A program made the translations under genes and the position numbers. Shown one piece after another: positions 1 through 64,000 of a stretch of 64,000 nucleotides of DNA (within the stretch, counting starts at the first letter, position 1; each line of letters begins with the position of its first letter). Under the pieces are notes generated by a model, which ran no database searches, had not been told where the DNA came from, and worked only from the letters and a program-made list of their open reading frames with translations. The stretch is from positions 64,001 to 128,000 of the forward strand of contig CAWHXP010000007.1 in the NCBI GenBank assembly GCA_963833425.1, given 5' to 3'. This DNA is from an uncultured Methanosarcinaceae archaeon. Lineage in GTDB: Archaea > Halobacteriota > Methanosarcinia > Methanosarcinales > Methanosarcinaceae.

Positions 1-199
1 TTAAAAGTGTCGAAAGACGCATTATATTGATGTTAAACGAAATATTTATTTCGAGTCCAATTTGTTTTTATATTTACGAATTCACTGCTAACTGTATTCT
101 CATCTGCACGATAATAAAACAAGATGCTCATGTTTTAGATGTGGATACTCTACTTTATAATCATTAGGGTTACAGATCTTCTTTACATTGATCGAAACA

Positions 200-940
200 C
201 TCGAAGATGCTATATTAAAGTCTACATTATCAGTTGGTATGAATAATACATTCGATGTCTGCATACCTTCTGTCAATGTAATTCCTGAGGTTGGAGTATA
301 GACAAAGGTTCAAGGTACTGAAGCAGTTGTATCTAGCTGAGTGCTACTCAATGGTATCTTACAAATTATGTTCGCAGGTTTACTCCAGATAATTGTAAGA
401 GTCGCTTTGTTTAATTAATCAAAACAGTCACTAATACTGTAGTGTAGCTCGTAGGATCACTTGGTGTGAAAGTAGCAGTCATGCCTGCTGCCGACCTGTA
501 CTTAATACAGTTCCTGAATTTACTATAGTGCCCGAAACTGTTGTATATACCGATATTCCAGGCAGTGAGGAATTTTGAGGTGTTAAGCAATTGCATTTAG
601 CTGAATGCTGTTCCATTTGTTATATTCTCAAGGGTATTCCAGATACAAGTAGTAGCCTCCGGGTCTACCTTAATCTTAACAATAGTATCCATTTGAGTAT
701 AGAAAACATTATTACTCGGTGGAAAGTAGTACTAAATGTCTGCTATTGATTTGCACTCAATATGGTTCTTAATGGCGGAGAGTGGATAAAGATCCCAGAT
801 ATAACAGGATTTTCAGGCGCTGAAGCAGTTGTATTAAACTGAACGCCGCTTAATGTTGTTCACATATTATATCAGCAGGGTTATTTCAGATAATTGTTTG
901 AATCGTTGAAACAGGTGTTACAAACTGTTCTAAAGCGGCA
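200..940 (-). pseudogene. Remnant of a cell-surface protein with Ig-like (MBG-type) repeats
   Basis: Minus-strand translation gives KATLTIIWSKPANIICKIPLSSTQLDTTASVP*TFVYTPTSGITLTEGMQT...SINV, with a related unit near 820-910. This resembles the 'TITWSNPADI.YGT.LS..QL.ATASVPG' repeat of Methanosarcina surface proteins. Stops and frameshifts are present. Confidence 0.6.
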
Positions 941-1628
941 GGTTTGTGTCCTATGGTTATTAAATTTTTCAGTCAGTCTTTTATTTTAGAGATCTTGGTG
1001 CCAAAATCTAAGCATTTTTTATTTATTAATCCAAGTCTTTGTTCGAATTCTTCGATCAGGATATGTTTAAAATATAAATTGAAATTAGACCGATATGTAG
1101 AATGTTTCCGGCACAAAGAAACAATTCAAAAAGTATATTTATTCTTGAAAAAAAAACGGAACAACAAAGCTAACAACTGTTGGCTTTCGTAATTTAACAT
1201 ATATTTTAGTAAAAACAATTTATTTCCAGAACAACAGGCAAAATGTCCTCAATTTAGGCTGAAAAATGAGAAAAACACATAGGTTTCAGCACAAAAAACA
1301 ATGCATCTGTGTAAACAATAGAAACAGTAAAAAATTGGATTTGTATTTGGATTATTAATATAAATTTATCCATTCGTTTCAAGCATTTCCATCCTAAATT
1401 TTATGATCCATAGATCTATCTTGACCTAATACCAAGCTTTTTGTTGCAGAAATCTATTTTCACCTACGACGAAACATCGATTCTATTTAGGTCCCATGAA
1501 ACTGCTGCAGGAGCAGAATAGCACCCCCCCGTCTAAACTTTCTCAGCCACTCCAAACAGTGCCATTCTAATCTTTAATTTATAATTATAAATTTGATATT
1601 TAGAGTTGAGCTTGGAAGGAAAAAATAG

Positions 1629-1651
1629 AGGGCTAAATTTATTTTAGCCCT
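1629..1651 (-). terminator. Hairpin terminator after the I42 inhibitor gene
   Basis: Perfect inverted repeat AGGGCTAAA-n5-TTTAGCCCT overlapping the stop codon, followed on the minus strand by a T-run. Confidence 0.55.
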
Positions 1652-1985
1652 AGAACTCCTTTGATCTACCGACCCTTATCGTAGTATCCACATGCTCCAG
1701 AACACTATCTGAAGGATCCCAAGGCCGGTGTAATCTCAGGCGGATCTCCTGGCTTCCTAGAGACCTCGCCGCGAAACGTATTACCCGCATCCCGCCGCGA
1801 CCCATCGTCATCCTGTGAGCCTCTGCGTAGGTCGACTCGATGAACTCGACTACGGAGCCTTTCGTTTCCACCTCCCACCCATAGCCTGTGGTTAGATTCT
1901 CTTCGAGATGAAATACGATCAAGTCACCAAGGTGAGCTTCAATTATGTTACCCAGGTAGTTCTGTGTGATCACAATCTCCGACAT
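1650..1985 (-). CDS. Protease inhibitor I42 (chagasin family)
   Basis: Motifs ENLTTGYGW (NPTTGYxW), GRGG and RPWD; ~110 aa; lies directly downstream of a C1A protease gene. Confidence 0.85.
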   Translation of the reverse strand: MSEIVITQNYLGNIIEAHLGDLIVFHLEENLTTGYGWEVETKGSVVEFIESTYAEAHRMTMGRGGMRVIRFAARSLGSQEIRLRLHRPWDPSDSVLEHVDTTIRVGRSKEF

Positions 1986-2009
1986 ACACACTCTCCTCTA
2001 GCGAAGCGA

Positions 2010-3408
2010 TTTCCAACACGCCAGATTTCATGTTGTCCCTTCAAAGGGAGGACCCAGCATATCTGTCTGACAAAACGTCGGTAAGTCAGCATGAGCCAGT
2101 TATTAGTCCCCACCAGAGTGATCAATCGCGACATGTAGGTCAATTGGCCTGCGTTCATGGACATGGTGGTCGCATAGTCCTTGTCCAGTTCCTAATTTCT
2201 CCGTTGCTCCTTGCCCTATTTGCAGCCTTACACCCATGAGCATGGATTAGCAGTACAATGAGCGTTCCGGAAGCAAAGTCAATTGTGTAGCCATGGACCC
2301 AAATCTTTCAGTAGCATGTGTAAGTTCCGTCACGGCCAAGGAGCTGGGGACCGGGACATGCTGATTGGCGGCCTGAAACGACCCTTTGCGGTACGATGCC
2401 GCCAACATCGTACTCGGCGTCGGGTCCCAAGTACACGCCTGTCGTGAAGATTTGAGGGTTTGGACCATTAGCGAGGGACGTCGACCCATCAGCCACGATA
2501 GACACGTGTATCGCCTTCGAAAGGGTAGAATGTCACCGACAGCACATTGTCGTTGTTGGTGGTGTAAGCGATCCACATGTAGCCAGATTCCCCCCAGTCC
2601 TTCCCCCACGAGTTCTTGATTCTCCATGCTTGCTTGCTGTTGTTCCATCCCACCAGCAAGACCGCATAGTTGATGTCGGCATTGGATCCCTCGTTGAATA
2701 CCCCACTAGTATAGGCTTGAAAGGCCGGTGTCACCGCGACGGTCACTCCGAGCGGCCCGTACTCGAAAAGCGCCTTCTTCAGCGCAGCGACCGAAGGGAT
2801 CTCCACAGTGCTGTCGACATAGCCCCAGGCAACTGCCTTGTAAGGCAGTTGCACCCTGTATTGCACGTTCCTTTCGTCGCAACATAGGAATAATCATCTT
2901 CTTTTGCCGCTCCCTTGTCGATCAGATACTGGTAGGCCCACCAGCCACCATCGCAATCGCCGTAACCTCGGAGTCGAGTGTATCCTGTTCTGCGCTGTCA
3001 ATAAACTCCTTGTTCAGATCGCATAGCTTCCTTCGAACGCTCCGTGCGTGCCAAAAACCCAACAGGAACCACATCTCTTCTGGTCCCGCACATCTGTGAC
3101 TCCATTGTAATCGACCCAATTGAACTTATCCTCATCAGCCATGCATTGCTCAAGTAATATCCGCTTTGTTTCTTTCAATGACCTTGTCAATCTGTCATGT
3201 AGCTGTGCCTGCTTCAACCAGTTCGCAGGCGGCTTCATGCCATGATCTTCTCGATGGGAAAATCGATCGCCTTTGTATAGCCCAATTCGAAGGTCTATTG
3301 CTTGGTCGCTGCTTCATCCCGCAAGCTGGCGATGTTTGCCTTGATATGGGCTGATGCGCTCAGTTCCCTTTTCACATAGTCATTTGGAGGTTCGTTCGAA
3401 TTTTCCAT
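2010..3408 (-). pseudogene. Papain-like C1A cysteine protease, frameshifted
   Basis: Fragments across frames: MENSNEPP...KQ*TFELGYT, VRDQKRCGSCWVF, SAEQDTLD, CDGGWWAY, YGPLGVTV, INYAVLLVGW (catalytic His replaced by Tyr), WRIKNSWG. Several frameshifts. Visibly more GC-rich than the flanks. 3' end uncertain. Confidence 0.85.
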
Positions 3409-3871
3409 TTATTCACTTTCCTTTTCCTACCACGTAAAGGCTTGCCTGATGGACTAGTATCTCTTTTGCCCATCAGCGTAGATAATTCGTCTAGAAACTT
3501 TTTAATATTTTCTGGTTTTTATTTTTTTGCAGTCTAAAATAATTGGTAAATTTTAGCGATCCTAGGAGATATTAAAAAGTCTCTTTTAATATCTTTATAG
3601 TCCATAATTTGTTGATTGTATTATCTAAAAATAATCAAAATACAGTCTCTAGATATTTCTTTTCTCGTTATTTTTACACGAGAGCCAACCTGCTTGTGAG
3701 CATATAAACTGAAGCTAAAGCCATGTTTTCGATACTAGTTTGAGTTTTAAAGTATATTGACTCCTTTGTTCGCCTGCTTAAATTTCATGTGGATATAATT
3801 TTCTACTATTATTATGAATTTTAAACAGAATGCACTAACATGCATTTAGCCCGCAAATATTTTAAATTAAT

Positions 3872-4000
3872 TATACAAAAAAAGTTTATAAACAAAAAAT
3901 AATATACGAAAAAAAGGTTCTAAACAAAAAATAATATACGAATAAAAGTTTATAAACAAAAATAATATACTTAAAAAGCTTCTAAACAAAAAAAAATATC
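3872..4000. repeat. A-rich tandem repeat, ~31-32 bp x ~4
   Basis: Unit approximately TATACGAAAAAAAGTTTATAAACAAAAAATAA, with TATAC at 3872, 3903, 3935 and 3966; no spacers. Confidence 0.85.
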
Positions 4001-4179
4001 GCACAAAATTTTTCATAATCAAAATAATCAATTAAGTAGTAACAATGCTATTTTGATTATTTCCCAAGTCTTTAGAATCTAACATTGTGCTTTTCCTCAC
4101 GAATTGATATAGTTAATTTTATAAATCATTTATTATATTTAATAGAAAAATTACACCTCACTTCCTAAATAGCTGTGCA

Positions 4180-4510
4180 ATATACACAGGTTTTATCACA
4201 AAATCTATTGTGGCTTAAAATTATATTAATCAATATTTTATCAAAGAGAAAAAAAGATTATAACGTACCTAAACTTTCTTACTGATCTTAAACTTGAAGA
4301 TTAAGCTTGAAAAAGAATATTAAAAACGTCTTTTGATTCATTCTCAAATCTTTTTACGGTAATTGAAAAATTGAGTTTCTGTTCAGTTTATTCGTAGTTT
4401 CTTTTGTTAAAAGTACTATCTTATTATTTTTTTTAAATTTCTATTTACGATTGTGATTTGGGTTAATTAATTCAAAGTGTTCCATAGTCCAGATGCTCTA
4501 CGAATTACAT
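4180..4510 (+). repeat. Dispersed ~330-bp repeat, inverted copy at 18735-19066; probable mobile-element remnant
   Basis: Core GAGAAAAAAAGATTATAACGTACCTAAA...CTTACTGATCTTAAACTTGAAGA matches the reverse complement at ~18945-19000, with more degenerate homology on both sides. Confidence 0.7.
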
Positions 4511-5005
4511 AAGCTCTATAAGCTCCATGAGTCATATATTAGCCACATTTCTTATTTTGTATGGAACTTAGTGAATCAAGAGATTTCAGCACAAAAAAAA
4601 CGGTGTGTGTTTGAGATAGTAGAAAACGCACTCGAAGTTATCGACTGATGGAGACAATCACCTGTTTGCTATAATTCATGATATAAGGACTGCATGATCA
4701 TCATACTAATTAGTTTAAGTTAGTACTATTTAAAATATACTTAAAAATATATAATTAATTAAATCCAGTTAATTAATTAAATCCATTTATAATTTATGGG
4801 TTTTCCGTACACCTTATAGCAGACTTTTCAGCTGGCTGCAGATATCTCGTCATCTGGCAGCTAACAAGATCAATATTAGATGCCCGCTCATCCGTATTAG
4901 GCGCCTTCCCGAGTACCTGGTGATCTGCGACGATTTAATATCTCAATGTCACCGGTATTAGTCACTGAGAGGCTCTTCAAAACAGGAACGCCAACGTGCC
5001 AAAAT

Positions 5006-5305
5006 TCAGGAGCTTCCGCCTTCTGGAGTACCTGGTGATCTACGACGATTCAATATCTCAACGTCACCGGTATTAACGCCGCTGGGTTGCTCTTCAAATA
5101 CAGGAACTCCCTTGTCGTAATATAAAGGAGTATCGCTGGTAGTAATGTGGCCGGGCAGGTCTCTATCATAGTAGGTATGATAGTTACCGGGACCTTGATA
5201 TATGTGGTCTGCACTCGCCAATATAACTGTCAATGGTACTACTAAAAGGATTGCAAACGAAATAGTTAGTACCTTTTTCATTTTACTAGATAATTGTTTT
5301 AACAT
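5006..5305 (-). CDS. Small secreted protein with the conserved 32-aa leader; possibly truncated by a frameshift
   Basis: RBS AGGAGTG, leader MLKQLSSKMKKVLTISFAILLVVPLTVILASA; the C-terminal unit is repeated out of frame at 4897-5000. Confidence 0.65.
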   Translation of the reverse strand: MLKQLSSKMKKVLTISFAILLVVPLTVILASADHIYQGPGNYHTYYDRDLPGHITTSDTPLYYDKGVPVFEEQPSGVNTGDVEILNRRRSPGTPEGGSS

Positions 5306-5896
5306 TTATTTCACTCCTATTATAAATAGACAAAAAAATTTTTAGATTATGTTGTTGAATGTTTGCTCAATCAACAAATTGAACTCTTATCAATAAGTAA
5401 ACGACCAAAAATTGAGGTTCATCGAATAAAATACTTTTAACTTTAAACGGAATGTATATTTTATTATATATCGATTACATGTTCATGATTTTCAAAGCAC
5501 ATACACGTGATTTATTTGATCTAACTTAATTTTATTTTAGAGAATTTCGATAAACCACAATTATTGATTTGTGTATGTATATCTTGGGACAATTATTTGA
5601 AATTATTTATAAAAAATATAGTTTCTAAACAAAAAGTCTTTTCCAATTAAATATTTTAACATTGAACAACAATTAAATACAAATTATGTAATATTAAATT
5701 TAGGAATGGTACTCATTTTTTTCATTACTCACTTTTCAAAAAAATATTTTAAAATCTAACGTAAGATAATATTATTCTTATTTATATAGATGCGACTATG
5801 TCACTCACTCGCTCTGAACCGTGAAGGATCCAAATCCAGGATACATAGGCTTTAGCACACAAAACTACGCATTTATGAAACAAGGAAAAGAAACAG

Positions 5897-6892
5897 CTCT
5901 GTGGAAATCCTAAATTTGATGTTAATATTTTTATAATTTTTTGTTTATGTTGTATGTATTCACTTAATTTCAATCTCCTTCACTTGATAAATGAATTTTT
6001 TTTGCCCCTAGTGATTCTCCTAATTTTCTTTTAACTACAGAAAATATTGTCTCCACAATATTTGTTTGATTATATCTAATTTTGTCAAAGACCAGGTTCA
6101 ATTTTGTTCTATATTTTAACTTATTTTTTCCTTTTTCTATCTCTTTTACAGGTGTGATTGAACCTGATTTCATTTCTCTCTCTAATTAGGGAATGCATTT
6201 TTTCAGAATTGTATCCCTTATCCACTACATAACAATCAGACTTTCCCATCTTATTTGATTGCCTTATCAGAGCATTTTGCATGTTTGATTTCATGGTCTG
6301 TTTTTTGACTAATTTTTCATCCCAATATTACCTTTTTACTTGTGTCTATTGATATTGAAGTTCCCAGGAAGTTTCTTCGAAGTTTCCAGGTTCTTCTGGA
6401 ATAATAATAACTTGCATATAACTCGTAAATCCTGTTGCATCAATCGCTGCAATAGATACATTTCCTTCATATGAGTAAAACAACTTTAGAATCCTTGACA
6501 GAAGAAGGTTAGATAGAGAGATGGGAACCCTGGGTACAAACTTTTGAAAGGTAATGAAATGTGAAATCTTATCAAGAGCAAGTTTTTCTTTTAAATAGCT
6601 CATACGGTCAATAATTTCTACAAAATTTTGATAGTCTGTGCTATATACTCCTTCGATAAAACCAGTACAAGAAGCTGATGCCAGGTATAAACGTGTTTTG
6701 AATACTTGCAAGAATAAATCTTCGGTCTCGAAGACTAACAGTTTCAAGATTGGTATCAACAAATTTAATGTACTTATTAAACTTCAATATTGAATGTTCC
6801 TTCGTTTTTAGTGGAAAAATAAGAAAAATATTATAATTTGGCAGTTATGATACTTTAATGTAAAAGTTCAATTTAGAGCATTCTGACAGAGC
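5897..6892 (-). mobile_element. Degraded IS5-like DDE insertion sequence (family A, copy 1)
   Basis: Fragments AAIDATGFTS, YVVDKGYNSE and QTNIVETIFSVVKRK; imperfect terminal IRs GCTCTGTGGAAAT / ATTCTGACAGAGC; many frameshifts. Confidence 0.8.
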
Positions 6893-7695
6893 TAAAAATT
6901 CCATAGATTATAAACGACATTTTGCTTAATTTTCTGTTAAATCGCAAATTTCACGGCTCATTAGGTCGAAAATTTGATCTCATGAGAACCGAATTCTATA
7001 CAGTATACAAAAATTGTGTTTCAAATTTACACTAAATTCGCTACGTTAATTTTATCGCAGTGTACTGAAAGGTCTGTAAAATCACAAGTGTCTAGAAATT
7101 GTTAAATCGAAAATCTTACTCAGAAGAAAGATTAAATAAAATAATTAGAAATTTGACTTCGCATTTACAGTAAATTTGCGGTGCTGTTCATTTTTTGCAA
7201 GAAAAACCTTACTTAGAATCTTGATAAGCCATTAATTTTTCAGGAGTCATATATTTTCATAAGTTTAGGATGAAATTTATGTGTTTACAGAAAATCTATA
7301 GTAATTATTAAGAATTGTTAACTTATGGTAATAATTGATTCTTATATTTAATTAATGATATATATTCATAATTAACATTTCTCAATATATTATATCTTTT
7401 GGATATCAATAATGTGATAATACAATCTGAAAGAATTCCTATCGGCATATCTGCTGATTTAACTATTTAATGATATATAGGTCTTTTAAAAATGAAGATT
7501 AACTAGCTGTTACAATACCAGTCTGTTAACAGGTTTGTGAAATACTAGTTAGTTAAATAATATTTCCACAGTGTATCGCCGATGGAAAGTGCATTGAAAA
7601 AGTAACAGTATGAAAAGTACATCCTAAAATGCATCATATCAGTTGTATCACATAAAAAGTGTATCAGAGTAAACAAAAATCAGGAGAATAAACCG

Positions 7696-8001
7696 GTGAA
7701 AAGACAAACAATTTCCAAAATAAGTAAAACAATAGGTGTTTTACTAGCTGTCTTCCTTGTAGTAACATTGACAGCAGTGGCAGCGAGTGCAAATTGTGGC
7801 GGTCATGGTGGCCATGGAGGTTGCGGAGGATGCGGAAGCAGTGGATGCGGAAGCAGTGGATGCGGAAGCAGTGGAGGATGCGGCAGCTGTGGAGGATGCG
7901 GAAGCAGTGGAGGATGTGGCGGCTGTGCACTGCCACCGATGCCACCGATGCCCATGTTTTGTGGCAGCGGCTGTGGATGTGGCAGCGGCTGTGGTTGTTA
8001 A
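7696..8001 (+). CDS. Secreted Cys/Gly-rich small protein (32-aa leader + 69-aa core with 15 Cys)
   Basis: RBS CAGGAGA, GTG start, signal peptide ending ASA, then CGG/CGSSG repeats, PPMPPMPM and CGSGCGCGSGCGC. Confidence 0.75.
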   Translation: MKRQTISKISKTIGVLLAVFLVVTLTAVAASANCGGHGGHGGCGGCGSSGCGSSGCGSSGGCGSCGGCGSSGGCGGCALPPMPPMPMFCGSGCGCGSGCGC

Positions 8002-8310
8002 TATCAAAATCTAATTACAGTAAATGGTAAAAATGAACACTTAAAAAATTATGAATTTAAACAATAGTACGTTCTGGATTTTTCCGCTCCCACTCTTTCT
8101 TCACCCATCTATATAATATCGTTAATATCGTAGGAAGCAACTCAGAAACGATGGAGATTTACAATTTATTATTAAGATCGCTGAAGCAATTTTATTGAAT
8201 AATTCTACGTGAATCTGAAACAATTCAGAAATGCATCTCAATTTTTCAAGTGGTCATTATTGAAAGTTTGAATCAGATACAGAGAATTATGGAAATTTAG
8301 CATCGAAATA

Positions 8311-8401
8311 AGAAGATTTCGATAAAATCCTGATTTTTACGAGTCATTTATATAATATTTATAAGCATATGACAAAATCAAGGGGTTTATCGGAATCCTC
8401 T
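8311..8401. mobile_element. ~90-bp MITE with IS5-type terminal IRs
   Basis: AGAAGATTTCGATAAAATCC ... GGGGTTTATCGGAATCCTCT; ends resemble the TIRs of the IS at 21243-22378. Confidence 0.6.
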
Positions 8402-8456
8402 GCATTAAAAAATATCATAAAATTTAAGAAACAAGGCAAATCCTAATTTTGATAAT

Positions 8457-10679
8457 TCAAACTTTTAATCTTTGATGTATGTTAGGTAGAAATTTATCAA
8501 AATATTTAGTCACTAAACAGGATTCTGTGCATTTCCTGCATCTAATGCACTTTTCGCTTACATATATTCTTCGTTCAATTAGAGAAACTGCACCCATAGG
8601 GCATGCTTTTATACAAATCCCACAGCCTGTACAGTGGATAAATCTTATTAATTGCTTTGTGACATCTTTAAAAAGGCTAATCGCTTTTTCTTTTGTTTCA
8701 GAGCTCACTAGCAGATTTCCACTTGAAAAAAACTTTACAGTCCCTATACCAGTTTTGACAAGCAGAATACCCATTTCTTCCATATAAACCGTATTTCCAA
8801 GTACATTTATGCAACCTGTAATTTCTTTTTCCCTGATACCTCGTACTTCTGCTTCTATTGAGAAACCTCCAGCCCTGCAGGGGGAAATTCCTCCCACGAC
8901 TTCAATTTCAAAATTTTCAAAATTTTCTTTAGCAAGAATAGAAATCCCAAGTTCTTCTGCCAGTCTGCACATTTTCGGAGGCAACTCCTTCCAGCGCCAG
9001 AATCCATATTCTATGAACTTTTCAGAAAGTCCCCGGATTTTTGCCCACTCCAACAGGAAAGAATTCCATTTCTCATGCATTTCAGGGTGTAGCTCTTTTA
9101 CTCTGGAGTATTCGGCAGCAAGGGCAGACGGGCAAAGCCAGCATCCTATTCTTTCAAAACCAAGATCATAGAGAGGATTGTATGGGAGTCCTCTCCAGTA
9201 AATATATAGCCATACTTCGAGAGCCTTCCAGTTTCTTATGGGGAAGATATTGAGCTGGGAAGGTACAAAGGGATTTTTCTCACTAGCCGCAACTCTCGCT
9301 CTTGAGAAGGATTCATGTTTTCTCTTACCATCGATTGTCAGATAAGCTACACCATTATCTATTTTTCTATCAGGAGAGTTGGAGATGCCTTTTCCTACAT
9401 CCAAGTTACCTGCAGATGACAGTTTACATACTTTGCAGCACCAACGAAAATCTTTAGCAGGAGGCCCAAATTTCCTAATTTGATCCCAGAAAGAAGAGCC
9501 TGCATTAATTTCTTCAAGTGGAATTTCCATCTTCTGGCAAGAAATTCTAACAAATTCGACAGTTTCAGGAAACTCGATTCCGGTATTGAGAAAGAAAGCC
9601 TTGAGTTCCCTATGTTTGAGGGCAGCTCGGGCCAGATCCATACTTACAAGGCTGTCTTTTCCGCCACTGAAAGAGACATAAATAGGAAGGTCAATGTTTT
9701 CGTTGCTGGAAACAATCCCACGAATTGTATTGATGGCGTTTTTGCCAAGAACTTGAAGATGCTTTTTGTTTGCCTCTATACATGCACTAAGATCCGGAGT
9801 TTCTGGATGAAGGAATGCCTTACTACTATCAATTCTCCTGATTCTGAGGACTTTCGCTCCGGCATCTGTTGAGGATATAAATCTATTTTGAACTTCATTT
9901 TCAGCCAGGTTTTTCAGCTTTGAAAAGTCTTCTCCGTTAATATAAGAAACTCCATATCCCGTCAGTTTGCCTGCAGTCACAAGGACGAAATCTCCCTTCT
10001 TTATGGTATCCATAAAGAATTGAACAAGCTCTATTGTAACTTTTTTCCCATTAAAATGCCTGTTATTTTTCTTAAGTTCAACTCTTCTGCTTTTCGCGTA
10101 CATCAGGAGAATTTTTGCTCCCTGAATGGAAGGTTCGAAACTGTAGCTCCCTTTGGGAATCTCAAAACGGAGAATTCCAAATATGAAGCCATCAACGAGT
10201 ACTTCATCTGTTTTATCTTCACCAGGTATTTTATTAAGGAGTATTAACCTGTCATCTAGAGGATTGCAGCCAAAAGTTGAGGAAAGTTGCCTGTTAATAA
10301 TTTCTTTCTCATAAGGTGAACAGAAACGGATATCTGCAGGCTGGGAAAGAGGTATAAATTGTCCATCGTTTCCACATCTTCCGCACTCTTTTCCAATCAA
10401 AGGCAGGTTGCATTTTTTACACCAGAAAATATGGCTATCTTCATACTCGAAACGCTGAAAATTTTGTTTTTTCGGAAAATTCGAATTTATATTTTTTTTC
10501 GCGCTAGAGATCTTTTTGGTAGAATCCTTTCCACTAAAATCTCGGGATTTGTCTACAGTGAGATTTTCATCTGTATGAAAATCTTTTTTTCCCGGCTTAA
10601 TATATATTTTTCCATTAAGTTTGTTTCTATTTTGCTTATTCGGTTCCGAATCCCGAATTTTTTCATTTTTCTGCTGCAT
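8457..10679 (-). CDS. Phosphoadenosine phosphosulfate reductase-domain protein with N-terminal Cys cluster, PUA-like region and C-terminal 4Fe-4S dicluster
   Basis: SFSGGKDS PP-loop, RWCCKVCK, ERIGCWLCP, CTGCGICIKACP and CIRCRKCTESC. Confidence 0.88.
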   Translation of the reverse strand: MQQKNEKIRDSEPNKQNRNKLNGKIYIKPGKKDFHTDENLTVDKSRDFSGKDSTKKISSAKKNINSNFPKKQNFQRFEYEDSHIFWCKKCNLPLIGKECGRCGNDGQFIPLSQPADIRFCSPYEKEIINRQLSSTFGCNPLDDRLILLNKIPGEDKTDEVLVDGFIFGILRFEIPKGSYSFEPSIQGAKILLMYAKSRRVELKKNNRHFNGKKVTIELVQFFMDTIKKGDFVLVTAGKLTGYGVSYINGEDFSKLKNLAENEVQNRFISSTDAGAKVLRIRRIDSSKAFLHPETPDLSACIEANKKHLQVLGKNAINTIRGIVSSNENIDLPIYVSFSGGKDSLVSMDLARAALKHRELKAFFLNTGIEFPETVEFVRISCQKMEIPLEEINAGSSFWDQIRKFGPPAKDFRWCCKVCKLSSAGNLDVGKGISNSPDRKIDNGVAYLTIDGKRKHESFSRARVAASEKNPFVPSQLNIFPIRNWKALEVWLYIYWRGLPYNPLYDLGFERIGCWLCPSALAAEYSRVKELHPEMHEKWNSFLLEWAKIRGLSEKFIEYGFWRWKELPPKMCRLAEELGISILAKENFENFEIEVVGGISPCRAGGFSIEAEVRGIREKEITGCINVLGNTVYMEEMGILLVKTGIGTVKFFSSGNLLVSSETKEKAISLFKDVTKQLIRFIHCTGCGICIKACPMGAVSLIERRIYVSEKCIRCRKCTESCLVTKYFDKFLPNIHQRLKV

Positions 10680-10724
10680 GTAAACTCTGGCCTGTTATTT
10701 GAAAAATTAATAATCCAGCATTCT

Positions 10725-10848
10725 AAAATGTACGATTTGTTTGCCTATTTGCCTAATATTATTCATTTAAAATTAGATTAATTTTTAAGCTACTCTCATA
10801 TTGAAAAAAATGATTAGAATTTTTGTGTACATCTGCAAAAAGTGTGAT
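10725..10848 (-). repeat. ~130-140-bp dispersed palindromic element (TGTGTACATCTG family)
   Basis: Reverse complement aligns with 47316-47452 and 59387-59525; shares AGTAGCTTAAAAATTAATCTA with the 47.3-kb copy. Confidence 0.65.
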
Positions 10849-11185
10849 TAAGTACTAAATGCAGTTCAATTTTCTCTTTCAGTCTAAAGATGGATACATT
10901 TATCAATATCATGAGATTGTGGAAGTATTGTGGTGTGAAAGAAGTTGATGAAAGCGTGAAAATATTATAAAAAAATGCTTGAATCTAAAAATCTAACATT
11001 AGTATATCACTTGATATAAAGAATCATAAATTATTCAAAATCATTAAAATGAACGAAAGTACACTTAAAAAGCAATCCATCTATAAGAGATCACTTTATT
11101 TATGGAATTATTTTGTCATTTCAATTACAGTCATGATCTTTAAATATATCAAGCTTCCTGCTAATGCAAGAATTTATTCTCGAGA

Positions 11186-12448
11186 GTGAACAGAATGAAT
11201 TATGATGTTGTTGTCGTTGGAGCCGGGCCTGTAGGATCCATAGCTGCTCGCTATGCGGCTTTGAATGGAGCAAAGGTCCTCCTTCTTGAAGAGCATCCTT
11301 CGATAGGATCTCCTGTAGGCTGTACCGGACTTTTGAGCACGAGAGCTGTGGCTGAATGCGAACTCAAACCATCTGATGAGTTTGTATTCAACTCAGTACA
11401 CGGGGCTTTTGTATACTCCCCTGACGGACAGTGCCTTCCAATCGATGGTCAACAGACTAAGGCATACGTGATCTCGAGGAAGATTTTTGACCGTAAGCTT
11501 GCAGCAATGGCTGTTGAGGAAGGCGCGGTACTTTCTCTAAGGACAAGGGTTATAGGGCTTGAGAGAGGGTATCCAAAAGATGAAATGGGAAGAAAAGTAA
11601 GTCGGACTCCAACAAAACTCATGGTACTCAAAAATGGCAACCCTGAAATAATATCTGCATCAGTAGTTATCGGAGCCGATGGAGCGAAAAGCCGTATAGC
11701 CAGTTATTCAGGACTTGAAAAACCTGCTCGTATGCTTTCTGGAATTCAGATAGAAGTTCCATACAAATCTCAAAATATTGACTTTGTTGAATTGTTCTTA
11801 GGCTCTTCAGCCCCTGGTTTGTTTGCCTGGACAGTGCCTATTGACGAAAAAATTTCAAGGATTGGGCTCGCCTTGGAACCAAGCTTTGCTTGCAAAAATG
11901 GTCGTGAAGAGAGTTCTCCTCTTTCTTATCTTGATAAATTCCTTCAATCAAACCCCCACGTAAAAGCCAGGTACTCAAGAGGTATGCTTGATTTTGTAGT
12001 AGGAGGAATCCCAATAGGCCCTCCTGAAAGAACTGTTTCTGATAGTATTTTGCTAGTCGGAGATGCGGCAGGGCAGGTTAAACCAATATCAGCTGGCGGT
12101 ATATATACCGGAGCTTTTGCAGCAAAAATAGCTGGAAAAGTTGCAGCAAACGCTGCCCTTGAAGGGAACACATCTGTACAAAGGCTTTCCGAATATGATA
12201 TGCTCTGGCGAAAATACCTCGGAAAAGAATTTGAAAGAGGTCTAAAAATCCATGACTATATAGTTAAGTTGGAAGACAAGCAGCTAAATGATCTTATAGG
12301 TTCGTTAAACACCAAGTCTATCCTTAAAATAATCACTGAGTATGGAGATATGGATCGTCCTTCAGTCCTCATGAAAAAACTCATCTTCTCAGCAAATTCC
12401 ATAAAGTTTATGAAAGCTTTTGGAGTATTCCTAAAAACCATTTTTTAA
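11186..12448 (+). CDS. Geranylgeranyl reductase family protein (digeranylgeranylglycerophospholipid reductase-like)
   Basis: YDVVVVGAGPVG, VIGADG and LLVGDAAGQVKPISAGGI motifs; start may be the ATG at 11195. Confidence 0.9.
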   Translation: MNRMNYDVVVVGAGPVGSIAARYAALNGAKVLLLEEHPSIGSPVGCTGLLSTRAVAECELKPSDEFVFNSVHGAFVYSPDGQCLPIDGQQTKAYVISRKIFDRKLAAMAVEEGAVLSLRTRVIGLERGYPKDEMGRKVSRTPTKLMVLKNGNPEIISASVVIGADGAKSRIASYSGLEKPARMLSGIQIEVPYKSQNIDFVELFLGSSAPGLFAWTVPIDEKISRIGLALEPSFACKNGREESSPLSYLDKFLQSNPHVKARYSRGMLDFVVGGIPIGPPERTVSDSILLVGDAAGQVKPISAGGIYTGAFAAKIAGKVAANAALEGNTSVQRLSEYDMLWRKYLGKEFERGLKIHDYIVKLEDKQLNDLIGSLNTKSILKIITEYGDMDRPSVLMKKLIFSANSIKFMKAFGVFLKTIF

Positions 12449-13307
12449 AAAGTTAATAATATAGGCAGAAAACTCCGTAAATTTATGGAAGCTTTTGGAG
12501 CGTTCATGATGCCCCTTCTTTAGAAGGCTCAAATCACATCAAAATATACTATTTTAAATTTTAATAGTTAGTGGATTACTATTGGTATTTTTTTCTTCTT
12601 ATGTTTTGTGTTTTTATTCTTTGAACAACTTCCACCTTTTCCTCTGAACGGGTTTTACCCAATAGGGCATCTAATAAGATCCACCTTCTCAAATTTTCAC
12701 TGATGTAATTTATAGTTGGATTCTTTTATATGCACTTTATCCGGCATATGCAAGATCTTCAAATTCTGAAGAACTCAGCCATCGAATAGTGAGTAAATTT
12801 TATTAAGAATACATTAAAAGGATAGATACTTGTGCCTAGTGGGTACAAAATATAATCGTTTTCTCTTCTGAGTAAAACTTGCTATGTTGACTTTTCAGTG
12901 GGTGAAGTTCTATTCCGACTAGCAAAGCACTAATTCGACTTTTGTGCAATGAAACGAAAACGATTTTTTCGAATGACAGGAAAATGAATGAAGCATTTCT
13001 GTTAGAATAACTTATTTAATAAATTAGAAAGTAAACGGAAGAAATTTAGAACTAAAAAAAAGTACCATAAAAATGATAAAAATGTAAGGAATATTCGAAT
13101 AAGACTAAGAAAAATGACTGAGATATGTGGCTGTTTTTCTTTAAAATTCACTAATTCGCTATATACATTATTTATCAAGATTCTTTTCACGTTATTATTT
13201 CTTGCAATCCTTTTTATTTTGATTGTCTCTTACAATCCTCTTATATACTTATATAATATCAGCTCGCTAGTTCCATATTATTTTAGATAAAATGAATCTT
13301 TTTGTTT

Positions 13308-13874
13308 TCAGGTTTCTCTCTTTTTCGTACATGCCGACCTGCACTCAAAAAACTCAGCTGAGGGCAATTCATGTATTGTAGTTGCAACAATCATACCGTC
13401 TCCGATTTCTTTTACGACCATAATAGGCCTTCCAATGTTATCCTTGAGCACCACATCAGCATCAGTTTCTGCAAAATAACCGTCACATCCCAATGGAAGC
13501 ACTATATTCTTCACAAGTTTTTGAGCAGAATGTTCACCCAAAGGCTGAGGAGTGCATGAGTTTTCTTCCATTACATACTTAAGAGAAAAAGGAAGCCATT
13601 CATACTCATATTCTGGGATTAGAGGACTGAATACCAGCAGTGTTCCTCCTTTTTTCACAAATTTTTCAAGGAAGTGTTTGTTATGTTCAAGCCCCATACC
13701 TATTTTTGTATATTGCTTATTTGCAAAACCTGTTGGCAAAATCAGAAATTTACAAACTGGAAGATAAGGTGTGCCAAGGAATGTTGAAAGCGCACGACTA
13801 CAATCTAGCCCATATTCCAAAAACAGTTTTTCAAAGAGAATAGGGCTGTCCCAGAGTAAAATTACATCATACAT
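13308..13874 (-). CDS. Hypothetical protein (possible class I glutamine-amidotransferase-like fold)
   Basis: Clean 188-aa ORF with LILPTGF...LEKFVKKGGTLLVF pattern. Confidence 0.7.
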   Translation of the reverse strand: MYDVILLWDSPILFEKLFLEYGLDCSRALSTFLGTPYLPVCKFLILPTGFANKQYTKIGMGLEHNKHFLEKFVKKGGTLLVFSPLIPEYEYEWLPFSLKYVMEENSCTPQPLGEHSAQKLVKNIVLPLGCDGYFAETDADVVLKDNIGRPIMVVKEIGDGMIVATTIHELPSAEFFECRSACTKKRET

Positions 13875-13942
13875 GAAAGAGGATCAGAAACTTACTATAT
13901 GAATGTATTTAAGTGACTCGAAAGATAAATAAATCAATTAGT

Positions 13943-15058
13943 TTAGGACTCGATGCCAATTATTTCAGGCTCAGAGATAGGGGTCGGATTAAAGCTCTCT
14001 CCGAATTCGAATACGATCATATGCGGGTTGGTAATGGTTGTAAAAGGATGACCAATTGACTTAAAAATATTTAGATAATACAATTTAATGCATTCACAAA
14101 CTTTTAGATTTGAAAAGTCATGGATCAATTTTACGTATTCACTCCCTTTTTCAGTGCAAATTTCGATATCAGTTCCGATACCATCCGTAAGATAAAGTTC
14201 TTTGAAAATTTTAATGTTCTCGGCAAGGGTGAAAGCGGCCGGTGGCTTGCCCACAGCTAATTCAAAATATCGTGTCATTTCAGCCACCGAAGGGATATTT
14301 CCGGAGATAAAAGTTTCAAAAACCCTCCTGTTTATGCTGAGCCGCTGGTAGTTCTGCTGCTTGTATGTTTTGATGAGGTTTTTCCAGAAATCTGGTCTTC
14401 TTTGGACTTCCCTGAAAGTGCTTTCCATTGATCCAAAGTGTTCCTCAACGCCTTTAGGAACTTTTTGATGATTAAGAAATTCAAACCTCTTGAAGTACAC
14501 GTTTGTGACGTTGGATTTACTGAACAATCCTTGGACATCAAGTTTCATCTGTTTTGCCATAAAAAGAGCCAGGCTATGAGCCATTACTTCCCGGAAACAG
14601 AAATTCCCATTTGATAGAGTAAGGCTAGCAGCTTCAGGCTCGAAATCCTGATCACATTCCATATTAAACTTAATTTTCCAGCCAATTTTTTCATTGAGCG
14701 AGTTTAGATAATTTACAATATCAGGAATTCTTTTAACTTTATAAGGATTAATTAGTTCGTATATAATAGATTCATCCATCAATAGTCCTGAAGTTTTCTT
14801 AATAAGCCATTCGAGCAGGGTGCGATGGACAAGCAGAAACTCTTTTTCTTCAATCAACTTATTTCTAAATTCTGCATAGTGTGAATCTGTACTGGGAGAT
14901 TTGTCTCCATTTTCACTCATTTTCCCAGCCAAAGTCAAAGAGGCAGTTTCTATAGTATCCCTTATTGCCGCACTTAGATTTCCGTCATTCTTTTCAAGAA
15001 AGGGCTTTAATTTATCCAAGTAGCACTGATCGATCGAAATATTTTTTCTGACTATCAA
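13943..15058 (-). CDS. Hypothetical protein with N-terminal ribbon-helix-helix-like segment
   Basis: 371-aa ORF, RBS GAGGA; N-terminus VRKNISIDQCYLDKLKPFLEKNDGNLSAAIRDTIE is RHH-like. Confidence 0.75.
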   Translation of the reverse strand: MIVRKNISIDQCYLDKLKPFLEKNDGNLSAAIRDTIETASLTLAGKMSENGDKSPSTDSHYAEFRNKLIEEKEFLLVHRTLLEWLIKKTSGLLMDESIIYELINPYKVKRIPDIVNYLNSLNEKIGWKIKFNMECDQDFEPEAASLTLSNGNFCFREVMAHSLALFMAKQMKLDVQGLFSKSNVTNVYFKRFEFLNHQKVPKGVEEHFGSMESTFREVQRRPDFWKNLIKTYKQQNYQRLSINRRVFETFISGNIPSVAEMTRYFELAVGKPPAAFTLAENIKIFKELYLTDGIGTDIEICTEKGSEYVKLIHDFSNLKVCECIKLYYLNIFKSIGHPFTTITNPHMIVFEFGESFNPTPISEPEIIGIES

Positions 15059-15899
15059 ACGGATTTCCTCTTCTGCCTTTTTGAAATTACGAGTGGCTCA
15101 AAATTTTCTCATGACTAAAATATCTTTATTTTAGCAATTTAGATAGTTAATTGGAGTTCTTACTTATTAATTTTTTTGTTATGAATAGAAGCTAAAAACA
15201 TGTGTCAATAAGGACTAAATTCAACGATTGATTGGGTAAAACAATTAGTAAATAGCAAGTAGATGCATAAATAAAAAATCAAGATCCAAAAAATTATCTA
15301 AAATATAATTATACTGTTTATTTAAAAAATTTATAACCTTATATATAAGTATCTATAAATTTTGATATAAATATCTATACTCAGTCACTACAAATTTCAT
15401 ACTGGCAGACAGCAAGAAATTTGTGTACTCAACTATGACGGGCTAAACTTGCTTATTAACAGGCCTCTCAACCTTAAAATAATCTAATTCGATATGCTTA
15501 TGACATCGAAAATATGTCATGTTTTTTTAAATATTTTCGAAAAAAACTCGAGAAATTTGAAAATAGCATTCCCTCAGAAAAGTTGTGTCCGATTTTTAAA
15601 TTCATCTTTCTACGCTCTATGTTTTTTAAAATATCACTCTCAAGCAGTAACCGAAATTAATTTACTACAAATAACAAAAGTCATTCTTGGAGAAATTCGC
15701 GTATATATTCGCCTGCAGCTACTTCTAAAAGGATATTCATATTTGAAATTTCTTCTGAGATAAAAATTTTATATATTTTTGTCTAAATAGTCGCTATTTA
15801 GATCTATAAAGTCTCAGAACTCGCTAATTTTAATCTCTAATCAAAGTTGTGGTGAATCTCGCCGCAAGCAACCGTGAGTATGTTCGCACCCAGCAATTG

Positions 15900-16987
15900 A
15901 TTGAAGATACTTTTAAAACATACTTTCTAGCTTATGAACTTCGAATTCATACTAGCGAGGATTACCGCGAGCCACGAACCTTCTTCCCTCTGCGGAATCA
16001 TGATTGCATATATTTGGTCGAAGCATGTGGAAGGGGTTCAGTTTCGTCGACTTGTCTGCATATAGAATTGGGACAATTATTATGATCGGCCATAATCTCA
16101 ATCATTAACTTTAAGTAGGTTGGCCGTAGTTAGATTCCATCAGACGCCTAATTCGCTGAATCCTTATATAAAAATCTGGATTACTTTGACAATACCAATC
16201 ACCCTTTTTGAACAATCAGTCATATAGTGATTGAAATGCACCAGCAATCCCTTTTGGCTGCATAACATTCACGTCGTCGGATATGGGGGTCTTAAATCCG
16301 ACGATATCTCCTCTCCTGAACTGCCAAGGTTTGTATTAAGCATACAACGAGTAATTTGCCAGAGAATACTAAGGGCTTCGCCGATAGTCTTCTATCTATC
16401 TGCTTGAATAGATAGCATCCCATAGGAATATTAAGCTTATGAACGAATTTGAGATGTGAAAAGCTTGAATTGAAGCCGATGCCGTTACCCACAGAATTGA
16501 GGCCGTACTCAAAGATATCCCCATAAGCAAGCAAAATTGTTCCATTCCCTCAGACCGCTTTACTCAGGGAAGAATGAATGAAATATTATCGAACAAGTCG
16601 AAGTTCTGCTCTGTGAATGTTTTTCCATTTTTGACGGCTTTACAGATAGCTTCGAAGAATGTGCATAGGCCAGGTACCTAGCCGAAATGAAAAAAGATTG
16701 ACTCCATTTTGGCCTGTACAATTAAGGCCTCCTCAAAGCTTATACCCATCCTACAGCTGTGCAGTTGATGAACTACAATGCCTGAGGATTTAAGTTCTCA
16801 GCCAAAGGGAAAACTCATCGATCTGGCAATAATCTGGTTCTTACTTACTAGGTAATACTGGCTGAAAGCGTGAACCACTCGATGCTCCAATGGAAATCCT
16901 CTCCACACAACTCTCTACATACTGCTGGTCAATCTCGTAGTCCGGCCCTGCTACCTGCATACCTTTGAGTGCCTTTGCTTCTTTCAT
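15900..16987 (-). pseudogene. Degraded gene of unknown family
   Basis: GC-richer stretch with protein-like reading MKEAKALKGMQVAGPDYEID...EHRVVHAFSQYYLVSKNQIIARSMSFPFG*ELKSSG...FG*VPGLCTFFEAICKAVK, broken by stops and frameshifts. Confidence 0.4.
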
Positions 16988-17242
16988 GATGATATGCACC
17001 CAATTGATTTAACTTTACAATAACCATGTAGATATGTTTACTTATTTTCATTTAATTATATAATTATGATAGTGGAGTTTATGGTCAATAGTTGAAGTCA
17101 ATCCTTATTTTGTACTTCGGACCTACCCACTTGATGAAAAAAAAATCAAGTATAACAGCCATCACTGTTAAAATTCATTTTTTAGGTCATTAAGAGGTTA
17201 TTTCTATTGATTTTATACTATTGCTTAAGGTCTAATTACTCT

Positions 17243-18415
17243 TTAAATGAAATAGGACCTGAGTGGTGGGAAGCCATTGAAACCTACAGAACTGTAGCTT
17301 TGAGTGTATGCGCCAGTTGTAAAAATATATACTTTATTTCCTTCTTTCATCGTATGCGGAAAAGAATACTTATGATGTTCATAAAGGATATCCATGCTGT
17401 CGCATGTTGGACCTGCCAGTATTACTTCTTCAGCACAACCTCTTTTATCGCAAAAAATAGGGTATTTAATGCATTCATCAAGAGTTTCGATTAGGCCTCC
17501 AAACTTGCCAATATCGAGATAAACCCATTTATACTGATTAAATCTGGCTTTCCTGGAGATCATTACTACTTCACTTACGATCACACCAGCATTGGCAACC
17601 ATAGAGCGCCCTGGTTCTATAATGATCTCAGGGAGCTTTTCTCCAAAGTCCTCAAGTAAAAAACGGCGAATTTCTTTGAAATAGGTTTCAAGGTCTCTTG
17701 CCTTTGCCTGATATTTTGCAGGAAAACCTCCTCCAAGATTAATCATCTTGAGATGTATACCTTTTTCAGCTACTGCTTGAAAGAGATACTTACATTTCGA
17801 AATGGCATTATCCCATTGACCAATATCCCTCTGCTGGGAGCCAACATGGAAAGAAAGCCCGTGAGGCTCAAGCCCAAGTTTCTCGGTTTCCAGAATAAGC
17901 TTGTATATAATATCAGGATGCGCGCCAAATTTCCTTGAAAGGGGCCAATCAGCTCCGTCACTTTCAGTAAGTATCCTAAAAAAGATTTTGGAACCCGGAG
18001 CATTTTTAGCTAATTTTTTTAAATCGCTTTCTGAATCACTAACAAAAAGTCTAATCCCTTTTTCATATGCGTATGCAATATCTTTTTCTTTTTTTATCGT
18101 ATTGCCATAACTCATTCTTTCCGGTTCTACTCCAAGTCTGAGAAGTTGATTAAGTTCATAAACCGTTGCTACATCAAAATTGGAACCTTTGTTTTTCAGG
18201 GCAAGAACAACTTCATCCATAGGGTTTGCCTTCACAGCATAATGAATTTTTGCGAAAGGCATGTGTTCAATTAAATAATCGTAACTTTTCTTTACCTCCT
18301 CCAGATTAACAATCAAAAATGGTGTCTCTTTACCATGAGAAAATTTTTTGATTTTTTTAAAGTTATCTCTTGAAAAGAATTCGTCCTGCTGGAACTTATA
18401 AGGCTCTTTTTTCAT
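17243..18415 (-). CDS. Type III PLP-dependent ornithine/lysine decarboxylase
   Basis: HYAVKAN (PLP Lys), FDVAT, SFHVGSQ, NLGGGFP, IIEPGR and GPTCDSMD; likely start MKKEPYKF. Confidence 0.92.
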   Translation of the reverse strand: MKKEPYKFQQDEFFSRDNFKKIKKFSHGKETPFLIVNLEEVKKSYDYLIEHMPFAKIHYAVKANPMDEVVLALKNKGSNFDVATVYELNQLLRLGVEPERMSYGNTIKKEKDIAYAYEKGIRLFVSDSESDLKKLAKNAPGSKIFFRILTESDGADWPLSRKFGAHPDIIYKLILETEKLGLEPHGLSFHVGSQQRDIGQWDNAISKCKYLFQAVAEKGIHLKMINLGGGFPAKYQAKARDLETYFKEIRRFLLEDFGEKLPEIIIEPGRSMVANAGVIVSEVVMISRKARFNQYKWVYLDIGKFGGLIETLDECIKYPIFCDKRGCAEEVILAGPTCDSMDILYEHHKYSFPHTMKEGNKVYIFTTGAYTQSYSSVGFNGFPPLRSYFI

Positions 18416-18734
18416 ATTTATTCCCAAACTATCTTGGAGCTGATAAAATATGAGACTTTCTAATGTTTTTTTTAGACTGCAGAAATCTACTGTTGATTTC
18501 GCTTGCAATCGACTGTAATCTATCCGAAGCCCAGACGATGGTAAAATATCTCTAATTTTTGTCGCGCTACCTCATTATAAAAACAGGCTGCAAAATAAGT
18601 GTTTATCCAGACAAAACTTTTGCACATTTTGTTTCGTTGGCGCACAGTTTTCGTATCAAAATCTATGAATTTCCTAAGTTCCATCTGGGATAAGAAAATA
18701 TTCCAGATCTTATTACTCATGTAGTTTGTGGGAT

Positions 18735-19066
18735 CTATTGAGCATATGGATCTCCTGGAACACCTTAAACTAATTAAACTAAGGTATACTCATCAATAGA
18801 AAATATCCAAAAAAAAATAATTATATAGGACTCTAAAAAAACTAAAAACATGAATAAACTGAATCAAAAACTCAATTTTTCAATACCGTGAAAATATTTG
18901 AGAAAGAACCGGTAAAAACTTTTTTGATATTCTTTTTATGCTTCATCTTCAAGTTTAAGATCAGTAAGAAAATTTAGGTACGTTATAATCTTTTTTTCTC
19001 ATTGATAAAATAGCGATTAATATAATATTGATACATACATAGATTTTGCTATGAAATTTGTGTATC
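18735..19066 (-). repeat. Inverted copy of the 4180-4510 repeat
   Basis: Reverse-complement homology to 4180-4510. Confidence 0.7.
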
Positions 19067-19539
19067 AGTAAAAACGATAAATCATATATTTTGTAGTGGA
19101 AAAAAGGATACAGAATCATTCAGAATTGAGTAAACTTTCGGCACACTGTCACGTAAATTGTGTAGCCATGCCAACTGAAAATTGAATTATTACAAAATTA
19201 TTTAATCTGTTTTTAGTTTCAAATCAGGATCGATGCCCATTGATAAAAAATTCTTATTTCCCCTTGCTATTTTTTTGTATTTACTGGATATGTAATTTGC
19301 TACATAATCTATTCTTATAAACTCGGAAACATCCGATTTTTTGTAAAGATGGGCAGAAAAAAAGAGAATGTTTTAAAAATATTGAGATTTTATTACATTG
19401 GTGACCAAAATCAATATAATATATATTATAGTTTTAACTTAGATTTTAGAAATTTAAAGGTTTTTGATATTGATTTTCAGCCAAATTGTGTAATTTTGGA
19501 TCTATTAACCAGATAAATGCTCTGAATTGAGACGCATCT

Positions 19540-19869
19540 ATGCAAACAAAAACAATTGAAATCTATGCAGAATTATACGAAGCTCTTGACTCTTGCAGAG
19601 ATAGAGATAGTGATAGTGGTTGGGAATCGAAGTGCACGATAATTGCAAAATTATTGGAGCGATACGCTAATACATGCCAAATTAAACACAAAAATGGTGA
19701 CTATTGGTTCGTCATTAAAGACAGAAAACGGAGATTTCCAAAAATCTCGAATACAACGGAAAATGTGAGAATTTCTCTAGAACTCCATGAACGGTTCAAT
19801 GCAGCGAAAATACACATGAGAGACGATGAATACTATTTTACAACGCTTGCTATTTTCGTACTACGGTAA
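19540..19869 (+). CDS. Hypothetical protein with two antitoxin-like ribbon-helix-helix units
   Basis: TKTIEIYAELYEALDS...ESKCTIIAKLLE and TTENVRISLELHERFNAAKIHMRDDEY, each resembling archaeal VapB/CopG-like RHH. Confidence 0.5.
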   Translation: MQTKTIEIYAELYEALDSCRDRDSDSGWESKCTIIAKLLERYANTCQIKHKNGDYWFVIKDRKRRFPKISNTTENVRISLELHERFNAAKIHMRDDEYYFTTLAIFVLR

Positions 19870-19920
19870 CAAATTAATATATCGCATTAATGTAGAATCT
19901 ATCAACAACGGTTACGCCAA

Positions 19921-20145
19921 GACTTAATATTTTTCATATGTGAGTTATTACTAACAGAACCTAAATTCAACAATGCATTGATTGTCGAAGTTGTAAGCTT
20001 AGAAGATTACCCAGAACTAAAAAATAAATATGAAAAAAATACATTACCGATGTCAATATTGTATGATTCTGAGGGGATTGAAATATGGCATATAGAGGGA
20101 AAACATGATCTAAACATGTGCGGAGAAAATTGGAAGAGATTATAG
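19921..20145 (+). pseudogene. Thioredoxin-fold C-terminal fragment
   Basis: EVVSLEDYPELKNKYEKNTLPMSILYDSEGIEIWHIEG has the cis-Pro/beta-hairpin pattern; no CxxC and no clear start. Confidence 0.4.
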
Positions 20146-20639
20146 ATTTGCAAGAAGAGTTTATTGATACTTCGCCAAAGATCTTACCAAAAACATGGTA
20201 ATTTCCAAGATTTATCGTTTTATCAATATTTTACAGCAGCTTATTTTTGCTCTATCCACATGGAGATTTTGGGTATTCTATTTCAGCAGATGCGATAAGA
20301 AGTTATGCCGTTAATTGCTTGATTGTTGCCCTTTCTATATGAAGTAACTCTACTAGAGCACGCATTAGTAGCAATTCTTGTGTGTATTTTTGAATAATTT
20401 CCTATCTGCATTTGAAGTCAAGATTGCCCATTATCCAATTGTAGAAGTTGATTGAATTTTAAACAAGCTATAAGAGAACACACTAACAAAACTTAAATCA
20501 TACATATTTAATGGATTAACTAATGGTTTCGGAACATCAAAATAACTTTTACTAGTTCTTCGTTCTGTGATAAAATAGCATAATGAATTATCCATCATTC
20601 TCTGCTGTTCGGTGAAAAATTTAAAATTTAACGTAAACA

Positions 20640-21240
20640 CATGTTAAATTCGTATTTCTCAAATCTCGAGATTTCAAGAATCTGCTGCCGTATATAATAT
20701 AATGCACTCAGCAGGGTACCAATATTTCTGATTCTATCTCTCCTGCGTAGGGGTGAATATTTTCTTCAAAGGTTTTTAGAAGTTTTGGATCAACGTTGTT
20801 TAGAAAGTAAGTGTCCATAATCAGGATGTTTGAGATCTGCTCTTAGAAATCTGCAAGTTCTCTAAGCCAATCTGTAGCTCTAAAACTTGCTTCAATATAT
20901 GCTTATCGAGAAACATAAGGTAACCAAAAATAGTATTTATGAGCTCCTCAGTTAGCCTGTTATCTGGAAATTTTATTGGGAAACGCTCAAGGAATGTAGG
21001 ATCTGTATAATCCGATAAAATCGTTTCAGACTTGCATAACGCAGGAAAGATTCTGGAGATCGGGCTATTAAGCACTGCAGTAACATAAGGATACTTACTG
21101 GGATCTTTGAGAACAATCCCACAGCCGTTTCTAAAAATGTGGTTTCCAATAGCATCGTATGTAGCCTGGAGATGTTAACCGACAATTGTAGTGATTTTAG
21201 GAATATAAAGATATTCCAGAGCTCTGATCCTTTTATACTA
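20640..21240 (-). pseudogene. C-terminal (TaqI_C-like specificity) remnant of a type IIG/Eco57I-like RM methyltransferase
   Basis: ALEYLYIPKITTIVG*HLQATYDAIGNHIF...YPYVTAVLNSPISRIF...FLERFPIKFP; the 5' part is cut off by the IS5 element at 21243. Confidence 0.55.
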
Positions 21241-21242
21241 TA

Positions 21243-22378
21243 GAGAATTTCGATAAACTCCATTCTCTTGAGCATGGTTAGCTTTAAATTTGTAAACATT
21301 TATGTATATTCATGAAAACTCTTACTGATTTTGCTCTTAAAGAAGAGTATAAACGTCTTGAATCTGTTGGAGATAAGCTTGCTGAAATTGATTCCTTAAT
21401 TGATTGGAAAACTTTTCTTATTATTCTTGAGTCTATGTCTATTAACAAAACCGTTTCATGAGGGCGACCTGAAACTGATGTCATTGTGATGTTCAAAATG
21501 CTTGTTTTACAACAATGGCATGGGCTCTCTGATTTTGAACTTGAGAAACAGTGTATAGATCGAATTTCTTTTAGAAAATTCCTTGGTTTTCCTGAATACA
21601 TACCTGATAGTACTGCTGTATGGCTATTTAGGGAGAGAATTATCGAGAATTTCAAAGAAAATATGGGGAAAGTTGCAAAGCCAACTTGATGCTCTGGGTT
21701 TACAGATAAAGCAGGGAATGATTCAGGATGCTACTTTTTATCCATTCAGATCCAGGACATGCAAAAGCAGAGAGATGAGGCAAAAACAAGAATAAGCAGA
21801 GACGGAACATGGACAAAGAAGGGAGGTAAGTTTCACTTTGGATATAAGTTTCATAATATAATAGACATAGATTATGAGCTGATCAGAAGATTCAAAACAA
21901 CAACTGCGTCAGTACATGATTCGTATGTAGATATGACAAAGGAAAATGAAGTGGTTTATAGGGGCAGAGGATACTTTGGAGCAAAAACTAAAGGGTATAA
22001 TGCAACAATGAAGAGAGCGGTCAAAGGACATACGCTGGGAATAAAGGATATATTAAGAAATAAGAGAATTAGCTCAGAAAGAGTCCCAGGAGAAAGAGTT
22101 TATTCAGTAATGAAAGAAATTTTCAAAGCAGGAAGAGTTTTTGTCACTACTGTTAAAAGAGTAAATCTAAAAATGTTGTGTACGGCTTTTTGTTATAATC
22201 TCCATCAATTGAGGAAATTGAAAATAAAAAAAGTATATTGAAGATAGCGGAAGCTATCTTTAAAATCAAAGAATTGAGAATAAAGTAAAGCCAAAAAGAG
22301 GAATTAAATAGAGAAATTGAGGGGAAGATCTGAGAAATTCCTGCTAAGAAATAAAATCCGAAGTTTATCGAAATCCTC
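21243..22378 (+). mobile_element. IS5-family insertion sequence, transposase disrupted (family B)
   Basis: TIRs GAGAATTTCGATAAACTCC / GAAGTTTATCGAAATCCTC; MKTLTDFALKEEY...S*GRP...KMLVLQQWHGLSD, IQDATF, FGYKFH; internal stop and frameshifts. Confidence 0.9.
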
Positions 22379-22527
22379 CTTACTTTATTTACAAAACAAA
22401 GTTCCAAAAATAGAGAATAAATTAACTTTTTACTGCGTGTGTGAGCTGCTACCATGTTAAGAAAGTTGCTTAGCTGAGTAGTACAACTTCCTTTTGATCC
22501 TCATATCAAACTGCTCTTGTAAATCAG

Positions 22528-23424
22528 TTAAATGAGACTTATTAACCCTTCATGCAATTCTATCTCTCCCCTCCACCAGCCTGAAATTTTTGAAACGTCT
22601 GCCCTTGAGTCTCGAACATCACCTGCCCTTGGAGCCACGTGTAATATCCTGCTTGGAGACTCGGTGAGTTTAATTATATTTTCAGCAAGCTCACGAACTG
22701 TCACGCTCTTTCCCATAGCCACATTGAAAACTTGTCCATCCCCATATTCAAGGGCTAGAGCGTTTGCCCTGACTACATCTTTGACATGCACGAAATCCCG
22801 ACTTTGAAGCCCATCTCCATAGATAACAAGGTCTTTTCCTGAATTTGCCCTCTCCATGAAAATAGGGATAACAGCCGCATATTGAGATTTTGGGTTTTGA
22901 CGAGGACCATATACATTGAAGTAGCGTAAGCAGGTTGTTCTAAGTCCTTGGTCCATATAAAACATCCTTGCCAAGTACTCCCCGTCGAGTTTGGAAATAG
23001 CATAAGGAGAAGTCGGCTTAGGACACATATCTTCACTTTTTGGAAGGATTGGATTATTTCCGTAAACTGCAGCTGAAGATGCAGTTACAAATTTATCAAC
23101 TTCAGCTTTAACACAGGCCTGTAACACATTGAGTGTTCCGAGAGTATTAATCCGGAAAGACTCCGCAGGTCTTTCACAGCTTAGAGGTACAGATACAAGA
23201 GCAGCTTCATGGAAAACATAGTCTATTCCAGCAACTGCTTTTTCAACTGAAAAATAATCACATATATCTCCCTGAACAAATTCTATATTTTTATGCGGTA
23301 TAATATTTTGGATAAAACCCGTGGTAAGGTTATCCATGATTCTGACAGTATCCCCGTTTTTTGCAAAATACTCAGCTAGATGGGAGCCGATAAAACCTGC
23401 CCCCCCTGTAACTAACACTTTCAT
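22528..23424 (-). CDS. NAD-dependent epimerase/dehydratase (UDP-glucose 4-epimerase-like extended SDR)
   Basis: VTGGAGFIGSH, SSAAVYG, YAISK and LRYFNVYGPRQ. Confidence 0.92.
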   Translation of the reverse strand: MKVLVTGGAGFIGSHLAEYFAKNGDTVRIMDNLTTGFIQNIIPHKNIEFVQGDICDYFSVEKAVAGIDYVFHEAALVSVPLSCERPAESFRINTLGTLNVLQACVKAEVDKFVTASSAAVYGNNPILPKSEDMCPKPTSPYAISKLDGEYLARMFYMDQGLRTTCLRYFNVYGPRQNPKSQYAAVIPIFMERANSGKDLVIYGDGLQSRDFVHVKDVVRANALALEYGDGQVFNVAMGKSVTVRELAENIIKLTESPSRILHVAPRAGDVRDSRADVSKISGWWRGEIELHEGLISLI

Positions 23425-23856
23425 GATACCAGGAAAGGGAAAATACAAAATAAAATTTTCTATGCTTGTCCTTAAATTTATGGGATGGAGTTGAAATATT
23501 TAGGAATATGCCAAAAATAACTAAGGATGGAAGTATATCAATAGATAAAAAATTTTTCGTATGATGTCTGTCTATGTATGAAATATATACTTAAAAAATT
23601 ACAATAGATCAAAAATGTGGAGATAAAAACAGAAACATGATATGATGAGTTTATTAAAACAAAATTGAAATCTCGATATCGAGTACAATAGGTATGTATC
23701 TATTATGGGATCGAAAGTAGATCTCACTTATTTTCTTGCAACATGAACACCTGAAAACTATAAGTATGGTTCGGAAAGGCTGCAAAAAATATCAAATTAA
23801 TAAATTAAGTAAATAAGTTTAAATTCAAAGAAGATAGATTATAAAAAATTTTATTA

Positions 23857-24753
23857 GTGGTGAAAATGGCAAAAAGAAAACAAACTCCTATGGATCTACT
23901 CCTCGTTGCAGTTATTGTTCTTTTTATTGATATTTTAGTTCTTGTGCCTGTACTTAATGGAAACTTCCTACGAACGTATTTAGGAATTCTACTAGTGCTT
24001 TTCTTGCCAGGTTATGCCCTGACTGCAGCTATCTTCCCAGCAAAAAAAGATCTAGAGGGAATCGAGAGAGCTGTAATCTCCCTTGGACTTAGTATAGCCC
24101 TAGTTCCAACAATGGGACTTGTACTAAACTATACAACATGGGGAATCCGGGAAATTACTCTACTGACTGGTCTTTCGGTTTTCATACTCCTAATGTGCGC
24201 AATTGCATACTATCGGAGGAATTTGTTACTGGAAGAAGAAGCTTTTGAAGTTCCATTCAAAGCTTTCTTCCTGCAGATGAAAACCGAACTCATGAAAAAG
24301 CCCGAATCCAAAATTGACAAAATTTTCGCAGTTATTCTGGTCCTCTTCACAGTTGCATCTGTTGTCGGCTTGGCCCATATTATCGGAAATCCAAAAGAGA
24401 GAGAGCACTTTACCGAGTTTTACATCCTTGGAGCTAACAAAACAGCAGATGGATATCCCACAAATTTAATATTTGGAAAAAATGCGACAGTTATTGTAGG
24501 AATAGTAAATCACGAAAACAGGCCAGTAGATTATACAATGGAAATGAGGCTTGAAAATCAATCTCTACCTCTACCAGAGGACCAGAAACAAATAAGCCTT
24601 GCGCATAATATGTCCTGGATCGAACAAGTAACTTTCACTCCACCCTTCAAAGGAAAGAATATGAAGCTAGAATTTCTTCTGTTTAATGAAACCGAAAAGA
24701 AAACGCCTTACAGAAATCTGCATCTTTGGATTAACGTTACCAAGGAGACCTGA
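23857..24753 (+). CDS. DUF1616-domain membrane protein
   Basis: LFLPGYALTAAIFP...IERAVISLGLS, EHFTEFYILG, VGIVNHE and YRNLHLWINV. Confidence 0.85.
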   Translation: MVKMAKRKQTPMDLLLVAVIVLFIDILVLVPVLNGNFLRTYLGILLVLFLPGYALTAAIFPAKKDLEGIERAVISLGLSIALVPTMGLVLNYTTWGIREITLLTGLSVFILLMCAIAYYRRNLLLEEEAFEVPFKAFFLQMKTELMKKPESKIDKIFAVILVLFTVASVVGLAHIIGNPKEREHFTEFYILGANKTADGYPTNLIFGKNATVIVGIVNHENRPVDYTMEMRLENQSLPLPEDQKQISLAHNMSWIEQVTFTPPFKGKNMKLEFLLFNETEKKTPYRNLHLWINVTKET

Positions 24754-24755
24754 AA

Positions 24756-25631
24756 ATGGTGTCAGTGGACTCTTCACCTTCTGAGGTAGAAGTCGGGAAA
24801 ATCGCCTTGCCGGAACTAGTCAAAACCTTCAAAAATTTAACCGAAGAAAAGACTGGATTCTTGAAAAAGCTGTTCTACGCAGGGACTCCTGCCATTACGA
24901 TCATTTTTTCCGAGCTGTTGATTTTCGAAGGTAGGTTAAATGAGGCTTCTATAGCTTATACTTTACTTCTATTAATTCTTTCATTTTCTACAGCAGTTAC
25001 GAAAAAGCAGGAAGTACGCGAAATTCATCAGGCTTTTCTGCTTCTGCCGATTTTTCGCTTGGTAAATCTTTCAATGCCGATCTTTTCCGAGATTAATCTT
25101 TACTCTTTTGTATTTATTTATGCGCCCCTGATAATTCCTGTAGTAATCGCTATCAACTATCACAAGACTACATTTGAGAAAAAAATAGGTACTCTTAAGA
25201 AAATATTGACTCAAATTCCTTTAGCTGTCCTTACAGCTCTGGTTTTTGGGGAAGCAGAATATATGTTCATTGGAAGCAAAGCCCTTATCTCGGACATTGA
25301 TCCGGCAAATATACTCGTATTTATAATCATAATGATATTTATAGTGGGTCTGATAGAGGAATTTATTTTCAGGGCAATCTTACAAAGAAGGCTAGAAAAG
25401 TTCTTAGGGCCGACAAGTGGAATCCTTTTAGCAAGCCTTCTTTTTGGGATAATGCACTCTGGATACGGGACCCCCTCCGAAATGGTATTTACTTTCCTTG
25501 TAGGGTGTTTTCTTGGCTATTGCTTTTATAGAACCCGAAGCCTTACATTTGTGATAATGATTAATGGCTTGATAAACATTTTTTTGTTTGGGGTAATTCC
25601 AAACTTGGGCCCAGGACTAGGATTGGTGTGA
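24756..25631 (+). CDS. CPBP (Abi/CAAX) family intramembrane glutamic endopeptidase
   Basis: EEFIFRAILQ and FGIMH; the motif-4 His appears replaced (MINGLIN); multi-TM; 2 nt from the DUF1616 stop. Confidence 0.85.
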   Translation: MVSVDSSPSEVEVGKIALPELVKTFKNLTEEKTGFLKKLFYAGTPAITIIFSELLIFEGRLNEASIAYTLLLLILSFSTAVTKKQEVREIHQAFLLLPIFRLVNLSMPIFSEINLYSFVFIYAPLIIPVVIAINYHKTTFEKKIGTLKKILTQIPLAVLTALVFGEAEYMFIGSKALISDIDPANILVFIIIMIFIVGLIEEFIFRAILQRRLEKFLGPTSGILLASLLFGIMHSGYGTPSEMVFTFLVGCFLGYCFYRTRSLTFVIMINGLINIFLFGVIPNLGPGLGLV

Positions 25632-26589
25632 AAATCCTATTCTCTGAGCGAATTTGGAGACTATTACACTTGAAAAGTTAAATTCAAAGAAGACTGGAAA
25701 CTCAACTACAGATTCAGCATAGAATAGACTACTTCAGGAAAATTAAGGATCAAATAAAAAATATTAAAAATAGAATCAACTAAAACAAAAACGTCACATC
25801 CACTTCATGAACCAAAAAACTTCTAGACTTGCAGCCATCATAGAGTGATCTGATTAAATACAACCTACTCAATTAAAAATCCCCTTGTTAAGACGGCTAT
25901 TCCTTTCAAGCTACTGATAGATATCTCGTTTCAAAAAAAATCACGTAAAATATAGTTAAAAAGCAGCTCAATAAACTCTACTTCAGATATCAAGTAGTTG
26001 ATTTTTATAAGAAACTGAACTTTTTTTGTAATCCGAATTTGCTATTTCTATTTTTGTGTGAAAGGATATCTTCATATTTAAAGGGCAAGAAGAGCAATAT
26101 CATGGTCAATAAATTTCGAATCCATTTCCTATGATTCTATTGATATACAATTTTCAGTCCCCTAATCATTATATTTCTCAAATTTTGATCTAATCATTAA
26201 TACGAAATTGGCAGATTATATGAATAACATAGTAAAATACAAAAATACTGTGTAAAATTAGGATAAAAAAATGTGAAAGTAGATAAGAAATCCATATTTA
26301 ATCATATTTTTTAGGCTTTATGGATAGAAACTGACTATTACGAGCTAATACTGATGGAATTTTTGGAAGTGTTAATTGTTTCTTGATGAGGATATGACAT
26401 TTCATTCCATAATAACCTCGAAAAGGAAAAAATAGGGTCAAATACGTAAATTAGCTGAAAAATTATAGCCTGGAATCCTCTTCATCACTCAAAAAATAAG
26501 TGCGTTTTCTATCATTTGATTGATATTTTTAAAATTAAGCTTCCAGTGTAAAGAATTCGTAGTTTAATCAATTGAAAAATTATTACACA

Positions 26590-27470
26590 ATATTGAAATC
26601 GAATAAATTCATTATATTTGTTGACATCAGCTTTAAAACTACTGAGTTTTCCAGAATGAACATTTATTCCTGTGGATATTAAACATGCTTTTGCCCAATA
26701 CTAGCTTATTATTTTGCTCTCATTGATGGGGTATATTAGTATTAATATCGCATTCTTGTAGAACCTATTGGCCTAATGGCGGGTAAAAAAGAAAAATTCG
26801 ATTTTAATAAGACTTCCTGTTTTTATTACCCTTCGAAAGTTTGTACCCAGAAATTCTCTTATATAGTTAACCTTGTTCTGTCAATGATTCTAAAGTTATT
26901 TTACTCATATGAAGGAAATGTCTCTATTGCAGCGATTGATGCAACAGGATTTACGAGTTCATATGCAAGTTATTATTATTCCGGAAGAAAAGGAAACTTC
27001 GAAGAAGCTTCCTGAGAACTTCAATATCAATAGACACAAGTAAAAAGGTAATATTGGGATGGAAAATTAGTCAAAAAACAGACCATGAAATCAAACATGC
27101 AAAATGCTATGATAAGACTATCAAATAAGATGAGAAAGTCTGATTGTTATGTAATGGATAAGCGATGCCATTCAGAAAAAATGTATCCCCTAATTAGAGA
27201 GAGAAATGAAATCAGGTTCTATCACACCTGTAAAAGAGAGAGAAAAAGGAAAAAAATAAGTGGAAAATATAGAAAACAATTGAACCTGGTCTTTGACAAA
27301 ATTAAATATGATCAAAGAAATATAATGGAGACAATTTATTTGTTGCCAAAAGGAGGTTTGGAGAAGTACTTAGGCAAAAAAGTACCATAGTCAAGTCAAA
27401 GAAGTAAAACTTAAATTGTAGTCTATGATTTAAATAAAAAGATAGTAAAATAATTTGTACTAAATTAAAA
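26590..27470 (+). mobile_element. Degraded IS5-like element (family A, copy 2)
   Basis: IAAIDATGFTSSYASYYYS, YVMDKR and DQRNIMET; central part nearly identical to 6200-6500. Confidence 0.8.
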
Positions 27471-27716
27471 TTTCTAAGGTACCATTCAGTCCATTATTAA
27501 ATTGCAGCTTCAGAACTAACAGGAGAAAACATAACTGTTAATTTTATATACTATAGAATAGACGTAATTTTGTATTTGCTTACAGTGACATACTTATCAA
27601 TTCATCCTGTTTCTTGAAAAATGATTTAAAAACGGGATCAAATTGTATAAATCGCCTTTCCATCAATTTAATAAAAGTGCAGAGATTGTGAATCTAAAAT
27701 GAAGACGGAGAAATGA

Positions 27717-28010
27717 ATGTACCCGGAAATTTCGATGCTTGCCTATTTTATAGTTCTCTTTCTTACCCTTCGTGATGTCCGAATCTTCAAAAGGACAGGC
27801 TATCGTTCCTACAGGAAAGGAGCCCTAAAGGGACTTGCAGCTTCCACCTTAATACTAATAGGAGCAATTATTGTTGAGACACAGTTATATCTAGGCCTGC
27901 TCATTGTTTTTATAGGGCTCTACATCAACCTCAAAGGAGGACGAGAACAAGTTTTCACTGATGCAAGCATTCTTGATCGTTTCCTTGGAAAGACGGATTA
28001 TGTTAAATAA
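27717..28010 (+). CDS. Small hypothetical membrane protein
   Basis: RBS GGAG, 97 aa, about three TM segments. Confidence 0.75.
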   Translation: MYPEISMLAYFIVLFLTLRDVRIFKRTGYRSYRKGALKGLAASTLILIGAIIVETQLYLGLLIVFIGLYINLKGGREQVFTDASILDRFLGKTDYVK

Positions 28011-28273
28011 AAGTGAAGACTAAATGCAAAAACAATACCAAGATTTAAGTATTTGAATCTTCACAAACTCAGAATCTTTTGGATTTATTACTTGATACAA
28101 AAAGCTATAAAAATTATTGAATTTATGTCATTAACCCATTTGAATATACTGATTTTGAGAATATTACTTTGGGATGAAAGTACATGAAGTCATTTTTATC
28201 ACGTACACTCCCTGGACTCTATTACCACTAATGTGATTATACTACTAATTATTTTTATATGTGTATTAAATTA

Positions 28274-28350
28274 GAAGAATTTCGATAAACTCCCTGCTCT
28301 TGAACATGGTTGGCTTTAAATTTGTCAATATTTATCTATATTCATGAAAA
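28274..28350 (+). mobile_element. Left end of a family-B IS5 element, truncated just after its ATG
   Basis: Matches 21243-21318 (TIR through CATGAAAA), then abuts an IS6 TIR. Confidence 0.75.
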
Positions 28351-28351
28351 C

Positions 28352-28500
28352 GGTTCCGTTGCAAAAAATCACAACATTTTTCAAAATAGTTGAAAACATC
28401 CACAATAAGGTAATTTGAGTGATCAAATTGGGGTTAAAATAGCATTTAACGGAGATAGTAATACCTCAAAGTACAGAAAAAATATTTTTGCAACATAACC
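28352..28500. mobile_element. 149-bp IS6-family MITE / internally deleted IS6
   Basis: TIRs GGTTCCGTTGCAAAAA / TTTTTGCAACATAACC; no ORF. Confidence 0.8.
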
Positions 28501-28546
28501 CTACTCTGAATATTACCAGTATCCTTGATAAATTTATTCTGTAGCA

Positions 28547-28819
28547 TTAGGCTCTGATTTTCGGCTCTCTTTTATAATCATTATATTTTTTAATTTTTCT
28601 AATCACCAGCCATGCAATTAGGGCAATTATTCCAATTATAGCTGCTAGAATAATCAATAGTGAGTTTAATTCATCTTTAGAAGAAGTGCTTGGATCTTTA
28701 GAAGAAGCGCTTGGATATTTAGAAGAAGTACCTGGAATAATCACATCTGCATGAACTACTGATGTTAAAATAAATACACTTAGGTACAATGATATTATGA
28801 TAATATTTGTTTTTTTCAT
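28547..28819 (-). CDS. Small exported, membrane-anchored protein with 3x SSKxPS repeat
   Basis: Signal-like N-terminus ending VHA, three 21-bp tandem units, C-terminal TM and basic tail. Confidence 0.55.
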   Translation of the reverse strand: MKKTNIIIISLYLSVFILTSVVHADVIIPGTSSKYPSASSKDPSTSSKDELNSLLIILAAIIGIIALIAWLVIRKIKKYNDYKREPKIRA

Positions 28820-28841
28820 TTTTTATCTTTAACCTTCTTTT

Positions 28842-29792
28842 TTATCCATTTATTTTTTTGCTATATAAAAATAGTGCACAATACAAGACTATTGATGAAC
28901 TGATAATTATCGCGAATACTGAAGTATTTTGTGACAGGAAACTGCCTGTGTCTGCGTATGTTGGGAGGACTCCGATTATTAATGCCAGTGTCGTCAAGCC
29001 AAATGAGAAGCCTGGTCTTCCTGGAAGTATATTTGAGATTGCTACCAAAGTAATCGGCATTGTAAAATTGAAGAGGAACATTCCGAGTATTGATGCATCT
29101 GGTATTGCTGCTCCAAATGTGAGTAGTGGAGCAGATATTAAAAGAGACATGACTCCTATACCTTTTGCCACCCGTATTTATCTCCTATAATTCCACCGAA
29201 AGCTTTTCCTAAGACTATAGCTGAGGTTAGTGTTACTAATAGAAAGATGTCTGATTTCCAGGGCAAAAAGACCACTGAGCCGATTACTGATCTTGCTACG
29301 ATTGTCATTAAAATTGAGAGTATGATTGATTCAAAATAGTTTGTGTTTATTTTCTCGTCTGTTTTGTAATTTATTTCTGGATATTTAGTATAATACATGT
29401 GGGCACAGAATAGCTATTAGTATTAGCAACGGCCAGGCTGTAAAGAATCCGCTTTTCCCGTAAAGGGTTCCTATTAAAAGTCCTAATGCTCCGGGAGCTA
29501 CAAATATTCCTGGTGCTGATGCCTTATTTTTTGTTAGGTTGAGACTTATTATCCCGCCACCTACATGAAATAGGGCATTTCCGATGCCTCCAAGGATTAT
29601 TGCATACAAGGGCAATAGAAAAGAGACAAGTATTGCTGACGCTGTTATAATAGAACCGGAAATTGCTGAGAGCTTTGGACATCGGTACTTATCTATCAGA
29701 AGACCGAATAAAGTCTGGGACCCGAAAGCAATAACATTATACATGACGACTAGCTGGATAAAGTATTCATTAGTTATTGATTTTGAAGATAA
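28842..29792 (-). pseudogene. MFS-like membrane protein, frameshifted and 5'-truncated by IS6
   Basis: Three overlapping hydrophobic ORFs (YNVIAFGSQ...GIGNALFHVGGG...APGIFVAPGALG; GKAFGGIIGDKYG; FNFTMPITL...PGFSFGLTT). Confidence 0.75.
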
Positions 29793-30642
29793 GGTTCCGT
29801 TGCAAAAAATCCTTTCTAATGATACAATAGAATAAAAAGAAAACCAAAGATAGCAACTGCTATCTAATTCCTTTAAATGGAAGCATTATGAAGGAGAAAT
29901 TATCCTATTGAATGTAAGATGGTACTTAAAATATGCATTAAGTTATAGAAATTTAAAGGAAATGATGGCAGAAAGGGGAGTAAAAGTCGACCATACAACA
30001 ATCATGAGACGGGTACATCAATATTCCCCTGAAATAGAAAAAAAAATAAGAAGATATTTAAGACCAACAAATGATTCGTGGAGAGTTGATGAAACCTATA
30101 TCAAAGTAAAAGGTAAATGGAAATATTTTTACCGAGCAGTTGACTCAAATGGAGATACAATTGACTTCATGTTAAGTTCAAAACGAAACCGAAAAGCTGC
30201 GAAGAGATTTTTTAAAAAAGCTTTAAGTTCTAATCATAATCAAACTCCAAGAGTAATAACCGTTGATAAAATCCAGCTTATCCACCTGCTATAGATAAAC
30301 TAAAAATTGATAAAATACTATCTAAAAACGTAGGCATTCGACAAATCAAGTATTTGAATAACATTATAGAACAAGATCACAGATCTATAAAGAGAATCAT
30401 TAATCCAATGTTAGGATTTCAGTCTTTTCGATCTGCTAAAGACTTTAAAAGGAATTGAAGCTATAAATATGATCAAAAAAGGACAAGTAATCGATCTAAA
30501 TTACTCTGTTCTTAATGAAATCAAATACATTAATCAATTGTTTGGCATAGTTTTATATTGTTAGTATATTTTCCTTGAATATTTTGTTTTTATTAATTAC
30601 TTATAGATTTACATATTTTTTTGAAGTTTTTGCAACGGAACC
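29793..30642 (+). mobile_element. IS6-family insertion sequence, transposase frameshifted (copy 1)
   Basis: TIRs GGTTCCGTTGCAAAAA / TTTTTGCAACGGAACC; FKWKHYEGEII, WRVDETYIKV, YRAVD, NNIIEQDHR; frameshift at TVDK. Confidence 0.93.
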
Positions 30643-30685
30643 GTTTTTGGTATATACTCCGATTCTAAAAAAACTAAAGTGATTT

Positions 30686-30705
30686 CCAGAGAGTTTACTC
30701 CCTGG
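30686..30705 (-). terminator. Hairpin downstream of the arylsulfatase gene
   Basis: CCAGAGAG-TTTA-CTCCCTGG; near-identical copy at 33230-33249. Confidence 0.45.
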
Positions 30706-30792
30706 TAAAACTTAATTTTTGGCTGAATTTGCTCTCTAAATCCGTATCGGGAACTCCGTATCTGGAGAGAAAATCAGTATGATATTTGAATC

Positions 30793-33162
30793 TCACTGTC
30801 GGGCCATGGCAATACGCATCGCAGCTTCCTGATTTTCTATCAACTGACCGCTCACGTCCACGGTCACGCGGTGGATTTTGCCTGTGAACTCAAAGGGGGG
30901 ACTGTAGTCTGGTGTGACTGGTGATCTATGAGCTGAGCCACAGGTTACTCCACCAGTTAACCCTAATGCAAATGGAGTAGTCACAGGTACATCAATTTGA
31001 CCGACTAACTTCTCATTTATAAAAAGCTTAGCAATTCCAGGTGAACCCTTACCATTAGCAAGATCTGGCTGATCTGTTACCTCAAACTCAAAGCCAAGTT
31101 GATGCCTCCCTTCAGGAACATTTTCATTGGATTCTATATGATAGAAAGCCCTAGATACATAGTTGTGTACCCAGTGAAGCTTCCCATCTTTGACATAGAA
31201 TGAATAACCGCCATCCATACCACCATGAGAGAGCAAAATTCCTTCAGCTCCTCCTACAGGGATCTCAACATCGGCTATAATACTATGTGGGCGGTTGAGA
31301 ACGTTGACTGCTACAGTTGCGGGGATCTCCTGAGTGCCGGGATAATAGGTGTAGCGCATGCTATTTATTGCAATAGCTGGTCTTTGATCGGCAATACGCA
31401 GAACTCCTCGACTATCGATAGGTAGCACGTTATACTTTCCGGCTTCTGCATACCAGGTGGCAACCATCTCAATCAATTTAGGTCGATTATCTGTAGCAAT
31501 ATTGTGATTCTCTGCCCAATCCTTCTCAACATGATAAAGCTCCCAGCCTTTTGCGTCAAGCTCAGTCAATTTATCCGCAGAAATTGGTTCTCCAAAAGGT
31601 TTTCCGGCTTCAGTGAAAGAAGGGCCAGGCCATGGACATACGGCACGCCAGCCATCATGATATAGTGAGCGGTGTCCCATCATCTCAAAGTACTGGGTAT
31701 GGTGCTTGGTTGGTGCGTTGGCATCGCCAAATGTATGTGCAAAACTTACCCCTTCAATAGGTGATTGGCTTACACCTTTGATTATTGTCGGAGGTTCAAT
31801 TCCCAGGCATTCCAGAACTGTAGGTACCATATCAATAGCGTGAGCATACTGAGTTCGAATTCCGCCTTTAGCTTTTATTCCTCTGGGCCAATGGACTATA
31901 AAGGGATCGCTGACACCACCGCGATAAGTCTCTCGTTTCCATCGACGGAAGGGGGTATTTCCAGCAAATGTCCAGCCCCATGAATAATGGTTATAAGTCT
32001 CTGGACTCCCTAGTTTATCTAGAGCTGCGAGGTTTTCCTCGAGAGATTCAGACACATTATTGAAAAATCTGGACTCATTAATTGATCCAGTGGGACCACC
32101 TTCAGCGCTTGCCCCGTTATCAGAAATTACCATGATCAACGTATTCTCAAACTCACCAATATCTTTTAGAAATTGCAACAACCGACCAATGTGGTAATCT
32201 GTATGTTCCAGGAATCCAGCAAAGACTTCCATCATACGAGCATAGAGTTTCTTCTCTTCAGGTGAGCATTGGCCCCAGGGCTCGACATCTGGATCATGGC
32301 GAGACAGCTCTGTTTCTTTTGGAATTATACCAAGTCCCTTCTGCCGGGCTAATGTCTTCTCCCGGTAAACGTCCCAACCATCATCGAACTTTCCTTTGTA
32401 TTTGTCTGCCCATTCTTTAGGAACGTGGTGAGGGGCATGCATAGCTCCTGGACAGAAGTACATAAAAAATGGCTTGCTGGGTGCGACTTGTTTGGAATCA
32501 GCAATGAACTGGATAGCCTTATCCACTATATCCTCATTCAATGTGTAACCCTCTTCTGGAGTTTTTGGAGGGTCTATGGGATGATTATCATATATAAGCT
32601 CAGGATAATACTGGTTTGTCTCACCTCCTAAAAAACCGTAAAAGCGCTCAAAACCCCGTCCCAAAGGCCATCTGTCATAAGTTCCCGCTGCCGAGATCTG
32701 TTCTGCAGGCGTCAGATGCCATTTGCCAATAGCATAAGTGTTGTAACCGTGCTGCAGAAGCATCTCCGACAAAAAGCCATTCTCAAAAGGTATATTGCCG
32801 TTATAGCCTGGATAGCCAGTCGAACCCTCGGTGATGCAGGCCATGTTGTTTGAATGATGGTTTCTGCCGGTAAGCATGCATGAGCGACTAGGAGAGCACA
32901 GAGCAGTAGTATGCATATTGCTGTAAGCAATACCATCAGCAGCCAAACTATCAAGGTTGGGTGTATGTATAGGGCTACCATAGCACCCTAGTTGTCCAAA
33001 TCCTGTGTCATCCAGCACAATGAACAGTACGTTAGGAGCGCCCTCTTTAGCACGCAGCGGTTTTGGCCAAGCTGGCTCCGACTGATCTTCTGTGCGTCCG
33101 ATTACGCCTGGAAAAGTGGTTCCTGGCTTGTATTCTTTCAATGACAAATCTATTTCCTCCAA
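30793..33162 (-). CDS. Arylsulfatase (Cys-type formylglycine sulfatase)
   Basis: PNVLFIVLDD, LCSPSRSCMLTGR (CxPxR), IGKWHL, HAPH, SDNG; the true start is probably the TTG at 33147 behind GGAGG. Confidence 0.95.
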   Translation of the reverse strand: MEEIDLSLKEYKPGTTFPGVIGRTEDQSEPAWPKPLRAKEGAPNVLFIVLDDTGFGQLGCYGSPIHTPNLDSLAADGIAYSNMHTTALCSPSRSCMLTGRNHHSNNMACITEGSTGYPGYNGNIPFENGFLSEMLLQHGYNTYAIGKWHLTPAEQISAAGTYDRWPLGRGFERFYGFLGGETNQYYPELIYDNHPIDPPKTPEEGYTLNEDIVDKAIQFIADSKQVAPSKPFFMYFCPGAMHAPHHVPKEWADKYKGKFDDGWDVYREKTLARQKGLGIIPKETELSRHDPDVEPWGQCSPEEKKLYARMMEVFAGFLEHTDYHIGRLLQFLKDIGEFENTLIMVISDNGASAEGGPTGSINESRFFNNVSESLEENLAALDKLGSPETYNHYSWGWTFAGNTPFRRWKRETYRGGVSDPFIVHWPRGIKAKGGIRTQYAHAIDMVPTVLECLGIEPPTIIKGVSQSPIEGVSFAHTFGDANAPTKHHTQYFEMMGHRSLYHDGWRAVCPWPGPSFTEAGKPFGEPISADKLTELDAKGWELYHVEKDWAENHNIATDNRPKLIEMVATWYAEAGKYNVLPIDSRGVLRIADQRPAIAINSMRYTYYPGTQEIPATVAVNVLNRPHSIIADVEIPVGGAEGILLSHGGMDGGYSFYVKDGKLHWVHNYVSRAFYHIESNENVPEGRHQLGFEFEVTDQPDLANGKGSPGIAKLFINEKLVGQIDVPVTTPFALGLTGGVTCGSAHRSPVTPDYSPPFEFTGKIHRVTVDVSGQLIENQEAAMRIAMARQ

Positions 33163-33229
33163 TAGTTAGTTGATATTTTTGGAAATTAATTTCTTGCCTG
33201 ATTAATAAATTGAAGAAACAAAATTGTTT

Positions 33230-33249
33230 CCAGAGAGTTTACTCTCTGG
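33230..33249 (-). terminator. Hairpin between the DUF1269 and arylsulfatase genes
   Basis: Perfect inverted repeat CCAGAGAG-TTTA-CTCTCTGG. Confidence 0.45.
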
Positions 33250-33274
33250 TAGAAACTGATTTGTTTGGTGGGCT

Positions 33275-33763
33275 TTATTCTTCAGCAAAAGCTGCACGCA
33301 TCTTTTCTTCTTCTTCCTTGGATAGGTTGGTAGCAATGATTTCAAACTTGGACTTTTTCATAGCTTCTACTACCCTATCTTCCACGGCATCGCTAGTCAT
33401 AAGAAAGAGAGCTGAAGTTCCTTCAGTCACTTTGCTACGGATAGATTTTATGAAATCTTCATCGATCCCCATATGTTTCATTGAACCCACTACCGCACCT
33501 AACGCAGCCCCAGCTACTAGACCAACCAGAGGAATAAAGAAGAGAATACCAAATAATAACCCCCAAAAAGCACCACTCAGTGCGCCTATGCGAGTTAAAT
33601 TAGTCAAGTGTTTTGTTTTTGGTTTAGTTTTCCCCTCAGGCCATGTGACTATAGCTGCATCGTGTAGTTTTATCATTTGTTGTTTACTTAAGTCCTCAAT
33701 CACTTCAAGTTCATTTTCTGCACCATCAGCGTTGTCAAACTTAAGAACTGTTAAAGTTGTCAT
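33275..33763 (-). CDS. DUF1269-domain membrane protein
   Basis: DAAIVTW, GALSGAFWGLLFGILFFIP, GIDEDFIK...GTSALF; RBS AGGAGA. Confidence 0.88.
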   Translation of the reverse strand: MTTLTVLKFDNADGAENELEVIEDLSKQQMIKLHDAAIVTWPEGKTKPKTKHLTNLTRIGALSGAFWGLLFGILFFIPLVGLVAGAALGAVVGSMKHMGIDEDFIKSIRSKVTEGTSALFLMTSDAVEDRVVEAMKKSKFEIIATNLSKEEEEKMRAAFAEE

Positions 33764-34201
33764 TAATCAATCTCCTTTTCTGCGTTCATATTTACTTCTC
33801 AGCTCATTGTGCTAGCTACCTATCAAAAAGAAAATCTTTTTGCAATCTTCAATCTGAGAGCTGCTAAATGTAGAAAGGGCAGAATAAATATACTTATCAG
33901 CTGGTAATATAGATTACTTACTCTTCAGCTAGGTTTATCAACAAGGTTGTTATCCGTTGATTAGAAGATCCAGTAATAATTCTAATACTTTTTACAATTT
34001 CATTGTGCATTCTCTCTCTCAGAATCTCCTCTATAACCGTGACTTAGGACTTTACCATAGGCTTCTAATACGTTCTGTTCTCGTGAATCAAACTTAAAGA
34101 AATTTACGCGACAAAGCTATTGTTTTCGATAATATCGATTTATAACTTTGTGGTTCTTATCTGACACTTTATATTTACATTAATTTTATCGTTTGCAATC
34201 T

Positions 34202-34584
34202 TTATTCGATTGTTAAGATTTGTATTTTTAAAGTAGGATATCCTTCATAAAAATTGTCACATAACACAGTTACAGTGGGACTTTTACCCCGTTGTCTCAT
34301 GTTTTTATCATCCCACATTTTTCTAACTCATCCAATGCTTTAGGAAAAGACCAACCAGGGATAGGTAGAAATGAGTTTATACCCTTCAGGGTGACTACTA
34401 AATCATTAGATTTCTTCACACCTTTTAAATGCCAAATATACATAGCTACCCTGTATGTATGCCCCACTGAATTAGAAGGTAACTTTATAATCCACTCTGC
34501 AGGCATTTGGGATATGAAAGATCCTTTTATTTTCTCTTTAGGATTCACCAACATTATCTTACTCCCATTTAATATCATTATCAA
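34202..34584 (-). pseudogene. Winged-helix DNA-binding protein of mobile-element type, with a 1-nt frameshift
   Basis: FISQMPAEWI...VAMYIWHLKGVKKS...KALDELEKCGMIK; restoring one A in a 5-A run continues as RQRGKSPTVTVL, a typical wing. Confidence 0.55.
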
Positions 34585-34658
34585 ATATTAAGAAGAAATA
34601 AAGAAGATATATTAAAGAAATATAAGTAGTAAAACCGATATCATGAGACTACAGAATC

Positions 34659-34761
34659 TAGCTGTATAGCGAATTAATTTTAGCTGCGGGGCGAAATATA
34701 TTTTGCCGTGCAGCCAATTAATATTGCTCTACAGCTAAATTGGAATTTGGCTCTGCAACTA
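34659..34761. promoter_or_regulatory. Iteron-like array of five 15-bp boxes, also forming a long imperfect palindrome
   Basis: TAGCTGTATAGCGAA and TAGCTGCGGGGCGAA (+); TGGCTGCACGGCAAA, TAGCTGTAGAGCAAT and TAGTTGCAGAGCCAA (-); spacing 21-24 bp. Confidence 0.55.
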
Positions 34762-34830
34762 AATCGAAAAGTCTACCTAGGGTCTTTGAGCCTCATTTAT
34801 GATGGTTTTACTTCTTGTTTTACCTCTTTG

Positions 34831-35680
34831 GGTTCCGTTGCAAAAAATCCTTTCTAATAATACAATAGAATAAAAAAAATCAAAGATAGCAACTGCTATC
34901 TAATTCCTTTAAATGGAAGCATTATGAAGGAGAAATTATCCTATTGAATGTAAGATGGTACTTAAAATATGCATTAAGTTATAGAAATTTAAAGGAAATG
35001 ATGATAGAAAGAGGAATTCAAGTTGATCACAGTACTATAATGAGACGGGTACATCAATATTCCCCTGAAATAGAAAAAAAAATAAGAAGATATTTAAGAC
35101 CAACAAATGATTCGTGGAGAGTTGATGAAACCTATATCAAAGTAAAAGGTAAATGGAAATATTTTTACCGAGCAGTTGACTCAAATGGAGATACAATTGA
35201 CTTCATGTTAAGTTCAAAACGAAACCGAAAAGCTGCGAAGAGATTTTTTAAAAAAGCTTTAAGTTCTAATCATAATCAAACTCCAAGAGTAATAACCGTT
35301 GATAAAATCCAGCTTATCCACCTGCTATAGATAAACTAAAAATTGATAAAATACTATCTAAAAACGTAGGCATTCGACAAATCAAGTATTTGAATAACAT
35401 TATAGAACAAGATCATAGATCTATAAAGCGAATCGTTAATCCAATGTTAGGATTTCAGTCTTTTAGATCTGCTAGTAAGACTTTAAAAGGAATTGAAGCT
35501 ATAAATATGATCAAAAAAGGACAAGTAATCGATCTAAATTACTCTGTTCTTAATGAAGTCAAATACATTAATCAATTATTTGGTATAGTTTTATAATGTT
35601 AGTATATTTTCCTTGAATATTTTGACTTTTATTAATTACTTATAGATTTACATATTTTTTTGAAGTTTTTGCAACGAACC
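34831..35680 (+). mobile_element. IS6-family insertion sequence, transposase frameshifted (copy 2)
   Basis: Direct repeat of 29793-30642; right TIR lacks one G (GCAACGAACC). Confidence 0.93.
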
Positions 35681-35686
35681 GTAAAT

Positions 35687-36034
35687 CTAATTAAGGTATC
35701 CTTTTCTTTCGAGCCACTCAACCTGCGGTCTTGTATATTTCCATGTGATGTCGGCTTTTGAATCTTGAATTTCCCAGGGGTTTGCTATGACAATATCACC
35801 TTCACGAACCCACATTTTTTTATGCTTGGAACCGGGAATTCTTCCCATTCGGACCACCCCGTCCATACATTGCAGTGTGACTCTTTTTGATCCAAGTAAA
35901 CTTGCTACAGTTGCCAATACCTCGTTTTTGTCCTTTCGAGGGGTTCGTACTCTTGTTACTTCAGTGGCATCTTCTGAACTTACTGGATTGGATCCTGCTT
36001 TTCTTTTTCTGATGGTGCTTCTATAATTAGCCAA
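35687..36034 (-). CDS. eif1a: Translation initiation factor aIF-1A
   Basis: [23 protein letters not shown]...[13 protein letters not shown]...WKYT...WLERKGY. Confidence 0.95.
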
Positions 36035-36233
36035 ATCAAGTCATCCTTTGCTTGTTTTTCTCAATAGATTTAAGATTTGATGAACTTTTCTACTCTCTCA
36101 TTCTCAACGAGTTGTTTTTATCATTAATTTGTTTAGATTGAAGGATAAAATGCAGGAACAGAAGACCAAAAACAAAGATGACAAGAAACAAAAAGTGAAA
36201 ATAAATCAAGTGTTAATCTAAACAAAGTAATAG

Positions 36234-36320
36234 AAAGTATTTCGATAAATCTATGAATTTTACGAGTCATTTGTATACCGTTTATATGCACATAACTAGT
36301 GCAATGATTTATCAAAATTC
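36234..36320. mobile_element. Degenerate copy of the ~90-bp MITE at 8311
   Basis: ATTTCGATAAA end, shared internal TTTTACGAGTCATTT, and TTTATCAAAAT right end. Confidence 0.5.
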
Positions 36321-37051
36321 GATAAATTTCAAATTATTAAATGCAAATCCGAAATGCTGTGGTTAGTTTCGCTTCCGCTTTAAAGGGAAATGATAAATTA
36401 AAAATAAGATTGTATAAAATTATTATTTAAAAACAAAAATGAGTTTTCAATAACAGTTATACTTCTCTTTATTTTCAACGTATTAAAATGTATTTTTAAT
36501 TATATAAAATTTTCTCTGGAAAATTATATTTCCAATCTGCTGTTGTTCCGGAAGCCTACTCCTGTTCATTTCCAATTTTTCTCGATGTTCACAAAAAAAA
36601 CTTCAGTATACACGTATGATTCCCATTTTTTGTAATTGCCTCTAGAAATTCAACATTTTAAATTTAAAGTTAAAATTGTGCATATTCTTCACTAAAATAT
36701 TTTAGAATTCTGTAAAAAAATATATTTTTGAGATTACATATTTAATCGAGCTTTGTGCTAGATTTCTTTCTCTATTGAATTTCCTTAATTGCTTAAATAG
36801 TAAATTTATTGGAATATTGGATATGATGATTGTATTCTAAAATATAGAGGCCTTGCAAAGTATGATTTGGAATGGTTTTGTATTTTAAGATCATCTTATG
36901 CAATGTCCAGTTTTCTATATTTATCTCGTTCTATATTCATAAGATATCGCGCGAATGATAAGTCTAGTTTGTCTATTAAATCTCCTTTTCTATCTGTTGT
37001 TCATTTATTATTCCAGCTAATAGTAGTGTACGACGTTTCTCTACCAGACTT

Positions 37052-38029
37052 TTAAGGATAATTTACATTTACTCCGAGAATTTCTTTCTTTCCGCCAAAA
37101 ACATCTCTTGCTATCTCGGCACAGCCTATAGCAGCATGCCACCTCCCTAAACACAAGCATTCATGTCCTAGGTGTCTATTTATTTTCTTTTGTACATATT
37201 CTACTTCTGCTATATAGCCTGCAAGGAAGATCTCATCGATTGTTCCATAATCTTTGAGAAAGAGTCGCATTGACGCTATTTCCATAGCTGCAAACAGAGC
37301 TACAGTATCTAGAGCAAGGATAGCCAAACTTTCCCCTTTTTTGGCTGCAATGAGTAATTCTTCACGATTTTCAAATGGGGTCATCTTCAGAACACCCGCC
37401 TCAATAAAAGCTTGGTTTGCCGTCTGGAGCCCGCAGTCTACGTTTCTGATTGCTTGCAGGTCAAGAGGACCTTGATAAATTCCGGGAGCAAATATACAAG
37501 CATCGATTGCACCAATTACTTTTCCTGCAGCAATGGCAACTGTAACAGTATTTGAGCTAATATCCGAAACTACGAAATTCTTATAGCCAAGACATAGAAT
37601 ATGATAAGCAATCCCAAGTTTTTCTGGACTTGTTAGGTGAGAAAAAACTTTCATACGAGGATCCACTTTACTTGCTGTATGGAGACCAGGGATTGCTACT
37701 GCAGGAATCTTTGAGTAACGGATAGCATCAAAAACTTTTGTACCTCCCCCTATCTTTTTCCCTGCTCCTTCTATACTCTTGATTCCTCTTCCTTTTAAGT
37801 TCCTTACGTCCACAATTGTGGAAAAATCATCTCCCATTGAGTAGGTCAGCGCGACCAGATCAATAAATCTGCGCTGAATTTTAAAGTTATCTTCAACAGA
37901 TGTTAGTATCTCATTTTCGGACATATAAGCTGCTTTAGCTCTTTCAAGTTCAAAGGTCAGAACCCTGTCTTCTTCTATCAGAGCAAAACGTATGGCTGTC
38001 GTTCCATGATCAATTCCTATAAACGCCAA
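37052..38029 (-). CDS. Methanogenesis marker 12 protein (UPF0285, ASKHA fold)
   Basis: FIGIDHGTTAIRF, TYSMGD, IPGLH, SPEK, DISSNTVT and AIDAC. Confidence 0.9.
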   Translation of the reverse strand: MAFIGIDHGTTAIRFALIEEDRVLTFELERAKAAYMSENEILTSVEDNFKIQRRFIDLVALTYSMGDDFSTIVDVRNLKGRGIKSIEGAGKKIGGGTKVFDAIRYSKIPAVAIPGLHTASKVDPRMKVFSHLTSPEKLGIAYHILCLGYKNFVVSDISSNTVTVAIAAGKVIGAIDACIFAPGIYQGPLDLQAIRNVDCGLQTANQAFIEAGVLKMTPFENREELLIAAKKGESLAILALDTVALFAAMEIASMRLFLKDYGTIDEIFLAGYIAEVEYVQKKINRHLGHECLCLGRWHAAIGCAEIARDVFGGKKEILGVNVNYP

Positions 38030-38052
38030 TTAGCGATCTCTCCTTTATTTTC

Positions 38053-38406
38053 TTAGAGGGATGTCCTTAAGTTCTCATTCAATTCTTTCATGATTCTGTC
38101 TCCCTCTTCAGTGGTTCCAACTGTTGTTACAATCCGCACTTTCTGGTAACTACTGCCTTTAGAGATCAATAGTCTCAAATTACCTCTAACATCCGAACGC
38201 AAAATTTTTCCAGTAAGACTTCCTCCTGGGACACCTTTTACGGAAATTACGGATGGAATTACCTTTTTTATCTCAGGGTGCTGGCTAACTAGTTTTACGA
38301 GTTTTTTTCCAGCTCTTCCCCCGATGATAGTAGTATGAACTCCACCAAGTTTATTTTTTGGGGAATTTTGTGCCTGTTCTCGCAAACCGCTTTTATTTTT
38401 AGTCAT
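38053..38406 (-). CDS. DUF2103-domain protein
   Basis: KLGGVHTTIIGGRAG...IKKVIPSVI...RGNLRLLI. Confidence 0.85.
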   Translation of the reverse strand: MTKNKSGLREQAQNSPKNKLGGVHTTIIGGRAGKKLVKLVSQHPEIKKVIPSVISVKGVPGGSLTGKILRSDVRGNLRLLISKGSSYQKVRIVTTVGTTEEGDRIMKELNENLRTSL

Positions 38407-38625
38407 TTGTAGCCAACCAGGATTGTCAAGGTAATTTTCCAGTTTTTTTATTTTTATTCTGTATACCTATAGTGGTGCCAGATGCCCAGGAAAGGAGACA
38501 TTTTATCAATTTTTGGCTTTTTGATTTATTTGAGTTGTAGAATTGTTTAAAATAATGATTATTTTTTGCGATTCAATACGATATTAAAAAATATCCAGGA
38601 AAGTTTTTTTCAGCTTTAGAACATT

Positions 38626-39748
38626 CCGATTTACTTATATTTTTCTCCGCATGAATCCGGCCTAAATCTTTCGCGCTAATTTTCTGTGTTTGACTCGATT
38701 TTTTTATCTGGCTTTTTATTCTTTGATTTTCAACGCTAGTCCCCGATATCCTTAAAATACTCCTTTTATTTTTAATGTCATAAAATGATAGATATTATGA
38801 CAAAAAGCTGTACACACCATCTTTAGATCCACTTTTTGAACATTAGCGACAAAAACTTTTCCTGCTTTGAATATTTATAGCTACTGAATAAATTCATTCC
38901 CCTAAAGCTTTTTTCAAGATATTCTCTTGTTTCATAATATACCACTCCTTCCCAAATGATACTCTTTTAGTGCTCTTTTCATCATTGTATCATAACCTTT
39001 TGATTTCGCTTTTAGCATCTTTTGTCTCTGTAAACCTTTCATTTTTTTCGGATAAATTTACCTTTGAACCATGACATGATTTAGTTGTTATTTTGAATCT
39101 TCTGATTAGCTCATAATCCCGGACTATTATGCTATGAAGTTTGTATCTAAAGTGTGGATTATCACGTTTTTAGTCCAGGCTCCTTCTCTTCTTCTCTTGT
39201 TTTCGCTTCATTTACTCGAGGTTTATCCGATTTTTCATATACAGGATCTGAATCGATAAAGTAGAGTTCTGAATTAATACCTTTTTTATTTTCAAAACAA
39301 GGTACTTAAATTGACTTTTTAGCTGCCCCCATATTTCTTTTTCTTTGCATTTATCAATAATTCTCTTTCTGAATGGCCAAACTGTAATACCGTCTAGTAT
39401 GTATTCAGGGAAATCAAGAAATTTCTCTAAAAAAATTCAATCAATAATTTGTTTCTTAAGTGCAAAGTCGGAAAGACAACGCAATTGCTGTAAAAAAAGT
39501 ATTTTAGACATAATAATTGTGTCATTTCCATATCCGCCTAACAAAACTATTTTGTTACAAATGTATGAAATCAAATTGATATGAAAAAATTTCAATCAAT
39601 TAATTAATCAATTTCATCAAGTTTGTCTTCACCTGACTAAAGACATTTATATTTTTCTTTAAGAGCAAAATTAGTCAGAGTTTTCATGAGAACAAATCAA
39701 TATTAAGAGATTTAAACTACCCAATAATCAAGCATAAAAGTTTATCAA
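38626..39748 (-). mobile_element. Heavily degraded family-B IS5 remnant, inverted twin of 44382-45504
   Basis: Homologous to 21243-22378 (MKTLTNFALKEKYK...) with many stops; reverse complement nearly identical to 44382-45504. Confidence 0.88.
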
Positions 39749-39831
39749 GATACAGTACCTGAATTCTGGATCACTCCCTAGTTCTTTCTTCAAACAACTT
39801 TTTTCCTGAAAATCCAGTTTCTCATCTAAAA

Positions 39832-40320
39832 TTAAATTTTTTCAAGTTCCTTCACATCTATAAGTTTGATATTTTTTTCTTCAAGTGTTTTTATCGCTGC
39901 GTCTATATCGCTAACTCTGACTATCAGTAGGGCTTTCTGATTCCTGGTCACAAAAGCATAAGCATATTCAAGATTTATTTTAGCTTCACCAAACACTTCT
40001 GCAATATGAGACATGCTCCCAGGTAGATCTTTCATTTCAATCCCCAGCACATTTGTTTCGGAAACGGTAAATCCAGAAGCATGAAGAACATTATAAGCAT
40101 ACTCAGAATTGTCCACAACCATACGGATTATTCCGAAGTCACCTGATTCAGCAATAGTAAATGCTTTTATATTTATCCCAGCGCTTTTTAACTTATTTGC
40201 TACGTTTGCGAGTCTACCAGGTTTGTTTTCCGCAAAAAGGGAAATCTGTTTTAGAATCTTATGTTTTGTGCCAGTATCCATGTCTTTGGGTCCCCTGTCT
40301 TTTTTCTGCTCTTTTTTCAT
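39832..40320 (-). CDS. Tandem ACT-domain protein
   Basis: KQISLFAENKPGRLA...INIKAFTIAESGDFGIIR...DLPGSM...INLEYAYAF; typical partner of paaK. Confidence 0.9.
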   Translation of the reverse strand: MKKEQKKDRGPKDMDTGTKHKILKQISLFAENKPGRLANVANKLKSAGINIKAFTIAESGDFGIIRMVVDNSEYAYNVLHASGFTVSETNVLGIEMKDLPGSMSHIAEVFGEAKINLEYAYAFVTRNQKALLIVRVSDIDAAIKTLEEKNIKLIDVKELEKI

Positions 40321-40389
40321 CCTTTAAATCTTTTTTTCAGAATATAATATCAACTTTTTTATACTTTAAGTTTACATTATATACTCTGT

Positions 40390-40515
40390 GAATGAATGCA
40401 TATGTAGAATTCTTTCGGCTATTTATCCATCATTATTTATTGAAAATTGGATTAATTTTTAAGTTCTGCCATATTGTGAAAATAAGTCCCATTCTTGTGT
40501 ACATCTATGGCGATT
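40390..40515 (-). repeat. ~130-bp dispersed element (TGTGTACATCTG family)
   Basis: Reverse complement AGATGTACACAAGAATG...CTTAAAAATTAATCCAATTTTCAATAAATAA...AATTCTACAT aligns with 59387-59525. Confidence 0.6.
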
Positions 40516-40649
40516 TATTTGTATTATTTACGGCTTAACTTTGTCTCGACCTCTTTATTCGAATAGAACTCTAAAATAGATCAAATTCAAAAAAGAAGAA
40601 TTTGAATTAGTGGGGCATTCAGCAAGTTTTATGTGTACGCAATACGTAT

Positions 40650-41963
40650 TCACACAATTCCAATCTTCCGCTTATCAATGACTTTTTTTGATTTTCCTTC
40701 TGAACGAGGCAAGGAACCAGATTCAATTAGTTCCACCTCGACCGCAAGATTAAGTGCACTTTTCAACGCCCCCGCGATTTTCTTTTTAAGAGTCATCATA
40801 TCTGACATGCGGTCACTAAAGGCAGACTCATGCATCTCTATTTGAACTTTGATGGAATCCAGAGGTCCGATCCTGTCTACAATTATCATGAAATGGTTCC
40901 CAACTTCAGGTATTTCCATAATGGCCGATTCGACCTGTCCAGGGAATACGTTAATTCCACGAACGATAATCATGTCGTCCGAACGTCCGCTTATGCGTGT
41001 AATCCTTGGATGGGTTCTTCCGCATCTGCAGGATTCTGAAAGCTTTCGAGTAAGATCTTTTACTTTGTAGCGAATAAGTGGTAGTGCTTCTTTAGTAAGC
41101 GTTGTTATTACGAGTTCTCCGTTTTCTCCATCAGGCACAGGCTCTTCGGTATCAGGGTTCAGGATCTCAACCAAAAATTTATCCGACCAAATATGAATTC
41201 CACACTGCTCCGCACATTCAGTAAAAAGCGGGCCACTCATTTCCGAAGTCCCATAAATATCATAAGCCTTAATCCCTGATTCATCTTCTATCCGTTTCTT
41301 GAGTTCCTCGGACCAGGGTTCTGCTCCGAAAAACCCCATTTTTAACTTCGTATCGTTCCTGACACTTATGCCTAAATTCTTTGCGGTTTCGATCAAATAT
41401 AAAAAGTAAGAAGGTGTGCAGGCTATGATAGTTGTTCCAAGGTCTCTCATCAGGTCAAGTTGGCGTTCAGTATTTCCAGAGCTTGTGGGTAGTACTGTTG
41501 CACCAATTTTTTCACTTCCGTAGTGAGCACCGAGTCCACCTGTGAAAAGCCCGTATCCGTAACTTACTTGAAGGATATCGTTTTTTCCCACACCAACAGA
41601 GGTAAATCCTCGTGCAAGGGATTCAGCCCATTCTTCAATATCTTTTTGTGTGTATCCTACTACTATTTGTTTCCCTGTCGTACCCGAAGAAGCGTGGAAG
41701 CGGACAAGTTTCGAGTTAGGGACGCAAAACATGCCTGTTGGATAGTTGTCTCTTAGATCCGTCTTAAATGTGAAGGGTAACTTTCTGACATCTTCAAGCG
41801 TTTGGACGTCTTCAGGCTTAATCCCATGTTCTTCAAATCTTTTTCTGTAGAAATGAGAGTGGTCATACACATAATGTACGAGTTCTTTCAACTTCCTTTC
41901 CTGTAGTTTTTTCAGATTCTCTACAGGCATCGTCTCGATTTCAGGATCCCAGTATTTTGGCAT
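40650..41963 (-). CDS. paaK: Phenylacetate--CoA ligase family protein
   Basis: HASSGTTGK, YGYGLFTGG, GAEPW, DIYGTSE and GRSDDMIIVRGINVFP; likely start MPKYWDPE. Confidence 0.92.
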   Translation of the reverse strand: MPKYWDPEIETMPVENLKKLQERKLKELVHYVYDHSHFYRKRFEEHGIKPEDVQTLEDVRKLPFTFKTDLRDNYPTGMFCVPNSKLVRFHASSGTTGKQIVVGYTQKDIEEWAESLARGFTSVGVGKNDILQVSYGYGLFTGGLGAHYGSEKIGATVLPTSSGNTERQLDLMRDLGTTIIACTPSYFLYLIETAKNLGISVRNDTKLKMGFFGAEPWSEELKKRIEDESGIKAYDIYGTSEMSGPLFTECAEQCGIHIWSDKFLVEILNPDTEEPVPDGENGELVITTLTKEALPLIRYKVKDLTRKLSESCRCGRTHPRITRISGRSDDMIIVRGINVFPGQVESAIMEIPEVGNHFMIIVDRIGPLDSIKVQIEMHESAFSDRMSDMMTLKKKIAGALKSALNLAVEVELIESGSLPRSEGKSKKVIDKRKIGIV

Positions 41964-42507
41964 TTTTTCACACTCTGAATGTCTCCTATTGAGAGCTTTG
42001 TGCTGAGTTACCAAAACCATAAACTCAGAAATATCTTTACATTTTTTTTCAAAAAATTGGTAAGTGCATATTCATCATATTTAATCAATTACTCCCCGTA
42101 TGAATTATTTGAGATTTACTCGCTTTTGAGCGATGCTCATCCCGGAATAAATTTATTCTTGGCTGGTATGGATTTTCGGCAAATGTGCCATAAGATTAAG
42201 CTTAATTCACTTCTAAATAATGTAGTTGTTAGGTCCAAAGGGCAGTTTTAGATAGATTGAAAATTTTTCGGATGAGAGCCAAAAATTATCTGATTAAATA
42301 TTAAGATACATTTTCAAATATGACACAATTTTATTTCTAATAATTATTACAAACAACTGAAAATACTTCTAAGCTATCTTGACTTTTATGTCAAATACCA
42401 ATGTAAATCTACTCGATTGCCCTTTAATTATGGCATTATCAGCAATTTGTTGAGGTACTAAGCAATGTTAGGATTATAAAATATTAAGTTAATTGTTTCA
42501 AAAAAAA

Positions 42508-43515
42508 TCATTCATCTCCAACTTCTTCTAGTTCATCTCCAATAAATGAATCTTTTGACGTTGCTCCAAGTGAAGCTTCAAGAATCTTCTTTGTTCGTTC
42601 TTTGCATTTTTTCAACACTTCTTTCATATCTGCAATGACATCGATTCCTGCAGCTCCTGAATGTCCACCACCGGTGCCGTTATATTCGTTGCTAATATCT
42701 TCCATTAACTGTCCAAGATTAACTCCTGCATTAACAGCTTCACGTTTTGCCCTAGAACTTATCCGGACGTTTTCACCTTTGGCTGTGCCAACAAAAGCGA
42801 TATCTGCACCGATATTTATGAGCATGGAAGATGCTGAGCCTCCGAAAGAACTAACATGTGAAGATGCAATTAGCATATCCTGCACTCTATCAAGTTCAAC
42901 ACGACTAGCTGCTTTCAGGATGGCAATACGCATAGATATATCCTGTGGGGTAACAGCCATAAGGTCCAGCACTTCTCCATACTCAACGCCGCTTGCCTTT
43001 ATAATTTTTGCTACTGTGCTGAATGTGTATTCTGAAGCATGTTTGAAATGTCCGGTATCTGTTACTATCCCTGTAAGCATCCCGATTCCCACGCGTCTGT
43101 TAATCGGTGCTCCCATTGCTTTCAAAATATCGTAAACTATTTCTACAGTTGATGTAGTGTTCCTGTGTAGGTAGAAGTCGGCATTTTCTGTCAGAGCAGT
43201 CGTTGTATGGTGATCGATGACGCAATAACTGCTAAGCTCTATATCATTCAATTGTGCTTTTGTCGAAGTGTCAACTACGACAACAAAACCGTAATTTTCA
43301 GGATTTGGTTTATCCACTACTTCTATTCCAAGTCTTTCTATCAGTACCGATGCTACACGGTTACAGCCATCTACAAGGCCGACAGTGCCCCCAATAGCTT
43401 CAGAAAGAGCAAAAGCACTGCTAATAGCATCCGGATCCGCATTCCGGTGACACAAATATAAAATATTCCGATAGTCAAGGAGCCGATTAAAAAACTCCTC
43501 TTCATTAACTTGCAT
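42508..43515 (-). CDS. DHH/DHHA1 family phosphoesterase
   Basis: HRNADPDA, VVVDT, IDHH, DTGHF and GGGHSGAAG. Confidence 0.93.
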   Translation of the reverse strand: MQVNEEEFFNRLLDYRNILYLCHRNADPDAISSAFALSEAIGGTVGLVDGCNRVASVLIERLGIEVVDKPNPENYGFVVVVDTSTKAQLNDIELSSYCVIDHHTTTALTENADFYLHRNTTSTVEIVYDILKAMGAPINRRVGIGMLTGIVTDTGHFKHASEYTFSTVAKIIKASGVEYGEVLDLMAVTPQDISMRIAILKAASRVELDRVQDMLIASSHVSSFGGSASSMLINIGADIAFVGTAKGENVRISSRAKREAVNAGVNLGQLMEDISNEYNGTGGGHSGAAGIDVIADMKEVLKKCKERTKKILEASLGATSKDSFIGDELEEVGDE

Positions 43516-43736
43516 TGTCCACTCTAAATGTCGTGTTATGGGCCTCGATATCCTCGGTCTATTATCCTCCGGGTTTCGGCATGACTTCTAATGAATCTAT
43601 ATATCTTATTTATATTCTACAAGTATAAAGTAATAAATAAAGAGAATTCGGATAACCTTCGATTTCGACAAATTTCTTATATGGTCGTTATAAGCAAGCA
43701 ACCAAGAAAATCAAAGCTTATCTGAATTCTCTCAAA

Positions 43737-44090
43737 TTATTGTGCCCTGGGACCCAAAGCATTCTGGATCTGTTCCTGAAGCTGTTTAAAGCGAGAAGTG
43801 AGCCTCTCTTCCTGCCTAGAAATTGACTGAAGCCTAAGTAAAAGGGTCTCTTCCCTCTCTTTAAGTTTCGAAATAGATTCTTGTTTACTCGTTTTAATTA
43901 ACAATTCTCCTACATTGCGATAAACTATAACATCTTCAGCCAGCTTTGCCAACTCGTCGAGAGCCATTTTAGACTCATTTTGCATGGCTTCAATTTTGGA
44001 TTTTTGCATAGCTAGGCCTTGAATCTGTTGCTGTAGCTGCTGTAATTGTGCTATCTGATTCTGAATTTGTGGAGGTAGTTCTGCAGTCAT
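43737..44090 (-). CDS. pfdB: Prefoldin beta subunit
   Basis: LPPQIQNQIAQLQQLQQQ coiled coil, VYRNVGELLIK. Confidence 0.95.
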   Translation of the reverse strand: MTAELPPQIQNQIAQLQQLQQQIQGLAMQKSKIEAMQNESKMALDELAKLAEDVIVYRNVGELLIKTSKQESISKLKEREETLLLRLQSISRQEERLTSRFKQLQEQIQNALGPRAQ

Positions 44091-44381
44091 GTAGTTTTCA
44101 CCTGAGTCCTCAATAAACCTAAAGGGATTTTAATGTTTCTGTTCTTCCGGTATCTGAAAAACCTATTTTTATAACATAAAGTTAATTTCTGATATTCTAT
44201 TAAGTGATTGATGTTTTCAAGATTGAGGTTCAATTTGAAGAAACTTTGAGTTTTTATTCATTGAAACATGTCTCTTTAGCTCACTGAGACATAGAGCAAA
44301 AAGGCTGAAAATAATATTATAAGGGTATCCCGAAATAACATTAAACAAATAATATGGAACGGTCATTATTTTTAGAAAATT

Positions 44382-45504
44382 TTGATAAACTTTTATGCTT
44401 GATTATTGGGTAGTTTAAATCTCTTAATATTGATTTGTTCTCATGAAAACTCTGACTAATTTTGCTCTTAAAGAAAAATATAAATGTCTTTAGTCAGGTG
44501 AAGACAAACTTGATGAAATTGATTAATTAATTGATTGAAATTTTTTCATATCAATTTGATTTCATACATTTGTAACAAAATAGTTTTGTTAGGCGGATAT
44601 GGAAATGACACAATTATTATGTCTAAAATACTTTTTTTACAGCAATTGCGTTGTCTTTCCGATTTTGCACTTAAGAAACAAATTATTGATTGAATTTTTT
44701 TAGAGAAATTTCTTGATTTCCCTGAATACATACTAGACGGTATTACAGTTTGGCCATTCAGAAAGAGAATTATTGATAAATGCAAAGAAAAAGAAATATG
44801 GGGGCAGCTAAAAAGTCAATTTAAGTACCTTGTTTTGAAAATAAAAAAGGTATTAATTCAGAACTCTACTTTATCGATTCAGATCCTGTATATGAAAAAT
44901 CGGATAAACCTCGAGTAAATGAAGCGAAAACAAGAGAAGAAGAGAAGGAGCCTGGACTAAAAACGTGATAATCCACACTTTAGATACAAACTTCATAGCA
45001 TAATAGTCCGGGATTATGAGCTAATCAGAAGATTCAAAATAACAACTAAATCATGTCATGGTTCAAAGGTAAATTTATCCGAAAAAAATGAAAGGTTTAC
45101 AGAGACAAAAGATGCTAAAAGCGAAATCAAAAGGTTATGATACAATGATGAAAAGAGCACTAAAAGAGTATCATTTGGGAAGGAGTGGTATATTATGAAA
45201 CAAGAGAATATCTTGAAAAAAGCTTTAGGGGAATGAATTTATTCAGTAGCTATAAATATTCAAAGCAGGAAAAGTTTTTGTCGCTAATGTTCAAAAAGTG
45301 GATCTAAAGATGGTGTGTACAGCTTTTTGTCATAATATCTATCATTTTATGACATTAAAAATAAAAGGAGTATTTTAAGGATATCGGGGACTAGCGTTGA
45401 AAATCAAAGAATAAAAAGCCAGATAAAAAAATCGAGTCAAACACAGAAAATTAGCGCGAAAGATTTAGGCAGGATTCATGCGGAGAAAAATATAAGTAAA
45501 TCGG
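44382..45504 (+). mobile_element. Heavily degraded family-B IS5 remnant, inverted twin of 38626-39748
   Basis: Same lesions as the twin; identical 79-aa shadow ORFs at 39345 (+) and 44546 (-). Confidence 0.88.
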
Positions 45505-46239
45505 CATCTTTTCTTGTAGTTCTACCAAAAAAAATTAAAGCATTGGTAAAACTATTCAGCCTGACCAAAAAAATACCATAGCCATCTTACCAAGGTTCAA
45601 CGTACAAGTTTCAGCGAGCTGATTTTATTTAGCTGTCAGCTAAAATATTGTTTTTCAGTTTTCCGTCAATGAATAATCAGAACCATTTGTTGCATCAAAA
45701 TATATTTCAGAAATTTTATTTTTTGTAGGTGATAAGTGATCAATAAGTTAATATTAATTAATCAACAGTATAATAATTATTGATATTGATGGGAGTTAAT
45801 TAAATTGTAATACTCATAGAATAAAATTAACACTTTATCATCAAGAATGATTTTATAATCACTTAACAAAATTTATTCACTGATCCAAAAATTAGAGATG
45901 AACATGGAAAGTACGGGAAAAAGCTGGAAAAAGATAGTATGAGAGAAATTTTTCAATTGCTTTCCGTGCTTTTCTTCGTTCAATTTTAAATTCTAAAAGC
46001 AGTGAGAACATGTGTGCACTTAATAATAAATCAATTTTTATAAAATATTTAAGTTTTATTTTTCATTAGAGGACTAAAAGTTGAAAAAGAAAATTTAGGA
46101 AATCTTGTAATAATTAAAATTCTTGTAATAATTAATAAATAATAATAAAAAATTAATGATTAATAATTATGCATGCTAATTTATAATGATATATCTTGAG
46201 ATCGATTTGAATCCCAACTAATGTGCAGGATGGCTGAAA

Positions 46240-47313
46240 ATGGAAAAAAGCGGAAACCTTAAAGAAATCAGATTTCTTCTTGAAAAATTCACAAATGCTC
46301 ATGGAATTTCAGGCTCTGAAGATAACATCCGTGATCTCCTTGAAATGGAGATAGAACCCTATGTAGACACTATCCGGAGAGATATCATGGGGAATGTTAT
46401 AGCTACCAAAAAAGGAGATAGACCTTCAGTAATGCTTGCTGCTCACATGGACGAAATCGGGCTCATGATCAAGTATATTGATGACAATGGATTTCTCCGT
46501 TTTGTTGAGATCGGAGGATGGTTTGACCAAACACTCCTCAGCCAGAGAGTTATAGTCCATGGCAAGAAAGGCCCAATTCCTGGTGTAATTGGTTCCAAGC
46601 CTCCCCATTTGATGAAAGAGGATGACAGGAAAAAGGCTGTTAAATTGGAGGATATGTTTATTGATATCGGTGCGAAGGACAGGGAGGATGCTGAAAACAT
46701 CGGAATCGAGATCGGTACGCCAGTTAGTATTGACCGGAAATTTATGTCTCTAGCAAACGGTAAGGTCACTTCAAAAGCTTTTGACGATCGTGTCGGGGTT
46801 GTAATTCTAATAGAGGTTATGAAACGGCTTTCTAAGCATAAAATTGAAGCAAATATCTATGCTGTAGGTACAGTTCAGGAGGAAGTAGGACTGAAGGGAG
46901 CTAAAACCTCTGCTTTTGGTCTCGTCCCTAATTTGGCCCTTGCTCTTGACACAACTGTCCCTGGAGATTATCCTGGCATCAGCAAAACCGATTCTTCCCT
47001 TGAAATCGGAAAAGGGCCTGTAATTACCGTCGCCGATGCGTCTGGGAGAGGTCTTATAGCCAATCCTCAGGTTCTTAAGTGGCTGAAGGAAACTGCTATC
47101 GAAAATAAAATTTTATATCAGTTGAATGTTGGTTCTGGGGGGACTACTGATGCTACAGCGATACACCTAACAAAAGAAGGCATTCCCACAAGCACTATTA
47201 GTATAGCCACCAGGTACGTCCATTCTCCAGTTGAGGTTCTGGATATCTTAGACGTAGAAGCAAGCGTCTTGTTGATTGTAAAAGCAATAGAAAATGTTAG
47301 CAGATATTTCTGA
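46240..47313 (+). CDS. M42 family (TET-like) metallo-aminopeptidase
   Basis: AAHMDEIG, KAFDDR, QEEVGLKGA, LDTT, GTTDA and RYVHSPVE. Confidence 0.94.
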   Translation: MEKSGNLKEIRFLLEKFTNAHGISGSEDNIRDLLEMEIEPYVDTIRRDIMGNVIATKKGDRPSVMLAAHMDEIGLMIKYIDDNGFLRFVEIGGWFDQTLLSQRVIVHGKKGPIPGVIGSKPPHLMKEDDRKKAVKLEDMFIDIGAKDREDAENIGIEIGTPVSIDRKFMSLANGKVTSKAFDDRVGVVILIEVMKRLSKHKIEANIYAVGTVQEEVGLKGAKTSAFGLVPNLALALDTTVPGDYPGISKTDSSLEIGKGPVITVADASGRGLIANPQVLKWLKETAIENKILYQLNVGSGGTTDATAIHLTKEGIPTSTISIATRYVHSPVEVLDILDVEASVLLIVKAIENVSRYF

Positions 47314-47315
47314 TC

Positions 47316-47452
47316 CACTCCCATAGATTTACACAAGAATGCCACCCACTTTCTCAGTATAAAAGTAGCTTAAAAATTAATCTAACCTTCAATGAATGAT
47401 CGTTGGTAAATAACCAAACAGATTGCACTTCTGTGTACATCTGAGATTGGAG
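47316..47452 (+). repeat. ~137-bp palindromic dispersed element directly after the M42 stop codon
   Basis: Ends ACTCCCATAGATTTACACAAGAATGC / GCACTTCTGTGTACATCTGAGATTGGAGT form imperfect inverted repeats. Confidence 0.65.
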
Positions 47453-48070
47453 TATCATTTTTGAAAACAAATCCTAAAATGAATTTTGAATTTATTTCGT
47501 TTGTTTTTTTATGGTAGATACCTTCGTGTCTCGGTATCATTGACAATAAACAGGTAGATGTTTTGTCAATGAATCCTGAAGAGAAGCTTAAAAGTCGCTA
47601 CCGATTCACCGATAGCAACATCACATTTTGAGTATTTAATTCAATTTTAAAGAGCTCTGAAATTCCATCACCTTCCCACAGAAACGTTGTCGTTGCTTTT
47701 CAAAAGTTATACAAAGTTTGAAAGCAAAGAAAAAAACTTTTATGATTGTCTAAACCACAAAATCTGTTTAGTATTTATGCCAATTTAAATCATCAATTCA
47801 TTGGGTAGCTAAGTATCCTGGGAGACCATTTTAAAATGAGTGATTAAATTCGTATTTGAGCCTTTTATGGCAATTCGCTAATTTTTTTTCAAAGTTTTTG
47901 AAAGCCAAAATTAGAACAGATTTTCTACTCAAAATTAAAACACAATAATGTTTAAGAAAGAGTCTGTTAGAAAATAATTTCATTTGTTTGAACTTTTTAT
48001 TTGAAGAGTTCTCTACTTGCTTTTAAGCTAACATCATATTTAAAGAGCCGATTTTGTCCTTGATCTATTA

Positions 48071-48159
48071 TTGAGGATTTCGAAGAGCCCTTAATTTTTC
48101 ATAAGCTTGTAAACATCGCATAAATAATTAGTGAAAATCGGCTCTTTAGAAATCTTCAA
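48071..48159. mobile_element. ~89-bp MITE-like element
   Basis: TTGAGGATTTCGAAGAGCC ... GGCTCTTTAGAAATCTTCAA inverted ends. Confidence 0.5.
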
Positions 48160-48199
48160 TTTGATGCAAATTATTTATATAACTTTTTTGTTTATATTG

Positions 48200-49036
48200 G
48201 AATTATTAATTTAATTTTAATCTCTTTATTTGATAATGAAATTTCCTTGTCCTAAGAGTTTCTCCTAATTTTCCTTTAACTACAGAAAATAAAGTCTCCA
48301 CAATATTTCTTTGATTATATTTAATTTCGTCACAGACCATTCAATTGCTTTCTGTATTTTCTTCCTTTTTCTCTCTCTTACAGGTATAATGAATCTGCTT
48401 TGATTTCTTCTCTAATTATGAATGTGTTTTTTCTGAATCGTATCCTATTACATAACAATCAGACTTTCTCATCTTATTTGGTTGCCTTATCAAAGCACTT
48501 GCGTGTTTCATTTCGTGGTCTGTTTTTTGACTAATTTTCCATCCCAATATTACCTTTTTACTTGTATCTACTAGTATCGAAGTTCTCAGGAAGCTTCTTC
48601 GAAGCTTCTCTGTTCTTCTGGAATAATAATAGCTTGCATATGAACTCGTAAATCCTGTTGCATCAATCGCTGCAACATAGACATTTTCTCCATATGAGTA
48701 AGAGTAAAAACAGCTTTAGAATCCTTGACAGAAGAAGATTAAACAGAGAAGAGGGAATACTAGTTAGAAACCTTTGAAGAGTAGTAAAATGTGGAATCTT
48801 ATCAAGAGCAAGTTTTTTTATATCGCTTATAAGGTCAATAAGTTCTACAAAATCTCGATAGTCTGTACTATATACTCTTTCAATAAAACCAGTACAAAAA
48901 GCTGATGCTGGGTATAAATGTGTTTTGATGACGTGCAGGAATAAAGCTTTAGTCTCGAAGACTGAATAGTTTCAAGGCTGGTATCAACTAATTTAATACA
49001 CTTACTAAAGTTCAATTATGAGCATTTCTCCAGAGC
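48200..49036 (-). mobile_element. Degraded IS5-like element (family A, copy 3)
   Basis: Collinear with 5990-6890 (GAACTCGTAAATCCTGTTGCATCAATCGCTGC etc.). Confidence 0.8.
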
Positions 49037-50133
49037 TATAATATCAGAGGTTCTGAAATTCTTCGTTTATTATAACATTAAGTAAATATAAATAAATAAT
49101 CCATTGACAAAGAAATTATTTTAATCCAATCAAAATTTTATTTTTTTGCATACTTGCCGGAGAAAATCTGCAGTCTTTTATCGCCTTTTTGCTTTTGTTT
49201 TAAAATGCATACTGTGCCATTTTCCGCTCTTTTTGTCAAGCATTCATTGAAGTTTTTTAGAGCAGATCTCTTAGATGCATGAAAACAAAAGATTAATTCT
49301 ACTGGAAATTTAATTCTGAAAAATCAACCACTTAATAACTGAAAACAGGATATTTTTACAAATCACCTATAAGTGAAAAACATAATTATTTTTAATTGAA
49401 ACAAAACTTCGAAATGAAAATGTATACTCTGTAGCAGAATTAATCTTTGCAGCAGATTGTATGAAAAGAAATTTGATGCGAGAAGAGCAATCAAGAGAAG
49501 ATTAATGAAATTTTTCAATGATCTAGCTCCTGGTAGATACGTCTCTTATTTTTGCATCCGCAAGGGGGAAAGCATTCATCTGAAGAATTGATTAGCCGTT
49601 GTCCAGATAGAACTGACAAGATGTCTCTCTTTCTGACAACCAAACGACTTGTAATATGCATCTGGATGTAATTCATCAGAGTAAATTTATTACCTCCCAT
49701 CAGATTACTGATCGCGGTTATATTCTAACTCTAAAAACTTCAGTACACTTTATGTGCAGAGAATTCCCCAAGTTTATCTGCAAGATGTGAAACAAAAGAG
49801 TGTCTGCACTTATAGGTGAAGACCATTTAGAATCTTCTCATTTCGGCAGCCCAAGGATAATTTGGGGCATTGGACAATATATAAATGTTATTGAACTCTA
49901 GGCAAAAAAATACGTCGAAGAAATCTCAATTAAATAATTGAAATAATTTTTTCATATTGAAGAGTAAGTTTCGGAGTGACGAAGCTCGAATGTTGATCAA
50001 CTTTGAAACTCATCAGGAGATAATTTAAATACTAACTGCGATATTTCAACTCTGTTAATGTAGTTCAGTAACAGGCTGTAAGTATTTTCTTATTGTAGTA
50101 TTAAATGATTGTAGCAAATAAGTGGTGACATTT

Positions 50134-50622
50134 ATGAAAAGAAGGGCCTGGAAATTCGGAGACAACGTGGATACAGATGCAATAATACCAGGAAGATACC
50201 TGGTTTTCAATGCCCCGGAAGATCTTGCAAAGTACACATTTGAAGGTGTACGCTCAGACTTTGCAAAAAATGTTCACGAGAATGATATCGTGGTCGCTGG
50301 AAGTAATTTTGGATGTGGGTCCTCTCGCGAGCATGCGCCCCTTGCTCTTAAAGGATTAAAGATAAACTGTGTGATTGCAAAGTCTTTTGCAAGGATTTTT
50401 TTCAGAAATTCGATAAATATCGGAGTTCCTGTCCTGGAATGCCAGGATACTGACAGAATCGATGACGGAGACGAGCTTGAGGCAAACCTTTCTACCGGAG
50501 TTATTGAAAACAAAACAAAGGGAGAAGCCTATCAGGCAACCCCACTACCGGATTTCGTTCGGGAGATTGTAGATGAGGGAGGGCTTGTGAAATATGCTAG
50601 AAAACTAGTCTCGAAGCACTAA
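50134..50622 (+). CDS. leuD: 3-isopropylmalate dehydratase small subunit
   Basis: [18 protein letters not shown] (hydrophobic substrate loop rather than the YLRT of homoaconitase), [20 protein letters not shown]. Confidence 0.85.
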
Positions 50623-50916
50623 GGAAAGAAAATCTAAATAAGCCGAGCTCATTAAACTTTGTTAATATATGTTTGAAAATAGATATTTTAATTCGAGAGA
50701 TATTTAAAATCGGGGACTGCTTGGAAAATAAAACATTATCAGTAGTCTACAGTTGAACAAACTAATCTCACATAAATTCACTTGCCAATATCATTAAATA
50801 TGATTATTGATTGTTTTTACCCAGGCTGGAAGGTCCTTAAGATAGAATATTTTCCTTGCTTAACAATTCGCAATGAAATCGGAAAGTTTGCCTGTAAATT
50901 TGAAAGGAGAATAAAT

Positions 50917-52044
50917 ATGACGCAGTATAAGATTCCGGTCCTCCCAGGTGACGGAATAGGACCAGAAATCATCTTCGAAGGCAGAAAAGTCATCGATGCA
51001 GCCGGCGAAAGATTTGGGTTTGATATAGAATGGATTGAATACCCGCATGGTGCGGATCATTACCTCGAAACAGGAGAATTAATTTCGGAAGAAACCTTAA
51101 AAGAATTATCCAGTTATTCTGCTATTTACCTAGGCTCCATTGGAGACCCGAGAATTGCCCCAGGAATTCTTGAGAAAGGAATCTTATTAACCGCCCGCTT
51201 TTTTTTTGATCAGTATGTTAACCTTCGCCCAATAAAGCTCCTCGACGGCGTCTGGACCCCGCTCAAAGACAAAACATCAAAAGATATCGACTTCGTGGTT
51301 GTCAGGGAAAACACAGAGGATTTCTACGTTGGAATAGGTGGCAGGGCAAAAAAAGGAGAGAGCAAAGATATTCTCGAAGTTAAAAGAACCCTTTACTCTG
51401 CAAAATTCGGCCTTGATATCGAGACTGACAGTGAAGAAATAGGGTATCAGATAGGCCTGATTTCTAAAGAAGGCACAAAAAGAGTCATAGAGTATGCCTT
51501 TTCCATTGCTGAAAATCGAAAGAAACATGTCTCTTCTGTGGACAAAGCAAATGTGCTTTCCGACATTTACGGCTTATGGAGAGAAGAATTCGACACAATA
51601 TCTGCAAAAAATCCATCCATTAAAACTGAGTTTAATTTCGTTGACTCCATCACCATGTGGTTCGTGAAAAATCCAGAATGGTTTGATGTAGTCGTAACCC
51701 CAAACATGTTCGGAGATATAATTACCGATCTAGGAGCAATAATTCAGGGCGGTCTCGGCCTCGCTCCCGGAGGGAACATAAACCCAAAAGGCACAAGTAT
51801 GTTTGAGCCCATCCATGGCTCTGCCCCGAAATATAAGAATCAGAATAAAGTCAACCCGATTGCAACAATTTGGGCAGGTGCTATGCTCATCGAACAACTA
51901 GGAGAAAAAGAAGCTTCAGACACAATAGTGAATGCAATCCAGGGAAACCTTCTTGATAGCGTCGTCAAAACTTATGATATGGGTGGTAAGAGCAGTACCT
52001 CAGATGTAGGGAGCGATATTGCAAGAAGAGTTATGGATAGTTAA
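50917..52044 (+). CDS. leuB: 3-isopropylmalate dehydrogenase (isocitrate/isopropylmalate dehydrogenase family)
   Basis: [50 protein letters not shown] before the ATG at 50917; adjacent to leuD. Confidence 0.8.
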
Positions 52045-52351
52045 TTCAAATCTCTCTTTTTTTTACTTCTTATTTTTTACTGATTTTGTTTTTACCATCC
52101 AGTCTTTATTTTATTTTCCTACTTTTTTCTGTTATTTTTAGTCACTTTTACATGTAAATTCTATAAATAATTCGATAGCTTCTATGGAAATATTTATAGC
52201 TTTGCGGTTTGTTTATGAATTTAGAGTATTTCGATAAAACCCAGAATTTCACTATATGCCTATAAATGGCATATCAGTGACTCGTGAAAATCAGATTTTT
52301 GTCGAAATCCTTTCTAGTATCTTAATTATGCCAAAATTCGGGAGAAAAAGT

Positions 52352-52885
52352 GTGCAGTGTGCGTTATGTAGGAACAAGGATTGCCTAGAAGGAAAAAACT
52401 GTTCTGTTATTAAATCGGGGCTTAAATTTAGTGGCGATGATCTTAAAGCAGTAAAGATTTCCTCCTGGCTCGCTTCTTGTCGTGAGAAAAGGACAAAGCT
52501 GGAAGAGATTACGATTTATGCAAAAAAGTTGGGGTACAGAAGAATAGGACTTGCTTTTTGTATAGAATATGAAAGGGAAGCTAGGTTTGTTTATGATATT
52601 TTGTCAAGATATTTTGAAGTGTTTTCGATTTGCTGCAAGGTTTGTGGATTTGAAAAAGCCAAATTAGGAATCAGTGAATCAGTTGATTCAGAATTTGAAG
52701 TTGCCTGCAATCCTATAGGACAAGCTCTTCTTCTGAACGACGATTTTACTGATCTGAACCTTGTTCTCGGGCTCAAAACTGGCTATGATATTCTTTTTGC
52801 AAAATACTCTGACGTTCCTTCGATCCCCCTTCCTATTCAGGAATTACCTCAGTTCTGGGATTCTGGAATCGATATTATTGAATGA
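52352..52885 (+). CDS. DUF1847-domain (Cys-rich metal-binding) protein
   Basis: CALCRNKDC, TKLEE, RIGLAFC, CCKVCG and CNPIGQA; probable GTG start after GGGAG. Confidence 0.8.
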   Translation: MQCALCRNKDCLEGKNCSVIKSGLKFSGDDLKAVKISSWLASCREKRTKLEEITIYAKKLGYRRIGLAFCIEYEREARFVYDILSRYFEVFSICCKVCGFEKAKLGISESVDSEFEVACNPIGQALLLNDDFTDLNLVLGLKTGYDILFAKYSDVPSIPLPIQELPQFWDSGIDIIE

Positions 52886-53467
52886 ACTAAACTAGATTAT
52901 TTCTTTTTTGAGTCAAAATTCCGGTAAAATATACTCGAAAAATCTAAGGGCGCATCTTGATTTGATTTTTATACTGTATCTGAATATTTGACGATTGAGA
53001 TCAAAATTTTGTTACATTCGGAGATTTAAATACTAGTGTGCAGTTCGACTTTTGTGTACAATATGAAGACAGTGATTTAGAAATCAATTTTTTCCTTCAA
53101 GTGTTATCAAGATCGTGCAGACTTTTATCCGATAGGTATTTCCTTCTCTACTAGGAAGGTTGCTTGCTTCCTGAATCAGTCTTCTCTCACATGATCAAGG
53201 ATATGGATCTTGTCGTTAAGAGTAATGTAAAAATTCTATAAATGATATCGATAGATGCAGAATAATTTTCCAGTTTAATGAATTTGAAAAAAATCGAGAC
53301 TCTGAGGTTGTCAATCTCTACAGATGAAAAATATTTCTACATATTTATATATACGATTAAAAAAATTTCATATTTGTTTTGAGTTTAGGGCTAAATGATC
53401 GAAACTTATCTTTATACTACTTATTTTTATTCCTAAAACTTTTACATCAAAGCCTTTTGCTTTAAGC

Positions 53468-54358
53468 CTACACAATTTCTTTTATTTTTGCAATGAATTC
53501 GGTGTTTTGAACTGCATTTTGCAATATACCCAGTTCTTCTGGAGAAAAGCCTAGCGCAAGTCCAAGAAGCTGAGAATAGTGAAGTACAGGTATCGAGTAG
53601 CTTGTTCCGAATTTCTCATTGACTGCAAGCTGGCCTCTGTCAAACTGGAGATGGCAGAAGGGACACGCATTGACAATACAATCTACCTCTGCCTTCTGGA
53701 TGCAGGCAAGTTTACGCTCAAGTATTTCCAAAGATTCGGTAGAGTGTCCAGAACGGACTCCTCCTCCGGCTCCACAGCAGATCATTTTGTCTTTGTAGTC
53801 CATGCTTTTTGGACCTATAGCTTCAACAAGTTCGTCAAAGAAAACTGGATACTCCGTTTCTCCAAGATTTCGGTATTTTGAGGGCTTTATCAGGTGACAT
53901 CCATAGTGGAGGGCCACTTTTATGTTAAGGGGCCTTGTAATATAGTCCTTGAGTTTATCAGGCCCAAACTCCTTGTATAGAAACTCGATTATGTGTCTTA
54001 CTTCTATAGTTCCCTTAAATTCCATGCCAATTTTCTTCAAGCAGAGGTTTGTGTGGGCTCTCATCTCGGGATCCTTTTTAAGTTCTATATTGGCATCTGC
54101 TAGGGAGCCATAGCAGCCATTACAGATTGTCAGGATATCCCTTCCCAGTTTTTCAGATAGAACTATGTTTCGGCTTGCTAAGACAATCCATGTTGCTTTG
54201 TCAAAGGACTTGAACACCCCAGGTGCAGGGCAACAAGAGGCCCCTGGCAAGTCGCAAGCATCGATCTCCAGCTTCTGCAGGCAGAGTTTCGTTGCTTTCT
54301 CAATTCCTGGATAACGGTTAGGTACTATGCAGCCAAGAAACAGCGATAGTTTTGCCAT
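53468..54358 (-). CDS. hdrB: CoB--CoM heterodisulfide reductase subunit B (HdrB2-type)
   Basis: FLGCIVPNRYPGIE, SCCPAP, CNGC, HYGCH, CCGAGGG and CPFCHLQFD, all intact; RBS AGGAG. Confidence 0.95.
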   Translation of the reverse strand: MAKLSLFLGCIVPNRYPGIEKATKLCLQKLEIDACDLPGASCCPAPGVFKSFDKATWIVLASRNIVLSEKLGRDILTICNGCYGSLADANIELKKDPEMRAHTNLCLKKIGMEFKGTIEVRHIIEFLYKEFGPDKLKDYITRPLNIKVALHYGCHLIKPSKYRNLGETEYPVFFDELVEAIGPKSMDYKDKMICCGAGGGVRSGHSTESLEILERKLACIQKAEVDCIVNACPFCHLQFDRGQLAVNEKFGTSYSIPVLHYSQLLGLALGFSPEELGILQNAVQNTEFIAKIKEIV

Positions 54359-54364
54359 AAATCC

Positions 54365-54854
54365 TACTCCTTGTTTTTTATCCTTCAACTTATTAAATTC
54401 ACAAATTATGGAAAGAGTTTTCAGTTCTTTGAAGGCTACCATATATTCCCATATAGTCTCAGATATGGATTCAAGTCCTATATATTAAATTTTTTTTTCT
54501 GAATTTCTTCGTCTAACGGAACATGTGCGACTACATTCCCATTCCTAAAATTTTTCGGTGTTCAGGGAGCTTAAAACTGTCTCTAACTGCAAAATTTCGG
54601 AGCTCAAGAAGAATAAGATTTGATTGATATATCGTGTGGCCAGCACTTCTGGCAGATATCCCAGTTGATGCATAATCAAAGATTATTCTTTTTAGAAGGC
54701 CTGTTCCTTGTTCTTGCGTGCTCCATTATAAATTCTTAGGATGTTGATTCCGGTGCGCTGTCCAGGCTGAAAGCTTCTTGTGTGCTTACCACAGTGCATA
54801 TAAGAAAGAACTTTGAGCCCTAAAATCGTTTGAATTTTATGTAGTATTGCTCAT
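54365..54854 (-). pseudogene. hdrC: Heterodisulfide reductase subunit C (HdrC2-type), destroyed
   Basis: LGLKVLSYMHCGKHTRSFQPGQRTGIN...ARKN, L*LCINWDICQKCWP, LLELRNFAVRDSFKLPEHRKI, PLDEE, GLESISET...ELKTL..ICEFNKL; collinear with HdrC; stops, frameshifts and lost Cys ligands; immediately upstream of hdrB. Confidence 0.85.
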
Positions 54855-55379
54855 CAGGTCCATTGCCTAGTATTAATCTCAATTAATATATTTTATTAAA
54901 AAACGTAGACAAATGAAGATATTTTATGTCGATAACTTTGGTTAGTAGCAGTGTTTCAACTTTTCGGAATGATCTGCTTCCCCAGCAAATTTTTCTGACA
55001 ATTTCTTTTCCTTATTTTATTATTCGTATCGTCTTGTATAATATTCAAGTTAGACAAATAATATCTATACTTGACACCAAGTACCAGAAAATGATGAAAT
55101 TTTTCTTCTTTAACAGAACTTTGCGGAATCTTTTTTATGACCTAGTCGTAGTCTATTTTCGAAGCTTTTGGTCTCGATTTTAAGTTTTTATCATCAACTA
55201 TTGTCAAAGGTTACCACCTTCTAGGCTTGAGATATTCTTTGCTAATCGAATAGAAAATGTCGATTATTGCCTAAGTTTTAAGCTTCCACTAATTCCTACT
55301 AAAAATCTAAAATACCTTAGTTAAAGTTTATTTGAAAAACTTATCAATATATTAATTTTGCGTGAAGGTACATGAGGTT

Positions 55380-56550
55380 ATCTCTAGTACATACTTATCC
55401 CGTATTCTTTTCCTACTCTTTAGATTATTCTACTGATTATTTTCATACATCCACCTATCGAAAAGGTTTCCACCTAGGCGATCTTCCTCTTTATAAATTC
55501 CCCCTTGGATATACTATTTCGTTTTTTATATTTAGTCGTTTATATTTAGATGCAATATAATTGTGCACTCTCTCTTGCTAAAGCATTAATTCTTTTTTCA
55601 TACCCATTGATTTCTTCTTCCGGTTAAAAAAATGATACTTACTTGTTATTTTTCTTTCTTACTCCAGCCTGAGCAATATGCGTTTATACATTTTTGCTAA
55701 TCTTATTAACTCGTTATGCTTGTACAATTGTAGATTTTTTCAGCATCTTGGTATACATCGAGAACAATCTCAAACCATGACGCAAGCTTACATTCTGAAA
55801 AAAAGATGTGAGATTGGCAATTTCAGAAATCAAAGTTGACGCTTCAATTTCCCAAATACTCGGAAACAATATTTAAATTTCCAGTTCGACTTTATACGTT
55901 CCATAAGCATGCTTGAAAATTGATATCCCTAAGGCTTATTTCATAGTCAAGATTTATATAAATCTAGACACGTCGAAATTTTTACTGGTTCGCTCTTCGA
56001 TGCATATATCTCCAGGATCTATCTCATTTGGACACTTTATTACAAATATTTGTCGAGGAGTTTTTATAAACTAAGCAATAATTTCAACTAAAGAGATTTA
56101 TGATCTAATTTTTCTGTCATTCTTGCCAAAATATATGTCAGCCCTCATTTAGGTTAAGCATTTCAGGTATGAGAATAGAACAGCTTAATTTCATATATCT
56201 ATTCTTTATTGTATACTATTCAGCTCACCAAAAATAAGTTGATTGATTCCTATTTTGATGTAATCGAAGCTTTTGATTACTGAAGATAGAAATATAAAAA
56301 ATGAGCAATAGCCTACATTTAAAGTAAATAGGATAAGCTAAATTTGCTCAGTGAATAGTAGTAAAGGTGGTTATTGGTGCTATTTTAACCAGGTTAAATA
56401 GTTACTTTTTTGTGCACATTTACTGCGGAGCTTGACATGAGATCTAGATTCCTTATGATCTTTTTGGTGAAATTTATTTCTGGATAATGTTATGAGGAAC
56501 AAGTTGCGAATAAATTTTGAATTTGCTTTATCTGCATTTTCATGCGTAAA
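55380..56550 (-). mobile_element. Highly degraded IS110-family element
   Basis: Fragments NADKANSKFI, PEMLNL, ASTLISEIAN...KLASWFEIVLDVYQDAEK, IAQAGVRKKN...FFNRKKKS...ALAR. Confidence 0.6.
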
Positions 56551-58375
56551 AAGCCTCAGAACTCGTATGTTTCAAACTAAAAAGTAGATGCTTGTTGGCC
56601 ATAAAAGGGATCCTTATACGGGGTCAGTAATTAAATTTTCTTGATACAAGTATGTTTTCTTTCAGAGGCATACCTTCGATTACATTATAAGACATTTATT
56701 ATTTCTTTTAAATGCCTTTCTAATGATATATTTGAGTTCTTTGCGCACAGGTCGTTCTTGAAGATATGAGTCATAAATATACTTCAGAGCAACTCCTGCA
56801 ATCAAACCTACACATATTCCAGCTACTATCCCCATTAATGTCCCCATTAACAGACTGCCTGATATATATTTCTCCGTCAGATCTATACCCCTAATAAATT
56901 TTGCTTATTTTTATTCATTCAACCTCAATCCTAAACACATAAAAGGAATTATTTGTTTGCTTTAAAGTAGTTTTTGGTAGGGTATTGAAATATAAATGCT
57001 GATACGATTTCAAAGGTTTCAAGGTGTCCTCATCGATCATCCGGTTAATGCAAAAAAATACTAAGAAAAAAATAGGCAAATTCTAGTAAATTTTATGATT
57101 TAGATTTTTAATTGAGAAAGAATCCGAACATTTTTATTCTGATGGAAGAAATTTGGATTTTTGTGAAATTTACCTTTCATGAAGCAAAACTCCAAAATTG
57201 ATACCCCTTTCACCTTGAAAAGCATGTTAGAAGGAGTTTGATAAGAGGAAAAATTCAATGTTAATTTTTGATTGTAACATACCACTCAAATTAATATTGA
57301 ATAACAAATAACTTGACTGCTTAATATCGATTCATTCAGCAGAAGAAGAAGTGAGGACAAAATTGAATATTTTTATTTATTTTTGTATGCATATTTGTTT
57401 ATAGTCAAAAAGTAACTGATACTATTTTAAAATGAAGTTAATGGAAGATATATTAAGTTTAAGAAATGGCTTTAGTGAAGTGTTTAAATGTTATAGAAGA
57501 ATCGAATTTCTGATTCCAAAATTAGTTGGTGAAGATCTATGCTCTTTTAATGCTCATATGATTAAATCTGAGATTAGTAAACTTAAAGAAAAAATTAAAC
57601 ATCTTGAAAAAAAAGGACTAAAAGATTTATTGGAACAATTAATGGAGGAAAAGTTCATTTTGAACTTGATTATTTGGACATAATTTCTTGTAAGATTATA
57701 ACGTTGAAATTGTCCCTCACTGCAATAATCTGACATTCCGCAGATGTTCTCTTAACTGATAAATTGTTATCTGGATAGTTAGCTGTAATCATTCAGGTAA
57801 ACCTCTATATTTGTCATATTTTTATAAAAGTATGTCTCCGAATCTTTAAAGTCAGAAGTTTTTCAACTCCCCCTAGTATTTTGAACGTGTATATATTTTT
57901 AAATGTAAATTTTAGATTTAATCATCTGATATTTTATAAAATTTCAGAAAAGAGGCGCAGCAGATTATTTCTTTTCATTTTTTTCTTTGATTCTTTTTTT
58001 CGACTTTAAATTCATAATTGTTGTATAGATGTGCGTGCTTTATGATAAATCTATATCTTCAAGTCTTTGACTGCTTATTTTCGCGGAGGTTAAATAAATA
58101 TTAATTTATTTTATATTTACAATAATATAGTTAAGTACATATATTTCTGTATATATTATATTCTTAAAATAATAATACTCCGACGATACAAATAAAATCA
58201 TCTTTCTGACGTCTAAGCCGATGATCGAATTTACCAATATCGTAGTCTATTAGGACCTAATAGCATGATTGATGAATATCGTTTAGGCGATGGATCTACC
58301 GACTGGAAGATGATTAAAAAAATCAAGTGTTTTAAGATTGTATCAAACTAAACAAAAATTAGGAGAGTGTAATAA

Positions 58376-59278
58376 ATGGGGAAACAATTTTTTGGAAGAA
58401 TAAAAACTACATTGACCATCTTGATGGCGATATCTTTCATAATGCCACTGACAGTTCTATCAGTAAGTGCCGATCCAAGTGATGCATTTGGAGATGGAAA
58501 TGGAAGCTGCTGCCCCGGAAACTGTGGCCCTGAAGATTTTGGCCCTGGAAACTGTGGCCTTGGAAACTGTGGCCTTGGAAACTGTGGTCCCGGAAACTGT
58601 GCCCCTGGGAACTTTGGACCTGGATACTTTGGCCCCGGAAACTGTGGACCTGGAAACTGTGGACCTGGGAACTTTGGACCTGGATACTTTGGCCCTGGAA
58701 ACTGTGGACCTGGGAACATTGGCCCTGGGAACATTGGAGCCGGAAATATAGGACCTGGGAACATTGGATATGAAAATATTGGAGCTGGGAACATTGGAGC
58801 TGGGAACATTGGAGCTGAAAATATTGGAGCTGAAAATTTAGGAGCTGGAAATTTAGGAGCTGGAAATTTAGGAGCTAGAAATGTCGGAGAAGGAAATGTT
58901 GGGAACGGAAATACTGGAGATGGAAATGTTGGAACTGGAAATGTAGGAGCTGGGAATATTGGAGTTGGAAACGTTGGATATGGAAATGTTGGAGCTGGAA
59001 ACATCGGAGCTTGGAACATTGGAGCTCGAAATATGGGAGATGGAATAGTGGGAGATGGAATAGTTGGAGCCGGAAACATCGGAGCTCGAAATATAGGAGC
59101 TGGAAGATTTGGAGATGGAAACTTCGAACAAGGAAGTTATGGGCCCGATGAACATTTTATACCTAGGAGCCACAAGCACGTTATATCCAGGGGTCACAAA
59201 CATAAGTCAAAAGTTCATGGCCATAAATCAAAAGGTCATGGGCATAAAACAAAGGACCACGGTCATTACAGATATTAA
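58376..59278 (+). CDS. Secreted pentapeptide-repeat (GxGNx) protein with His/Lys-rich tail
   Basis: RBS AGGAGAG, 32-aa leader ending VSA, ~41 five-residue units (15-bp DNA repeats), C-terminal tail with 11 His. Confidence 0.85.
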   Translation: MGKQFFGRIKTTLTILMAISFIMPLTVLSVSADPSDAFGDGNGSCCPGNCGPEDFGPGNCGLGNCGLGNCGPGNCAPGNFGPGYFGPGNCGPGNCGPGNFGPGYFGPGNCGPGNIGPGNIGAGNIGPGNIGYENIGAGNIGAGNIGAENIGAENLGAGNLGAGNLGARNVGEGNVGNGNTGDGNVGTGNVGAGNIGVGNVGYGNVGAGNIGAWNIGARNMGDGIVGDGIVGAGNIGARNIGAGRFGDGNFEQGSYGPDEHFIPRSHKHVISRGHKHKSKVHGHKSKGHGHKTKDHGHYRY

Positions 59279-59386
59279 GGAGATTGTGATGTAAGGGAGA
59301 TTGATTTGCAAAGTTGCATTTTTAAGAATCCTTTTAAACATCGAGATTATCAAGATAGTTATTTTGCTCTAGCCTCGTTAATCAAG

Positions 59387-59525
59387 CCCACTTCCCGCAG
59401 ATCTGCACACGAATGCAAGTCATTTTCTTAATATGCTAGTTGATTGAAATTAACCCAATTTTCAATAAATAAAGTGGGCAAATGGGTAAACAAATTCTAC
59501 ATTTGTGTGCATCTGCATAATGCCG
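59387..59525 (+). repeat. ~140-bp palindromic dispersed element; partial copy at ~60865-60915
   Basis: CCCACTTCCCGCAGATCTGCACACGAATG ... CATTTGTGTGCATCTGC inverted ends. Confidence 0.65.
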
Positions 59526-61140
59526 GAATAAGATTTTTTGGTATTCTTTTCGTGACAAAAAAGTTTTAAAAAGTAGATTGGTTATTCAAAATATTACAAT
59601 CAAAGAATCATATCTCAATTTTTGGTACAGGTTCTTTATGAAACAATTTATTGAATTTTTCCCAAATTATAGATTCCTTAGGGAAATTAATACTTCAAAA
59701 CTTAGAAAAATCGATTATTTCTAGAGGATTTCATAATCCTAAATTTCTTCAGATACTCAAAAATGGTAGATGAATATTCGAAAATCATGCGTTTCTCTAG
59801 ATTTCCAAGTTTGAGAGGACAAATTTCATCGAAAATAAAATCTCATCTTTTCATAAAAAGCTTTGAGAACATTCATATAGGTTCAAATACAGTAAATTAA
59901 CAAGAAGGATTTGGACAAAATTTACGCGAGGAAAAAAATAGAGAAAATAGGAATCCTCTAAAATATATAGACTCAAAAAAATGCAAAAAGATTTCCACTC
60001 AACTAAGGACTCAATTTCAGCAAGTTTAGCTCTATTTGACTGAAAATGTTAGTATTCTTACTCGGAGCAAAAACAACAAAAGTTGTTGTTAGTAAAATTA
60101 TTGTTAAAAGACTAAAGTTCTCCAGTACTAATGCCGAGAGTTTAGCACAATTCCTTTTTAATCAAGATAACTGGCTGAGAATGATGGTAAGAGTGAATAG
60201 ATCTTGATAGTCATAATAACTTTCTGATTGGGAAAATAGGTGATGGGTCTCTTTTAAGTATTCAATTTTATTATGAGTATATATGGCAATAAAACAAGGA
60301 ATTGTTATTTAAGACAAAAAGAAAAGTTTCGATGAGTATCCAGATGCAAAAAATGAGATATGTAGTGCCACCTTTTTGTATACAAAGCAATTATTTAAAC
60401 TCAAAGATTTTCATTTGATCATATGATTCTTTTTCTTCCTTGTTTCTTTAATTTTCAACATTTTTTAATTACAGAAGAAGTTGTGCCATCACCAACATAA
60501 TTTTGGGTTCATTGTTATAAATGCTATATAAGTAATTTGTTAAATTGGAGATCTATTGAAAAGTCTCTTTATAAAATATCTAGCAGGATAATAAAACCGG
60601 AATTCTCATTTACGTGAGATTCTTGATATACCAAAGATCGTATAGTTAAACCTAAATTCATCATGTTTGATAGTGGTGTGGAAGGGGAAAAAAAATCAAA
60701 GTTATCGGAAAAGACGAGACATTTTTTGGTACTACACTCCTCGAAAAAAGCGATTTCAATAACTATCTCTGTTAAGATTTAATGACCAAATTTCCATGGG
60801 CTTATATTATTTAAATGTAGATGTTAATCCTGTTTTTTATCTCCCACAAGTTAGTGACCAGAAGCAGCAAATGGGCAAACAAATTCTACGCCTGTGTACA
60901 CTGTGAAATGTCGGTTTAAAACCAATTAAAGCATTATTTGGGATTATAGAATACGAAAATAATTTTTTTCAATTTAAACAGTGCAATTTATTGTTTACCA
61001 AAAGTATCAGATTTAAACTTTTTAGATTTATGGCTGCCACATAATCTAATGATAGAAGTGGAATATAACAAAAAACACATAAATAACACTATTTTACTTA
61101 TAGTGTATAGGTTTTTTCACTAAAACGGATAAGGATTCTT

Positions 61141-62133
61141 ATGTCTCTATTTGACCCATTCCTCATATCAAAGGCACTCTGGCAGATTGGAGTCCGAAAA
61201 CGTCCTTTTGTTCTTTCGCACGCTGTAAATGCCCACTGCAATATGAGCTGCAGTTTTTGCGAGCACTGGAAAAAAGGAGGGTATGAACCTACAAAGGAAG
61301 AGGTTTTTAGGCTATTAGATGATGCAAAAAAATTTGGGATAGGGGTTTACAATGCCTGGACCGTGGAACCTCTTCTCCGAAAAGACCTCCCCAAGATTAT
61401 GGCTCACGTCAAAGAGCTTGGGATGATAACTTCAATGGTAACAAACGGAAAGCTGCTCTGCGAAAGAGCTGAAGAGCTTGGAGATGTGGATTATCTTTCT
61501 GTTTCCGTGGATGGAATAAAGAGCTATAAAGAAATCCGGCAGACGGATTTCGGAACATTGCTAAAAGGAATAAAAAAAGCCATTAAATTTAGAAAACTTC
61601 AGAACCAGAAAAATCCTATCCTAATGAATTGTGTACTTATGGGGAAAAATCTTGAAGACATTGAGGCTCTTATTTTTCTTGCAAAGGAGCTGGGACTAAA
61701 AATTTCTTTTGAGCCTATCCACAAGTTCCCAGGCATCAGTGAAGTCGTTTGGAAAAATATCGGAATTAGTGATATCAAAAAGTTCCGCAGCACCGTTGAC
61801 CGCATAATAGAACTTAAAGAACAAGATTATCCTATCATTAATTCCAAAACCTACCTTCGAATGGTTAGAGAAGGAAAAATGGACTGTAAATGCAGAGCCA
61901 GCGGTTTTATTATGGATGTGACTCATGACTGTACTGTTGAAACATGTCGCGTGCAAAACGAGCCTCTTGGAAATGTGATGTTGGATGGCTTTGAGAGTGT
62001 ATGGAAAAACTCGGAAGAGCGTAAAAGCAAAATTGTACAAAATTGTAAAGGTTGTCTTTTTTTTGGATATGTGGAAAATAGCTTGATGCAGAGCCTCAAT
62101 CCCGAAGTTTTGATGAATTACGAGTGGATTTGA
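61141..62133 (+). CDS. Radical SAM protein with C-terminal SPASM/twitch-like Cys region
   Basis: CNMSCSFC, EPLLR, VTNG, SVSVDG, then CRAS...TCRV...LGNV...CKGC. Confidence 0.9.
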   Translation: MSLFDPFLISKALWQIGVRKRPFVLSHAVNAHCNMSCSFCEHWKKGGYEPTKEEVFRLLDDAKKFGIGVYNAWTVEPLLRKDLPKIMAHVKELGMITSMVTNGKLLCERAEELGDVDYLSVSVDGIKSYKEIRQTDFGTLLKGIKKAIKFRKLQNQKNPILMNCVLMGKNLEDIEALIFLAKELGLKISFEPIHKFPGISEVVWKNIGISDIKKFRSTVDRIIELKEQDYPIINSKTYLRMVREGKMDCKCRASGFIMDVTHDCTVETCRVQNEPLGNVMLDGFESVWKNSEERKSKIVQNCKGCLFFGYVENSLMQSLNPEVLMNYEWI

Positions 62134-62429
62134 GGAATGGATCTGGGTGTACACAGTTTCGTCAGCAGATTTGCGGCTAAGAAGCCATAAATGTGCTATG
62201 TGAGCATACAGTCAATTCCGCTCACTTTGCTCGTTCATGTGAGCTTAAAACAGACTTGAGTTCGAGTTGCGAACAAAAAAAAACAAAAACTTAAATTTTT
62301 TAGGAAATGTATCTTGATAGTAATTTTTGTGATTTAATTTAAGTAACTGACCAAAATAGCTCACCCATTTTCGGAAGATTTTAAAAGTTATGTTTCTGAT
62401 AAATTTAAAAATAAAAGTTCATGACTAAA

Positions 62430-62810
62430 TTGATTCCTCATATATTATCTCAGTCTTCGATGTTCATAATTTCTATCATTTCACTAAATATCTTTATACA
62501 TTTATCAACCGAAAATGCCTCAGTGTCACTAATTTCCTATTTTGAATTTCTCCAATTTTATACCGATTCCATTTTCATACATCTAACCAATTGTGATCAT
62601 ATGCCATATGATTGTGGCGATTTTCCCTGTTAGACTCATAAATTACCTTTAAATGTTTAATTGGTTTTTTCTTCCAGTTAAAAAGCAATTTTAATCTGCT
62701 ATTTTCTTTCTTCAATGCTGCCTGAATAATCTACAGTAGAACAGTGTTTTAATAGTACAAATCATATTTGAATTGGACTTCATCATTTCGTCAAAAATCG
62801 CTTTCTTGCT
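62430..62810 (-). mobile_element. IS110-family transposase C-terminal remnant
   Basis: IIQAALKKENSRLKLLFNWKKKPIKHLKVIMSLTGKIATIIWHMIT; related to the 55.4-55.7-kb remnant. Confidence 0.6.
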
Positions 62811-62959
62811 TTCAAAAATTTTATCTAATTTATCTCTGATTATTCAATTTTTAACCGAAAAGCATAAAAATGAAATTGAATATGAAGTTTCAGTCCCAAT
62901 GGGACTATATACATATTTTCAATAGTTCCAAGTAACGACTGTTTTTCAAGATGTTATTT

Positions 62960-64000
62960 ATGCTCATGTTACTTTCTATACAGAAGAGTAGTAGCTAAGA
63001 GCTTCAGTGCAGCTAAAATGGTAGATTCAGTAATAATAATATTAAAGCAATCAAGATCAGTACATTTGGGTAAGTTTATAGACGTAACTTTATCAATTTC
63101 CATGAATTTATTATATTTAGTGTTTCAGGGTCGTCATGCCAACAGCGTGCAACTTCTACAACAGCAACTTTTCTTACTAAAAATATCTACTTTTAGCTAA
63201 AAGCTCTATAAAGACCGAAAATAAGTATGTGTCCTTTGGCTGATGTTTTCTTAAGATTAAAATGCCCAAAAAACTGGAGTATCCGTTATCATTTATTTTA
63301 ATATGCACTTCTTTATATAATTCTTCTGATTTTGAATTTACTCCGGATACAAATTCTGCCCACGCAATGTTAAGTTCTAGATCCGAATAGCGAGAGCTAA
63401 AAAAATGATGTCGCTTATAAATCTGACTTCGAGAAAACTTGTTAATAACAATATCATGATGAGGCCATTTTTCACCTACCAGCTTCGAGGATGGAACAAC
63501 TTCTTCAGCAAGAAATTGATAAATATTTTCTGTCCAGCGGACCATTTCAAACAGTTTGAGTACTCTTTTAAGTAGTTTCTTTGCTGTTTCTTAAATGAAT
63601 TTGGATTTCGAAGTTCACTAAGACATTTGATTGCTAAAGAAATTTCAAAGTATGTCTATTACCAAAATACTGAGGGCCATAAACTTGTATCAAGCATTTG
63701 ATAATATCGCAACAAGTTTTTCTTTCATGCACATATAAGTCTTAGAACCTTATGCCAGGTGAGATTTTCCCAGTATTTTGTATAGTAACCTTTTTTGAGA
63801 TCTTCAATGTTAAGTTTTTGATAATTGAATTTTTCAACAACAATTTTTGCACAGAAATATTCAAGAAATGTACGGTGGAAAAAACCGAAATAATTTGCCC
63901 CATAAAGACAAATAACAAAATTCCGATTTCTTAAATGTTAATAAGAGATCGGGCTATATATTTGCTTTATCAGGTTCTTTCTGAAAACAATCACGTAAAT
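62960..64000 (-). pseudogene. NACHT (STAND) NTPase C-terminal region with HEAT-like repeat, disrupted; continues beyond the window
   Basis: RNRNFVICLYGANYFGFFHRTFLEYFCAK (winged-helix FxHxxFxEYF motif), WHKVLRLICA*, VRKVAVVEVARWHDDPETL; stops and frameshifts. Confidence 0.7.

Follow-up and report, generated by a model that had tools for sequence, protein, structure and literature searches.

What kind of leader can be shared by genes that have nothing else in common? Three unlinked genes in a stretch of 64,000 nucleotides from an uncultured Methanosarcinaceae archaeon (the window, analysed as a whole) start with similar 32-residue leaders and continue into dissimilar cores. Such a leader could be the recognition sequence of a modified peptide, an export signal, or duplicated sequence of no consequence. 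The genes are designated a (leader starting MLKQLSS), b (MKRQTIS) and c (MGKQFFG), and their positions are given in Table 1. The open reading frames and the alignment were reproduced: the leaders align over 32 columns without a gap, and the shared positions given in an earlier, sequence-only reading were upheld, with M1, Q4, A18, L25, T26, S31 and A32 invariant and Lys or Arg at positions 3 and 8. That reading had given the leaders in an order that does not follow the gene positions; the assignment above corrects this. A profile built from the three leaders recovered these three alone from 791 six-frame segments of the window (E-values of 3e-17 to 5e-20; runner-up 0.58). A second profile, at the DNA level, was made from 25 leaders found in other genomes and none from the window, and it gave exactly the same three sites (E-values of 1e-23, 2e-18 and 2e-17; runner-up 0.31). 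The likeness of the three leaders is beyond chance, and at both the protein and the DNA level no further or decayed copy was found in the window. All three are intact, with a Shine-Dalgarno site, a start codon and an AxA motif.

Table 1. Positions of the three genes and of their associated sequence elements in the window.
Feature	Position	Strand	Details
Gene a	5006..5305	-	99 aa, ATG start
Leader-coding part of gene a, 32 codons	5210..5305	-	From the alignment and the DNA profile (5320-5210, E 1.3e-23)
Shine-Dalgarno site and spacer of gene a, GGAGTGAAATAA	5306..5317	-	Adjoins the ATG directly
Degenerate duplicate of the 3' end of the coding sequence of gene a, beyond the stop	4902..4960	-	Direct repeat
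Gene b	7696..8001	+	101 aa, GTG start
Tandem repeats of core b	7825..7998	+	Periods 18/36 at 7825-7927, 9 at 7931-7952, 18 at 7960-7998
28-nt upstream motif of gene b	7660..7687	+	TGTATCA element and AGGAGA Shine-Dalgarno site
Second TGTATCA, 16 nt upstream of the first	7644..7650	+	Doubling also in L020, L021 and L034
Gene c	58376..59278	+	300 aa, ATG start
28-nt upstream motif of gene c	58339..58366	+	25/28 bases identical to the motif of gene b
15-nt tandem array, pentapeptide-coding	58517..59121	+	About 34 and 32 copies in two overlapping rows
21-nt repeat, HGHKSKG-type tail	59201..59253	+	2.5 copies

Gene a consists of the leader MLKQLSSKMKKVLTISFAILLVVPLTVILASA and a non-repetitive core of 67 residues, in which no tandem-repeat array was found. 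Orthologues with a conserved core (54–64% identity) are L002:4806-5096, P0051, P0093 and P0064; the dN/dS of the core against the L002 copy, a single pair, was 0.70, which suggests that the core is weakly constrained. Its sole repeat is the 59-nt direct repeat of 5017-5075 beyond the stop codon (92% identity), and the end of the L002 orthologue matches the segment 4896-4960 at 92% identity. An AlphaFold model based on five sequences had a mean pLDDT of 62.7 with a small beta region at 40–85, and in a Foldseek search no PDB entry matched this model at E ≤ 0.001 (the best had E 0.74). In gene b, the leader (V/M)KRQTISKISKTIGVLLAVFLVVTLTAVAASA is followed by a Cys/Gly-rich repeat core. The closest library protein among the matches listed is P0001, which combines a near-identical leader with a Cys/Gly core of 15 aa, and relatives in other genomes have the same core type. 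The upstream region of b (7225-7812) is 73–78% identical to L020, L021 and L034, which bear Gly/Trp/Cys cores. The best ESM Atlas score for b was 0.76, below lead level.

Gene c starts with the leader MGKQFFGRIKTTLTILMAISFIMPLTVLSVSA; some 40 pentapeptides of the form G-x-G-N-x follow, and the tail is rich in His and Lys. Its core matches the Pfam family Pentapeptide_2 (PF01469) over six stretches (E 4e-29; 100.7 bits against a gathering cut-off of 26.4), a match that may reflect repeat composition rather than descent. The five-residue period of the N-x-G-x-G type resembles that of the mycobacterial PPE-MPTR proteins; c differs from these in being archaeal, in lacking the PPE N-terminal domain (Pfam gives PF01469 only) and in carrying a Sec-type signal where those proteins rely on type VII secretion. 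No relatives of c were found with residues 1–60 as query and a length range of 165–525 aa, and the single-sequence AlphaFold model (mean pLDDT 37.4) contained no usable fold. A radical SAM gene (61141-62133) lies about 1.9 kb downstream of gene c. The mature parts had been described as tandem repeats, the first two as rich in Cys, His or Gly. Both descriptions apply in part: b and c contain repeat arrays, whereas core a does not, and b is rich in Cys and Gly, whereas none of the three residues is abundant in core a. It had also been stressed that the genes remain open; the frames are indeed open, but this is weak evidence of function in b and c because their repeats keep several frames open.

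Curated models add little to this picture. Neither Pfam nor NCBIfam matched the leaders of a, b or c; at E ≤ 1, NCBIfam gave 0 families for the three proteins, and Pfam gave none for a and b (YSIRK_signal included) and PF01469 only for c. A tRNA scan of the window found none, and Rfam gave 0 matches at the gathering score over the whole window, which leaves the upstream regions without a known riboswitch or RNA. Matches in a sigma-70 promoter and terminator scan were not above those in shuffled sequences, the sigma-70 model being ill-suited to an archaeon. The window contains many IS remnants and has a low coding density. Its identity to the loci retrieved from other genomes is mostly 70–87%, with one piece of 65 nt at 92%, and the window genome differs from all those retrieved.

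Searched against 1.84 billion proteins, the leader profile matched 231 protein clusters at E ≤ 0.001, and the family statistics rest on the 150 clusters that were listed. The leader begins at residue 1 in 126 of these 150; their median length is 86 aa, and 1 of the 150 has at least 160 aa. The combination of a constant leader with divergent cores, as read from the three window genes, holds for the family at large: 140 cores of at least 15 aa from the listed members fell into 116 BLASTP groups, 102 of them singletons, and 61 of the 140 were of low entropy (z < −2). What defines the family is thus the 5' end and not the mature protein, almost all cores being unrelated. Over 112 ungapped leaders, Q4, T26 and A32 are near-invariant. 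The expected presence in Methanosarcinales was confirmed, as 37 of 41 retrieved loci are Methanosarcina, Methanosarcinaceae or Methanosarcinales records, belonging to 10 genomes. Together these 37 loci carry 56 leader sites, with as many as 20 in those of a single genome; there are several genes per genome, which are scattered or form small islands. Judged by the genomes retrieved, the family is confined to low-GC Methanosarcina/Methanosarcinaceae, a range that is a lower bound since it comes from one genome scan with a single narrow peptide pattern. Some of the 'small' members are probably debris: leader-only ORFs occur (L007, 30 aa, and L013), leaders are frameshifted in L004 at 5041, L015 at 6827 and L016 at 1440, and the short proteins P0013, P0020 and P0049 resemble truncated isochorismatase genes (compared with P0156). 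A description of the family is absent from the available sections of the literature searched, including PMC4158269, PMC11456600, PMC12704099 and PMC3387779, and the main texts of two papers on the small proteome of M. mazei contain neither 'signal peptide' nor 'secreted'.

The leaders are related as DNA. The shared block extends from the Shine-Dalgarno site through codon 32, and similarity falls to the random level directly after ASA/VSA. Averaged over 378 pairs of 28 leaders, nucleotide identity was 0.685 in the leader, 0.443 at −40 to −1, 0.304 at −80 to −41 and 0.281 over the initial 96 nt of the core; the value expected at random is 0.316. Where two leaders have the same amino acid, they use the same codon in 66.8% of 6056 comparisons, where codon usage would predict 32.3%. 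The module has been inherited as DNA and is not a product of convergence; from the excess of shared codons, descent alone accounts for much of the leader similarity. The dN/dS of the leader was 0.54 across paralogues (dS about 0.65), which points to moderate selection, and the constancy of the leader may owe equally to fairly recent common descent. The notion of a reusable module of untranslated region plus leader was borne out in part: non-coding sequence is shared, but the full 28-nt motif is a feature of a subfamily. This motif was recovered upstream of b and c at the reported identity (Table 1), its merged pattern matching twice in the window and not once in 100 shuffles, and the similar end of the third gene, ATAGGAGTGAAATAA, lies immediately 5' of the ATG of gene a. 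The element GGAGTGnAATnAATG occurs at 8 sites in 665 kb (both strands), 8 of 8 at family starts, and TGTATC stands at a fixed distance from the family start in 14 of 59 cases, where 2.0 would be expected. Family-wide conservation 5' of the ATG covers about the last 15 nt only.

By sequence, the leader has the parts of a Sec-type signal peptide. The n-region is basic (K3, K8, K10 and K11 in a; K2, R3, K8 and K11 in b; K3, R8 and K10 in c), residues 12–27 are uncharged in all three leaders, as in a hydrophobic h-region, which has some 12–20 residues, and AlphaFold predicts a helix for the leader (residues 5–27 in c and 3–36 in a). The three leaders end in ASA, ASA and VSA, with small residues at −3 and −1. 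The RR motif of a Tat signal is absent from all three, and the window genes have no lipobox, position +1 being Asp in a, Asn in b (with Cys at +2) and Asp in c. Across the family, Cys is found at +1 in 39 of 149 members, compared with 3.4% Cys in the cores, and it is the sole Cys in 16 of the 39.

The proteins attached to the leader are informative as well. It had been argued that a leader found equally on ordinary secreted enzymes and S-layer proteins would be a generic signal peptide. This applies in part: at similar scores (59–69 bits) the leader does head enzymes, but other secreted proteins of the same loci, among them an S-layer-like protein of 381 aa, use different signals. Among the 32 longer matches, the leader precedes isochorismatase (PF00857) in 5, GH46 chitosanase (PF01374), with or without PKD, in 3 and globin (PF01152) in 1; in the loci it also heads cupredoxin, thioredoxin and PKD proteins, and its carriers include enzymes of 250–500 aa. 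A crude signal-peptide filter picked 79 signal-like ORFs in the loci and the window, of which 42 have the leader and 37, including larger secreted proteins, do not; a second, different conserved-leader family is present in the same loci. The leader is a special class and not the generic signal peptide of the lineage.

The sequence-only reading had named RiPP precursors as one parallel. In precursors of RiPP or bacteriocin type, the leader would be bound by a maturase or transporter and the cores would be modified to bioactive peptides. The layout of constant leader and variable core, the Cys-rich and Gly/His-rich cores and the radical SAM gene near gene c agree with such a scheme. However, the leader has the classic form of a signal peptide, hydrophobic and with an AxA site; it is not reserved for precursor peptides, and its presence on ordinary secreted enzymes marks it as an export signal rather than a RiPP recognition leader. 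Nor did the expected maturase or transporter recur beside the family genes. Clustering of the neighbouring ORFs of at least 90 aa from the 37 loci and the window showed that the family with the widest spread, present in 5 of the 38 sources, was another secreted protein; no enzyme or transporter family occurred in more than 4 loci, and none of the radical SAM, peptidase or ABC transporter type reached 3. The radical SAM gene has no recurring counterpart at the other loci, and no RiPP-related Pfam or NCBIfam family was matched. We consider RiPP-type processing most improbable. It is somewhat less improbable, though still very unlikely, that the leader stays uncleaved and serves as an N-terminal membrane anchor displaying short cores on the cell surface. 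The hydrophobic stretch, about 15–17 residues modelled as a helix, is long enough to suggest this, but ASA (62) or VSA (43) occupies −3 to −1 in 105 of the 150 listed members and Ala at −1 is near-invariant, a pattern that signal peptidase I needs and that nothing would preserve in an anchor. We therefore read the leader as a lineage-specific, stereotyped Sec signal-peptide module and not as a RiPP leader.

Two further explanations concern what, if anything, keeps this module constant. A large part of the family, perhaps with b and c among it, might be non-functional, namely duplicated 5' ends of genes for secreted proteins, joined to slippage-prone repeats whose composition keeps them open and persisting as debris or at best as proto-genes. 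The leader-only and frameshifted copies, the apparent truncated isochorismatase starts, the orphan status of gene c, the multiple open frames of cores b and c and the IS-rich, sparsely coding window all fit with this. Against it stand the three intact window leaders, the conserved core of gene a in at least four other sequences, the relatives of gene b with the same core type, and the Cys at +1, which is about eightfold above the Cys content of the cores and hard to explain without function; we regard such extensive decay as unlikely. The other explanation is a specialised sorting signal, in which the n-region and the SLT motif direct the protein to a route, a site or an enzyme and this requirement keeps the sequence constant. 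It would supplement the Sec module rather than exclude it. Other secreted proteins at the same loci have quite different signal peptides, three leader positions are near-invariant, the cargo is strongly skewed to small proteins, and the second conserved-leader family suggests that leader classes carry meaning in this lineage. By contrast, no conserved partner gene lies nearby, the dN/dS of the leader does not indicate strong constraint, and the shared-codon excess indicates that descent by itself explains much of the similarity, so that a sorting role is conceivable rather than probable.

Comparable conserved signals are known, among them the KxYKxGKxW-type signal domains. A sorting role gains some support by analogy with YSIRK signal peptides, which are highly conserved and direct septal secretion according to the available portions of PMC11370438 and PMC5962339. 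In the YSIRK/GXXS signals of surface proteins of Gram-positive cocci, as far as these portions go, a conserved signal peptide likewise precedes unrelated, often repetitive exported proteins and occurs beside ordinary signals. The present family differs in being archaeal, in lacking sequence similarity and a Pfam YSIRK match, in having cargo that is mostly shorter than 150 aa and without a cell-wall anchor, and in showing DNA homology over its whole length including the ribosome-binding site; its sorting role is only putative.

Other systems combine a constant start with a variable body. The Vsp, Vlp and Vsa proteins of Mycoplasma have a conserved 5' non-coding region and signal peptide, divergent bodies made of in-frame repeats and several genes per genome; they are all lipoproteins with switchable promoters at one locus. 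The constant 5' region with signal peptide and the divergent repeat bodies are common to both, whereas in the archaeal family Cys at +1 is restricted to the 39 of 149 members (0 of 3 in the window) and the genes are not gathered at a single locus. In conotoxins, amphibian skin peptides and the Gly/His-rich families of tick saliva, a constant signal precedes a hypervariable mature peptide that is often rich in Cys, Gly or His. This pattern arises in animals through duplication and accelerated change of the mature part, the signal often being on its own exon. The archaeal family resembles it in the conserved signal and the hypervariable, often Cys-, Gly- or His-rich mature part, and differs from it in that the genes are prokaryotic and continuous and the same leader also heads ordinary enzymes. 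We know of no toxic or antimicrobial activity in the leader family.

Our preferred explanation, which we hold to be probable, is an inherited start and Sec-export module joined to many unrelated bodies that would be sent out via Sec, most likely for metal, redox or matrix roles. The family, its homology as DNA with sharp boundaries, its occurrence on ordinary secreted domains and the absence of a linked maturase are observed, whereas Sec export, the site of cleavage, lipidation, the way in which the cores diversify and all core functions are inferred. The module of about 110 nt comprises the Shine-Dalgarno site and spacer (GGAGTG-AAATAA) and a 32-codon Sec-type signal peptide, with the n-region M-[LGR]-K-Q-x-x-S-[RK]-[IM]-K-K, the h-region ILLAVxFVVSLT and a c-region ending in ASA or VSA. 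The Sec translocon would carry the attached coding bodies out and signal peptidase I would cleave after ASA/VSA; the members with Cys at +1, roughly one quarter, may instead be lipid-anchored. The bodies, mostly short, fast-changing and of low complexity, were apparently built and rebuilt by tandem-repeat expansion and frameshifts. Divergence of the frameshift type past a shared start, as judged by eye, is seen in the pairs P0050/P0057, P0068/P0070 and P0015/P0040.

Compared with long ORFs, the cores are enriched in Trp (2.9-fold), His (2.5-fold), Cys (2.4-fold) and Gly (1.95-fold), and Asp is enriched as well. The most likely roles of the bodies are extracellular, as metal-binding, redox or envelope/matrix material. 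A His-rich member lies 0.3–3 kb from CbiM and PDGLE genes at one syntenic locus in three genomes; together with the composition, this provides a thin link to metals. In the window, neither CbiM nor PDGLE was found, the tblastn matches being low-complexity hits within core c only. A further-reaching proposal, a portable start-and-export cassette that this Methanosarcina clade would join time and again to coding sequence, whether new or borrowed, and that would act as a nursery for hypervariable secreted peptides rich in His, Cys, Trp and Gly, serving to capture trace metals (Ni, Co, Zn, Cu) or as antagonists, with the leader and TGTATCA marking a dedicated class of export and regulation, is put forward here as a tentative and rather doubtful extension.

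Signal peptides are usually taken as interchangeable and poorly conserved. Here, over hundreds of unrelated cargoes, the conservation of one signal peptide extends to its codons and to the ribosome-binding site in front of it, and since the cargoes are mostly small proteins, the leader looks like a reusable export ticket and not like the leader of a peptide antibiotic. If the cassette proposal is true, the family would provide archaea with an equivalent of YSIRK-type sorting or of the conotoxin-like superfamilies. Because Ni, Co, Fe and Zn are required for methanogenesis, a core composition hinting at metal binding is relevant. For practical purposes, the leader provides a profile for small secreted proteins that are missed by gene callers and family databases, and a candidate secretion tag for Methanosarcina genetics. 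Overall, the family offers a handle on signal-peptide sorting classes in archaea, on the origin and turnover of new secreted genes, and on the extracellular products of methanogens from peat and soil.

The three open reading frames picked out in the sequence-only reading (genes a, b and c) were all found in the window as given, and the gapless alignment of their first 32 residues was borne out; the leaders themselves had been listed in an order that does not match the coordinates. Residues M1, Q4, A18, L25, T26, S31 and A32 do not vary, and K or R occupies positions 3 and 8. A profile of the three leaders matched only a, b and c among 791 six-frame segments of the window, and a DNA profile built without the window copies identified the sites of these three genes and no others in the window (E from 1e-23 to 2e-17). 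The window has a G+C content of 35% and a methanogen-type gene set (DUF1616, HdrD-like CCG protein, DUF1847) with many IS remnants. The claim that the cores, i.e. the remainders after the leader, are tandem repeats holds for b and c, which contain true tandem arrays; core a has no array, its sole repeat being a duplicate, 59 nt long, of the gene's 3' end just beyond the stop. Core c matches Pentapeptide_2 (Pfam, E 4e-29); Pfam and NCBIfam gave no other match to the three proteins and none to the leaders. Orthologues of gene a (54–64% identity) are present in L002, one of the genomic loci described below, and as three library proteins. Upstream of gene b, the sequence is 73–78% identical to the corresponding region of Gly/Trp/Cys-core genes in loci L020, L021 and L034. 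No relatives of similar length were detectable for gene c, and no retrieved locus was identical to the window. Long reading frames in other frames and on the opposite strand overlap cores b and c; these by-products of repeats that lack stop codons may lead gene callers astray. A radical SAM gene lies ∼1.9 kb downstream of gene c and, having no recurring counterpart near family genes in the loci, is probably unrelated.

Positions of features in the window and, where a locus handle is given, in the retrieved genomic loci
Feature	Position	Strand	Remarks
Gene a	5006..5305	minus	ORF, 99 aa
Gene b	7696..8001	plus	ORF, 101 aa, GTG start
Gene c	58376..59278	plus	ORF, 300 aa
28-nt motif	7660-7687, 58339-58366		
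ORFs over core b	7664-8030		
ORFs over core c	58348-59079, 58868-59203	minus	
ORF over core c	58467-58751	plus	
Radical SAM gene	61141-62133	plus	
CbiM and PDGLE genes	L002:6924-7978, L004:1778-2506, L007:2660-3709		PF01891, PF13190
Second leader family	L001:5019-5399, L012:5651-6004, L023:1902-3065, L032:3925-4149	plus	
Second leader family	L030:7672-8061	minus	reverse-complement coordinates
Intergenic elements	8311-8401, 10735-10844, 18643-18887, 4412-4597		∼80–200 nt
IS copies/remnants	21235-22403, 38614-39751, 44367-45510		
DDE transposase	21759-22241		PF01609
Segment pair	29793-30646, 34829-35680		∼5 kb apart
Small ORF	35182-35451	minus	90 aa

A search of 1.84 billion representative proteins with the 32-column leader profile gave 231 matches at E≤0.001, many with divergent cores, as had been anticipated. 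Among the best 150 of the 231, the leader begins at residue 1 in 126, positions −3 to −1 read ASA in 62 and VSA in 43, the median protein length is 86 aa, and one protein is at least 160 aa long. The 140 cores of at least 15 aa in this set fell into 116 BLASTP groups (102 singletons), which supports unrelated mature parts behind a constant leader; entropy was abnormally low in 61 of them. Trp (2.9-fold), His (2.5-fold), Cys (2.4-fold) and Gly (1.95-fold) are enriched in the cores over long ORFs from the same genomes; themes seen by eye to recur include CSHSH, HD, FDRD and YPNYPS repeats, GYGGWGG stretches, and WGHG repeats with CGWWNNWC at their end. Cys directly follows the cleavage motif in 39/149 of the matches listed (∼8 times as frequent as Cys in the cores), being the sole Cys in 16 of the 39, and in none of the three window genes. 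These members would fit a candidate lipobox; lipobox proteins are encoded by most euryarchaeal genomes, according to a passage in one report (PMC3387779).

A genome scan with one peptide pattern, [AT][IV][LS]L[AV]V[LF]FVV, retrieved 41 loci, of which 37 belong to 10 genomes labelled Methanosarcina, Methanosarcinaceae or Methanosarcinales (strain Ant1 and, for the greater part, metagenome assemblies from bog, fen and soil); the four bacterial loci were rejected as chance matches. The G+C content of the archaeal loci (28–41%, mostly 31–38%) resembles that of the window. With a profile of 112 library leaders, 56 leader sites were located in them, up to 4 in one 8-kb locus (L002) and 20 over the 12 loci that one genome contributes; some copies consist of the leader alone and some are frameshifted.

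Nucleotide identity was compared by segment for 28 ungapped leaders (378 pairs; random expectation 0.316). The mean was 0.685 for the leader (96 nt), 0.443 for −40 to −1, 0.304 for −80 to −41 and 0.281 for the first 96 nt of the core; the shared block is inherited DNA with sharp edges. The conserved upstream stretch is essentially GGAGTGAAATAA ahead of ATG, and in gene a ATAGGAGTGAAATAA lies immediately 5' of the ATG. The pattern GGAGTGnAATnAATG has 8 sites in 665 kb (both strands), all 8 of them family starts. Convergence as the source of the similarity is ruled out by codon sharing: at shared amino acids, leader pairs use the same codon in 66.8% of cases versus 32.3% expected from codon usage, and the similarity therefore reflects descent. 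Paralogous leaders have a dN/dS of 0.54 at a dS of ∼0.65, and constraint on the leader is moderate. The 28-nt motif is real, with 25/28 bases identical at its two genes and two window matches to the merged pattern versus none in 100 shuffles; its place in the module had been overstated, as the longer form is a subfamily trait. TGTATC occurs at a fixed upstream distance in 14/59 family starts (2.0 expected), is present in two copies at gene b and its relatives, and may be part of a core promoter or an operator. Rfam gave no match at TGTATC or the upstream regions.

The leader has the tripartite layout typical of Sec signal peptides: its n-region is basic, its h-region carries no charge over ∼16 residues, and its c-region ends in AxA; a twin arginine is absent from the alignment of a, b and c, and AlphaFold models predict a helix. 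When the search was repeated among longer proteins (99–2000 aa), 32 were found with the same leader, including isochorismatase-family proteins (n=5), GH46 chitosanases (n=3) and a globin (n=1), which score 46–69 bits; in the loci, proteins that start with it further include a cupredoxin, thioredoxins and a PKD protein. The layout of constant leader and variable core had been read as leaning towards RiPP precursors. This was not borne out: enzymes carry the leader, and among the neighbours of family genes in the loci no family of maturases, peptidases or transporters is recurrent, which together argue against a RiPP leader. The carriage of ordinary enzymes would suit a generic signal peptide, but other secreted proteins use other signals: among signal-like ORFs picked by a crude filter in loci and window, 37/79, including larger secreted proteins, have signals other than the leader, which is not the default signal of the lineage.

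Since the enzyme and domain cargoes cannot derive from one another, we strongly infer for the enzyme cargo that the module was joined to unrelated genes. The low-complexity cores could equally well have arisen by duplication and later turnover of repeats with frameshifts; in pairs of the P0050/P0057 type (library proteins), inspection by eye shows a common leader and first core residues, then frameshift-type divergence. What the sequence-only reading saw is confirmed and reaches far beyond the window, and its proposal that a start-plus-leader module is reused on exported cores, diverse and in many cases repetitive, was right.

Several other elements were observed. The Methanosarcina loci also hold a second leader family, distinct from the first, with the leader M-[IV]-[SN]-K-x-K-L-Y-x-I-A-L-V-S-x-A-M-I-L-M-L-V-N-I-V-x-A. 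Its cores are likewise unrelated to one another and include Cys/Gly repeats (for example CGCGDQTCG) and a 385-aa protein whose Pfam matches to Ig-like domains are weak; a regular-expression search of the window gave no copy. Intergenic elements repeated in the window are common to many Methanosarcina loci (70–87% identity) and could be MITE-like or regulatory repeats. Several of the IS copies look fragmented; the element with the DDE transposase is 71–81% identical to many loci. Two window segments match the same stretches of L041 and L003 (80–82% identity), which suggests a duplicated segment. Another small ORF opens with the signal-peptide-like sequence MKKTNIIIISLYLSVFILTSVVHA and continues into a body rich in Ser, Pro and Lys; it does not belong to the leader family.

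In Mycoplasma variable lipoprotein families, repeat bodies follow a 5' region and a signal peptide that are both conserved, and in animal secreted-peptide superfamilies the signal is conserved and the mature part hypervariable; the leader family parallels the former in its constant start and repeat bodies, and the latter in its constant signal and variable body. YSIRK-type conserved signal peptides, as portrayed in part of the literature on them, complete the set of nearest functional parallels. The leader family is a member of none of these: there is no sequence match, it belongs to another domain of life, it is mostly non-lipoprotein, and its leader is also found on enzymes. A literature search at the level of main texts found no description of it. 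We rate it as a conserved-signal multigene family, here archaeal, with DNA-level conservation of ribosome-binding site and signal peptide.

Structure prediction, fold search and the ESM Atlas added nothing on core function, which we infer from core composition, the co-exported cupredoxin and thioredoxins, and CbiM/PDGLE synteny. An antagonistic role of the family is possible, because chitosanase and NlpC-like cargo bear the same leader. The GH46 chitosanases (library proteins P0165, P0168 and P0170; 289–495 aa, PKD domains in 2/3) have the Methanosarcina leader; a secreted chitosanase is, to our knowledge, unusual in a methanogen and may point to contact with fungi or with cell walls that contain chitosan. 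His-rich members (cores starting EPYHD...) lie 0.3–3 kb from genes for CbiM and PDGLE, a Ni/Co ECF uptake system, in one syntenic locus in three genomes; CbiM was absent from the window. This neighbourhood is a lead, not proof, for a role in metal capture. The His, Cys and Asp of the cores suggest metal ligands, and their Gly, Tyr and Trp suggest matrix-like material.

Follow-up and report, generated by a model that had tools for sequence, protein, structure and literature searches.

A conserved gene for a predicted exported, cysteine-rich small peptide in an uncultured Methanosarcinaceae archaeon, and its possible role in metal binding

The question raised by this locus is whether a short open reading frame (ORF) made of small repeats is a gene at all and, if so, what its cysteine-rich product could do outside the cell. 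The window, a stretch of 64,000 nucleotides from an uncultured Methanosarcinaceae archaeon, holds the ORF at positions 7696-8001 of the plus strand. The first-pass annotation, made from the DNA letters, had described a secreted peptide of 69 residues with 15 Cys, and had offered an extracellular metal chelator, a cross-linkable matrix peptide or an orphan RiPP precursor as its role. The coordinates, frame and sequence of the 101-aa ORF were confirmed. The features referred to below are as follows.

5006..5305, minus strand: neighbouring member of the same family, 99 aa, with the shared signal peptide and a tail without Cys
7225..7673, plus strand: conserved non-coding block of about 450 nt, 77-82% identical among its copies
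7682..7686, plus strand: ribosome-binding site AGGAG, 9 nt 5' of the start codon, read from the sequence
7696..8001, plus strand: coding sequence running from GTG to TAA, with 101 codons before the stop, from the ORF list; the GTG start is also found in orthologs
7696..7791, plus strand: Sec-type signal peptide or signal anchor of 32 aa, common to about 67 ORFs of the genome
7792..7926, plus strand: N-terminal Cys/Gly/Ser domain, 45 aa long and containing 10 Cys and 2 His, made up of 15/18-bp tandem units (TRF and composition)
7927..7959, plus strand: Pro/Met linker ALPPMPPMPMF, from a 9-bp repeat, kept in orthologs
7960..7998, plus strand: C-terminal Cys/Gly domain CGSGCGCGSGCGC with 5 Cys, Cys being its last residue (TRF and composition)

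Gene structure and coding evidence

The ORF is a real, conserved gene, as the first-pass annotation had supposed. Three other genomes of the genus (G019, G065 and G067) and a metagenome protein (P0001) gave orthologs that start with GTG and are organised alike, with a Cys/Gly domain in which repeat number varies, then a conserved Pro/Met linker and lastly a short Cys/Gly stretch. This recurrence of frame, start codon and domain order is more than would be expected by chance. The same is argued by pN, which was below pS in all nine pairwise block comparisons of orthologs (the counts are small), and by length changes of 18 nt and 3 nt in contigs of RNA libraries, both of which are in-frame. In all 12 aligned copies the ribosome-binding site is AGGAG or GGGAG.

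The G+C content is 61.8% in the tail, compared with 35.0% in the window and 26-28% in the flanks. According to the ORF listing, the other frames over the repeat region are likewise open in the window and in an ortholog, which is a by-product of the GGN/TGY composition. Since all frames are open there, the ORF could also be read as drifting and nearly functionless, that is, as a duplicated promoter-plus-signal cassette followed by repeat DNA that stays open by chance. Several copies of the family are interrupted by stops, and the exact window protein, along with two of the three orthologs, was absent from a collection of 15 billion proteins; a word-indexed protein search gave two matches only. 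However, five sequences from different species-level genomes have retained domain order, linker and C-terminal Cys block, the start codon and ribosome-binding site are kept as well, and neither the excess of pS over pN nor the in-frame nature of the indels is what drift would leave. Drift was thus considered very improbable.

Behind the predicted ASA|N cleavage site, the tail of 69 residues consists of 29 Gly, 15 Cys, 11 Ser, 5 Pro, 3 Met and 2 His, with Asn, Ala, Leu and Phe once each. Cys amounts to 22%, the two His are the only charged-type residues, and the Phe is the sole aromatic residue, Trp and Tyr being absent. Ten Cys precede the Cys-free linker and five follow it, in agreement with the metallothionein-like make-up and two-domain layout proposed earlier. 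The 9- and 15-bp microrepeats were also recovered by TRF, which reported a period of 15 (unit GGATGCGGAAGCAGT, 5.2 copies, 86% matches), a period of 9 at 7931-7952 and, in addition, a period of 18 at 7825-7916 and again at 7960-7998. AlphaFold2 gave residues 31-101 a pLDDT below 50 and so predicts a tail that does not fold by itself, which is the expectation for an apo thiol peptide. A PDB sequence search returned linker-like low-complexity chains only, and the best score in the ESM Atlas was 0.76, which gave no lead.

The number of units in the N-terminal domain varies among orthologs; in G067, for example, it contains GGSNGCGC three times. Cys density is kept among them and Cys spacing is not: the window peptide has CxxC, Cx4C and Cx3CxC, whereas the orthologs have CxC pairs and CxxCxxC. 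The linker reads (W)LDPIxPMPPMPF in four orthologs and WLAALPPMDPIPF in a Gly/Trp-type relative (P0006). Linker and C-terminal domain (CGGCGGCGGNxGCxxC in orthologs) together form the block of lowest pS. Within the mature peptide, conservation is highest in the Pro/Met linker, and the linker is more than a spacer. Repeat number also differs between alleles: assembled contigs of peat RNA libraries, which are not proof of transcription and whose depth cannot rank expression, hold an allele with in-frame repeat changes, in which one 18-nt unit is missing at 7858 and GGA is inserted at 7974. Sequencing runs that share words of the stretch numbered 18, each with a share of at most 0.13, and no habitat is readable from them. 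The flanking genes differ by ortholog, with a PAPS-reductase-like gene in the window and ilvD in G019 and G067.

Signal-peptide family and upstream block

The conservation of the linker, the family that shares the signal peptide and the conserved upstream block are points absent from the first-pass annotation. The N-terminus carries four Lys/Arg, an 18-residue hydrophobic core and ASA at its end, directly before Asn33 (layout MKRQTISKISKT / IGVLLAVFLVVTLTAVAA / SA). It thus has the basic n-region, the h-region of 15-20 residues and the small residues at -3 and -1 of a Sec signal. A helix was predicted by AlphaFold2 for residues 3-33, with a pLDDT of up to 83. In the same genome, this signal peptide is also found in a cupredoxin, a cytochrome-b5-like protein, a pentapeptide-repeat protein and BD-FAE esterases, and these are the kinds of protein represented by the four of 60 scanned family members that scored above the Pfam cut-off (for the second, a cytochrome-b5-like domain). 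The secretion proposed earlier is supported by this sharing, and the signal peptide appears from its sequence to be the organism's generic export signal. It has been reported that, among 31 measured N-termini of Methanosarcina, a predicted signal was removed only from the S-layer protein (PMC4350412, partial text). Cleavage behind ASA is a prediction, and the tail may instead stay tethered by the uncut signal.

About 67 ORFs of the genome share the signal peptide, and the window peptide is the most Cys-rich of them; tblastn with the window protein marked 56 places. Like the other members, the window ORF has a 32-residue N-terminus matching the family profile and then a short low-complexity tail, its E-value being 2.8e-14 against a profile built from 13 N-termini of the same genome, its own included. 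The tails, with a median length of 74 aa, are mutually unrelated and rich in Gly, His, Trp, Tyr or Cys. Gly is the commonest residue in 27 of 71 tail matches, often accompanied by Trp or Tyr, without Cys or His. Cys and His are both lacking in many tails, in which Gly/Trp/Tyr, Lys or Asn are abundant, while some tails consist of HGHG, HHHHK or GDHH repeats. Over 65 tails, the share of His is 10.0% in the first 10 residues past the predicted cleavage site, compared with 3.8% further on and 2.0% in long ORFs. Among genomes of the genus, five have 23-47 matches to the family and the other 54 have at most 11. A full-text literature search found no paper on this signal-peptide family, and looking up terms in the Ribo-seq study of small proteins of M. 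mazei and in the proteome study of M. barkeri on pyrite gave nothing either, although their supplements may list homologs. The family is an undescribed, lineage-specific one of exported low-complexity peptides.

An exported antimicrobial or competition peptide might show some of these traits, with fast-changing tails as the product of an arms race, as in Gly- or Cys-rich antimicrobial peptides of plants and animals. Hypervariable tails follow a signal and an upstream block that are both conserved, the proteins are small, and the family is expanded in few genomes. However, the window peptide has neither charge nor amphipathic character, the neighbourhood survey linked no immunity or transporter gene, and no defence or bacteriocin family was matched in Pfam or NCBIfam. 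An antimicrobial role therefore seems the most improbable of the readings treated here.

The survey covered 138 ORFs within 3 kb of the 67 family ORFs. TPR and PKD surface-type proteins recur among them, and there is no single recurrent partner. For three of eight CbiM genes (Ni/Co uptake), the distance to a family ORF is at most 1.5 kb; a NikR gene and a CbiMQO operon have two family ORFs between them, and a CorA gene lies 0.4 kb from two His-rich members. The proximity to CbiM had P = 0.013 in a uniform shuffle but P = 0.12 when ORFs were shuffled within contigs, so that the link is weak and not significant once crowding on one contig (C10) is allowed for. It concerns other members of the family and not the window gene.

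The upstream block was found in 15 copies in six of 59 genomes of the genus. All 12 copies fetched directly precede a signal-peptide gene whose Gly-rich tail has 2-15 Cys. Words resembling GTATATC occur in the block, which probably combines a promoter with a long leader. RNA-library contigs, to be read with the caution given above, cover 7510-7794. An Rfam scan of 7300-8200 gave nothing near any gathering score, and RNA structure in the block was unsupported (z = -0.26; one of 35 pairs covarying). Two further candidates in the block were rejected. One is a small ORF on the minus strand, 28-30 codons long and open in 12 of 12 copies, which was regarded as non-coding because of a shift of its frame in the window copy. 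A NikR operator, for which the delta-proteobacterial consensus is GTGTTAC-N13/14-GTAACAC (PMC545781), was considered at CTGTTAC..TTAACAG near 7507-7532 of the window, and these words are not kept in the other 11 copies.

Possible functions of the exported tail

On its composition, the window peptide may be an exported metallothionein-like thiol peptide that binds metals, a reading that we favour over the others treated here but put forward tentatively. The small protein would be sent out of the cytoplasm by the general Sec-type signal peptide, and its tail, either freed by a cut behind ASA or tethered through the uncleaved signal helix, would be found in the cell's matrix or in the space that separates membrane and S-layer. 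Methanogens live in reduced, sulfidic surroundings, where the 15 thiols would remain free. Along with the linker Met and the two His close to the new N-terminus, they could bind soft metal ions or small metal-sulfide clusters, for which Zn, Ni, Co, Cu(I), Fe(II) and Cd are candidates. The peptide would then act like a metallothionein at the cell surface, where it would buffer, hold or hand over trace metals. Its capacity would be set by gain or loss of 15/18-bp repeat units, and the Pro/Met linker may be a recognition site for another component. Under this mechanism, the window peptide would be the thiol-rich extreme of a family whose tails combine glycine with ligand or aromatic residues (His, Cys, Trp, Tyr). 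The His repeats of some tails, the higher share of His close to the predicted cleavage site and the Ni/Co uptake genes near some members are family-level hints in the same direction. It has been reported that methanogens have a high need for Ni and encounter it as sulfide minerals (PMC10617489, partial text), and that a set of Cys-rich proteins of Methanococcus voltae, thought to be metal-binding, increases on pyrite (PMC13692751, partial text).

As a working definition, metallothioneins are cytosolic, of low mass and almost free of aromatic residues, with 15-30% Cys in CxC/CxxC words. The peptide agrees with this in its size, in its 22% Cys with such words and in its single aromatic residue, but it departs from the cytosolic location, since its signal peptide is common to exported globular proteins. 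No Pfam family, including metallothionein families such as PF00131, PF01439 and PF02069, matched the window protein at E up to 1, and neither did any NCBIfam model. Plant-type metallothioneins (types 1 and 2) have two Cys-rich domains around a Cys-free linker. The window peptide resembles them in its small size, in having 22% Cys in such words, in its two Cys domains, in its few aromatic residues and in the absence of a predicted metal-free fold. Besides its export and the missing Pfam match, it differs in that its linker of about 11 residues is rich in Pro and Met and its Cys domains are Gly/Ser repeats of variable number. Cys spacing in the window peptide is unlike that in the orthologs, which makes a defined cluster site unlikely. 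Bacterial proteins that hold metals outside the cytoplasm through Met/His or Cys ligands include SilE/PcoE and the Csp1 of methanotrophs, which are helical when loaded and are found in metal-resistance or copper operons. Unlike these, the window gene stands alone, and its product has no sequence or fold relation to them.

The main rival of metal binding is a structural or adhesive peptide of the envelope or of the matrix that glues Methanosarcina aggregates, with Cys forming cross-links through disulfides on exposure to oxygen or through metal bridges. Tails rich in Gly/Trp/Tyr, Lys or Asn without Cys and His fit such a role too. The 27 Gly-dominated tail matches, the recurrence of TPR and PKD surface-type neighbours and the keeping of Cys density without spacing all speak for it. 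So do the sub-threshold Pfam matches of paralogs to plant glycine-rich proteins (PF07172, E 0.002-0.005), the keratin type II head and 'New_glue'. Plant glycine-rich secreted proteins and high-glycine keratin-associated proteins likewise have a signal followed by a Gly-rich low-complexity tail, in some members with Cys and Tyr/Trp. However, these Pfam matches reflect composition: two paralogs reached 17.9 and 19.3 bits in PF07172, for which the cut-off is 30, and the window peptide had no match. It also lacks the Trp and Tyr that could serve as aromatic 'stickers' in the Gly/Trp/Tyr members, with its one Phe as the only aromatic residue. Reduced habitats disfavour disulfides, so cross-links of this kind would be unlikely to form or persist in an archaeon of anoxic habitats. 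A matrix role of the window peptide was accordingly judged possible but rather unlikely.

The orphan RiPP precursor of the first-pass annotation was not supported. In this reading, the product would be modified enzymatically into an azole peptide (microcin B17 kind) or a thioether peptide (radical-SAM/SPASM, as CrpA of Methanococcus voltae), with the maturase elsewhere and the N-terminus doubling as leader. Gly/Ser/Cys cores are of the kind taken by azole-forming enzymes, and the core of the window peptide, rich in these residues as in microcin B17 and other thiazole-oxazole precursors, would suit them; moreover, the genome is only 80% complete. However, no cyclodehydratase, dehydrogenase or SPASM radical-SAM gene was found within 10 kb or elsewhere on the 356-kb contig, and the best match to a SagB-type dehydrogenase scored 24.1 bits against a cut-off of 78.4. 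The single YcaO of this incomplete genome lies on another contig and is paired with TfuA, a pair known to act in the thioamidation of methyl-CoM reductase. The flanks are unlike between orthologs, synteny being unconserved, and no NCBIfam bacteriocin model matched the window protein.

For the thioether type, the closest comparison is with CrpA and CrpB, Cys-rich repeat proteins of a methanogen with a suspected metal role, which go with the radical-SAM enzyme CrpC and have 47 N-terminal residues in common before they diverge; CrpA, with ten 17-residue repeats, was picked by a screen for proteins of at least 100 aa (PMC13692751, partial text). The window family resembles this pattern of a shared N-terminus followed by divergence. 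The genome has eight SPASM-domain matches, and about 0.9 kb separates one radical-SAM gene (C8:235544-236491) from a member of the family; given eight SPASM genes and 67 family ORFs, one such neighbour pair is expected by chance according to our estimate. None of the eight is on the 356-kb contig of the window (C7), and no CrpC-type gene (TIGR04463) was above cut-off, the best score being 70 bits against 525. The mature core has no Asp or Gln and thus no C-X-X-Q/D word as in CrpA, the window protein is much smaller than CrpA, and the N-terminus shared by the window family is a hydrophobic export signal also used by ordinary globular exoproteins. Enzymatic modification of the window peptide was therefore considered improbable.

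Possible implications for metal acquisition and family evolution

A wider and more speculative form of the metal-binding reading, which we regard as unlikely though worth stating, is that bog Methanosarcina have a regulon of ribosomally made, exported, 'metallophore-like' peptides with unmodified tails rich in thiol, His and Met. At the cell surface, these would capture Ni, Co, Fe or Zn in competition with sulfide and humic matter and deliver them to uptake systems such as NikMNQO/CbiMNQO. The 450-nt leader would be a metal or redox switch of the Cys/Gly-rich subgroup, the linker would be a docking site, and slippage would tune capacity.

Methanogens have an unusually high demand for Ni, Co and Fe, although in their habitats sulfides and organic matter tie these metals up, and how the metals are acquired has been described as an open question (PMC10617489, partial text). 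If metal binding by the tails is true, the exported metallothionein-like peptide and its family of about 67 exported Gly/His/Cys-rich peptides, with Ni/Co uptake genes among the neighbours, would provide a new protein-based route of extracellular metal capture or buffering. The family is carried by uncultured Methanosarcina from bogs and peat, and these add to the emission of methane. Should the tails turn out not to bind metals, the family would still illustrate clearly how a conserved 'promoter + signal peptide' cassette can stand before tails that evolve by repeat slippage.

The window gene and its relatives

AGGAG lies 9 nt upstream of the GTG start of the window gene, and the encoded peptide begins with 32 residues of n-h-c build that end in ASA. 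These features bear out the secreted Cys-rich peptide that the first-pass annotation had placed here. Its description of 15 Cys in 69 aa, split 10 + 5 by a Pro/Met linker, agreed with the residue counts: the tail (69 residues) contains Gly 29, Cys 15, Ser 11, Pro 5, Met 3, His 2 and a single Asn, Ala, Leu and Phe residue, with 10 Cys ahead of the linker ALPPMPPMPMF and 5 after it. The proposed coding by microrepeats was also recovered by Tandem Repeats Finder, which reported the 15-bp unit GGATGCGGAAGCAGT in 5.2 copies with 86% matches (an array also read with 18/36-bp periods), a 9-bp repeat underlying the linker and an 18-bp repeat underlying the C-terminal Cys block. The G+C content was 61.8% in the tail versus 35.0% window-wide. 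The repeat region is open in further reading frames as well because of its GGN/TGY composition, and this openness is neutral for the coding question. In an AlphaFold2 model (5-row alignment), a helix was placed at residues 3-33 and residues 31-101 had pLDDT below 50, so that the tail is predicted to have no fold of its own.

Features of the window (family: ORFs with a common signal peptide and unlike tails)
1650-1991, minus strand: ORF of 113 aa carrying an I42 peptidase-inhibitor domain of the chagasin family (PF09394, E 5.8e-15)
5006-5305, minus strand: further family member with the common signal peptide
5782-6762, minus strand: four short overlapping ORFs (63, 67, 57 and 138 aa), no Pfam match in the three scanned
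7225-7673, plus strand: conserved non-coding block, ~450 nt, ahead of the window gene; 77-82% identity among copies
7696..8001, plus strand: window peptide CDS by ORF reading, 101 codons, GTG start
8457-10679, minus strand: PAPS-reductase-like protein, 740 aa (NCBIfam equivalog NF010366 'hypothetical protein', 1090 bits)
58376-59278, plus strand: further family member, 300 aa, Pentapeptide_2 repeats (PF01469, E 4e-29)

Searching 59 species-level genomes of the genus with a profile of the window peptide plus its first relatives gave matches better than E 1e-30 in four: the genome of the window itself, G019, G065 and G067. The four ORFs agree in their GTG start and in the arrangement of their parts, namely signal peptide, Cys/Gly domain, linker and a Cys-ended C-terminal Cys/Gly block; the homologs also keep the frame. 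The relatives' linker is (W)LDPIxPMPPMPF, in place of the window form. Repeat-number variation, which the first-pass annotation had named together with dN/dS as informative, was found in the N-terminal Cys domain, where orthologs differ by whole units (GGSNGCGC three times in G067, about once in G019) and the window peptide uses another, GCGSS-type unit. As for dN/dS, pN was below pS in 9/9 pairwise comparisons of alignable blocks, with small counts; the linker and C-terminal block diverged least (pS 0.11-0.16), and the signal peptide reached pS 0.35-0.52 between more distant pairs.

A HMMER search of 1.84 billion representative proteins with a 5-sequence profile (E up to 0.001) yielded 80 matches. 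The only full-length one was P0001, a metagenome protein and the fifth example of this plan, and the remaining matches were small proteins aligned from residue 1 via the signal peptide. One of the latter, P0006, retains CGCWLAALPPMDPIPFCGGG within a Gly/Trp-type tail, and the linker therefore counts as a conserved module. A collection of 15 billion proteins did not contain the exact window protein, and nothing matched it in Pfam, NCBIfam, ESM Atlas or PDB sequences. The window gene is real and conserved, though narrowly.

Its neighbours are the convergent gene for the PAPS-reductase-like protein, a further family member and short ORFs that could not be assigned; the downstream neighbour in G019 and G067 is ilvD. 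The 740-aa protein is conserved; its PAPS-reductase domain is preceded by a Cys4 stretch at the N-terminus and followed by a C-terminal 2x[4Fe-4S] domain. The ORF run at 5782-6762 looks like pieces of a broken gene.

The upstream block and the signal-peptide family

The block ahead of the window gene was found in 15 copies in 6/59 genus genomes (one each in the window's own genome, G055 and G064, three in G065, four in G019 and five in G067). All 12 copies fetched run up to the start codon of a family gene, and the tails behind them have 31-54% Gly and 2-15 Cys, with at least 7 Cys in 10/12. The block thus marks a Cys/Gly-rich subgroup of the family, and its conservation exceeds that of the coding tails behind it. 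It had no Rfam match, its RNA folding was no better than that of shuffled controls (z = -0.26), and 1 of 35 predicted pairs covaried. No coding ORF with a retained frame was found inside it. It contains several GTATATC-like words and TATA-like stretches. We infer a promoter with a long leader, or a binding array for some regulator.

Sequencing runs sharing words with the stretch did so in small shares only. Assembled contigs from four metatranscriptome runs were aligned to the stretch. Two of them, X8 (407 nt, on 7702-7994) and X9 (243 nt), cover the ORF at ~94% likeness; both miss one 18-nt unit at 7858 and have GGA inserted at 7974, each change in frame. Deeper contigs on 7510-7794 continue into a different, Arg/Gly-rich tail and represent a paralog that carries this block and signal too. 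These RNA-library contigs indicate presence, with transcription unproven, and do not give ends or levels. A short element with inverted arms flanking a TATA-like core (8312-8401), located in the interval from the window gene to the 3' end of the gene for the PAPS-reductase-like protein, had a high summed depth of such contigs in 4/4 runs, and loci of G067 and G064 contain similar sequence.

Searching the window protein against its own genome (4.07 Mb, 80% complete) by tblastn gave 56 places. With a profile of 13 N-termini chosen by coordinates, 67 ORF segments were found at E up to 0.001, a count that includes the seeds and depends on the profile. All 67 have an N-terminus near MLKQSSSKMKKVLAILLAVLFVVSLTAVAASA, followed by tails that are unrelated to one another and for the most part short, with a median of 74 aa. 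Gly was the commonest residue in 27/71 hits, and the tail kinds include GWGGYGG runs, HGHGHG, HHHHK, GDHH repeats, NG repeats and Cys/Gly runs; the window peptide has the highest Cys content. In a Pfam scan of the 60 members of at least 45 aa, four were above cut-off: a cupredoxin, a cytochrome-b5-like domain, a pentapeptide-repeat protein and a BD-FAE esterase. Because the common N-terminus heads globular Pfam-domain proteins, it is the organism's ordinary export signal and not a private maturase leader. The cupredoxin (G000:C8:439511-439876(+), 121 aa; Copper-bind, E 6.9e-11) would represent a blue-copper protein exported by a strict anaerobe. A radical-SAM ORF (~61141-62130) lies ~1.9 kb downstream of the family member at 58376-59278(+). 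The family is expanded in G000 (the window's own genome), G019, G064, G065 and G067 (23-47 matches at E up to 1e-5), with at most 11 matches in each of the other 54 genomes. Full-text searching of the literature yielded no description of it.

Maturation, metal binding and matrix roles

The first-pass annotation had also considered an orphan RiPP precursor. This was not borne out: the own genome has a single YcaO, on contig C2 and followed by TfuA, a pair known for thioamidation of methyl-CoM reductase, and neither a SagB-type dehydrogenase nor a TIGR04463 radical-SAM protein was above cut-off in this 80% complete genome. No YcaO or radical-SAM maturase was found within 10 kb of the window gene, and 0/8 SPASM hits of the genome fall on its contig. 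One radical-SAM gene lies ~0.9 kb from another family member, and one such neighbour pair is expected by chance, given 67 members. One report (PMC13692751) describes Cys-rich Crp proteins of Methanococcus voltae whose 47 N-terminal residues are common to them and in which CrpC forms cross-links at C-X-X-Q/D words. Asp and Gln are both absent from the core of the window peptide, so it lacks this word.

The window peptide combines export competence and a predicted lack of its own fold with metallothionein-like thiol density and domain layout. In the most likely reading, which we draw from composition and weak context, its thiols would stay free in a reduced habitat and act at the cell surface as ligands for soft metals or metal-sulfide clusters. 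Signal cleavage is uncertain in Methanosarcina (PMC4350412), and the peptide may stay membrane-tethered. The metallothionein likeness noted at first pass holds for thiol density and the two-domain layout around the linker, but not for a defined metal site, against which stand the Cys spacing, not kept among orthologs, and the metallothionein models, none of which matches the window protein. The peptide is thus like metallothioneins in composition and layout, but by sequence and location lies outside every metallothionein family; it is like plant glycine-rich and keratin-associated proteins only in composition. For the Gly/Trp/Tyr-rich family members, a matrix or adhesive role fits at least as well as metal binding.

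Family-level hints point weakly in the direction of metal binding. Some tails are His repeats, and among 65 tails His accounts for 10.0% of the ten residues directly past the predicted cleavage site, against 3.8% further along and 2.0% in long ORFs; it is the first residue in 9/65 and occurs within the first 10 in 32/65. A family ORF lies within 1.5 kb of 3/8 CbiM genes. On contig C10, NikR is separated from a CbiMQO operon by two family ORFs, and CorA has two His-rich members next to it. The CbiM proximity had P = 0.013 with ORFs shuffled genome-wide and P = 0.12 with a within-contig shuffle, the latter because C10 is crowded with both gene kinds. None of these CbiM, NikR or CorA neighbours belongs to the window's own gene. 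C10 (133 kb) holds 11/67 family ORFs and 4/8 CbiM genes, together with NikR, CorA, a FeoB piece, Cdc6/ORC, integrases and IS240 transposases, and is possibly a variable island with many genes for metal uptake; the NikR gene, two family ORFs and CbiO/Q/M operon follow one another at G000:C10:87498-93783.

We file the window peptide as a putative exported, repeat-built, metallothionein-like peptide. It belongs to a previously undescribed family with a common signal peptide and, in a subgroup, a common 450-nt block.
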